A stretch of 64,000 nucleotides of DNA from contig CAXXVO010000002.1 in the NCBI GenBank assembly GCA_963422645.2, forward strand, positions 160,001 through 224,000. The letters run 5' to 3'. Positions 1-64,000 of the stretch are shown here, one piece after another (the stretch's first letter is position 1; every line of letters begins with the position of its first letter). The stretch is from Alphaproteobacteria bacterium. Its GTDB lineage: Bacteria; Pseudomonadota; Alphaproteobacteria; UBA828. Under the pieces are notes generated by a model. It was not told the origin of the DNA and searched no databases. It saw only the letters and a program-made list of their open reading frames with translations. The translations under genes and the position numbers were made by a program.

Positions 1-35
1 GGGGCAACCGGGCCGCAAGGGAGGCCGGCGGCGGG

Positions 36-764
36 TCAGGAGCGGTTCTTGAAGCGCCAGCTCTCGTTGCCGGTCTCGATGATCTCGCAATGATGGGTGA
101 GGCGATCGAGCAGCGCTGTGGTCATCTTGGGGTCGCCGAAGACGGATGGCCATTCGCCGAAGGCGAGGTTTGTGGTGATGACGATCGAGGTGCGCTCGTA
201 GAGCCGGCTCATCAGATGGAAGAGCAGCTGCCCACCGGCCTGGGCGAAGGGCAGGTAGCCGAGCTCGTCGAGGATGACGAAGTCGCGGCGGACGAGCTGG
301 TCTGCAGTGCGGCCCTGGCGTCCGGCGCGAAGCTCGGCCTCGAGGAGGTTGACCAGGTCGACGACGTTGTAGCACCGGCCGCGCGCGCCCTTGCGGATGC
401 AGGACCGCGCGATGGCGACGGCGAGATGGGTCTTGCCGGTACCGGTGCCGCCGACCAGCACGATGTTGCGTTTGCCCTCGAGGAAGCCGCCGCCGGCGAG
501 CTCCTGGATCAGGGGCTCGTTGACCGGCGAGGCGGCGAAGTCGAAGTCGGCCAGCTCCTTGACCGTCGGCAGCTTGGCGGAGGCCATCTGGTACTTGATC
601 GAGCGGGCCCTCTTGTCGGCGATCTCGACCTGCAGCAGCGTACCGATGATCTGTTGCACCGGATGGCGGCGCTTGAGCCCGTCGGCAAGGATGTCGTCGT
701 AAGCGGCGCGCATACCTGCGAGCTTCAGCTGGGTCATCATCTCCAGCACATCATGACGCTCCAT
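36..764 (-). CDS. istB: IS21 helper AAA+ ATPase IstB
   Basis: Walker A GGTGTGKT, Walker [17 protein letters not shown]; overlaps istA stop. Confidence 0.95.
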
Positions 765-2277
765 GACCGGCCTCCCTCAGGCTGTCGTAGCGCTGACAGT
801 CGGCTACCGGCTTGTGGCGAAGCTGCAGGCCCTCGGGCGTCGGGATGATTGCCGGCGGTGCCGGCTGGCGCTGCCGGGCGAGGATGTTGAGCACCACGTC
901 GGCGCTGCAGGCACCGCAGTCGAGCGTCTCGGCACAGGCCGCCTCAACCGCCTCCAGTCCGTCCTCCAGCACCGCCGCGAGCACCTTGACGAACTGCCGG
1001 TCGCCGTCGTCGTGGCCCGCGAGCCGGGTTCGCAGGCGGCCGAGCGCGTTGGGCAACTGCCAGTCCTTGAAGGGCGCGCCATTGCGTAGCGCGCCGGGCT
1101 TCCGCGTCAGGATCGGCACGTAATGCCACGGATCGTAGACGAACCGGCCGCGCCCGAAGCTGCGGGGGTGCTCGGCAACGGTCTCGCCGTCCTGGCGGAT
1201 GACGATCCGATCGGCATAGGCCCGCACGTCCACCGGCCGGCCGACGGCGCGGGCCGCGACGCTGTACTGGTTGTTGTCGAAGCGCACCAGACAGGTCTTC
1301 GAGACCGACACCTCGCTGGCATGGAAGCCGTCGAAGGGGCCGCGATACGCCATCAGGAAGGGCTGCTCCTCCTCGAACACCTGCCACACCGTCTTGCCCG
1401 GGATTGTCGGATGCGGATGCTTCTTGGCGTCCTCGATGCACCGATCCATCAGCCACTCGTTGATCTCGGCGTAGGAGCGGCCCCGCGGGATGGGCACGAA
1501 CAGGCGGCCGCGAAGGTCACCCACCTGCTTCTCGACCTGCCCCTTCTCCCAGCCAGCCCCTGGCGTGCACGCCACAGGCTCCACCAGATGGTGCGAGCAC
1601 AGCTCCTGGAAGCGGCGGTTGTAGTCCCGCTTCTTGCCCACGAAGATCGTGCTCACCGCCGTCTTCATGTTGTCGTAGATGCCCCGCCGGCAGACCCCGC
1701 CGAAGAAGCGGAAGGCACGCTCGTGCGCCTCGAAGACCATCTCCTGGCTCTCGCGGGGAAAGATCTGGACCAGATACATCCGGCTGTGGCACAGCCGCAT
1801 GTGCGCCGCCTTCACCCTGGTCGTCGCGCCCGACAGACGCGCGTACTCGTGGCTCCAGTCGAACTGGTAGGCCTCGCCGGGATCGAAGATCAGCGGCACA
1901 TAGGCCTGCGCCGGCGACAACAGCCGCCACCGGCGCCGCCAGGCCCTGGCATAGCGGCGAACCGCGTCATAGCCGCCCTTGTAGCCCAGCGACACAAGGT
2001 CTTCATGAATCCGCAGAAGAGACAGCCGATCCTTGCGTGCCTTCTTCTCGTTGGCCTTCAGCTGGCGCTCAAGCTCCTCCACCCACAGCCCAAGCTTCGG
2101 CATCGGCTGGATCTTGCGCTCGTAGCTGTGCGAGGTCGCATCGCCCCGCACCACCTTGCGTATCGTGTTCTTGGAAACCCTCAAATCCCGGGCGAGCTTC
2201 TTGATCGGAACGCCCTTCACCAGATGATCCCGACGGATCTTCGCGATCGTTTCCACAACCAGCATCTCCCCCACCAC
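751..2277 (-). CDS. istA: IS21 DDE transposase IstA
   Basis: N-terminal [22 protein letters not shown] motifs. Confidence 0.95.
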
Positions 2278-2381
2278 CCCGTCCGTCCAAACGACGAGGT
2301 GTGTTCATGGACACAAATCCAAGGGGGTCAATTTTGGACGCCGATCACCCCCAATAGGGGGTCACTTTTCCACGCTTAACA

Positions 2382-3278
2382 ACAGGCGGCGAGCCCAAGT
2401 GCGGCAAATCCCTGCTCGCGCTCGATCTCGCCGTCGCCGTGGCCACCGGCGTCCCATGCCTGCGCCACTACCGCCCCAGCGCAAGCGGCACCGTGCTGCT
2501 CTTCGCCGCCGAGGACGCCGGCCACAGGGTGCGCAAGCGTCTGCAGGGGATCGCCCGCGCCGCCGCCACCCCCTTCGACGAACTCGACATCGCCGTCATC
2601 GACGTGCCCACCCTGCGTCTCGACCGGCCCGGCGACCGTCAACGCCTGCAGCAGACCGTGGAGCGCATCGAACCGCGCCTCCTGATCCTCGATCCCCTGG
2701 TCCGCCTGCACAGCGTCGACGAGAACGCCGTCGCAGAGATCGCCCCCATCCTCGGCTTCCTGCGCGAACTGCAGCGCCGCTTCGAAACCGCCGTCCTCCT
2801 CGTCCACCACGCCCGCAAGAGCGGCGGCACCCGGCCGGGGCAGGCCCTGCGCGGGAGCAGCGAGCTGCACGCTTGGGGTGACTCAAATCTGTACCTGCGC
2901 CGGCGCGACAAGAAGATCGTCATGACGGTCGAGCAGCGCGACGCCCGGGGCCTCAACGACATCGAGCTGGAACTCGTCGACGGCGGACATGGGCCGGCCT
3001 TCCGTCTGCACCAGGACGCGGCAGATGAAGACAGGCACGAGCCCGCCACCGTCGAGCAGCGCGTCTTCAAGGCGATCGAGCAGGCCGAAAAGCCGCTCTC
3101 GAAAGCCCAGATCCGCTCACGCGCCGCTGCCCGCAACGCCACCGTCGTTGCCGCCATCGAGAGCCTCACCAGGGAGGGGCGCATCGAACGGGCGCCCAGG
3201 GGTGGCTATCGCCTCGCAGCCGCCGAGGCGCACCGGGAGCCGCAATCCCCTGCCGCCATCAACGGAAGTGCGGGATGA
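2382..3278 (+). pseudogene. RepA/AAA_25-like (RecA-fold) helicase, 5' end cut off by IS21
   Basis: Walker A GGEPKCGKS reads directly after the IS21 end; Walker B LLILDP; VLLVHHARK and LRGSS motifs; C-terminal wHTH-like segment. Confidence 0.8.
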
Positions 3279-3339
3279 GGCGTTCCCGTTCCCGTTCCCG
3301 GAACTCTTAAGCGTTGAAGGGTACAGGAACGGGAACGCC
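3279..3339. promoter_or_regulatory. Putative replication origin: inverted GTTCCC repeats around an AT-richer spacer (second copy 5111-5171)
   Basis: GGCGTTCCCGTTCCCGTTCCCG...GGAACGGGAACGCC, between helicase and primase genes. Confidence 0.5.
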
Positions 3340-3380
3340 GTCAGCCTCCCTTCCAAGCAGACCTTCGCCGGGACCCGGCA

Positions 3381-4250
3381 ATGAGCGGCGGCGATCCCCT
3401 GGCCACCTGCCGCAACATCCCCCTCGACCGGGTCGCCGCCGCCCTCGGCTACCGCAGAGACCCGACCGACCGGGCGCGCTTCAAGCGCGGGGGCTCGGTC
3501 ATCAGCATCAACGGCGAGAAGTTCTTCGATCACCTGCGCGGCACGGGAGGGGGTGGCGCCATCGACCTCGTCATCCATGCGACGGGATGCCGCTTCCCGG
3601 AAGCCCTCCGCTTCCTCGGAAGCCATGAGGGGCGGAGGGAGATCACCACCATCCCAGCCGCCCCGCGACGCCTGCGGCTGCCAAGGCCCAGTCCCCGCGC
3701 CTGGCCCAGGGTCCGGGACGCCCTCATCCGCCAACGCGCTATCGGCACCGACGTGCTCGAAGCCTGCCACGGCCGAGGCCTCCTCTACGCCGATGACAGG
3801 ATCAACGCCGTCTTCATCTGCCGAAACGCCAGCGGGCACACGACCGGCGCCGAGATCCTCGGCACCGCGCCGCAGCCCGGAACAAAACGCTTCAGGGGCA
3901 TGGCCCCGGGATCGCGCAAGGCGCGTGGCGGCTTCTGGCTCCACTGCGACCGAAACCAGCCCGCCCTCGTCATCCTCACCGAGAGCGCCGTCGACGCCAT
4001 CTCTGCACGAAGCCTGCGCGTCGAGGGGACGCGCGAGAACGGCGCCGTCGTCGCCTCAACCGCCGGCATCGCCAGCTCGGTCCCGCCCTGGATCAAGGAG
4101 TGGAAGCCACGTCGCATCGTCTGTGCCTACGACGCAGACAGCGCCGGCGACACTGCCGCCGAGCATCTCGTGCTCAACGATCCAAGGGTGAAAAGGTTGC
4201 GCCCACGACACGCCAAGGACTGGAACGAGATGCTCCTGCGGTCTCGATGA
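3381..4250 (+). CDS. TOPRIM primase-like protein (DUF3991/Toprim type), copy 1
   Basis: GGGAIDLV N-terminal motif; ILTESAVDAIS and CAYDADSAG TOPRIM motifs; KDWNE end. Confidence 0.8.
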   Translation: MSGGDPLATCRNIPLDRVAAALGYRRDPTDRARFKRGGSVISINGEKFFDHLRGTGGGGAIDLVIHATGCRFPEALRFLGSHEGRREITTIPAAPRRLRLPRPSPRAWPRVRDALIRQRAIGTDVLEACHGRGLLYADDRINAVFICRNASGHTTGAEILGTAPQPGTKRFRGMAPGSRKARGGFWLHCDRNQPALVILTESAVDAISARSLRVEGTRENGAVVASTAGIASSVPPWIKEWKPRRIVCAYDADSAGDTAAEHLVLNDPRVKRLRPRHAKDWNEMLLRSR

Positions 4251-4350
4251 AAGCCAGGCCACTCACCGCTCTCGCAGATCAACCAAGCGCCGCATCACGA
4301 ACATCAAATAATCCGAAAACCGCACCATCAAATGCTGGGCGCACGCTCAC

Positions 4351-5110
4351 CGGCCACAGGGTGCGCAAGCGTCTGCAGGGGATCGCCCGCGCCGCCGCCA
4401 CCCCCTTCGACGAACTCGACATCGCCGTCATCGACGTGCCCACCCTGCGTCTCGACCAGCGCATCGACCGTCAGCGCCTGCAGGAGACAGTGGAGCGCAT
4501 CGCACCGCGCCTCCTGATCCTCGATCCCCTGGTCCGCCTGCACAGCGTCGACGAGAACGCCGTCGCAGAGATCGCCCCCATCCTCGGCTTCCTGCGCGAA
4601 CTGCAGCGCCGCTTCGAAACCGCCGTCCTCCTCGTCCACCACGCCCGCAAGAGCGGCGGCACCCGGCCGGGGCAGGCCCTGCGCGGGAGCAGCGAGCTGC
4701 ACGCTTGGGGTGACTCAAATCTGTACCTGCGCCGGCGCGACAAGAAGATCGTCATGACGGTCGAGCAGCGCGACGCCCGGGGCCTCAACGACATCGAGCT
4801 GGAACTCGTCGACGGCGGACATGGGCCGGCCTTCCGTCTGCACCAGGACGCGGCAGATGAAGACAGGCACGAGCCCGCCACCGTCGAGCAGCGCGTCTTC
4901 AAGGCGATCGAGCAGGCCGAAAAGCCGCTCTCGAAAGCCCAGATCCGCTCACGCGCCGCTGCCCGCAACGCCACCGTCGTTGCCGCCATCGAGAGCCTCA
5001 CCAGGGAGGGGCGCATCGAACGGGCGCCCAGGGGTGGCTATCGCCTCGCAGCCGCCGAGGCGCACCGGGAGCCGCAATCCCCTGCCGCCATCAACGGAAG
5101 TGCGGGATGA
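4351..5110 (+). pseudogene. Duplicated 3' part of the AAA helicase (no Walker A)
   Basis: Begins mid-gene at the duplication junction. Confidence 0.8.
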
Positions 5111-5212
5111 GGCGTTCCCGTTCCCGTTCCCGGAACTCTTAAGCGTTGAAGGGTACAGGAACGGGAACGCCGTCAGCCTCCCTTCCAAGCAGACCTTCGC
5201 CGGGACCCGGCA

Positions 5213-6082
5213 ATGAGCGGCGGCGATCCCCTGGCCACCTGCCGCAACATCCCCCTCGACCGGGTCGCCGCCGCCCTCGGCTACCGCAGAGACCCGACCG
5301 ACCGGGCGCGCTTCAAGCGCGGGGGCTCGGTCATCAGCATCAACGGCGAGAAGTTCTTCGATCACCTGCGCGGCACGGGAGGGGGTGGCGCCATCGACCT
5401 CGTCATCCATGCGACGGGATGCCGCTTCCCGGAAGCCCTCCGCTTCCTCGGAAGCCATGAGGGGCGGAGGGAGATCACCACCATCCCAGCCGCCCCGCGA
5501 CGCCTGCGGCTGCCAAGGCCCAGTCCCCGCGCCTGGCCCAGGGTCCGGGACGCCCTCATCCGCCAACGCGCTATCGGCACCGACGTGCTCGAAGCCTGCC
5601 ACGGCCGAGGCCTCCTCTACGCCGATGACAGGATCAACGCCGTCTTCATCTGCCGAAACGCCAGCGGGCACACGACCGGCGCCGAGATCCTCGGCACCGC
5701 GCCGCAGCCCGGAACAAAACGCTTCAGGGGCATGGCCCCGGGATCGCGCAAGGCGCGTGGCGGCTTCTGGCTCCACTGCGACCGAAACCAGCCCGCCCTC
5801 GTCATCCTCACCGAGAGCGCCGTCGACGCCATCTCTGCACGAAGCCTGCGCGTCGAGGGGACGCGCGAGAACGGCGCCGTCGTCGCCTCAACCGCCGGCA
5901 TCGCCAGCTCGGTCCCGCCCTGGATCAAGGAGTGGAAGCCACGTCGCATCGTCTGTGCCTACGACGCAGACAGCGCCGGCGACACTGCCGCCGAGCATCT
6001 CGTGCTCAACGATCCAAGGGTGAAAAGGTTGCGCCCACGACACGCCAAGGACTGGAACGAGATGCTCCTGCGGTCTCGATGA
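5213..6082 (+). CDS. TOPRIM primase-like protein, copy 2
   Basis: Protein identical to 3381-4250. Confidence 0.8.
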   Translation: MSGGDPLATCRNIPLDRVAAALGYRRDPTDRARFKRGGSVISINGEKFFDHLRGTGGGGAIDLVIHATGCRFPEALRFLGSHEGRREITTIPAAPRRLRLPRPSPRAWPRVRDALIRQRAIGTDVLEACHGRGLLYADDRINAVFICRNASGHTTGAEILGTAPQPGTKRFRGMAPGSRKARGGFWLHCDRNQPALVILTESAVDAISARSLRVEGTRENGAVVASTAGIASSVPPWIKEWKPRRIVCAYDADSAGDTAAEHLVLNDPRVKRLRPRHAKDWNEMLLRSR

Positions 6083-6263
6083 AAGCCAGGCCACTCACCG
6101 CTCTCGCAGATCAACCAAGCGCCGCATCACGAACATCAAATAATCCGAAAACCGCACCATCAAATGCTGGGCGCACGCTCACGATTGAGCATCGAGATAG
6201 ACCGGTGCCAAGCCCGAAACCCGGCGGCCTGGACGTCGAGCCCCTGGCCCGTGCGGCGTGCCT

Positions 6264-7436
6264 TCAGGACGACGCTGCTGCTGGCGACTCGCCGGTCTCC
6301 ATCGCGGCCTCGATGGCCTTTCCGATGCGCTCGGCGGCGGCCTGCAGGTCGCGGTCGCCGACATGGGCGTATCGCAGGGTCATCACGGGGTCGGCGTGCC
6401 CGAGCATGCGCGCGACGGTGGACAGGGGAACGCCCCGGGCGACGGCCTGGCTGGCGACGGTATGCCTGAGATCGTGCAGGCGGACGTCGTCGAGACCGGC
6501 TTCCTTCCGCGCCCGCTGCCAAAGGTGCAGTATGTGCGAAAGCGGTTTGTCAGGTCGCCTCGGGGACGGGAACACGTAAGGGCTTGCGGCACGCGGCTGG
6601 CGGGCGAGGATGGTCTGCGCGGCCTGACTCAACCAGACCCTTCGCGGCCCGGTCTTGGTGTGCGTGAGGTTGAGACGGTCGCCGTCGACCTCCGACCATT
6701 GGAGCTTCAGGATCTCGCCCTTCCGGCAGCCGGTGAGCAGGAGCAGCCGGACGACGTCGGCCTGTGGCCGGCGGGAAGGCCGCTCCGCGACCAGCCGATC
6801 GAGGACGCGGTGAAGCCTTTCGATCTCTTCGGCGGATAGGAAGCGGGTGAGCTTCGAGCGCGGGTTCTTCGCGATCCCCTTGACGGGAGCGGTTCCGGTA
6901 TGGCCGGCGGCGAGGGCGGCGTTCATGATCTGGCCGAGGATCTCGAGCGCCTTGTTGGCTCCGCCCGGCGCGGTGCGGCTGTAGGCGTCGAACCAGCGTT
7001 CAACGTCGATCCGCCGGATGGCGTCCAGCGGGAGGCGGCCGAAGGCGGGGATCAGCTGCCGTTTGAGCACACGATTGGCGAATTGGCAGGACGATGGGGC
7101 GCAGCGGCGGCGGTACGCCGGCAACCACTCGTCGAGGACGAAGTCGCGGAAGAGGGGAGCGCCGGAGCGTCCTTCCGCCGTGCGCGGTGCGGTTCCCAGG
7201 CGGAGCGCCAGGGCTTCCTTCCGGGCGTCCTCGACGGTCATGAGCGCGGCCGGGCCGACGGTCGCCCTGACCGGCTCTCCCTGGACGCGCCCGTGCCAGA
7301 CGAAGCTGCGATGCCCGGACGGGCGTACCCGCACGCCGAGGCCGGATACCTCGCTGTCCCAGACCGCGTATTCCGTCGTGTGTGGCTTCAACTTGCCGAT
7401 GCCCGCGTCGGTGAGCCGGAGCCTCCGACCCTTCAT
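6264..7436 (-). CDS. Tyrosine recombinase/integrase with arm-binding N-terminus (integrase 2)
   Basis: Starts MKGRRLRLTD; TGCRKGE, TKTG, HDLRH, LGH, RYAH catalytic motifs; ATGA overlap with upstream integrase. Confidence 0.9.
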   Translation of the reverse strand: MKGRRLRLTDAGIGKLKPHTTEYAVWDSEVSGLGVRVRPSGHRSFVWHGRVQGEPVRATVGPAALMTVEDARKEALALRLGTAPRTAEGRSGAPLFRDFVLDEWLPAYRRRCAPSSCQFANRVLKRQLIPAFGRLPLDAIRRIDVERWFDAYSRTAPGGANKALEILGQIMNAALAAGHTGTAPVKGIAKNPRSKLTRFLSAEEIERLHRVLDRLVAERPSRRPQADVVRLLLLTGCRKGEILKLQWSEVDGDRLNLTHTKTGPRRVWLSQAAQTILARQPRAASPYVFPSPRRPDKPLSHILHLWQRARKEAGLDDVRLHDLRHTVASQAVARGVPLSTVARMLGHADPVMTLRYAHVGDRDLQAAAERIGKAIEAAMETGESPAAASS

Positions 7437-8560
7437 GCGCGTCTCCCTGACAGGACGGGAGACAGGGTCTCGAACGCTTCGCGCACCGTGGCGTCGGACA
7501 GATGGGCGTACTTCAGGGTGGTCGCCGCCTTCTCGTGACCGAGCAGGCGGCCGACGGCGCGCACGCTCTCCCCGCCGAGCAGCGCTATGCTGGCGTACGA
7601 ATGCCTGATGTCGTGCAGGCGGACATCCCGCAACCCGGCCTCCTCCCGCACGCAGCGCCAGAAGTAATCCAGCCACAGCCACGGGGTACGCCGTCCGCCG
7701 ACCGGGAAGACAAATCCGGACGACCGGGGCAGACGGTCGAGGACATCGCGCGCCGCTTCGCACAGCCAGACCGTGCGCGGCCCGGTCTTGCTGTCCTGCA
7801 GATAGAGCCGCCCCTCCCGGTAGGAGCGCCATTGGAGGGTGAGGATCTCCGACTTGCGGCACCCGGTGAACAGCAGCAGGCGCACAGCGGCCACGTGCAG
7901 GGGGCGGGCGGCCTCGTGCCGGCCCAGCACCCCGGCGAGGCGGCGATACTCCTCGGGGGTCAGGAAGCGCTCGGACCGCCCCTGCCGGTAGCGGCGGATG
8001 CCGGCGCAGGGGTTGCTGTCCTCCGGGCGCTATCCCCAGGCCTCGGCCTGCTGCATGATGACCGAGAGGATCGGCGCCGAGCGGTTCGCGGCGGCGGGCG
8101 TCGCGTGGAGTGCGCGGAACCAGGTCCGCACGTCCTCCCGGGTGATCTCTCCGATGGGCCTGCCCGCGAAGAAGGGCAGGATTTGCCGGCGGAGGTAGTT
8201 CCGGTTCACGTCCATGGTGCGCGGCTTCCAGCGGCGGCCGTAGCGGTCGAAGACCTCCCTGGCAACCGTCTCGAAGAGAGTGCCTCCGGGGTCCGCCACA
8301 GCGGGCTCCCGGCCGTCGCGCAGCGCGGCGAGCATCGCCCTGGCCCTGGCCCGCGCCTCGGGCTCGGCGATCGCCGCCGCGTCGCCTATGATCTTCCAGA
8401 CCCCTTTGCCCCTGTGCTGGCTGTGGATGAAGTAGCGCTTGGCGCCGGAGGGCATGACCCGGACGCCGTACCCCTTGAGCTCGGCGTCCCGGATGTCGCG
8501 CACCTTGCGGCGGGGCCGAAGGGCGTCGACCCGGCGCTGGGTGAGGCGGATGGATGGCAT
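7433..8560 (-). pseudogene. Tyrosine recombinase/integrase 1 with an in-frame TAG at 8030-8032
   Basis: ORFs 8030-8626 and 7433-7930 share a frame; TGCRKSE, SKTG, HDIRH, KYAH motifs. Confidence 0.85.
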
Positions 8561-8673
8561 GACCGCGCGTCCCCGATCTGTTGCAGCGGGGTGCGGAATC
8601 GGCTTGAATTCCGCGCCCGGTGGCAATAGAAACGGATGACCATCGCAATCGAATCAGCCACTTAGAACCGAAG

Positions 8674-8706
8674 GTGCGTGTTTCCGTGTGAAACGGATAC
8701 GCTCTA
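8674..8706. repeat. Degenerate copy of a REP-like palindromic repeat family
   Basis: TTTCCGTGTGAAACGGATACGCTCTAG resembles the reverse complement of 26580-26613 and 52944-52978. Confidence 0.55.
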
Positions 8707-8766
8707 GGGACGGCGCCACTGAGAGGAGCATCCCCGCTTCCCTAAGCGATCAGGTGAATATCACCT

Positions 8767-9693
8767 TCAGAGCTCATGCCGCCATGGCGGGTTTGCGCCG
8801 GCCCGGGAGACGGTAATCGCAGCGACCCGGTTGCCGAAGCGAATCGCCTCGCGCATCCGATCCGAATCGACGGCGGCCAGGGAGTCCTTGGTGAGCAGTC
8901 CGAGCTCCGCGAGCTTGGCCAGCACGCCCGCGTTGAAGGTATCGCCCGCGCCGATGGTGTCGACGACATCGACGCGATCGGCCGGAACCGAGACCTCGGT
9001 GCCATCTTTCAGAAAGGCGCTGGCGCCGCTCTCGCTGCGCGTCAGGATCACGACGGACGGTCCGGCCTGGCGCACGAAATCCAGCTTCTCGACCAGCGAC
9101 TCCGGACCGGGGTAAAGCCAGTTCAGGTCCTCGTCCGAGACCTTCACGATGTCCGACAACGCGATCATCCGATCCAGACGGTCGCGATGGCGCCTGATGT
9201 CCCGGATGAAGCTCGGGCGGACGTTCGGATCGAGCATGATCACGCGGGCCGCGGCCTCGCGCTTCAGAAGGGCAGCATAGGCCTCGGCACCCGGCTCGAA
9301 GACCAGACTGATACCGCCGAAGTAGAGCGTGCCGACCTCGTCGGGCAGCGGGGGCATGTCGGCCTGATCGAGCATCCGGCCGGCCGAGTTCTCGTCGTAG
9401 AAGGTGTAGGTGGCCTGGCCCTCCGTGAGTTGCACGAACGCGAGCGTGGAGAGACGGTCGGAGGTGACGACCAGCGACGTGTCGACATGGTTCGCGTGAA
9501 GCGACGCGGTCAACTGCCGGCCGAACAGATCGGTGGAGAGCCCGGTCAGCATTCCCGTCTGCACGCCGAGCCGCCCGAGCGCGATCGCGGTGTTGAACAC
9601 CGCACCGCCAACGTGCGGCACGTAGCCATCCTGCCCCGACTCGGTCGGCATCGGGATCATGTCGATCAGAGCTTCGCCGCAGCAAAGGAGCAT
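8767..9693 (-). CDS. PfkB-family carbohydrate kinase (fructokinase-like)
   Basis: CGEALID, GGAVFNTA, DTIGAGDTFNAG. Confidence 0.9.
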   Translation of the reverse strand: MLLCCGEALIDMIPMPTESGQDGYVPHVGGAVFNTAIALGRLGVQTGMLTGLSTDLFGRQLTASLHANHVDTSLVVTSDRLSTLAFVQLTEGQATYTFYDENSAGRMLDQADMPPLPDEVGTLYFGGISLVFEPGAEAYAALLKREAAARVIMLDPNVRPSFIRDIRRHRDRLDRMIALSDIVKVSDEDLNWLYPGPESLVEKLDFVRQAGPSVVILTRSESGASAFLKDGTEVSVPADRVDVVDTIGAGDTFNAGVLAKLAELGLLTKDSLAAVDSDRMREAIRFGNRVAAITVSRAGANPPWRHEL

Positions 9694-9697
9694 CGAA

Positions 9698-11185
9698 TCA
9701 CGCCTCCACGCCGTCGAAGAAGCGGTGCAGGGCTTCGCGCGGGCCCCTGGACGATACCTCTTCGAGCTGCCGTGCAAAGGCCTCCGTCCAGGGCTTGCTC
9801 CGGCCGAGGTCGCCAAAGATTTCCGAGAGGCCGAGGAAGGCCATGGGGTCGTTCCGCGCAGCCCGCGCTGCAGAGGTCAATTGATCGCTCCTCAAGTCCT
9901 GGAGCTCGATCCCGGAGTCGGCAGCGGTGGCGCAAAAGCGGCTCCAGAACGCGATCTCAAGCGCCAGCCCTTCGATCGGCGCCCCACACTCGAGGGCATC
10001 CGAGACCGTGGGCAGCACGAACTTCGGCAGCCGGTTCGAGGCATCCTGGCAGAGCCGTGCGACGGTGTCACCGAGCGCAGGGTTCGAGAAGCGCCGGGCA
10101 CAGGTCGTCAGGTAGTCATCGAAGTCGAGGCCGGGAATCGGCGTGAGCACCGGAATGACCTCGCGGCGCATCAACTGCACCATCCAGCGGGCGATGTCCG
10201 CGTCGTCCATGGCGTCGTGAACCGTCTCGTAGCCCAGCAGGGCCGACGGATAGGCGATTGCCGTGTGACTCGCGTTGAGAATGCGGAGCTTCATGGTCTC
10301 GTAGGGCGTCACGTCGTCGACGAATTGCACGCCGACATGCTCCAGCGCCGGGCGGCCCTGGGGAAAGTTGTCCTCGATCACCCACTGCCTGAAGGGCTCG
10401 CAGACGACGGGAGAAGCATCGTCCAGGCCGAAGCGCTCCGCCACCAGCTCGCGCTCGCGTTCCGACGTGGCCGGCGTGATGCAATCGACCATGGAGTTGG
10501 GAAAGGCGACGGTATCGGCAATCCAGTCGTGCAGCTCCCGCGAGACCAGGCCTGCGAGGCCGAGCACGGTCCGGCGGGTGACATCGCCGTTGTGCGGAAC
10601 GTTGTCGCAGGAGAGCACGGTGAAGGGCGCTATCGCTCGTGCCCGGCGCTCTTCGAGAGCCGCGAGCAGTACGCCGAACACGGTCTGCGGATCGCCGGGA
10701 TGCTGGGCGTCATGGCGGATTTCCGGGTGTCCGGCATCGAAACCGCCGGTCGTCGCGTCGATGAAGTATCCGCCCTCGGTAATTGTCAGCGAGACGATGC
10801 GGATCGCCGGGTCGGCAAGGCGGGCGACGATCGCCTCTGCGCGCACTTCGCAGAAATCGACCATCGAGCCGACGACCCGCGCCGAGGACCCCTCCGCGCT
10901 CAGGTCGACCACCGTCGTCAGCCAGTCCTGCGCGGCCAGCCGGCGCCTTTGCGCGGCGTCGAAGGACCTGATCCCGGCACCGACAACCGCCCAGTCGAGA
11001 TCGCGGCCCTGCTCGAAGAGCCTGTCCAGGTAGAGCATCTGGTGGGAACGATGGAAGTTGCCGACGCCGATGTGGAGGATGCCCGGGCTCAGCGAAGAGC
11101 GCGCGTAGCGCGGGCCGGCGACGTGACCCGGCATCCGGTCGAGATTGGCGAGGGAGAGTTTCACGGGGTTGACCGGTCGATTCAT
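9698..11185 (-). CDS. mtlK: Mannitol 2-dehydrogenase family protein
   Basis: HIGVGNFHRSHQ, LTITEGGY, SCDN, FPNSMVD, KLRILNASH. Confidence 0.88.
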   Translation of the reverse strand: MNRPVNPVKLSLANLDRMPGHVAGPRYARSSLSPGILHIGVGNFHRSHQMLYLDRLFEQGRDLDWAVVGAGIRSFDAAQRRRLAAQDWLTTVVDLSAEGSSARVVGSMVDFCEVRAEAIVARLADPAIRIVSLTITEGGYFIDATTGGFDAGHPEIRHDAQHPGDPQTVFGVLLAALEERRARAIAPFTVLSCDNVPHNGDVTRRTVLGLAGLVSRELHDWIADTVAFPNSMVDCITPATSERERELVAERFGLDDASPVVCEPFRQWVIEDNFPQGRPALEHVGVQFVDDVTPYETMKLRILNASHTAIAYPSALLGYETVHDAMDDADIARWMVQLMRREVIPVLTPIPGLDFDDYLTTCARRFSNPALGDTVARLCQDASNRLPKFVLPTVSDALECGAPIEGLALEIAFWSRFCATAADSGIELQDLRSDQLTSAARAARNDPMAFLGLSEIFGDLGRSKPWTEAFARQLEEVSSRGPREALHRFFDGVEA

Positions 11186-11229
11186 TCTTATTGTCCGCGA
11201 CGCTGAGTGTGAGTGACGCGGCACGCCGC

Positions 11230-11471
11230 GCACCAGAAGATGAGTGAGGCCCTTCCGCTCAGGCCCTGCGGCTTGAACGGCCTCGTCTTGGCGACCCGTC
11301 GGCGAGGCGCCGGGAGGGCCCACGTCGTTCATCAGTTCGAGGTAAACGTTTAGCCTGTCTGACCACGCCCAGCTTTTGGGCGATCTCGTCCTGGGTGTTG
11401 CCCGCGACGTAGTAAAGCCATCCGGCCCGGGCCGCGTCGTCCAGACGGTTGCCGCCCTTGGTCCTGGCCAT
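11230..11471 (-). pseudogene. Remnant of a SorC/DeoR sugar-binding transcriptional regulator
   Basis: LDDAARAGWLYYVAGNTQDEIAQKLG N-terminal HTH, after which the frame degenerates. Confidence 0.75.
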
Positions 11472-11608
11472 GCTCGCCCTGTCACGCCTTCAGTTCAGGC
11501 GCCAATACGTAAAACCGCGCCCATATCAGGATCTGGGTGGAGAAATACGAGGCCGGCACCTTCAACGAAACGGCCTACAACGGGTCGCAGGTTTGCGCCG
11601 CAAGATTG

Positions 11609-12604
11609 TTACACGGGTGTGAATTGAATCTTCAGGCTTCCGGCTGGTGCGCCTTCGGCAAAGACCCGGGCGACCTCCTCGAGCGAAAGTTTGTGGGATA
11701 TTAGCCGATCCGCTTCGCCTCCGAATGCGCGCAACGCTGCAAGGGCGTCGGGGATGTTGTGGTTGAGCGAGTGCGATCCGACAATCGTGATCTGCCGACG
11801 GAAGAGCTCGAAAGGGCTTAGCTCAATCCTGGCGTCGGAGGGGCAGACGCCAAATAAGAGTCCCGTGCCGCCATCGGCAATGTAGCGAATGAGGCCGCCG
11901 GCAACTTCGGGCACACCTGTCGCATCAATCACCAGATCGGCCTCGCGCTCCCAGGACGGCAGTTCCGGGCTGCCATTGCCGAAGGCGTGGAATCCGAACT
12001 CCTTTGCGAACTCCACACGAGCCTCGTCGATTTCCACAAAGGTGACGTCCGGGACGCCGCTGATTCTCAAACCGACGCCTAGCAACAGCCCCATGGAACC
12101 TGCACCGAAGATCAGTGCGTTTCGGGCTTGATCTGCCTGCGCGGCACCCAGTCCGTTGAGCGCGCAGCCGAGCGGTTCGGCCAGCGCGGCGATGGCATAG
12201 GGCATGGTGCCGATGGGATGTACGGCTGAGGTATGCACGAGGCTTCGCTCGGCTAATCCCCCGTTCCGTGTGACCCCATAGGCGCCAAGCGCCTCACAGA
12301 GATGCGCCCAGCCCCTCCGACAGGCGCGGCAGGTGCCGCATTCGACATTCGGGTCGACCACCACGCGGTCGACCACTTGCAGGCCCTCGACCTCCGGACC
12401 CAGCCCAACGACGGCGCCGGCATATTCATGCCCGGGAACGACCGGAAACGCCGACGTACCATAGTTGCCGTGCATAACCTCGATATCTGTGTGACAGATT
12501 CCGCTTGCACGAACTTCGACGACAACTTCGCCGGGGCCGGGGCGCGGCTCCGGGAGAGCGGTGGCTTCCACCGCGTTTCGGGACGGAATTACGATTGCCC
12601 GCAT
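11609..12604 (-). CDS. Zn-dependent polyol dehydrogenase (MDR family)
   Basis: GICHTD, GHE, CGTCRACRRGWAHLC structural Zn site, GAGSMG. Confidence 0.9.
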   Translation of the reverse strand: MRAIVIPSRNAVEATALPEPRPGPGEVVVEVRASGICHTDIEVMHGNYGTSAFPVVPGHEYAGAVVGLGPEVEGLQVVDRVVVDPNVECGTCRACRRGWAHLCEALGAYGVTRNGGLAERSLVHTSAVHPIGTMPYAIAALAEPLGCALNGLGAAQADQARNALIFGAGSMGLLLGVGLRISGVPDVTFVEIDEARVEFAKEFGFHAFGNGSPELPSWEREADLVIDATGVPEVAGGLIRYIADGGTGLLFGVCPSDARIELSPFELFRRQITIVGSHSLNHNIPDALAALRAFGGEADRLISHKLSLEEVARVFAEGAPAGSLKIQFTPV

Positions 12605-12611
12605 GGCCGGA

Positions 12612-12923
12612 TTACCCTCCTAGATAGGCGCGCATGGCACCGAAGGCAGTGCGCGGCGTGTTCGGGTTTACAACATCGTGCAGGATGGCCGGGTAGACTG
12701 CGACGAAGCCCTGGGTCGCGGGTGCCACGTCGTATTCTCCCCCGGTGACGGTGAGGGCCATGATCCGGATTGCCGGATCGGCCATCTGTTCGATCAGCGC
12801 TGCATTTTGTGCTTCGACCGGGACCTGGTCAATTGTTAGACCGACGATTGGAGTAGGCCCCTGGGGTCGGACAGACAGCTGACGGCGCATGCGCTTGGAC
12901 AGCTTCACTGGCATCGCTGTCAA
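12612..12923 (-). pseudogene. Internally deleted second mannitol dehydrogenase
   Basis: PVKLS start and MADPAIRIMALTVTGG...PRTAFG match segments of the intact gene (LADPAIRIVSLTITEGG...PQTVFG). Confidence 0.75.
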
Positions 12924-13690
12924 CTCATGTAGTTTCCGCCATCGACGTTAAGCGTTTGCGCGGTGATGTAGCGCGCGTCGTTGGAGGCGAGAAAGACGCA
13001 AGGATCTGCGACATCCGCGGGTACGCCCATCCGGCCGAGCGGCACGGCCTCGCCCACTTCCCGTTTCTTCTGACCTATGGGCTTGCGTTCGAAGGCCGCG
13101 AATTGTGCGTCGACCACGTCCCACATCGGCGTGTCGATCACACCCGGCGCTACGGCGTTGACGCGGATATTGTCCCTTGCGAACTCCAGCGCCAGCGACT
13201 GGGTAATGGAGATCACGGCCGCCTTGGTCGAACAATAGATCGTGACGTTCGCCTCGCCTCGCCTTCCCGCCTGGCTCGCGAAGTTTATGATCGCGCCCCC
13301 GCCGCGTTCTCTCATTCCCGGCGCCACTGCCTGGCTCGCGAAGATCGTGCCGCCGACGTTTACGTCGAACTGGCGGCGGTAGTCCTCCAGTGTCACCAGG
13401 CCGATCGGAGCCATCTTGAAAATGCCGGCGTTGTTGACGAGGATGTCGATCCCGCCCCAATGCTCTTCCGCCGCCTTGACGCCCCTGCGGATGGCATCGA
13501 GATCGGTCACATCCATGGCAACCGCCATGCCGTTGTCGCCGAGCGCGTCTGCCGTCTGAACCGCTTCTGCTTCCAGAAGATCCGCGACCACAACCCTGGC
13601 ACCTTCGTCGGCGTAGGCTTCGCAGACCGCACGCCCGATACCGCGGGCGCCACCGGTTACGAGGGCGACCTTTCCTTCAAGCCGTTTCAT
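12920..13690 (-). CDS. smoS: Sorbitol/galactitol (L-iditol) 2-dehydrogenase, SDR
   Basis: [26 protein letters not shown]; position in smo-type operon. Confidence 0.85.
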
Positions 13691-14691
13691 GAGATGCGTA
13701 GGCCCCTTTCGTCGAAGCGATGCAGGTGGTCCAGGTTCGGAGTGAGATGAATGGTATCACCGTAGTGCAGGTCGATTTCCCCGCCTGCGCGGACGGTCAA
13801 CGGTTGCGATAGGTCCTTCACGACGACGTGGAAGAATGTATCGCTGCCCAGATGCTCGGACACGCCGACCGTGCCGGTCCACGTGCCGCTGTTGCTGGTG
13901 ACGTCGACATGCTCTGGCCGGATGCCCACGGTGTGAGCATCATGCCTGGCGGCCTCGGGTCCCTCGATGAAGTTCATCTTGGGGCTGCCGATGAAGCCCG
14001 CAACAAAGGTGTTCTGCGGACTTCGATAGAGTTCGAGGGGAGTTCCCACCTGTTCGATTACGCCCAGCTGCAGCACGACGATTTTGTCAGCCATGGTCAT
14101 GGCTTCGACCTGGTCGTGTGTGACGTACACCATGGTCGTCTTGAGCCGCGCGTGAAGTTCGCTGATTTCGAGCCGCATGCCCACGCGGAGCGCCGCATCC
14201 AGGTTCGACAGCGGTTCGTCGAAGAGAAAGGCTGCCGGCTCCCGCACGATGGCGCGGCCAATGGCGACGCGCTGGCGCTGGCCGCCGGAAAGCTGGCGCG
14301 GGCGCCTGTCGAGAAACTCGGTGAGATTGAGCACGCGCGCCGCCTCCTGGACGAGGCGCTCCTGCTGGTCCTTCGGGACGCCTGCCATTTTCATCGGGAA
14401 GGCGATGTTCTTGCGGACCGACATGTGCGGATAAAGTGCGTAGGACTGGAACACCATTGCCAGGCCGCGCTTTGCAGGCGGTATGGCGGTTGCGTCGCTG
14501 CCATCGATGACTATTGACCCGGAGGTCACGTCCTCGAGGCCCGCGATCAACCGCAGCAGGGTGGACTTCCCGCAACCCGAAGGTCCGACGAACACCACGA
14601 ATTCGCCGTCGTCGACGTCGAGATCCAGCGGCGGGATAACCTCGACGTTGCCGAAGGACTTGCTGACCTGCTTCAGCTGTATGCGTCCCAT
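13687..14691 (-). CDS. smoK: Polyol ABC transporter ATP-binding protein
   Basis: [24 protein letters not shown]. Confidence 0.9.
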
Positions 14692-14701
14692 CGCCCCTTC
14701 C

Positions 14702-15535
14702 TCACTTTACCGCACCGAAGGTCAAGCCGCGCACGAGTTGCTTCTGGCTGAACCAGCCCAGAACGAGAATTGGCGCAATTGCCATCACGCTGGCAGCACT
14801 CAGCTTGGCATAGAACAGGCCCTCGGGGCTCGAATAGCTGGCGATGAATGCCGTGAGCGGGGCGGCCTTGGCCGATGTCAGGTTCAGGGTCCAGAATGCT
14901 TCGTTCCAGGCAAGGATGATGTTCAGAAGCACCGTTGAAGCTATTCCCGGGACGGCCATTGGCGTGAGGACATGGACGATCTCCTTGCGCGGGGATGCCC
15001 CGTCCATTCTGGCCGCTTCGAGAATTTCGCCCGGTATCTCGCGGAAATACGTGAAGAGCATCCAGATTATGATCGGAAGGTTAATCATCATTAACACGAA
15101 GACCAGTCCGATCCGGCTGTCCAGGATTCCCAGATCGCGGAAGATGAGATAGATCGGAACCAGCACGCCCACCGGCGGCAGCATCTTGGTCGACAGCATC
15201 CACATCAGAACGTGCTTGGTGCGCTTCGTGGGGACGAATGCCATCGACCAGGCCGCAGGGATCGCGATCAGAAGACCGAGCAGGGTCGATCCGAACGCAA
15301 TGATGACGGAGTTCGAAAAGTGTTTCGGATAGTCGGATCGTGCCTGTACGGCGCCGTAGCTCTCGGCGGTCCAGCCAGTGTTGAACAGCACCTCCAGCGG
15401 GGCCTTGATTGCATCGCCTTCTGACTTGAACGACAGGATCACGATCCAGAGCACCGGGAAGAACATCAGCAAGCCAAGCGTGCCGGCGACCAGTGTGGTG
15501 ATGGTCTTGCGGGATGTCGTGACGGAGCGTGCCAT
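14702..15535 (-). CDS. smoG: Polyol ABC transporter permease
   Basis: EAARMDGA loop, multiple TM segments. Confidence 0.88.
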
Positions 15536-15545
15536 GGTGTCCTCT

Positions 15546-16418
15546 TCACGCGTCCAGGTTCTTGCCGATCATGCGCATCAGGAAGATCGCGACGATATTG
15601 GCGAGGATGATGGCAATCACGCCGCCGGCGCTGCCCATACCGACGTCGAACTGCAGCAGTGACGAGACATAGATCAGGTAGGTCAGGTTGGTCGTCGCCG
15701 TGCCAGGGCCGCCGTTGGTCGTCACGAGGATCTCGGCAAAGATCGACAAAAGGAAGATCGTCTGGATCAGGATGACCACCGTGATTGCCCGAGCCAGGTG
15801 CGGCAGCATGATGTAGATGAACCTCGAGAACCACGCGGCACCGTCCATCTCGGCGGCTTCGAGCTGATCCTGGTCAAGCGATTGCAGGGCGGTCAGCAGG
15901 ATCAGCGTGGCGAATGGCAGCCACTGCCAGGATACGATGAAGATGATCGACAGGAGCGGAATCTCACCGAAGAACGAGAGCGGCTCCATGCCCAAGCCCT
16001 GCGCAAGATGCCCGAAGATCCCGTTGACCGGGTTCATGAACATGTTCTTCCAGACCAGGCCGGACACCGTGGGCATGACGAAGAAGGGCGCGATGACCAA
16101 GATCCGAATAACACCCTGGCCCCACATCGGCTGATTGAGCAGGAGGGCCATCATCGTTCCGCCGATCACGGTAATCAGCAGCACGCCGCCGACCAACAAG
16201 AGCGTGTTGATCATTGCCGCCTTGAAGCTCGGGTCGGTCACAAACCAATAATAGTTTTCCCATCCGATAAAGGGATTGGTTCCTGGCGTGATCAGGTTGT
16301 AGCGGAGAAAGGAGAAATAGAGGGTCAGGCCCAGCGGAACCAGCATCCATCCCAGCAGCAGCACGACGGCAGGCGAAATCATCAGCCTGGCATCGGCGCG
16401 GGAAGCTTTGGTTGCCAT
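15546..16418 (-). CDS. smoF: Polyol ABC transporter permease
   Basis: EAAEMDGA loop, TM segments, GGAGG RBS. Confidence 0.88.
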   Translation of the reverse strand: MATKASRADARLMISPAVVLLLGWMLVPLGLTLYFSFLRYNLITPGTNPFIGWENYYWFVTDPSFKAAMINTLLLVGGVLLITVIGGTMMALLLNQPMWGQGVIRILVIAPFFVMPTVSGLVWKNMFMNPVNGIFGHLAQGLGMEPLSFFGEIPLLSIIFIVSWQWLPFATLILLTALQSLDQDQLEAAEMDGAAWFSRFIYIMLPHLARAITVVILIQTIFLLSIFAEILVTTNGGPGTATTNLTYLIYVSSLLQFDVGMGSAGGVIAIILANIVAIFLMRMIGKNLDA

Positions 16419-16551
16419 GCGGACCTCCCCGAAACTCGACTGCATAACGCGTCAAAGCGGCAAGGACCAGTTCGCAGTCCTTGCCGCAGCACTCACACAA
16501 CCGAAAAAGATACGTGCCGGTCCGTCCGGACCGGCACGTGTAGGGAGGCGG

Positions 16552-17865
16552 CTACTCGATGTAACCGGCCTTGGTCATTTCGCGGACTGCAAACTGCTGG
16601 CCGTTGGCCAGGGCCTCGTCGACAGACTGCTGGCCCGCGAGCGCAGCCGCGACTTGCTGTCCGACATAGTTGCCGATGCCCTGGAATTCCGGGATCGCGA
16701 CAAACTGTACGCCGGTATAGGGCACCGGGTCCCTGGTTGCATCGGCCGGGTTGGCCGCGAGAATCGAGTTCAGCACGGTCTCGGCAAAGGGCGCGGCCTC
16801 GATGTATGCCGGGTTGGCGTAAGTCGAGGCACGGGTGCCCGGAGGCGCCGCAACCCAGCCCTTGGTCTCGCCGACGAGCGTCACGTATTCCTGGCTCGTC
16901 GACCAGGCGAGGAACGCCTTGGCCGCATCGACCTGCTTCGAGCTTGCCGGGATCGCCAGCGCCCAGGCCCAGAACCAGCCTGTGCCCTTGTCGGTCACCT
17001 GCTTCGGTGCCTGGAAGAAACCGGTCGTGTCGGAGACAGACGATTCAGCCGGATTGTAGATGTAGCCGGCAGCCGAGGTTGCGTCGACCCAGGTGGCGCA
17101 CTTGCCGTCGGCAAAGAGCGCACGGTTTTCGTTGTGACCGTTGGATTCCGCACCCGGAGGACCGTAGTTGTGCATCAGGTCCACATAGTAGGTGAGCGCA
17201 GCCTTCCACTCGGGGCTGTCGATCGTCGGGTTCCATTCCATGTCGAACCAACGCCCGCCGAAGGCGTTCACCAGCGGACCGACAAAGGCCATGTTCTCGC
17301 CCCAGCCGGCCTTGCCGCGCTGGCAGGTCCCGAAGACACCGTTGTCCGGATCATGCACCTTGGCCACGATCTCGGTCAACTCGTCGTAGGTGATCTGCTC
17401 GCTGGGGGCCTCGATGCCGGCCTGCTCGAACAGGTCCGTGCGATAGAAGGTAAACGAGCTTTCCGCATAGAAGGGGACCGCGTAGAGCTTGCCGTTGGCC
17501 GAAAGCCCATTGCGGACAGGCTCGAAGATGTCGTCATAATTGTATGCGTCGCCCAGGTCGTCGAGTGGCTCCAGCCAGTCCTGCGCACCCCAGATCGGAG
17601 CCTCATAGGCACCGATGGTGATGACGTCGAACGACCCGCCGCCGGTCGCAATGTCGGTCGTGACGCGCTGGCGCAGCACGTTTTCCTCGAGCACGACCCA
17701 GTTCAGCGTGTGTCCGCTGGCCTCTTCGAACTGCGATGACAACTCCTGCATGATGATCATGTCCGAGTTGTTCACCGTGGCAATCGTCAACTCAGCCGCG
17801 CTCGCAGCTGTGGTGGCCGCCACCAGAGCAGTCGCGCCAACCAATGCGCTTGCAAGTTTCATCAC
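16552..17865 (-). CDS. smoE: Polyol ABC transporter substrate-binding protein
   Basis: Signal peptide, LTIATVNN, WVVLEENVLRQRVTTDIAT. Confidence 0.88.
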   Translation of the reverse strand: MMKLASALVGATALVAATTAASAAELTIATVNNSDMIIMQELSSQFEEASGHTLNWVVLEENVLRQRVTTDIATGGGSFDVITIGAYEAPIWGAQDWLEPLDDLGDAYNYDDIFEPVRNGLSANGKLYAVPFYAESSFTFYRTDLFEQAGIEAPSEQITYDELTEIVAKVHDPDNGVFGTCQRGKAGWGENMAFVGPLVNAFGGRWFDMEWNPTIDSPEWKAALTYYVDLMHNYGPPGAESNGHNENRALFADGKCATWVDATSAAGYIYNPAESSVSDTTGFFQAPKQVTDKGTGWFWAWALAIPASSKQVDAAKAFLAWSTSQEYVTLVGETKGWVAAPPGTRASTYANPAYIEAAPFAETVLNSILAANPADATRDPVPYTGVQFVAIPEFQGIGNYVGQQVAAALAGQQSVDEALANGQQFAVREMTKAGYIE

Positions 17866-17940
17866 AGGTTCCTCCCTGTTAGCTTCGTGGATGCAGCGGA
17901 GGCACCTAACGCCATCCTCAATGTCGAGTCAACCAAATAC

Positions 17941-17954
17941 TTTACGCACGGAAA
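17941..17954. promoter_or_regulatory. LacI-type operator upstream of smoE (related site at 19076-19089)
   Basis: TTTACGCACGGAAA near-palindrome; TTTACGCGCGGCAT upstream of the regulator and divergent kinase. Confidence 0.55.
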
Positions 17955-17976
17955 CTTTCGCGACGACATGGCTCGG

Positions 17977-19002
17977 TCAGGCCGACAATCTGAGCACCAG
18001 GCTGCCTTCGAAGAGCTCCTCCGGGCGCTCGCCGGCGGGCTCGGCACCGTCGATGAGTTCAAACAGGATCTCGACGCTGCGCTCGGCTATCGCCTTGTAA
18101 TCCTGGGAGACCGTCGTGAGGGGTGGACAGGTGAACTGCGACCAGGGATGATCGTCGTGCCCGGCGACCCGGAGCGCGCATCCCGGCCCATGCCCGACGC
18201 GTAGCCCTTTCTGGTAGGCCGCCGCGATCAGGCCGATTGCCAGACGGTCGTTGCTGCACAGCACCGTGTCCGTGGGAAGCGCGCGCTCCTCGATCAGGCG
18301 CATGCCTTCTTCATACCCGATTTGCTCGAACTCCCAGTCACCACCCGCCACCCGTATGACTCTGGGGTCGAGACCCAGGCGCTCCATGGCCTGGACATAG
18401 GCATCCCGGCGCTTGTTCGCGTTCGGGTTGACCGGCGGCATCTCGAGAAAGCAGGGCGGCTCTCCGGTGCGGCTGAGATATTGCACGATCAAGGGAATGC
18501 TTTGGAAGTTGTTCGTTCCCACGAAAGCCTTGCCCACCTCTAGGTTGCTGTCGAAGACGACCGTCGGCACCTCTTCAGTAAAACGTTGCACGCCCTCGAG
18601 ATCAGAGCTTCGCCCAAGCGGCGCGATCAGGGCACCAGCCGGGCGCAGTGACTGCAACGTGGCAAGCGCGTTGTTCTCCAGATTCTTCTGGCCGTGTGCG
18701 CTGAACACGATCGGCCAGTAGCCCGCACTCATGCACTGCCGCTCGATCAGGCGGACGATTTCGGCAAAGAAGGGATCCGCGAGATAAGGCACCAGGATTC
18801 CGATTGTCTTCGTAAGCTTCCGGTTCTGGTTGATTGCAAAGATGTTCGGCCGGTAATCGTACTTCACCAGGGCGCTCTCGATCCGGGCGCGAGTCGATTC
18901 CCGTACGCTCTCAGGATCGTGGAAGTACTTCGATATCGTCGGGCGCGAAATGCCGCTGACCTCGGCGAACTCCCCCATGTTCCTGATCTTCCTGACAGAC
19001 AT
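17977..19002 (-). CDS. LacI-family transcriptional regulator
   Basis: N-terminal HTH, YRPN hinge, VAGHDD, PPLTTV. Confidence 0.92.
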   Translation of the reverse strand: MSVRKIRNMGEFAEVSGISRPTISKYFHDPESVRESTRARIESALVKYDYRPNIFAINQNRKLTKTIGILVPYLADPFFAEIVRLIERQCMSAGYWPIVFSAHGQKNLENNALATLQSLRPAGALIAPLGRSSDLEGVQRFTEEVPTVVFDSNLEVGKAFVGTNNFQSIPLIVQYLSRTGEPPCFLEMPPVNPNANKRRDAYVQAMERLGLDPRVIRVAGGDWEFEQIGYEEGMRLIEERALPTDTVLCSNDRLAIGLIAAAYQKGLRVGHGPGCALRVAGHDDHPWSQFTCPPLTTVSQDYKAIAERSVEILFELIDGAEPAGERPEELFEGSLVLRLSA

Positions 19003-19235
19003 TCGTCCCCATCCCTGCTAGTGCCGCGAGGTTGCCGGATCACCGATACTGGAAGGGTTTCACTTATGGCAATTCTTTACGCGCGGCATTTTCTACATTG
19101 ACAGTAGTGCCTCGATTGGGCGACGGTCAACAAGATGTTGCAATTGCCGTGTCGCGCTTGTCAGGGACGGGCGCAAACCGTGGATCGGAATCCCGGGCTG
19201 CTCGTGTCCGGGGAGCGGGACCGGTCGGGGAATAG

Positions 19236-19306
19236 ATGAAGAAGGTTGTCGTAATCGGAGAAATCCTCGTCGAGATCATGGCCGACACGGCTGGCGATGG
19301 ATTCCT
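19236..19306 (+). pseudogene. 5' stub of a PfkB sugar kinase (tagatose-kinase-like), truncated by IS66
   Basis: MKKVVVIGEILVEIMADTAGDGF followed directly by the IS66 end. Confidence 0.7.
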
Positions 19307-20512
19307 GTAACTGCCCAGGTCGTCTGATTTGTCATTTTGGGCCAGTGGATTGAGGCGTTTCTCGTTCGGAGTTGGTGGAAAGGGCTTGACGGGAATTTCG
19401 GGAAATGACTCAACAACGACATGAGCAATCCCGAGTCGCCGCGCGGCCCTTCGACGGGAGCAGCGCCCGAAACGCCCGCGCAGAAGATCGCCCGCCTGGA
19501 GGAGGAGAACGCCCGGCTTCGGGAGGAAAATGCCTGGCTTCGGCAGCAGAACGCGCGGCTGGAAGAGCAAGTCGCGCGTCTCGTCGAGCGCATCGAGGAG
19601 TTGGAGCGCCGTCTCGGCCTCAACAGCGGCAACAGCGGCAAGCCGCCTTCGAGCGATGGGCTGAGGAAGCCGAATTCGAAGCGGCGAACCCGAAGCCTGC
19701 GCGGCAAATCGGGCCGCAAGCCCGGTGGCCAGCCCGGCCACAAGGGCAAGACGCTGCGCCGCGCCGATCACCCGGATCGGGTGAAGGATCACGTCCCGGC
19801 TTCCTGCAAGGGATGCGGTTCGCCGCTTTCGGACGCGGCCAGGGCGGGAACGCCCGTCGCCCGCCAGGTGTTCGATCTGCCCGAGCCGAGCCCCCTGGAG
19901 GTGACCGAGCACCGGGCGCATGCCAAGTGCTGCGGGCATTGCGGGACGGTGACCCGGGCGGCGTTCCCCGACGGGGTGTCGGCGCCGGTGCAGTACGGCC
20001 CGCGCATTGCCGGGGTGGCGGTCTACCTTCAGCACGCTCACTTCCTGCCGGAGGATCGGCTGTCGCAGGTGATGGCCGAGCTCTTCGGCGCGCCGGTGAC
20101 GGCTGCGACGTTGGCGACGATGAGCGAGAGGGCGGCCGAGCGGCTTGCGGGACGCGGCCTTGCACATACAGGACCTGGCGGCGGGCACGGCGCGGGTGAA
20201 ACACATGGACGAGACCGGCTTGCGGATCGGCGGTCAGACGCAGTGGCTTCATGTGATCTGCACGCCGCTGCTGGCGGCGTACCGGGTCAGCGGCAAGCGC
20301 GGCGCCCTGCTCTCGGGTGTCTCCGGCATCGTCGTGCACGATCACTGGAAGCCGTACTTCGCGATGGAAGGGGTGGAGCACGGCCTGTGCAACGCCCATC
20401 ACCTGCGGGAGTTGCAGGCGCTGGTGGACATCGAAGGGGAGGCTTGGGCCCGGCGGATGCAGCAGCTCCTGCGCCGAGCCAATCGCGCCGCCCGCATCGC
20501 GCTGGACAAGGA
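19307..20512 (+). mobile_element. IS66-family (tnpC-only) element, 5' part; transposase from 19421 is frameshifted near 20145 and truncated
   Basis: GTAACTGCCCAGG end; NSGNSGKPPSSD, GGQPGHKG, Zn finger, HMDETG. Confidence 0.9.
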
Positions 20513-20585
20513 TCAGACTTCCTGACCTCTGCTGATTTTAGGTGACACGAGCCGCGCGGATTCCGAGGCCCCGTCGATGTCGTAG
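20513..20585 (-). mobile_element. Orphan 73-bp right end of the TCAGA-ended IS
   Basis: Identical to the reverse complement of 40874-40946. Confidence 0.9.
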
Positions 20586-21026
20586 CTCAAGGTGGTCCAA
20601 GGTGGCTCAAGGTGGTCCGCAGCGGGCGGTTCATAGTGGCTCATGGCGAGCCAAGGCGGCGCCTCGCAGGGGTGTGGCGCTCCTGCCGCTCCGCCGGTTC
20701 TGCGTCCGCATGGTGAATTCCCTCTTCCCAATAGGCCTGGAGCGCGGCTTCTCCCTCCACCGCCGCCGTCCGCTCTCCCCAATAGCCTTCGACGGCGGCG
20801 CGGATGGCCGCAACAAGTGCGGCCATGACGTCATGGTGGTGGCTTCGCTTGCCGCCCACGCAGACTGCTCCCATGCCTCGCCCGACACTGAACCGAGGCC
20901 CACGGTGGAAGGGCGCGGCGCTTCTGAGGCCAGGAAGCACCTACCCCGGCTGCTCCACCTTGCGCTTGACCGGCAACCGGGGCGGGCGTAACCCGTTGTC
21001 AGCAAACGGCGAGGCTCGGGAGCATC

Positions 21027-38510: not shown

Positions 38511-40946
38511 GTTTCAGGCGGTTTTTCGCTGGGTGTCGCGCCCGAGGTCTGATATTATAATTTGATACCAATTGCACGGTCTCAACCATGCCCAGTACCC
38601 TCCCAATGTGCCCTCCAGAGGCGGTCTCGATCGGCAACAGCTGCTTCGCCGTCCTGATCTCGGACGACACCTTCACCTACTTTTCCAACCTCATTCCCTT
38701 TGACAGCCACGCCGCCGATGACCGCACGGCCATGCTCTTGCGGATCGGCCGCCTCGCGGCGATCAGCGCGGTCTCGCCGCAGGAACTGGCTGACGCTTTC
38801 GCTGTCTCGCGCGCGACGGTGCAGCGCGCACGACGGCGCTACCTGGCCGAGGGCGAAGCGGGGTTCATGAAGCCCCGGCGCGGTCGCGGGCCGTCGGTGT
38901 TCACTCCGGAGTTGGCGGAGAAGGCGACGGCGTTGCTGGCATCGGGCCTGAGCGGCTCTGCGGCGGCCCGGGTTCTCGGCGTGTCAGCGCCATCGGTCAA
39001 CAAGTGGCGCCGTCAGGGACTGATCGGCAACACGGAGGCGGATGGGGAGCCCGGACGCTCAGCGCTGGCTGCGCCGCCTGACGCGGGTGCGGCTCCTGAA
39101 GGCCGTGTCGATGAAGAGAGTACCGGTGCCCCGGGGCCGGAGACGGCGCCGGGGCTGGAAGCGCAGCCGCAAACGGATCGCAGCGCGCGCGATCGGCGGG
39201 ACCGGCAGGCGCCGATGGGGCGTGCGACTTGCGATGTTCCGGCTCGGGTTCTGGCCAGTTGTGGACAGGCGGGGCCGGTCGAACCGCAGTTCGCCGCCGC
39301 CGCCCGCGGTGTCCGCTTCGGCGGCGTGCTCGCCGCCCTGCCGGCCCTGCTGAAGGAAGGTCTTCTCTCCGAGACCGGTCTCCTGCCATTGCTGCCGAAG
39401 GGCTATTACGGCTTGCCTACGATCCTGCTCTTCCTGGCCTTCATGACCTTGGCGCGGGTGCGCAACCCCGAGAGCCTGCGCTACCAGGCGCCGGGCGAAT
39501 GGGGCGCCATTCTCGGCCTCGATCGCTGCCCCGAGGTCAAGACGCTGCGCCGCAAGATCGCTCTCATCGCCGACGACGAGGCCGGCGTGCGGGCGTGGCA
39601 GCTCGCCCTTGCCAGGCGCTGGCAAGGCCGACGAGCCGGAGCTCTGGGCGACGCTGGCCATCGACGGGCACGTCAAGGTCTACTCCGGCCGCAAGGGGCG
39701 CTTGCCCAAGCACTTCGTCTCGCGCGAGAAGCTGTGCCTGCCGGCGAGCGCCAGCTACTGGATCAACGCTCTGGGCGGCAAGCCGCTGCTCTGTCTGCAC
39801 AAGCCGCTGGACCCGAAGATGGTCGCGGCCATCGAAGCCGACGTGGTGCCGGCGCTGCAGGAGCTTGGGATCGTTGGCGCCGGGGCGCCGGACCTGACCG
39901 CCGAGCATCCCGGCCAGCCGGCGCTCACCCTGGTCTTCGACCGCGAGGGCTGGAGCCCGGATCTGTTCCGCCGGCTGGCGAGGCGCGGCGTCGCCTGCCT
40001 GACCTGGCACAAGAACTTCAGGGGCGAGGACTGGCCGGCCGAGGACTTCGGCGCGATGACCGTTCCCATTCACGGACCGGCGGCGGACGGCAGCGCCACC
40101 ATGCGGCTGGCTGAGAAGCCGGTGACGTTGCCGAACGGCTTCAGGGTGCGCCAGATCCGCCGCCTGCTCGACAACGGCCGTCAGGTGCCGCTGATCACCA
40201 CCGATCCGCACAAGCCGATGGCTGAGGTTGCGGGCGCCATGTTCTCGCGCTGGTCGCAGGAGAACTTCTTCAAGTACATGCGTGACGAGTTCAATCTCGA
40301 CGCCCTGCCGACCCACGAGCTCGAGCCTCTCGATCCCGCCGCCATGGTCGTCAACCCGCTGCGGCGGGCCTATGACAAGGCAATCCATCGCCTCGACCGC
40401 CAGCTTGGCCGCCTGCGCAACCGCATCGCCGACACGGCCCGGAAGAAGCAGCCGACGGCGGAACTCAGGAGGGAAGTCAGGGACCTCCAGGATGTCCGCG
40501 ACATCGTCAGGGCCAGCCGCAGGGAGACGCCCAAGCACTGCCGGGCCGGCGACCTCGACGAAGCCGAGCAGCTCGATGCCTTGCCCGCGCGCGAGCGCCT
40601 CCTCCTCGACGTCATCCGGATGATCGCCTACCGCGCCGAAACCCGCATGATGATTCCCGTCATGCAGGCGCAGGGCCACAAGCCCCATCCCCGGAAACTG
40701 CTTCAAGCGCTGCTCACCGCCGATGCCGACATCCTGCCGGATCCTGGCAATGGCCTCCTGCGGGTCCACATTCTTGGCCTCGCAAACGACGCCTGCGACC
40801 GTTGGATCGATGCGGTTCTGAGCGACCTGAACGCCACCGAAACGGTCTTCCCCGGCACCCGTCTGCGCATAGTCTACGACATCGACGGGGCCTCGGAATC
40901 CGCGCGGCTCGTGTCACCTAAAATCAGCAGAGGTCAGGAAGTCTGA
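38511..40946 (+). mobile_element. Unclassified DDE IS with TCAGACTTCCTGACCTC ends; left end lost at the IS66 junction
   Basis: Near-identical to 45614-49157; right IR contains the transposase stop codon. Confidence 0.88.
38588..40946 (+). pseudogene. HTH + DDE transposase with a +1 frameshift near 39624
   Basis: HTH segments; AIDGH, VFDREG, RWSQENFFK acidic triad; ORFs 38588-40114 and 39609-40946. Confidence 0.8.
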
Positions 40947-41334
40947 GGTTAGTACGACGACAGGGTTCCCCTGACACTTGTGGCGTGTCGGCTGGTGCGT
41001 TGTTGGGAGAATAGATGAGCAGTTGGCTTCGCGCTTGGTCGGTGGAGGTGGCATAGGTCGGGAAGTTAGAGCGAGTACGGTCAGGGTTCAACCCGAAGGC
41101 GGGTCGCATACCGACGTTCTCCAGCTGTTAATGCGGGAGCCTTTGCCCGTGGGCCCGGCGTAGCCAAGGATTGCGCTCGCTTGCCCGGCAAGGTGTTGGA
41201 ACCTGAAGTGACCGCAACGGGGTCGCCGTCGAACTCCATCTTATGGGCGACGGCACCGGAGCTGATGGGGCTGGTGGACCTCCACGCCGTTCGTCCTCGG
41301 AAAGGGTCGGATCGGAGCGGCTGCGCCCGGAAAG

Positions 41335-42288
41335 TCACTCGCGGGTGCGCCGGATGTAGACGGCTGCTGCGAGCAGAATAAGCGCGCCCTTCACCACCAT
41401 CTGGAACTCGATGGAGAGGCCCAGGATGACGACGATGTTGAAGAGCGAGACCAGGATCAGCGCCGCCAGCAGGGCGCCGATCACGCTGCCCTTGCCGCCG
41501 CGCAGGGACGCGCCGCCGATCACCGCTGCCGCGATGCTGTCCAGCTCATAGCCCTGGCCGGTCCAGTTATCGACGATCCCGACGTAGCCGACCAGGAAAA
41601 GGCCGGCGATGGCGGCGAGAACGCCGGAGATGACGTAGGCCGAGATCAGGATGCGCTTGACCGGCAGGCCGCTCATGTGGGCGGCCTCCGGATTGTCGCC
41701 GTAGAGCAGGAACTGCCGTCCGGGCACGCTCCGCTCCAGCATCCAGTGCGCCACGAACGCAACCCCGATCAGCACGATCAGGATCACGGGCACGCCGCCG
41801 ATGTCGCCGGTCGCCAGGTACCGGAAGGTCTCCGGCAACGAGCCGCTCGGCGCGCCCTTGGTGTAGGCGAAGCGGATGCCCTGCAGCACGATCATCGTCG
41901 CCAGCGTCGCGAGGAAGGGCGTCACCTGCCGGTAGCTGACGAGGTAGCCGTTGACGCCGCCGACCAGGGCGCCGAGCAGCAGGGCGGCGACGAAGGCGGT
42001 GGCGGTGTTGTCGAAGACGCCGATGGAGAGCACCGCCGCAGTCGCCATGATCGAGGCCACGGAAAGGTCCAGGCCGCGCACCACGATCACGATCATCTGG
42101 CCGATGACGACGAAGCCGAGCGGCGCGGCCTGTACCAGAATGTCGGTAATGTTCTTGACGCTCAGGAAGCGCGGCGAAAGCACGGTCGTGATCGCCCAGA
42201 TCACGACGAGAAATGCCAGCAGCAGCAGGACTTCGCGGGTCTTCCGGCCCCTGACCGTGCCGCCGCCGCCGAGGAGGCGCACCATCAT
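41335..42288 (-). CDS. Ribose-type sugar ABC permease
   Basis: GLDLSV, GDNPEAA..SG, YELDSIAAAVIGG. Confidence 0.9.
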   Translation of the reverse strand: MMVRLLGGGGTVRGRKTREVLLLLAFLVVIWAITTVLSPRFLSVKNITDILVQAAPLGFVVIGQMIVIVVRGLDLSVASIMATAAVLSIGVFDNTATAFVAALLLGALVGGVNGYLVSYRQVTPFLATLATMIVLQGIRFAYTKGAPSGSLPETFRYLATGDIGGVPVILIVLIGVAFVAHWMLERSVPGRQFLLYGDNPEAAHMSGLPVKRILISAYVISGVLAAIAGLFLVGYVGIVDNWTGQGYELDSIAAAVIGGASLRGGKGSVIGALLAALILVSLFNIVVILGLSIEFQMVVKGALILLAAAVYIRRTRE

Positions 42289-43232
42289 GACCGCGACCTC
42301 GCGACGAAGAGCGAGACGGCGGCGACGATGATGACGCCTTCGACGATCCACAGATAGAAGTTGGAAACGTTCAAGAAGTTCAGAACGTTGGAGAGCAGGG
42401 CCAGCAGGATGACCGCCAGAAAGGTGCCGAGCACGCCGCCGCGGCCGCCGGCGAGCAGGGTGCCGCCGACAATCACCGGCGTAATCGAGCGCAGATCGAA
42501 CCCGATCCCCGCGCGCGGGTCGCCCACCCCGAACCGGCCCACCATGTAGATCGCGGCCAGCGCGACGATGAAGCCGGAGAGCGCATAGATCAGCACCTTG
42601 GTCCGCTTGACCGGGACGCCGGAGATCGTCGCCGCCCGCTCGTCGTCGCCGATGGCATAGACGCGGATGCCGAAGCGGGTGCGCCAGAGCACGAAGCCGA
42701 CGAGCACGTAGGCGGTGATGACGAAGAGCGTCCCCCACGGGAGGAGGCCGAAAAACCGGGCATAGACGATGTCTTCGAAGAAGATCGGCACCGAGCCGGA
42801 AGGCTGCTTGGTTTGGAGCAGCGCCGTGCCGGCCAGGATGGTCGATGTGGCGAGCGTCACGATCAGCGGGTGAATGCCGGAATAAGCGACGATTCCGCCG
42901 GTGAGCGCGCCGATCGCCGTGCCGAGCGCGAGAATGCCGATATAGGCGGCAGTGAAGGTCGCCGGATCGGAGCCAGCGAAGGTCGCGAACAGCACCGAGA
43001 GGAGGCCGAGCAGCCCGGCGAAGGAGAGGTCGATGCCGCCCGACAGGATCACCACCGTCTGGGCCAGCGCCACCAGCGCCAGCGCGACCAGCTGATCCTG
43101 CACATTGGCGATGTTGAGCACGGTGACGAAACGGTCGGACGCGAACACGCCGACGATGAAGACCGCCGCGATCAGCCCGACGATCGCCAGATGGACCTTC
43201 TGGAAGCGGGCGGCGCGGGCGAAGTCAGTCAT
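42285..43232 (-). CDS. Ribose-type sugar ABC permease
   Basis: GGIDLS, AIGDDERAATISG, VIVGGT. Confidence 0.9.
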   Translation of the reverse strand: MTDFARAARFQKVHLAIVGLIAAVFIVGVFASDRFVTVLNIANVQDQLVALALVALAQTVVILSGGIDLSFAGLLGLLSVLFATFAGSDPATFTAAYIGILALGTAIGALTGGIVAYSGIHPLIVTLATSTILAGTALLQTKQPSGSVPIFFEDIVYARFFGLLPWGTLFVITAYVLVGFVLWRTRFGIRVYAIGDDERAATISGVPVKRTKVLIYALSGFIVALAAIYMVGRFGVGDPRAGIGFDLRSITPVIVGGTLLAGGRGGVLGTFLAVILLALLSNVLNFLNVSNFYLWIVEGVIIVAAVSLFVARSRS

Positions 43233-44751
43233 GGGACTGGGATACGGACGCATCGCCGCCCGTCGCGCCGGCGGCCGCTGCCATGATTCCGTCCTCGGTG
43301 ATGGCGTCGCCGAGCAGTTCGGCGACCAGAGCGCCGTCGCGCATGACGTGGACCCGGTCGCACAGCCCGACGACCTCGATCAGCTCGGAGGAGATGACCA
43401 GGATTGCCACGCCGTCTGCGGCCAGACGGCGCAGGGTGCGGTAGATCTCGGCCTTGGTGGCGACGTCCACGCCGCGGGTCGGCTCGTCGAGGAGCAGGAC
43501 GCGCGGGGCGTTCTCAAGCAGCCGGCCGATCAGCACCTTCTGCTGGTTGCCACCGGAAAGCGCCGAGATGGGCTGCCCGACGTGATCGACGACGACCTTG
43601 AAGCGCTCGACGACGGAGCGGGAGCGCCTCTCCTCCTCCTGCGGTGAGAGCGCAAGCGCTCGGGCACCCTTGCCCAGCGTCGACGCCGCGAAATTCCAGG
43701 CGACCGAGGCGTCGGGAAAGAGACCGTCGGCCTTGCGGTCCTCCGTCAGCATGGCCAAACCGCCGGCGAGGCTACGGCCTGGCGAGCGCCTGTTATAGGA
43801 CTTGCCGGAGAGCTCGACGGCCCCGCTGCCGCGTGCCGCGCCGAAGATCGCAAGCGCGAGCTCGGTCCTCCCGGAGCCCACCAGGCCCGCCAGCCCGACG
43901 ATCTCGCCGGGGCGGAGGTCCAGGTCGACCGGTGCCGTGCTGCCCTCGGTGGTGAGGCCGCTTAGCGACAGCACCGGCTCGTTCTCGCTCGCAGGTCCGC
44001 TCTTCGGCGGGAAGAGCTCGCCCAGGCTGCGGCCGACCATGGCGGAGACGACCCGGTCGTGGTCGTAGTCCTCGATCGGCCCCGACGAGGTTACGTCGCC
44101 GTCCTTCAGGACGCAGATGTCGGTGCAGACCTCGAATATCTCGTCCAGGCGGTGCGAGACGTAGACCAGCCCCATCCCCTGGTCCCGCAGGTCGCGCAGA
44201 ATCCGGAACAGATGGTCGATTTCGCGGTGGGAGAGCACAGCCGTCGGCTCGTCCAGGATGAGCACGCGCGCCCTGGAGCGCAGTGCCTTGGCGATCTCCA
44301 CCATCTGCGCCTCGGCGACGCTCAGCCGCTCCAGCGGCGTGTCGGGGTCGAGATCGATGCCGAGCTCGTGCAGCAGGTCGCGACAGTCGCGGCGCAGCGC
44401 GCGCCGGTCGACCAGGCCGAGCCGGTTGCGTGGCTCCTTCTCCAGAAACACGTTCTCGGCCACCGTGAGCGCCGAGATGGTCGAGAATTCCTGATGGACG
44501 ACGGCGATGCCGGCGGCGATCGCCTCCTTGGGTCCGGCGAAGACCACCGGCGCGCCATCCAGAAGGACTTGCCCGGCGGATGGCGTATAGACGCCGGTCA
44601 TGAGCTTGATGAGGGTCGACTTGCCGGCGCCGTTCTCGCCGCACAGCGCAATGTTGCGCCCGGCGATCACCTCGAAGTCGATGTTGCGGAGGACCTCGTT
44701 GCTGCCGAAGAGCTTCGTCATGCCCCGTGCGGCAAGCACCGGATCAGCCAT
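43225..44751 (-). CDS. Sugar ABC ATP-binding protein (RbsA-like, two NBDs)
   Basis: GENGAGKS, LSGGNQQK, DEPTRGVD. Confidence 0.92.
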   Translation of the reverse strand: MADPVLAARGMTKLFGSNEVLRNIDFEVIAGRNIALCGENGAGKSTLIKLMTGVYTPSAGQVLLDGAPVVFAGPKEAIAAGIAVVHQEFSTISALTVAENVFLEKEPRNRLGLVDRRALRRDCRDLLHELGIDLDPDTPLERLSVAEAQMVEIAKALRSRARVLILDEPTAVLSHREIDHLFRILRDLRDQGMGLVYVSHRLDEIFEVCTDICVLKDGDVTSSGPIEDYDHDRVVSAMVGRSLGELFPPKSGPASENEPVLSLSGLTTEGSTAPVDLDLRPGEIVGLAGLVGSGRTELALAIFGAARGSGAVELSGKSYNRRSPGRSLAGGLAMLTEDRKADGLFPDASVAWNFAASTLGKGARALALSPQEEERRSRSVVERFKVVVDHVGQPISALSGGNQQKVLIGRLLENAPRVLLLDEPTRGVDVATKAEIYRTLRRLAADGVAILVISSELIEVVGLCDRVHVMRDGALVAELLGDAITEDGIMAAAAGATGGDASVSQSHD

Positions 44752-44980
44752 GTCGCCTTTCCTCCGGGCGGCGGCCTCCGGCCGCCATGGCGAACGGCCC
44801 CCCGGCCGCGCAATGGCATTCATTTGGCGCGAAGATTGTTCCGGGGTTTTTTTGGTGGTGTCGTAACGAGTTGATTTCTTGTGTGGATTGTCGGTCTCGG
44901 CGTTTCCCGCACGAGGGGGATTGACCGGCGGCGTGTGCTTTGGCACACTGTGGCTGTCCCCCTGTCAGTGGAGCCGGCCC

Positions 44981-45613
44981 ATGGACCCCCGCATCACCGC
45001 GCTGAAGTCGACGACCTTTTTCGGCAGACGTCTGACCCGCCGGCAGATTGCCGACATCCAGGAGACGGTGGCGCTGTTTCCGGCGATCAGCCGCAACGAG
45101 CTCGGGCACACGATCTGCGAGCATTTGAACTGGCGCGCGCCGAGCGGGCGGAACCGTGTCGCGGTCTGCCTGCGGATGCTGGAGGAGTTGGAGCGGCTGG
45201 GCATCCTGACCCTGCCGGCGCGGGACGAGGCGCAGGTGCGGGGGCCGCAGGAGGCGATGGCCCGGAGCGAGCGGACGGCGCCGGCCGCGGCGATCGCGGA
45301 GGACCTGGCCGCGCTGATGCCGCTGCGCCTGTCGATTGCGGCGGGCAAGGAGGAGGGCGGGCTGTGGAACGAGTTCGTCGCGCGCCACCACTATCTCGGG
45401 CTGCATCGTCTGGGGTCGGCGCGCATCTGCGCTATTTTCTCCTGGACCGCCACGGGCGGCCTCTGGGCTGCCTTCTGTTTGCCCGGGCGTCGCGCACGCT
45501 GCCCTGCCGCGACGAGTGGATCGGGTGGCCGGCGGAAGGCTTCCGCAAGCACCTCGATCTGGTCGTGGGTCACACGCGTTTCCTGATCTTTCCCTGGGTC
45601 CGGGTCGACAACC
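44981..45613 (+). pseudogene. N-terminal DUF4338 (DruA/Mom-like) part of the IS4 fusion; frameshift near 45410
   Basis: TICEHLNWR, WNEFVARHHYLG, RDEWIGW, RFLIFPWV. Confidence 0.78.
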
Positions 45614-48600
45614 TCAGACTTCCTGACCTCTGCTGATTTTAGGTGACACGAGCCGCGCGGATTCCGAGGCCCCGTCGATGTCGTAGACTCAGACTTCCTG
45701 ACCTCTGCTGATTTTAGGTGACACGAGCCGCGCGGATTCCGAGGCCCCGTCGATGTCGTAGACTATGCGCAGACGGGTGCCGGGGAAGACCGTTTCGGTG
45801 GCGTTCAGGTCGCTCAGAACCGCATCGATCCAACGGTCGCAGGCGTCGTTTGCGAGGCCAAGAATGTGGACCCGCAGGAGGCCACAACTGGCCAGAACCC
45901 GAGCCGGAACATCGCAAGTCGCACGCCCCATCGGCGCCTGCCGGTCCCGCCGATCGCGCGCGCTGCGATCCGTTTGCGGCTGCGCTTCCAGCCCCGGCGC
46001 CGTCTCCGGCCCCGGGGCACCGGTACTCTCTTCATCGACACGGCCTTCAGGAGCCGCACCCGCGTCAGGCGGCGCAGCCAGCGCTGAGCGTCCGGGCTCC
46101 CCATCCGCCTCCGTGTTGCCGATCAGTCCCTGACGGCGCCACTTGTTGACCGATGGCGCTGACACGCCGAGAACCCGGGCCGCCGCAGAGCCGCTCAGGC
46201 CCGATGCCAGCAACGCCGTCGCCTTCTCCGCCAACTCCGGAGTGAACACCGACGGCCCGCGACCGCGCCGGGGCTTCATGAACCCCGCTTCGCCCTCGGC
46301 CAGGTAGCGCCGTCGTGCGCGCTGCACCGTCGCGCGCGAGACAGCGAAAGCGTCAGCCAGTTCCTGCGGCGAGACCGCGCTGATCGCCGCGAGGCGGCCG
46401 ATCCGCAAGAGCATGGCCGTGCGGTCATCGGCGGCGTGGCTGTCAAAGGGAATGAGGTTGGAAAAGTAGGTGAAGGTGTCGTCCGAGATCAGGACGGCGA
46501 AGCAGCTGTTGCCGATCGAGACCGCCTCTGGAGGGCACATTGGGAGGGTACTGGGCATGGTTGAGACCGTGCAATTGGTATCAAATTATACTATCAGACC
46601 TCGGGCGCGACACCCAGCGAAAAACCGCCTGAAACAACCGAAATGTATCAGAATTCAAGGAGTTCCCGGCACGCTGCCCAGAACAGCCAGCATCACGAGG
46701 TCAGGAAGTCTGAGACTATGCGCAGACGGGTGCCGGGGAAGACCGTTTCGGTGGCGTTCAGGTCGCTCAGAACCGCATCGATCCAACGGTCGCAGGCGTC
46801 GTTTGCGAGGCCAAGAATGTGGACCCGCAGGAGGCCATTGCCAGGATCCGGCAGGATGTCGGCATCGGCGGTGAGCAGCGCTTGAAGCAGTTTCCGGGGA
46901 TGGGGCTTGTGGCCCTGCGCCTGCATGACGGGAAGCATCATGCGGGTTTCGGCGCGGTAGGCGATCATCCGGATGACGTCGAGGAGGAGGCGCTCGCGCG
47001 CGGGCAAGGCATCGAGCTGCTCGGCTTCGTCGAGGTCGCCGGCCCGGCAGTGCTTGGGCGTCTCCCTGCGGCTGGCCCTGACGATGTCGCGGACATCCTG
47101 GAGGTCCCTGACTTCCCTCCTGAGTTCCGCCGTCGGCTGCTTCTTCCGGGCCGTGTCGGCGATGCGGTTGCGCAGGCGGCCAAGCTGGCGGTCGAGGCGA
47201 TGGATTGCCTTGTCATAGGCCCGCCGCAGCGGGTTGACGACCATGGCGGCGGGATCGAGAGGCTCGAGCTCGTGGGTCGGCAGGGCGTCGAGATTGAACT
47301 CGTCACGCATGTACTTGAAGAAGTTCTCCTGCGACCAGCGCGAGAACATGGCGCCCGCAACCTCAGCCATCGGCTTGTGCGGATCGGTGGTGATCAGCGG
47401 CACCTGACGGCCGTTGTCGAGCAGGCGGCGGATCTGGCGCACCCTGAAGCCGTTCGGCAACGTCACCGGCTTCTCAGCCAGCCGCATGGTGGCGCTGCCG
47501 TCCGCCGCCGGTCCGTGAATGGGAACGGTCATCGCGCCGAAGTCCTCGGCCGGCCAGTCCTCGCCCCTGAAGTTCTTGTGCCAGGTCAGGCAGGCGACGC
47601 CGCGCCTCGCCAGCCGGCGGAACAGATCCGGGCTCCAGCCCTCGCGGTCGAAGACCAGGGTGAGCGCCGGCTGGCCGGGATGCTCGGCGGTCAGGTCCGG
47701 CGCCCCGGCGCCAACGATCCCAAGCTCCTGCAGCGCCGGCACCACGTCGGCTTCGATGGCCGCGACCATCTTCGGGTCCAGCGGCTTGTGCAGACAGAGC
47801 AGCGGCTTGCCGCCCAGAGCGTTGATCCAGTAGCTGGCGCTCGCCGGCAGGCACAGCTTCTCGCGCGAGACGAAGTGCTTGGGCAAGCGCCCCTTGCGGC
47901 CGGAGTAGACCTTGACGTGCCCGTCGATGGCCAGCGTCGCCCAGAGCTCCGGCTCGTCGGCCTTGCCAGCGCCTGGCAAGGGCGAGCTGCCACGCCCGCA
48001 CGCCGGCCTCGTCGTCGGCGATGAGAGCGATCTTGCGGCGCAGCGTCTTGACCTCGGGGCAGCGATCGAGGCCGAGAATGGCGCCCCATTCGCCCGGCGC
48101 CTGGTAGCGCAGGCTCTCGGGGTTGCGCACCCGCGCCAAGGTCATGAAGGCCAGGAAGAGCAGGATCGTAGGCAAGCCGTAATAGCCCTTCGGCAGCAAT
48201 GGCAGGAGACCGGTCTCGGAGAGAAGACCTTCCTTCAGCAGGGCCGGCAGGGCGGCGAGCACGCCGCCGAAGCGGACACCGCGGGCGGCGGCGGCGAACT
48301 GCGGTTCGACCGGCCCCGCCTGTCCACAACTGGCCAGAACCCGAGCCGGAACATCGCAAGTCGCACGCCCCATCGGCGCCTGCCGGTCCCGCCGATCGCG
48401 CGCGCTGCGATCCGTTTGCGGCTGCGCTTCCAGCCCCGGCGCCGTCTCCGGCCCCGGGGCACCGGTACTCTCTTCATCGACACGGCCTTCAGGAGCCGCA
48501 CCCGCGTCAGGCGGCGCAGCCAGCGCTGAGCGTCCGGGCTCCCCATCCGCCTCCGTGTTGCCGATCAGTCCCTGACGGCGCCACTTGTTGACCGATGGCG

Positions 48601-49157
48601 CTGACACGCCGAGAACCCGGGCCGCCGCAGAGCCGCTCAGGCCCGATGCCAGCAACGCCGTCGCCTTCTCCGCCAACTCCGGAGTGAACACCGACGGCCC
48701 GCGACCGCGCCGGGGCTTCATGAACCCCGCTTCGCCCTCGGCCAGGTAGCGCCGTCGTGCGCGCTGCACCGTCGCGCGCGAGACAGCGAAAGCGTCAGCC
48801 AGTTCCTGCGGCGAGACCGCGCTGATCGCCGCGAGGCGGCCGATCCGCAAGAGCATGGCCGTGCGGTCATCGGCGGCGTGGCTGTCAAAGGGAATGAGGT
48901 TGGAAAAGTAGGTGAAGGTGTCGTCCGAGATCAGGACGGCGAAGCAGCTGTTGCCGATCGAGACCGCCTCTGGAGGGCACATTGGGAGGGTACTGGGCAT
49001 GGTTGAGACCCCGTGCAATTGGTATCAAATTATAATATCAGACCTCGGGCGCGACACCCAGCGAAAAACCGCCTGAAACAACCGAAATGTATCAGAATTC
49101 AAGGAGTTCCCGGCACGCTGCCCAGAACAGCCAGCATCACGAGGTCAGGAAGTCTGA
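45614..49157 (-). mobile_element. Full-length TCAGA-ended IS (about 2.5 kb net) containing a nested deleted copy
   Basis: 17-bp perfect IRs; ACC on both flanks (45611-45613, 49158-49160); transposase starts at 49000 with the same frameshift. Confidence 0.9.
45689..46713 (-). mobile_element. 1025-bp non-autonomous derivative of the TCAGA IS (289-aa ORF 45689-46558)
   Basis: Both IRs present; GAC duplication (45686-45688, 46714-46716); in-frame internal deletion at a TGG microhomology. Confidence 0.9.
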
Positions 49158-49267
49158 ACCTCCTTTGCGCCGATCGAGAATCTCGATCGCCTCACCGTCG
49201 AAAGGATGCTTGTAGCGTCGAATGCGAACGGGCTCAGGAGCCTCGGAAGCCTGCAAGATAGTAGTCT

Positions 49268-50779
49268 GTGACGTTCGTGGAGACCTTCGTGGACCCCAGC
49301 CTCTTCGACGGCGCCTGCTACCGCGCGGCCAACTGGCGCTGTCTCGGCGAGACCGGGGGCGGCAAGGGCAAGACCCGCAAAAGCGTCTACGTCTACCCGC
49401 TGACGCCGGACTTCCGCTCGATCCTGCTCGAAGGCCCGCGGCCGGCGCGGCGCGGGAACAGGACACGGCCGGCAGCGCTGGCGCCGGACGATCCCTTCGT
49501 GGCGCTGTGGCAGGACCTGATCGGCGCACTGGCGGCGGTGGCCGCCGATCACGACCGGGTGTGGCAGAGCCGCCGGCGGGTCCTCGACACCCTTCTCGTC
49601 ATGCTCTTCATCTTCCGGCTGGCGTTCTCGAACGGCCGCGCGGGCTACGCCACGACGCTGGCCGGGCTGTGGGAGCAGTGCCGGGTCCTGGGCGTCGCAC
49701 TGCCGCAGCCGGCGCCGGTCTCGGCCTCGGCGATGTGCATGGCGCGGGCCAAGGTCGACGAGGCGGTGTTCAAGACGCTGCACGCCGAGATCCTCAAGCG
49801 CGCCGACGGCCCGGCCTGGAAGGGCCACCGCGTGTTCGCGGTCGACGGCTCCAAGCTCAACCTGCCGCGGCCGCTGCTCAAGGCCGGCTACCGCACGCCC
49901 TCCGAGGCGGCCCACTACCCGCAGGGCCTGCTGAGTTGCCTCTACCGGCTGCACGCGAACATCCCGGTGGACTTCGACCTGGTCGCGCACGGCGACGAAA
50001 GAAGGGCCGCCCTCGCCCACCTCAAGGCGCTCTCGGCCAACGACATCGTGGTCTATGACCGCGGCTACTACTCTTGGGAGATGCTGCACGCCCATGTCGC
50101 CCGCGGCCTGCACCCCGTGTTCCGGATCAAGAAGAAGGCAGGCGCCGCCCTCGACGCCTTCATCGCCGACGGCCGCACGGACGCGCCGATCACCGTCGCT
50201 CCCGGAAAGGACACCCTGAGAAAGCTGCGCCGCAAGACGCCGCACGTCGACGCCACCCCGCTGCGCCTGCGACTGGTCCGCTACCGCATCGGCAGCACGG
50301 TCTTCATCCTCGCCACCACCCTCCTCGACCCCAAGGCCTGGAGCGTCGCGGAACTGGCCGAGCTCTATCACGCGCGCTGGGGAATCGAGGAACTCTACAA
50401 GACCTCGAAACAGGCCATGGCCGTCGAGGCCTTCCACAGCCAGACCGAGCGCGGCGTCCGCCAGGAGCTCTTCGCCCACTTCAACCTCATCGCCATGACC
50501 CGGCTCTTCACCAACCGCAGCAACGCAAGCCTCGACGCCGAGCGCCCTGCCGACGGCAAGCCGGCGATGAAAGCCAACTTCAGCAACGGCCTCGCCACCG
50601 TCGCGCGCAACCTCGAAGCGCTGCTGCTGCGCCATACGGCGATGGTCGCCGAAACCCTCAGCCATGTCCTCTCCTGCATCAACCAGGCGCGTCAGCGCCC
50701 GCGCCCCGGCCGGTCCTGCGAACGCAGGTCGCGCAAACCCCGCGGCAAGTGGGCACGCGCAAAGCGGGCCGTCGCCTGA
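49268..50779 (+). pseudogene. C-terminal part of DUF4338 plus IS4 DDE transposase
   Basis: VETFVD, GACYRAANW..LGETGG; AVDGS, YDRGY, YHARWGIEELYK (YREK signature). Confidence 0.85.
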
Positions 50780-51078
50780 ACACCTGAACGACAGAAACGC
50801 ACGCAACCGACAGCGCAAGAACACGACTCCTTAAGTGAACAGTCGAAAACCGCTAAGTGAATGCCATTGGCGCCCCTCCCCGGTCGCGCATGGCCTACCC
50901 TAACATGGAGAAGACTGCGCCTGACACCGCTGGCGGTCGCAGCGGCCGTGACATGGGCAAGAAGTCCGGGATAGCCCTTTTCGGTCGAAACCTTCAGCAT
51001 GCAAGGGTGGTTCGGGTGTTGGGTTCCTCGCCAGCCCGACGAGGGCGGTAGACGGCATTTCCACTAAAGGAGGATGTC

Positions 51079-52116
51079 ATGGTTTCGCTCGGCGCTCAGT
51101 TCGATACCGGTCCCTCCGTCGGCGAGCAGGCGCGCTTCGTCGAGGAGCACGGGTTCGAGTACGTGTACGTGCCGGACTCGCCGATCAACTGGCGCGAGAT
51201 GAGCCCCTACCTCACGGTGCTCATGCAAAGCACGACCACGGCCAAGATCGGTGCCTGCGTCACCAATCCGGTGTCACGAAATCCGACTGTGCTCGCGAGC
51301 CTGCACGCGGCGCTTCAGGAGCTGAGCGGGGGGCGAATGATCCTCGGGCTGGGCCGGGGCGACAGTGCGGTTCGGCGCCTGGGCGAGCGGCCGGCGCGCC
51401 TCAAGGAATTCGAGGAGGCGTCGATCCTGATTCACCGTCTGGCAAACGGCGAGGAGGTCGCGTACTCGGCCGCGCAGCCCTCCGACGAGGATTGGTACGA
51501 GCAGGCTGCCGAGACTGTGACGCTCTCGCTCGAATGGGCGCCACGCACGCGCATCCCGCTCTACGTGGCGGGCTACGGACCGAAAGTGCTCCGTTGGGCC
51601 GGTCGCGTCGCGGACGGCGTGTTCCTCCAGATTGCCGATCTGGAGACGGTGGAATGGCACATCGGCTTCGTTCGGCAAGGCGCAGACGACGCGGGGCGCG
51701 AGCTGAGCGAGATCGATATCGTTGTCTGCACACCGTCATGGGTCTCGGACGACCTGCACGATGCCTGCGATCGGGTCCGCCCGTTCCCGTCCTACGTGGC
51801 GAACCATGTGACGGATATGCTGCGATTTCATCCCAGGTCGTCGCTGCCGGCGAGCTTTCTCCGGTGCGTCGAGGACAAGGCCCAATACGACTATCGGGAG
51901 CACACGCAGACGGGCGCCGAGCACGCCGGCTACATCTCTGACGACCTCGCGGAAAGCTACACGATCGTAGGCACACCGGAGAGCTGTGCCGAGAAGATCC
52001 GTCGGTTGAGCGCGCTCGGCGTAACCCAGATATGCATCTACTATCTCGGCTACAGCGACGCCGACATTCGCGCGACGACCAAGGCCTACGCGCGCGAGGT
52101 GATGCCCAGGGTCTGA
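51079..52116 (+). CDS. LLM-class flavin/F420-dependent oxidoreductase
   Basis: VTNPVSRNP, GRMILGLGRGDS, YVAGYGPK, AGRVADG. Confidence 0.88.
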   Translation: MVSLGAQFDTGPSVGEQARFVEEHGFEYVYVPDSPINWREMSPYLTVLMQSTTTAKIGACVTNPVSRNPTVLASLHAALQELSGGRMILGLGRGDSAVRRLGERPARLKEFEEASILIHRLANGEEVAYSAAQPSDEDWYEQAAETVTLSLEWAPRTRIPLYVAGYGPKVLRWAGRVADGVFLQIADLETVEWHIGFVRQGADDAGRELSEIDIVVCTPSWVSDDLHDACDRVRPFPSYVANHVTDMLRFHPRSSLPASFLRCVEDKAQYDYREHTQTGAEHAGYISDDLAESYTIVGTPESCAEKIRRLSALGVTQICIYYLGYSDADIRATTKAYAREVMPRV

Positions 52117-52179
52117 GCGCCGGGCACCCCGACCAGTGCGTCCGCACGTCCGGATAGAGCGACCAGTAGGGGCCGCGCC

Positions 52180-52935
52180 ATGAAGCTCGCCGGCAAGGTC
52201 GCCATTGTGACGGGAAGCTCGCGCGGCATCGGCGCGAGCATCGCCCGAGGCTTCGCTGCGGCGGGCGCGCGGCTCGCCATCGTCGCGAACACGCGGCTGG
52301 AGCGCTCGCAGGCGGTCGTCGGCGAGATCGAGGTGGCCGGAGGAGAGGCCAAGGCGTTCGCGGCTGATCTCGCGCGGATCGCCGAGTGCGAGCGGCTGGC
52401 CGGTGCGGTTGTCGACGCCTTCGGAACCGTCGACATCCTCGTGAACAACGCCGGCGTCTACATCCGATCGCCGATCGAAGAGGCCACCGAGGAGCAGTGG
52501 AGCGCGCAGGTCGACCTCAACCTCAAGGGCACCTACTTCATGACCAAGGCGGTCGTGCCGACGATGAAGGCGAAGCGATCCGGCAAGATTATCAACATCA
52601 CCTCGACGTTCGGCCTCGTCGGCGCTGCGGACTGCAGCATCTATTGCATCACGAAGGCCGGGCAGCTGAACCTGACCAAGGCCTTGTGCCTGGAACTCGC
52701 GCGCCACGGAATCAACGTCAACTCGCTGGCGCCGGGCGGGGTCAAGACCGACATGACCGAGGCCTTTCGCGCGCAGACCCAGCTCAAGGAACGTGTGGAC
52801 GAGCTGACGCCAACAGGCACTCACTTTCTCGACCCGTCAGAAGTTGTGGGCGCCGCCGTGTTTCTCGCCTCATCCGCCTCTGACTCGGTGCACGGAGCGA
52901 ACCTGGTGGTCGACGGGGGCTGGACCGCCTGGTAG
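52180..52935 (+). CDS. SDR oxidoreductase
   Basis: TGSSRGIG, NNAG, YCITK, VDGGW. Confidence 0.9.
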   Translation: MKLAGKVAIVTGSSRGIGASIARGFAAAGARLAIVANTRLERSQAVVGEIEVAGGEAKAFAADLARIAECERLAGAVVDAFGTVDILVNNAGVYIRSPIEEATEEQWSAQVDLNLKGTYFMTKAVVPTMKAKRSGKIINITSTFGLVGAADCSIYCITKAGQLNLTKALCLELARHGINVNSLAPGGVKTDMTEAFRAQTQLKERVDELTPTGTHFLDPSEVVGAAVFLASSASDSVHGANLVVDGGWTAW

Positions 52936-53145
52936 CGATCGCTTTGAGCGCTTCCGCTTCACACGAAAGCGCTCTCGCACTTTGCCGTGAAACAGATTCT
53001 GGCGAGGGACGCGCGGTGACGCTCCAACCCCGAGGTCACGGCGTTGGCTGAGACCGCCAGGGTCGGCGCGGCGGAGACGAGCGGTGGACTTCCCCGATGT
53101 GGTCCGAAGCGGTCCCGCGTAGCCGGCTGACGAGATGCGGGCCGC

Positions 53146-54396
53146 TCAGGCGGCCTTGAGTTCCGCGCCTACGGGCTCGATGTAGCCGTAGCGGCGGAGC
53201 ATGCGGATCCACCGAGGAGCGTTGCGCTTGACCATCAGAGCGTCGTAGTCGGCCGTGCGGTCGTAGTAGGGCCTGCCGGTCTTGAGCACCACATAGATGA
53301 TGCGCAGCATCTTGTGAGCGCCGGCGACGATGGCGCGCTTGTAGCCGCGCCGGGCGGCGAGGGCGCGGTGATGAGCCTCGAACTGGCACCCCTTGGTTCG
53401 GGCCGCGCCGTGGGCACACTCGACGAGGCAGGCGCGCAGGGTCTTGGAGCCCATGCGGGTGCGTGCGTTGCGGCGCTTGCCCCCGCTCTCGTTGTTGCCG
53501 GGGCAGAGCCCGGCCCAGGCGGCGAAGTGCTCCTTGGAGGCGAACACGCCGATGTCGGGGCCGATCTCGATGAGGATGGTCGAGGCGGCGGTGCGGTCGA
53601 TGCCGGGGATGGTGGTCAGCAGACGGAGCTGCTCCTCCCACGGTGTCATCTGCCCGTCGATCTTCCTGGTGTAGGACGCGATGCGCGCCTCAAGCGCGTC
53701 ATGCTCCTCCAGCAGGTCGTTGAGCATGAAGCGGTCGTTGTCGCCCAGGCTCAGGGTGAGCGCCTCGCCGAGCCCCTCCAGCTTGTTCGCAACGTGGCTG
53801 GTGAGCGAGGCGAGGATGACCTCGCGCGCCGTCCCCTGCGCCAGGCCGTCGAGGATCTTCCGGCCGTTGACGCCGAAGACGTCGGAGAGGATGCCGCCGA
53901 TGCGCGCACCGGCGCGGTCGATGATCTTCTGCACGCGGTTGCGCACGGCGGAGCGCTGCCTGACCAGGACGCGGCGCTGGCGGCTCAGTGCGCGCAGCTC
54001 CCGGAACGGCTCAGGCGGAACGTGGGAAGGCGTGCAGAGCCCGAACTGGCACACGCAGGCCAGCCACACGCTGTCCGCCACGTCGGTCTTGCGCCCCTTC
54101 AACTGCTTCACCTGACGCGCATGCACCAGGATCGCCTCGAGCCCGGCCGCCTCCAGGGCCGCGAAGGGCGCCTGCCAGTAGACCCCGGTCCCTTCCATCA
54201 CCGCAGCCTCGACGCCGTGACCGGTCAGCCACGCGACCATCTCCTCCAGACCGCTCGGCAGCGTGCCGAAGCAGCGCGTCTCCACCACCGGCTCACCCTC
54301 GCCCTCACAGAGGCGAACCGTCGCGGTGATCTCCATCTTGTGCACGTCCAGACCCGCCGCGCGCGGCCGGACGACGTGCAAGCCTTCCGTCTTCAT
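53146..54396 (-). CDS. IS110 DEDD recombinase/transposase
   Basis: AGLDVHK, VMEGTGVYW, KTDVADS, IPGI, PGNNESGG; GAGGAGG RBS. Confidence 0.93.
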   Translation of the reverse strand: MKTEGLHVVRPRAAGLDVHKMEITATVRLCEGEGEPVVETRCFGTLPSGLEEMVAWLTGHGVEAAVMEGTGVYWQAPFAALEAAGLEAILVHARQVKQLKGRKTDVADSVWLACVCQFGLCTPSHVPPEPFRELRALSRQRRVLVRQRSAVRNRVQKIIDRAGARIGGILSDVFGVNGRKILDGLAQGTAREVILASLTSHVANKLEGLGEALTLSLGDNDRFMLNDLLEEHDALEARIASYTRKIDGQMTPWEEQLRLLTTIPGIDRTAASTILIEIGPDIGVFASKEHFAAWAGLCPGNNESGGKRRNARTRMGSKTLRACLVECAHGAARTKGCQFEAHHRALAARRGYKRAIVAGAHKMLRIIYVVLKTGRPYYDRTADYDALMVKRNAPRWIRMLRRYGYIEPVGAELKAA

Positions 54397-54458
54397 CGCC
54401 TTCCTCCTCATTTGCGCTCTCGCCACGGCGGCGTACGATCACGCCGTGGCATCGCCAC

Positions 54459-54641
54459 GGTGGAGGCGGGGACAGCGGTCGGAAGAACACGCATCCGACG
54501 AGCGGGTGCGGTGCAATTTGCCGCGCGTCCACGGCCACGGGCCGGGTACAATACGGGGTGCGGAGCCGGCCGCCGGAAGCAGTTTTGTCATCGGGAACTA
54601 CGTCACCGATATAACGACGCTCACACGTCCCCACCTCCGCC
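54459..54641 (-). ncRNA. Putative IS110 bridge RNA
   Basis: Closing stem 54459-54473/54627-54641; two hairpin-centred loops with segments matching target and donor junctions. Confidence 0.65.
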
Positions 54642-54785
54642 AATACCCATCCTGACACGGCAAATGGGTGCAAGCGCAAGGAAAACGTCAGCCGAACCGC
54701 TCCTGTTTCATGCCACGGGGTGGCTCAGAACCGCGGGGACCATGACTGTTTTGTCGCTCACGGCAGCAGGCGATTCTGCAATTCT

Positions 54786-54835
54786 GCGCGCCTACCGGCG
54801 CGACCGGCGCCTCCGCGTCGCGCCGGTAGGCGCGC
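54786..54835. repeat. Perfect 19-bp-stem hairpin with GTAG on both strands (REP-like)
   Basis: GCGCGCCTACCGGCGCGAC...GTCGCGCCGGTAGGCGCGC; CCGGCGCCTCCGCG also occurs at 26646. Confidence 0.6.
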
Positions 54836-54976
54836 GATGGCGCCGCAGGAGCGGCGGGGCGCGGCCTGCACGGGGCTCTTTGACCGCGCCTTGCCGGCCC
54901 GGCGCCGCATCGGCGATACTGCCGGCCCTCCTCCGCAATTCCGCGACCAATCCGCCGACCGAAGGGACACTGCACC

Positions 54977-56467
54977 ATGAGCACTGCCGCTGCCGAGATC
55001 GTGAAGGGCGTCTTCCTCCAGGACCCGACGCTGTTCCGCCAGCAATGCTACGTAGACGGCCAGTGGCTCGACGCGAAGTCCGGGCGGACCACCGACGTGG
55101 TGAATCCGGCGGACGGTAAGGTGATCGGCACGGTGCCGGCGCTCTCCGCCACCGAGACCCGCACCGCCATCGAGGCCGCGAACCGGGCCTTCCCCGCCTG
55201 GCGCGCCAAGACCGCGAAGGAGCGCGCCCAGATCCTCCGCAAGTGGTACGACCTGATGATGGCGAACCAGGAGGACCTCGCCATCATCATGACCGCCGAG
55301 CAGGGCAAGCCGATGGCGGAATCGCGCGGCGAAATCGGCTACGGCGGCTCCTTCATCGAGTGGTTCGCGGAGGAAGGCAAGCGCGCCTACGGCGACGTTA
55401 TCCCCCCGCATCTCAACGACCGGCGGATCGTGGTCACCAAGGAGCCGGTGGGCGTCGTCGGCATGATTACGCCGTGGAACTTCCCGAACGCCATGATCAC
55501 GCGCAAGGCCGGGCCCGCACTCGCCGCAGGCTGCACCGTGGTCTCGCGGCCGGCGACGGCGACGCCCTTCTCCGCGCTTGCGCTCTGCGAGCTGGCTGAG
55601 CGCGCCGGCATCCCGCGCGGCGTCTTCAACGTGATCACCGGCCCCTCGGGCGAGGTCGGCGGCGAGATGACCGCCAACCCCATCGTGCGCAAGCTCTCCT
55701 TCACCGGTTCGACCGATGTGGGCAAGGTCCTGCTCGAGCAGTGCGCAAGCACGGTCAAGAAGGTCTCGATGGAGCTCGGCGGCAACGCGCCCTTCATCGT
55801 CTTCGACGATGCAGACATGGACTCGGCCGTGACCGGTGCCATCGCATCCAAGTACCGCAACACGGGGCAGACCTGCGTCTGCGCCAACCGCTTCCTGGTG
55901 CAGGGCGGCGTCTACGACACCTTTGCCGAGAGGCTGGCCGAGGCCTCCTCCAAGCTTGTCGTCGGACCCGGCCTCGAAGGCGAGACCCAGCAGGGGCCGC
56001 TCATCGACGAGAACGCCGTGGCCAAGGTCGAGGAGCACATTCAGGACGCGGTGGACAAGGGGGCGGAGGTGATCCAGGGCGGCAAGCGCCACTCCCTCGG
56101 CGGCAATTTCTTCGAGCCGACTGTCATCGCCAACGTGAACACGCAGATGAAGGTCGCCCGCGAGGAGACCTTCGGCCCGCTCGCGCCACTCTTCCGCTTC
56201 GAGACCGATGACGAAGCGGTGCAGCTCGCCAACGACACCGAGTTTGGCCTCGCGGCCTACTTCTACAGCCGCGACATCGGGCGCATCTGGCGCGTGGCGG
56301 AGCAGCTCGAGTACGGCATCGTCGGCATCAACACCGGGATCATCTCGACCGAGGTGGCCCCCTTCGGGGGCATGAAGGAGTCCGGCATCGGCCGCGAAGG
56401 CTCATACTACGGCCTCGATGAGTTCCTCGAGGTCAAGTACATGTGCATGGGCGACATCGACAAGTAG
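54977..56467 (+). CDS. gabD: NAD(P)-dependent succinate-semialdehyde dehydrogenase
   Basis: ITPWNFP, FTGST, MELGGNAP, GQTCVCANR, EETFGP. Confidence 0.93.
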   Translation: MSTAAAEIVKGVFLQDPTLFRQQCYVDGQWLDAKSGRTTDVVNPADGKVIGTVPALSATETRTAIEAANRAFPAWRAKTAKERAQILRKWYDLMMANQEDLAIIMTAEQGKPMAESRGEIGYGGSFIEWFAEEGKRAYGDVIPPHLNDRRIVVTKEPVGVVGMITPWNFPNAMITRKAGPALAAGCTVVSRPATATPFSALALCELAERAGIPRGVFNVITGPSGEVGGEMTANPIVRKLSFTGSTDVGKVLLEQCASTVKKVSMELGGNAPFIVFDDADMDSAVTGAIASKYRNTGQTCVCANRFLVQGGVYDTFAERLAEASSKLVVGPGLEGETQQGPLIDENAVAKVEEHIQDAVDKGAEVIQGGKRHSLGGNFFEPTVIANVNTQMKVAREETFGPLAPLFRFETDDEAVQLANDTEFGLAAYFYSRDIGRIWRVAEQLEYGIVGINTGIISTEVAPFGGMKESGIGREGSYYGLDEFLEVKYMCMGDIDK

Positions 56468-56872
56468 TCTTTCTTTCGTTTCCCTCAAGCGCCGGGCGCT
56501 CGCTCCGCTCGCTTGGCTCCGCGCTACGCGCGCGGCGCGGTCGCGCCGTCCGGGCCCGCGGCCCGGCCCATAGGATGGCAGATTCCTCGTTGGTCTGCGG
56601 GGGCGCTGTCCGAGTCTGACGCACCGGACCATGGTGCGGTACACAGCGGGCGCCCTCCACGCAAACTTTGCGTCGTGACGTGCGTGAGGGAGCTGGCTGC
56701 AGCGGGCGGTGCGGTATTTGCTGGCGCGGGCGAGTGACGACTGCGGCAAGGGCGATCGTTGCCACCGCCCTCGAGGGCGGCGGCTGCTTGTCTCGCGGAA
56801 TCTCACTACATCCCGGCGAATCTCACTTTCGTTGGAGTTCCGCGCGGCTTGCGCGGCGCGCGCCGACCGGGC

Positions 56873-57697
56873 CTACGCAGCGGCCTCAGCCTCCTCGGGA
56901 GGCTCCGCCTTGCTGCCGGGGACGCAGCCGCCGCAGACCGTGAGCTCCTGCGCCATGATGTGGCGGCCGCGCTCGCCCGCGAGGAATACGGCCATGTCGG
57001 CGATGCTGTCGGTGGTCACCAGCGTGCCCAACATGTTGGCGCGCATGTTCGCCGCGTAGTGGTCTTCGTAGGCGATGCCGAGATCGGCCGCGAGGCCCCG
57101 GTGGGCGTTTTGCGCCATCTTGGTCTCGACCCAGCCCGGGCTGATGGAATTAACGCGAACACCGTCGCCGCCGAGCTCGTCAGCCAGGCAATGCATGAAG
57201 GCGTTGAGCCCGTTCTTGGTCATCGCGTAAGTGCCCCAGCCGGCGGAATGGGCGCCGGCGGCGATGGAGGAAATGAAAATGACCGAAGCGCCTGCGCCCG
57301 AGGCGCGGATCGCCGGCAACGCCGCCTGGGTCACGAGATAGGAGGCCGTGAGGTTGGTCTCGACCATGCTGTCCCAGCTGTCGAGGTCCATCTCGGCCAC
57401 CGGCTTGCGGACAAAAACCCCGGCATTGTTGACCAGGATGTCGAGCCCGCCGAGCCGCTCGACGGCGGCTTGGCACATCGGCGCGATGGCCGCGCGGTCG
57501 CGGAGGTCGGCCGCGGCGGCGAACGCGCGGCCCTCCGCCGCCTCGATCGCATCGACGATTGGCCGGGCGCGCGCGTCGCTGCGCGCATGAACCGCCACAT
57601 GGGCGCCCTCGCGCGCGAAGGCCTCGGCGATTGCCGCACCGATGCCGCTTCCCGCCCCGGTGACCAGGGCGCGGCGGCCGCGAAGAGATGTCTCCAT
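56873..57697 (-). CDS. SDR oxidoreductase
   Basis: TGAGSGIG, NNAG, YAMTK. Confidence 0.88.
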   Translation of the reverse strand: METSLRGRRALVTGAGSGIGAAIAEAFAREGAHVAVHARSDARARPIVDAIEAAEGRAFAAAADLRDRAAIAPMCQAAVERLGGLDILVNNAGVFVRKPVAEMDLDSWDSMVETNLTASYLVTQAALPAIRASGAGASVIFISSIAAGAHSAGWGTYAMTKNGLNAFMHCLADELGGDGVRVNSISPGWVETKMAQNAHRGLAADLGIAYEDHYAANMRANMLGTLVTTDSIADMAVFLAGERGRHIMAQELTVCGGCVPGSKAEPPEEAEAAA

Positions 57698-57835
57698 TCT
57701 CGTCTCCCAATATCGATGATGGTGCCGCCAGGCGGCGGATGAGGCATTGACAGGCGAATTGCGCTATAGGCACGCCCTTGTGAACAGCCGATTCACACTA
57801 CCATGCCAGAACTGAAGGGCGGCGGGGGACGCGCC

Positions 57836-58858
57836 ATGGCCACCGAATCACCGTTTCAGATCAGGGAGGGCATGCACGCACCGGCGGTGCGTCGCGTATC
57901 GCTTGCCGAGGTGCCCGTCATCGACTTCGGTGCGCTTTTCTCGCCCAGCCTGGTCGAGCGCAAGGCCATGGCGCGGGCGATCCGCGCGGCGTGCGCAGGC
58001 CCGGGGTTCTTCTACATCGTCAACCATCAGTTCCCGCAGACGGTGATCGAGCGCGCGCAAGCCGCCATGCGGCGGTTCTTCGCGCTCCCGGTGGAGCAGA
58101 AGATGCGCAATCACTACCTCGACTGGCCCAACCACCGGGGCTACGTGCCCTCGGGCGGGATCACCGCCGACCACAGCCTCGAAGGCTCCAGCGACATCTC
58201 GGAGGCCATCGAGATGGCGCACGACCTGCCGGCGGACGATCCCGACCACGTGCGCGGCGTTCGCTTCTACGGCCCCAACAACTGGCCGGCGGAGCCCGCC
58301 GACTTTCGCTGGGCGCTCGGCACCTATTTCGACTGCCAGCTCGAGCTGGGTCGCCAGATCTTCCGCGCATTCGAGTACGCGCTGGACGTGGAGGAAGGGT
58401 ACTTCACCTCGAAATACACCAAGCCTTTGGCCCGGCTTCGCGTGTGCTACTACGAGCCGCAGCCGGAGCCCCTCGACATCGCCCATATCGGGCTGGGCGC
58501 CCACACCGACTACGAGTGCTTCACCACCGTCTGGCAGGACCGGGAAGGGCTGCAGATGCTGAGCCCTGAGGGCGAGTGGCTGATTGTGCCGCCGGTGGAC
58601 GGCAGTTTCGCCGTCAATCTGGGCGACCTCATGCAGCAATGGACCAACGACTTGTTCGTCTCGACCATGCACCGGGTGATCAACACCTCAGGGCAGAGGC
58701 GCTACTCGCTGGTGCAATTCTTCGGCGTCGACTACGAGGTGGAGGTCGAGGCGATCCCGAGCTGCGTCGGGCCAGAGAACCCGTGGCGCTACGCGCCAAT
58801 CAAGGCGGGCGACCACTCGGAGAGAATGGTCGCCCGCACCTACCACTACGACGAATAG
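57836..58858 (+). CDS. 2OG-Fe(II) oxygenase (isopenicillin N synthase family)
   Basis: VPVIDF, GFFYIVNH, HTD...H triad, RYS. Confidence 0.9.
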   Translation: MATESPFQIREGMHAPAVRRVSLAEVPVIDFGALFSPSLVERKAMARAIRAACAGPGFFYIVNHQFPQTVIERAQAAMRRFFALPVEQKMRNHYLDWPNHRGYVPSGGITADHSLEGSSDISEAIEMAHDLPADDPDHVRGVRFYGPNNWPAEPADFRWALGTYFDCQLELGRQIFRAFEYALDVEEGYFTSKYTKPLARLRVCYYEPQPEPLDIAHIGLGAHTDYECFTTVWQDREGLQMLSPEGEWLIVPPVDGSFAVNLGDLMQQWTNDLFVSTMHRVINTSGQRRYSLVQFFGVDYEVEVEAIPSCVGPENPWRYAPIKAGDHSERMVARTYHYDE

Positions 58859-58879
58859 GGAGCGCGCGGCCCCCTACTC

Positions 58880-59770
58880 TTATTCACTCAACGTGACCTC
58901 GACCCGCCGGTTGCGGCCGTCACGCACGTTGTCGCTGGTCTTGGCGATCGGCTCCGATTCGCCGAGGCCCTCGGCATCGATCACAAAGCGGCCTGCGCCG
59001 TGGTCGATCATGTAGCTCGCAACCGCGAGAGCACGCCTCTCCGAGAGGCCGAGATTGTACTCCTCAGGCCCGGCCCGGTCGGTGTGGCCCCGAATGATGA
59101 TCTTGTAGGGCTTCATCGCCAACGCCGTGGCGGACGCCTCATCCAGCGTCTGCTTCGCGGCGTTCGAGAGCTCGGAGCTATCGAACTCGAAGAACACCAC
59201 GTAGTAGGTCACGTAGACGGGCTCGGGCTCGGGCGCAGGCTCCGGCGGCGGGGGCGGCGGCGGCCGCATTGCCACCTCGGCGGCGACCACCGAGCCATAG
59301 AACGCGTTGCGGCATTCGCCGATGTCGTCGGGCTGGTGACCCTCTTCCTGCTCCTGCATCCAGCATTCCAGATTGATCTGGGCATGGGCGGCGATGGCCG
59401 GTGCCTTGTCCCGACCGCTTCCGTCCAGCATCGCCACGAGCCTCGACCTCGCCTTCGAGATCTCTTCCACCTTGTCCGGCGCGATCAAGCGCTCCGAGAG
59501 GTCGGCCGGCGCCACGTCTTCGCCCCGCGCCGCGCCGCCGGCTTTCACCGCAAAGTGGTCGGAATCGCGATAATCGTGTTCCCCATGCTCTCTCGTTGCT
59601 AGCTTGAGATAGCCCGCGTAAAGCTCGGCTTGGAATTCCGATCCTTGAGGCTCGAGGTCTTTGACGCCTTCGAGTTCCATGCCTGCGCATGCGCCGAGCA
59701 TCGCCGACAGCCCCACGACTGCCGCGAGACGGAGCCCGGTCGACGAAACCCTGTTCTTGAAGATCCTCAT
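58880..59770 (-). CDS. OmpA-family lipoprotein
   Basis: Lipobox LGAC, Pro-rich linker, GHTD, NLGLSERRA, NRRVEV. Confidence 0.9.
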   Translation of the reverse strand: MRIFKNRVSSTGLRLAAVVGLSAMLGACAGMELEGVKDLEPQGSEFQAELYAGYLKLATREHGEHDYRDSDHFAVKAGGAARGEDVAPADLSERLIAPDKVEEISKARSRLVAMLDGSGRDKAPAIAAHAQINLECWMQEQEEGHQPDDIGECRNAFYGSVVAAEVAMRPPPPPPPEPAPEPEPVYVTYYVVFFEFDSSELSNAAKQTLDEASATALAMKPYKIIIRGHTDRAGPEEYNLGLSERRALAVASYMIDHGAGRFVIDAEGLGESEPIAKTSDNVRDGRNRRVEVTLSE

Positions 59771-59948
59771 GACACGCCTCCTTGCTGTCACCGGAGACTA
59801 TAACGCCTTCCGGGGCGTCGTCGAAAGCACAACGAGGATCATGGCGGACGTATTCGAAACCAAATGGGCAGCAATCGCTCGACAACTCCAGGAGTTCCGG
59901 GCTAGATCACGAGTGATCGAAGCGATGCGACCAGACCGGAGGTACACC

Positions 59949-60953
59949 ATGCTGCGCAGGCTCCTCGTCCCCGCCCTTCTCGCCGGTACGATGGCGGTGC
60001 CGGTCGCCGCCGATGACGGGTCGCGCTACTCGGAATGGCAACCGGAGGGCACCGAGGCGACGAGCTCTCCCGCGCTCGATGCTCTCGCGCAGGAACTCGA
60101 GGCGCTGATCGACGCGGCCGAGAGCGCACGGGCGGCCGATCCGCGCTTCCTCCAGGATCTGCGCGACATAATCTCCGCCCACAACGCCGATGCTCAGCCC
60201 CGCGTGGCTCTGATCCGGGATGATTTTTCCGACGGCGACTACACGGACGATCTGCGTTGGGAGGTGGTGAGCGGCGACTTCTCGATCGACGGCAGGCTCG
60301 GCCTGCGCACGACGATTCCGCTTAGCGGGGCCGATACGGAGACAATGAGAATCAACCTCGACACCATCCGGGACAAAAGAGATGAGCTGCTCGAAAAAGG
60401 CGAAGCGCTGCTCGACAAGAGCAAGGACACGATTGGCGACTTGCTGAGCGGCGAGAAGAAGCTCGACGACCTCTGGGGCGGAGATGACGACGAGGAGAAG
60501 GAGGATACCGGGCCGGCCGGGCCGGAGCCCGCGGAGATCGTCCTGGAAGCGGACATTCCTAACGCCTTCGCCCTCGAGCTGGAGTTGATGTCGGGCATCA
60601 CGCACAAGGACGCACAGTTCGAGATCGACCTGTTCCAGGGCAGGGCCGGCGCTTCAGGCTATCGCCTCACCTACCGTCCTGGCGACGATCCGGGGCTGCT
60701 GCTTTCCCGCTTCGGCCGGCGTAGCGCGGAGGTGATCGGCGATTCCGGCGACGAGCTGGCTTTGGAGAACGGCCGCAGCCATACGGTCGCTCTCGTGCGT
60801 GAGGGCGATGGAACGATGACCGTATCCGTCGACGGCACTGAGCACATCCAAGTCAAGAGCAGCGCTCTCGAAGACCCCTTCGGCGGCCTGTCGCTGGTCA
60901 ACAGTGGCGGCGACTATGCGATCCGCAGCGTCGCCGTCTATGGCGACGAGTAG
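59949..60953 (+). CDS. Secreted hypothetical protein
   Basis: GGAGG RBS, signal peptide, beta-rich domain (DDFSDGD...W; TVSVDG). Confidence 0.7.
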   Translation: MLRRLLVPALLAGTMAVPVAADDGSRYSEWQPEGTEATSSPALDALAQELEALIDAAESARAADPRFLQDLRDIISAHNADAQPRVALIRDDFSDGDYTDDLRWEVVSGDFSIDGRLGLRTTIPLSGADTETMRINLDTIRDKRDELLEKGEALLDKSKDTIGDLLSGEKKLDDLWGGDDDEEKEDTGPAGPEPAEIVLEADIPNAFALELELMSGITHKDAQFEIDLFQGRAGASGYRLTYRPGDDPGLLLSRFGRRSAEVIGDSGDELALENGRSHTVALVREGDGTMTVSVDGTEHIQVKSSALEDPFGGLSLVNSGGDYAIRSVAVYGDE

Positions 60954-60992
60954 AGGGCGTCGGAAGCCACTGGTCGAAAGCGCAGGCGGAAC

Positions 60993-62384
60993 ATGAGCCA
61001 AGGTCTGCCGCACCGGCCTGCGCCCGGCGCCGCACGGGCGGCGGTCGAGCGTTGCCTGGCGCGGATCGAGCAACTGGATCCGACGCTCAACGCCATGATC
61101 ACAACCACGGCGGAGCGGGCGCGGGAGGAGGCCGATGCCTGCGACCGGGCGGCCGCCGAGGGGTGCTGGCTCGGCCTCCTCCACGGCATGCCCATCGCCC
61201 TCAAGGACAATATCGAGACGGCAGGGGTGCGCACCACCAGCGGCGCCGCCTACCTTGCAGATCATATCCCCAACAGCGACGCCCCTGTGGTCGGGCGACT
61301 CAAGGCCCAGGGCGCGGTGCTGGTCGGCAAGGCCAACCTGCAGGAGCTGGCCTGGGGCATCGTCTCGACCAACCCGGTGACGGGCCAGTGCCGAAACCCG
61401 TGGAACCCGGAGCGCATACCGGGGGGCTCCAGCGGCGGCTCGGGCGCCGCGGTTGCGGCGGAGATGGCCGAGGGCGCTCTCGGCACCGACACCGGCGGCT
61501 CGGTGCGGATTCCGGCCTCCATGACCGGCGTCGCCGGCTTGCGCCCCACCCACGGTCGCATCTCGATCCGCGGCATCACGCCGATCAGCGTCGCGCACGA
61601 TACCGTCGGCCCCATGGCGCGCACCGTGGCGGACGTCGCGCGCCTCTTCGCCGCGCTCGCCGCCTACGACCCGCTCGACCCGGTTTCGCGGGACATGCCG
61701 CTCGACAACTTCCTGCCTCGGCTGAACGATGGGATAGGGGACGTACGCGTCGGGCTCGCACGCAACTTCTTCTTCGAGGGCATCGACGCCGAGGTCGAGG
61801 CTGCGGTCCGGGCCGCCGCCAGCACCCTGGAATCCCTCGGTGCGCGCCTGATCGATGTCACGCTGGCCGGTGCCGAAACCGCACAGCACTGGACCACGGT
61901 CATGGCCTATGCCGATGCCTGTGCATACCACAAGGAGCGGCTGGATGCCGGTCCCGGCGCGCTCTCCGAGCCTGTCTACAATCGCATGATCATGGGCCGT
62001 GAGTTCAGCGCCGTGGACTATGCCGAGGCCATGCGCGGACGCGAGGCGTGGCGTCGCGCTCTGGCCCAAGTGTTCGAGACCGTGGACGTGCTGCTCGCGC
62101 CGACCACGCCCCGGCCGGCGCCGACGATCGCCGACGATCGCAGCCTCCACCGCGCTACCCAGGAGGCGACGCGCTTCACGTACGGCGGTGCGCTCGCGTC
62201 GATTCCCGGTCTCTCGGTCCCTTGCGGCTTCTCCTCCGACGGTCTGCCCATCGGCATGATGCTTGAGGCCGCCTGGGGAGCGGAGCCGCTGCTTTTCAGG
62301 GTCGGACACGCCTATCAGCAGGCGACGGACTGGCACCTCCGCCGCGCCCCTTGCCTTGACGAGGGCGCTGCAGGCGCCAGATAG
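60993..62384 (+). CDS. Amidase signature family protein
   Basis: PIALKD, GGSSGGS, GTDTGGSVRIPAS. Confidence 0.92.
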   Translation: MSQGLPHRPAPGAARAAVERCLARIEQLDPTLNAMITTTAERAREEADACDRAAAEGCWLGLLHGMPIALKDNIETAGVRTTSGAAYLADHIPNSDAPVVGRLKAQGAVLVGKANLQELAWGIVSTNPVTGQCRNPWNPERIPGGSSGGSGAAVAAEMAEGALGTDTGGSVRIPASMTGVAGLRPTHGRISIRGITPISVAHDTVGPMARTVADVARLFAALAAYDPLDPVSRDMPLDNFLPRLNDGIGDVRVGLARNFFFEGIDAEVEAAVRAAASTLESLGARLIDVTLAGAETAQHWTTVMAYADACAYHKERLDAGPGALSEPVYNRMIMGREFSAVDYAEAMRGREAWRRALAQVFETVDVLLAPTTPRPAPTIADDRSLHRATQEATRFTYGGALASIPGLSVPCGFSSDGLPIGMMLEAAWGAEPLLFRVGHAYQQATDWHLRRAPCLDEGAAGAR

Positions 62385-62390
62385 GGGCCC

Positions 62391-63386
62391 ATGAGCGGGA
62401 CTCCCGCCGCCTCGGCCGCAGCGCCGGCAGAGGACGGCGACACGCAAGCGCGCCTGATCGTGGACGAGGCCGCGGCCCGTTACTGCGCCGCGCGGCGGGC
62501 GAAGATCGACGATTTCGTTGACCGCACCTTCTCGCTCTCCGGCACTCTGCGGCTGCACCGGCGGGCGCTCGGCTGGGATCTCGTCCGCTCGCCGGCCAAT
62601 CTGGCCCTCTCGGCCCCTCACCTCGCGGCGCGCGTGAGCGCCGCGCTCGCGCGGCACGCAGGCCTCACACCAGCAGCCGACTGGCTGGACAGCCGGCGCT
62701 ACTTCCTGCAGACCGACGTCGCGCGGGAACTGGAATGGCGGCTCTTCACCGAGCTTCTGGAGCTCCCGATCCAACAGGGCGAGCGGGTGTCGGAACGCGA
62801 TGCGCTCGCGGACGAGATCCTGCGCGACTGCCGCATTGCGCCGGGCAGCGAAGACGCCCCGCAGTCGCCGGCTGATCAGGAGGCGTTCCGCGCCTGGCTC
62901 GCCGGCGCGGCGAGCACCTATGAGGGGACGCGGGTTTCGGCGGCCGACCTCGCCACTGCGGCAGTGAGTGCCAGCGTCGGCGCGCTGGCGTTCAAGAAGC
63001 TCACGCCAGGAATGTTGTCGCTTGGCCCGGCAACCGCGCAGGTGCTGGTGCAGCATGCGGCAATCGCGGGCTTCCCGCTGGGCAGCGGGGCCGGGGCGCT
63101 CTGGTACGGCGCCTTCCCGGCGGCGGCACCGGCCGCGCTCAGCATCGGTCTCACCGGCGGCCTCCTGGCGGCAGGCGCGGTGATCGGCGCGTTCTCGGGC
63201 GTGGTCACCGACCCGATCCAGCGCGGACTCGGCCTGCACCAGCGCCGCCTCAGGCGCCTGATCGACTGCCTGGAACGCGAGCTGACCGGACAAGGCGACA
63301 GCCGCTTCACCGTGCGCGACCACTATGTCGCGCGAACCCTCGACGTGATCGAGGCTCTGGGCCTGGTCTGGCGCGCCGCGCGATAG
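62391..63386 (+). CDS. Conserved hypothetical membrane-associated protein
   Basis: Long ORF directly after the amidase; Gly/Ala-rich hydrophobic C-terminal half. Confidence 0.7.
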   Translation: MSGTPAASAAAPAEDGDTQARLIVDEAAARYCAARRAKIDDFVDRTFSLSGTLRLHRRALGWDLVRSPANLALSAPHLAARVSAALARHAGLTPAADWLDSRRYFLQTDVARELEWRLFTELLELPIQQGERVSERDALADEILRDCRIAPGSEDAPQSPADQEAFRAWLAGAASTYEGTRVSAADLATAAVSASVGALAFKKLTPGMLSLGPATAQVLVQHAAIAGFPLGSGAGALWYGAFPAAAPAALSIGLTGGLLAAGAVIGAFSGVVTDPIQRGLGLHQRRLRRLIDCLERELTGQGDSRFTVRDHYVARTLDVIEALGLVWRAAR

Positions 63387-63454
63387 ACTCGCTGCACCGC
63401 CGGCCGCGCTGCGCCGCGCTATGACCGGCACGCCCGCCGCCAGCAGGAGACGCC

Positions 63455-64000
63455 ATGTCCGCCAGACCGACCGCGCTAACCGAGGCGCTGCACGACTACC
63501 TGCTGGCCCACGGCGTGCGCGAGAGCGCGGTGATGCACCGCCTGCGCGAGGAGACCGCCCGCCACGAGATGGGGATGATGCAGATATCGGCCGAGCAGGG
63601 CGCGCTGATGGCGCTGCTGGTGCAGGCGACCGGAGCCAAACGTGCGCTCGAGATCGGCATCTTCACCGGCTACAGCGCCCTCGTGGTAGCAGACGCCATG
63701 GGTGCGGACGGCCGGCTCACGGCGCTCGACATCAACGCGGACTATGCGGAGATCGCGCGGCGCTTCTGGGCCGAGGCGGGGCTTGCCGAAGGGATCGAGC
63801 TGCGCCTCGGGGACGCGCGGGAAAATCTTGCGGTGTTACGCAGAGAGGGCCTCGACGGCACTTACGATTTCGCCTTCATCGACGCCGACAAGTCAGGCTA
63901 CGACGTCTACTACGAGCAGTGTCTTGCCCTTGTGCGCCCCGGCGGCCTGATTCTGATCGACAACACATTCTATATGGGCCGGATCGTGGAGCCCGAGCGC
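63455..64000 (+). CDS. Class I SAM-dependent O-methyltransferase (caffeoyl-CoA OMT-like), runs off the window
   Basis: AGGAG RBS; MQISAEQG, LEIGIFTGYS, FAFIDADK, LIDN. Confidence 0.9.
   Translation, partial: MSARPTALTEALHDYLLAHGVRESAVMHRLREETARHEMGMMQISAEQGALMALLVQATGAKRALEIGIFTGYSALVVADAMGADGRLTALDINADYAEIARRFWAEAGLAEGIELRLGDARENLAVLRREGLDGTYDFAFIDADKSGYDVYYEQCLALVRPGGLILIDNTFYMGRIVEPER

Follow-up and report, generated by a model that had tools for sequence, protein, structure and literature searches.

Does the insertion sequence on the minus strand of the window (the whole stretch of DNA analysed, 64,000 nucleotides) encode an RNA that directs its insertion, and where do the element, its core and the guides of such an RNA lie? 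An initial annotation, made from the letters of the window, had described an IS110 element with a readable bridge RNA. As a whole it is partly supported here: the bridge-RNA element is real and of a known kind, its RNA being predicted from sequence, and the core, the boundaries and one guide had been misplaced.

Ends, core and target of the element

The genome of the window contains 48 near-identical copies of the element at 33 distinct sites; they are about 100% identical to one another over window positions 54754..52981 and make up about 1.4% of the genome. The crossover was located at AA(A) from exact empty sites (n = 3) and tandem junctions (n = 11): the paralogous sites that lack the element have ACAAAA or ACAAAG (...ACA-AAA-...), and GGCAAACAGTC or GGCAAAACAGTC stands at the tandem junctions. 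The target of the element is (G)ACA-AA-A/G and its joined ends read CACGGC-AA-ACAGTC. In the window this gives:

52982..54749, minus strand: insertion sequence, from RD start A54749 to LD end C52984, plus core A52983-A52982
54750..54751, minus strand: core AA of the left junction, preceded by target bases G54755, A54754, C54753 and A54752
52982..52983, minus strand: core AA of the right junction, placed by empty sites, tandem junctions and the target logo

The element is thus an IS110-family insertion sequence of 1768 bp (54749..52982, minus strand), a length counted with a single copy of the AA core. As expected of a mobile unit of this family, it has defined ends with a short AA(A) core at both junctions, and it is devoid of long terminal inverted repeats. 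The left end (358 nt) carries the RNA described below; the right end measures 165 nt.

The target logo of the 33 sites is short. A-3 was found in 29, C-2 in all 33 and A-1 in 32 of them, and the first target base right of the core (A52981 in the window) was A in 24/33 and G in 8/33. Only about 6-7 bp are specified in the window's genome, where ACA-AA-A/G followed by a weak T is the sole target used in practice and about 900 further candidate sites are present. A short target of roughly 5-7 bp and many insertion sites are also characteristic of IS492-like IS110 members, which the element resembles in this respect.

The initial annotation had deduced another geometry: a bridge RNA like that of IS621, the junctions sharing an AGT (or GT) core and the target being GACAAAAC-AGT-GCGAG, with one loop that carries the left guide on its 5' side and CGCAC, as right guide, on its 3' side. 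The circle junction that follows from such a core is CGGCAAAGTCATGG. These letters are present in the window copy, but the right flank begins with AGT at only 2 of the 33 distinct sites and GTGCG is present at only one, and empty sites and tandem junctions give AA or AAA; the proposed core and boundaries are already refuted by these sites and junctions. Since the core is AA(A), the target GACAAAAC-AGT-GCGAG and the circle CGGCAA-AGT-CATGG are wrong, and with the RNA data presented below the AGT geometry is almost certainly to be abandoned.

Six tandem arrays of 2-5 copies were found in the genome, with periods of 1768 and 1769 bp, and the joined right-end/left-end form is present in the assembly as 11 head-to-tail junctions. 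A right end (52981) joined to a left end was also found in a junction contig of one relative, in metatranscriptome run X15. A search of the genomes of five relatives gained few close copies of the element. The idea that one locus had been assembled with one, two and three copies was rejected: the three places have only about 550 and 1700 bp of flank in common and are therefore copies of another repeat, of about 2.25 kb, which is also present as an empty copy. Similarly, the REP-like repeat that holds the window copy was rejected as the cognate full target, as its guide fit is no better than that of other sites.

The two ends share an inverted repeat, exact over 8 nt, whose arms are written CTGTTTCA and TGAAACAG:

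52984..52995, minus strand: right-end subterminal arm CTGTTTCACGGC; its inverted partner GGCATGAAACAG is inside the left end, at about 54701-54712

In 18 families the base or bases preceding TTTCA covary with those following TGAAA, the states being G, A and C. The left arm lies about 40 nt inside the left end, whereas IS1111 elements are defined by subterminal repeats of 7-17 bp.

The transposase

The open reading frame that had been annotated as an IS110 transposase was confirmed by its domains:

53146..54396, minus strand: gene of the transposase (bridge recombinase), start codon ATG at 54396, product of 416 aa

It combines a DEDD RuvC-like domain with a Tnp domain, and membership of the IS110 family follows from matches to DEDD_Tnp_IS110 (1.8e-23) and Transposase_20 (4.5e-21) in Pfam, both of which clear the curated cut-offs. 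Searching the PDB with the protein retrieved IS621 (8wt6, E 6.3e-16) and also ISCro4 (9t56). Ser304, which is invariant among seven homologs, aligns with the serine of the IS621 YESG motif. Judged by these alignments, the transposase is a distant homolog of the solved IS621 and ISCro4 recombinases. No named relative appeared among the best 120 protein cluster matches listed, and the best relative in plasmid records (45% identity) is labelled only 'IS110 family transposase'.

A conserved structured RNA upstream of the transposase gene

Comparison of the left end with homologs delimited a conserved core:

54459..54643, minus strand: conserved structured RNA core and proposed bridge RNA, 185 nt (alignment A1, RNAalifold, model R1)
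54460..54640, minus strand: closing helix P1 (54628-54640 with 54460-54472)
54577..54622, minus strand: helix P2 (54618-54622 with 54577-54581), with the target loop and hairpin P3 (54592-54608) inside it
54488..54550, minus strand: donor domain, with hairpins P5 (54526-54550) and P7 (54488-54513) and the donor guide

Model R1 found 42 matches upstream of homologous transposases, and the RNA is kept upstream of transposases of 42-97% protein identity, in several phyla. In helices P1, P2, P3 and P5, 96.2% of the cells are paired vs 41-52% when the partner strand is slid; alignment A3 had been adjusted to the model, a bias towards the structure. Fifteen pairs of these four helices are changed on both sides, a number reached by 0/500 shuffles. 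The long closing stem noticed initially is present as P1, with 12 pairs, of which nine are changed on both sides, and 92.3% pairing. P2 is 97.3% and P3 100% paired, each with two pairs changed on both sides, and P5 is 98.6% paired. Because G-U pairs are numerous in the helices, the RNA can be assigned to the strand of the gene; as in bridge RNAs, a structured non-coding RNA is thus predicted in the left end on the gene strand. Alpha-type copies have an extra hairpin ahead of the ribosome-binding site.

The covariation-supported structure differs from the two similarly built loops of the initial annotation. The donor domain is closed by a long-range helix, P6 (87% and 96% paired, two compensatory pairs); the local hairpin that had been placed at the centre of a loop in the AGT-core model is paired in 77%, with no compensatory change. 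P7 is paired in only 73% of the same alignment, and the predicted fold of the donor domain (P6, P7) is less secure than that of the target loop.

Folded as a single sequence, the whole left end was no better than shuffles (z = -0.32). An Rfam search of 52500-55300 with E up to 1 returned only chance-level matches to mir-598 and P10, and the RNA model gave 0 matches in a sample of 150 other genomes spread over the class. In the absence of an Rfam match and with its relatives unnamed, the element was fairly described as a new bridge recombinase ortholog; the GT or AGT core that completed this description was not correct. RNA-library contigs cover parts of the element, and in metatranscriptomes X15, X18 and X19 contigs of relatives (90-99% identity) cover the RNA region, libraries of this kind being able to hold DNA. 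A scan for a sigma-70-like promoter or an intrinsic terminator at a tandem junction detected none.

Guides for the joined ends and for the target

The segments of the upstream region that match the target and the element end had been noted initially; they are present, and two of them, GACAAAAC and CGGCAAA, covary with the DNA in homologs. For the joined ends, the guide is:

54517..54523, minus strand: left donor guide CGGCAAA, identical to right end CGGC, core AA and A

CGGCAAA is present both here and at 52981-52987, as had been reported, and occurs 13 times in the window vs 9.0 expected. Its value as a guide is indicated by covariation: the RNA position that is G or A equals the right-end position in 27/27 distinct RNAs, and a third state, CAACAA, was found in L069 and L070. 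Two distant or decayed copies, L076 and L072, break the rule. The RNA thus has the left donor guide, identical to right end plus core, that is typical of bridge RNAs. Neither inspection by eye nor the mutual information of the RNA columns with the variable triplet that follows AAAC gave a convincing right donor guide.

The target loop has two strands, and a nearby segment had been proposed as part of it:

54582..54591, minus strand: 3' strand of the target loop, AUGACAAAAC, with left target guide GACA (54586-54589), core AA and AC
54609..54617, minus strand: 5' strand of the target loop, UCGUUAUAU, proposed right target guide, which would pair with top-strand bases immediately to the right of the core
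54558..54562, minus strand: CGCAC, the 'right target guide' of the initial annotation, an invariant part of the P6-P5 linker and not a programmable guide

The window does contain two minus-strand occurrences of the 8-mer GACAAAAC, 54582-54589 and 54748-54755, and at least two were obtained in 14/100 window shuffles. The 8-mer was taken initially for a left flank of 8 nt; it is composed of 4 nt of flank, the 2-nt core and the first 2 nt of the element, and its role as left target guide is upheld. The significance of the guide matches comes from the comparison with homologs, the single sequence being not beyond chance. The four to five bases before the constant AAAC equal the left flank at 69/95 positions over 19 guide variants, a score reached by 0/20000 shuffles, families being related so that the shuffle tests here and below overstate independence. 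Covariation of guides with flanks was the check by which the initial annotation had proposed to be refuted, and for this guide the covariation is there. LT-1 and RNA column 65 are identical in 29/29 cases. Thus, as in bridge RNAs, a guide identical to left target plus core covaries with the flank. Positions -4 to -6 of the left guide showed no enrichment in the window's genome (p 0.80). The AC that follows the core in this strand is the same as the first two bases of the element itself, and in variant L108 the RNA has AAUC and the element starts with AATC; we propose that AC acts as a handshake guide.

For the right guide, the summed longest Watson-Crick runs against the right flanks amounted to 63 in 21 families; shuffles gave a mean of 46.4 and a maximum of 62, so that 0/20000 reached 63 (4/20000 in an earlier, looser test). 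The clear cases are L113 (GAAGGU/ACCTTC), the L045 group (CCGCAU/ATGCGG), L109 and L114. Within the window's genome the signal is weak, 1.58 vs 1.21 matches (p about 0.018). The segment that follows the right flank sits 5' of the left guide. As for CGCAC, it is indeed the reverse complement of 52976-52980, but it is invariant in all alpha-type RNAs, whatever their differing right flanks, and its complement GTGCG accompanies that single site of 33; it does not serve as right guide. No target site in the window's genome fully matches both guides, which makes the insertions look like left-half matches.

Could the same RNA be real and yet read something else? If the segment before AAAC read the resident left junction, for excision or copy-out only, the protein would choose the target by ACAAA. 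The segment fits the left junction 8/8, better than any pre-insertion target, only ACA-AA-A is conserved in the window's genome, and donor-only 'half-match' reactions are reported for IS621 in the part of a preprint used here (10.64898/2026.08.31.748434). However, the four to five variable bases follow family-specific host flanks in the 19 guide variants and track flanks that differ, something that a fixed protein specificity could not produce; in the IS621 model one RNA segment would serve both reactions. A purely resident-junction role is improbable.

The covariation with flanks also bears on whether the upstream structure is a regulatory leader, controlling transposase expression as an attenuator or antisense target, the matches being by-products of common descent. 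The region is immediately upstream of the start codon, the alpha-type hairpin precedes the ribosome-binding site, and a modulation of IS110 transposase expression by small RNAs has been suggested in the past (cited in a passage of Durrant 2024, PMC11208160). Flank bases, however, are outside the element and differ between copies, so that matching them needs targeting and not descent, and structure and guide positions parallel those of proven bridge RNAs and seekRNAs. A leader without targeting is therefore very improbable.

Proposed mechanism and significance

The copies, ends, core and target logo observed, together with the covariation within the RNA and between guides and flanks, are best accounted for by an IS110-family element with a gene for a DEDD/serine recombinase and, on the same strand upstream of this gene, a structured bridge RNA of about 185 nt acting as follows, a reading to which we assign a probability of roughly 85%. 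A circle or a tandem copy would bring the element ends together as CACGGC-AA-ACAGTC, and the recombinase would bind the RNA, whose first internal loop would read the target and whose second domain would read the joined ends. In the target loop the hairpin would be preceded by the right guide and followed by the left guide: UCGUUAU, the 5' strand, would pair with top-strand bases directly right of the core, and the last two bases of the left-guide strand would match the element start, handshake-like. The left junction still fits the short target, and the tandem arrays may draw on this. By analogy with IS621 and seekRNA elements, from which the mechanism is drawn, we infer that the RNA is made and protein-bound, and likewise the strand-exchange chemistry, the handshake and half-match insertion.

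More tentatively, and with the odds somewhat against it, these elements may form a class of left-end bridge RNAs in which the gene order is that of IS110 and the guide order that of IS1111 types (right guide first, then the hairpin, then left guide plus handshake). Its 4 + AA + 1 target bases would result in half-site recognition in nature, a usable target at its own left junction would lead to tandem arrays and genome-wide bursts, and a covarying helix of right-end tip and left-end interior would require a junction-spanning transcript or a single-stranded circle in order to form.

Bridge recombinases are under development as programmable genome-writing tools, and natural diversity sets their design space. 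The family offers a second core (AA) and a compact target loop in which guide order is reversed relative to IS621 although the RNA is upstream of the gene. It is also a natural case of very short or half-matched guides acting on a genome, with 48 copies, tandem arrays and the numerous candidate sites remaining. For annotation, the ends of a repeat that occupies a measurable share of its genome are now fixed, and with the covariance model the RNA can be found ahead of transposases whose identity is as low as 42%.

Comparison with known systems

No new principle is involved: descriptions of bridge RNAs, of tandem duplications of IS110 elements and of insertion by half-match already exist in the portions of the literature cited here, and thousands of bridge RNAs in 86 structural models are catalogued according to the part of a preprint available to us (10.64898/2026.10.21.760802). 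In the bridge RNA of IS621, each loop's 5' side base-pairs to the bottom strand and its 3' side to the top strand, as stated in the relevant section of Durrant 2024 (PMC11208160); bridge-RNA rules were also taken from sections of Hiraizumi 2024 (PMC11208158). Compared with these sections, the target loop here has the opposite order, the top-strand guide being 5' and the bottom-strand guide 3'. The core is AA instead of the CT of IS621. With respect to IS621 and ISCro4, the protein is longer (416 vs 326-341 aa) and the match distant (E only 6e-16), the left guide has only four to five variable bases, the donor guide is in a three-way junction and not in a simple internal loop, and a right donor guide and a sigma-70 junction promoter were not found in the searches made. 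Several features are shared with both elements: the recombinase has DEDD and Tnp domains and matches the solved structures distantly; the gene is preceded by a long left end in which the RNA is encoded; one guide equals left target plus core, another left donor plus core; each junction has a dinucleotide core; and, as far as the cited sections describe it, two guide bases after the core match the other DNA partner, handshake-like.

IS1111 elements with seekRNAs (ISEc11, ISKpn4, ISPa11) differ in that their RNA is in most cases found downstream of the transposase, in the sections available of Siddiquee 2024 (PMC11187229), whereas here it is upstream, with 358 nt of non-coding DNA upstream vs 165 nt downstream, and in that the left arm of the inverted repeat is not subterminal here. 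In the seekRNAs treated in the same sections, the top-strand-complementary segment precedes the bottom-strand-complementary one, and this is the order found in the element, which also shares with the IS1111 group a covarying inverted repeat near its ends.

Copies, ends and core of the element

The genome of the window (5.9 Mb, 23 contigs) carries 48 copies of the element, about 100% identical, which share the stretch 54754..52981 of the window and occupy 37 places, 33 of them with distinct flanks; six places hold head-to-tail arrays (2, 2, 2, 3, 3 and 5 copies). Exact empty counterparts of three insertion sites were found in other copies of host repeats in the same genome:

empty site 1: ...CTC ACAAAA TCCCGG
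empty site 2: ...GGA ACAAAA CGCTTC
empty site 3: ...TGA ACAAAG TGCATG

In the filled state of the third site, the left junction is ACAAAAC... and the right junction ...GGCAAG TGCATG; exchange therefore takes place within the first two A's. The target is ACA-AA-(A/G), the donor is CACGGC-AA-ACAGTC, and the element is 1768 bp long, which is also the tandem period. The 11 tandem junctions (contigs C5, C8, C10, C11 and C16) read GGCAAACAGTC in six cases and GGCAAAACAGTC in five, both kinds being sometimes present in a single array. The AGT core proposed in the initial annotation is a coincidence of the window copy; the right flank begins with AGT at 2 of 33 sites.

Right junctions ending ...GCATA, not ...GCAAA, were observed twice, at insertion site s7 (C6:66367-68140) and at the right end of the homologous locus L072. 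The 104 paralogous empty sites of s7 read ACAAGGATA and the filled site is seemingly short of two bases; this junction change may reflect an imprecise or mismatched-core event. One copy (C16:23518-25259) has a 20-nt left-end deletion (element positions 304-323) and one substitution, and the left junction of another (C21:59019) is ACGAAAC.

The genes in and around the window copy are as follows:

54396..53146, minus strand: transposase ORF, 416 aa from the ATG at 54396, with both IS110 transposase domains
52180-52935, plus strand: short-chain dehydrogenase gene, whose end lies on one side of the element
54977-56467, plus strand: aldehyde dehydrogenase gene, on the other side of the element

A distant relationship links the recombinase to two bridge recombinases of solved structure, IS621 and ISCro4 (E 6e-16). 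Ser304 of the 416-aa transposase, a residue unchanged across seven homologs, aligns with the YESG-motif serine of IS621.

A conserved structured RNA upstream of the transposase gene

The region upstream of the gene is conserved at 57 loci encoding homologous transposases (42-97% identity), from metagenome-assembled genomes labelled Alphaproteobacteria, Thalassobaculaceae, Binatia, Vicinamibacterales, Pseudomonadales and Azotimanducaceae, and on 15 additional metagenome contigs. From 18 sequences, RNAalifold predicted two helices, P1 (the closing one) and P2, and one hairpin, P3. A covariance model (P1, P2, P3 and P5) had 42 matches in 43 sources, all upstream of transposase genes and on the same strand, and none in a sample of 150 other genomes from across the class. 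In the alignment of these matches, which was fitted to the model and so favours the pairing score, 96.2% of cells were paired, compared with 41-52% when the partner was slid; both sides had changed at 15 of 31 pairs, and none of 500 shuffles reached any of these measures. The abundance of G-U pairs fixes the strand of the RNA.

The two similarly built loops initially described are not confirmed by this comparison. The central hairpin of 'loop 1' was 77% paired with no compensatory change; better support was obtained for a long-range helix, P6, with two compensatory pairs and 87% and 96% pairing. Within the donor domain closed by P6 lie P5, the donor guide and P7.

Most alpha-type copies have a hairpin-rich segment of about 40 nt (54412-54457, minus strand) that separates the RNA core from the ribosome-binding site. 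It is missing from L026, L060 and all gamma-type copies; contigs of two RNA libraries, X15 and X18, also skip it (39-44 nt). A second IS110-family element (36% protein identity) has at least 13 copies in one relative's genome, some of them adjacent (L086, L090 and others in G004; L092, L096 and L099 in G002). The model found no match in the two copies searched, L086 and L092; therefore, this element has a different RNA or none.

Proposed guides that follow the flanks and the ends

Three segments of the RNA are proposed as guides:

54591-54582, minus strand: left target guide AUGACAAAAC, 3' strand of the P2/P3 internal loop
54617-54609, minus strand: right target guide UCGUUAUAU, 5' strand of the P2/P3 loop
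54523-54517, minus strand: left donor guide CGGCAAA, equal to the right end

The 3' loop strand consists of 4-5 variable nt followed by AAAC, and the variable bases are those of the left flank.

Left target guides at homologous loci (bases before AAAC; left flank)
L052: UGUUG; CGTTG
L040: ACGC; ACGC
L046: CGCU; CGCT
L047: UGAG; TGAG
L055: CUCC; CTCC
L059: GUCU; GTCT
L038: CACC; CACC
L026: GCAAA; GCAAA
L122: GUAUCC; GTATCC

Counted across 19 guide variants, the flank was matched at 69 of 95 positions (shuffle mean 26.4, maximum 45; 0/20000 reached this value), with misses in L113 (3/5), L094 (2/5) and L119 (2 bases). AAAC is made up of the core AA and of AC, the first two bases of the element. 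The sole AAUC family, L108, has an element that begins AA-TC; this agreement, with one variant behind it, would be the behaviour expected of a handshake guide (handshake guides: Hiraizumi et al., 2024).

The 5' loop strand is variable too, and is complementary to the top strand directly to the right of the core. The clearest pairings are GAAGGU/ACCTTC (L113), CCGCAU/ATGCGG (L045 group), CGGU/ACCG plus one more pair (L109) and CGGGU/ACCCG (L114). Summed over 21 families, the longest Watson-Crick runs reached 63 (shuffle mean 46.4, maximum 62; 0/20000), and a looser score was reached by 4/20000 shuffles; several single-copy families fitted poorly (L040, L037 and L108, runs of 1). The right guide first proposed, CGCAC (54562-54558), is invariant in alpha-type RNAs despite differing right flanks, and its complement was found at 1 of 33 sites in this genome. 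Covariation of guide and flank in homologs, which the initial annotation had set as a test, was observed for the left target guide and not for CGCAC.

The variable position of the left donor guide (G or A) agreed between RNA and right end in 27 of 27 distinct RNAs, and a third state, CAACAA, was present in RNA and right end alike in L069 and L070. The misfits were L076, whose RNA is decayed (45 bits), and L072. A right donor guide was searched for in the homolog RNAs and none was found.

Target choice in this genome

At the 33 sites the target is A at -3 (29), C at -2 (33), A at -1 (32), then AA, then A (24) or G (8) at +1; weak enrichment is seen for G at -4 (17) and T at +2 (14), with all other positions at background. 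The genome contains 907 more, unoccupied, ACAAA[AG] sites, and no occurrence of the full match to both guides, ACAAAATAAC. The right guide fitted occupied sites slightly better than it fitted unoccupied ones (1.58 versus 1.21 of 6, p ~0.018), and no enrichment was observed at distal left-guide positions (p 0.80). This pattern resembles left half-match insertion, which is reported for IS621 off-targets (preprint 10.64898/2026.08.31.748434).

The left junction of the element, ACA-AA-AC, still satisfies the short target, and reinsertion there would produce the 3-A tandem junction; simple reinsertion of this kind does not account for the 4-A junction. Tandem duplication of a whole IS110 module has already been described (preprint 10.64898/2026.08.14.744561). 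Element positions 166-173 (window 54582-54589), which encode the left guide, themselves form a perfect short target, GACA-AA-AC, and none of the 48 copies has an insertion in them.

The genome is crowded with other repeats, and the host repeats at four sites have 195 (s24), 104 (s7), 36 (s4) and 24 (s21) spanning copies. Several of them contain the element; among these are three copies of a repeat of about 2.25 kb, which hold one, two and three tandem elements at the same point. A REP-like palindromic family with dozens of copies, ending in ...CTGCCGTGAGCGA(C/T)AA.., adjoins the element at 54786-54835 and has relatives on contigs C9, C13, C21 and C22; 3 of 33 insertions lie at one same point of this repeat.

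Expression and comparison with known systems

In four metatranscriptome runs, of a type of library that can hold DNA, contigs from relatives (90-99% identity) covered the gene. In X15, X18 and X19 the RNA region was covered as well, by contigs that reveal neither RNA ends nor strand; these are only hints of its transcription. One contig of X15 runs across a junction of the right end (52981) with the left end. A scan of one tandem junction for a sigma-70 consensus promoter was negative.

The tip of the right end, CTGTTTCA (52984-52995), and the left-end interior, TGAAACAG (about 54701-54712, about 40 nt from the left end), form an inverted repeat on the minus strand. In 18 families, the bases beside TTTCA/TGAAA covary (G, A or C, with up to three extra bases). 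Its two arms might pair as a helix, in a transcript that spans the junction or in a single-stranded circle, or they might be paired sites for protein.

The RNA had no Rfam match, and the relatives' transposases bore no element names among the matches listed (protein clusters and plasmid records). The bridge-RNA principle behind the element is already known, and an existing catalogue describes 32,190 bridge RNAs, grouped into 86 models; these have 12-40 programmable bases and include many folds that are non-canonical (preprint 10.64898/2026.10.21.760802). An upstream RNA with a top-first guide order may represent an undescribed variant. IS1111-type seekRNAs are reported to have a top-first order and usually lie downstream of the gene (Siddiquee et al., 2024). 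The present element resembles them in the top-first order of its target loop and differs in having its RNA upstream of the gene; compared with IS621, the order of its target-loop guides is reversed.
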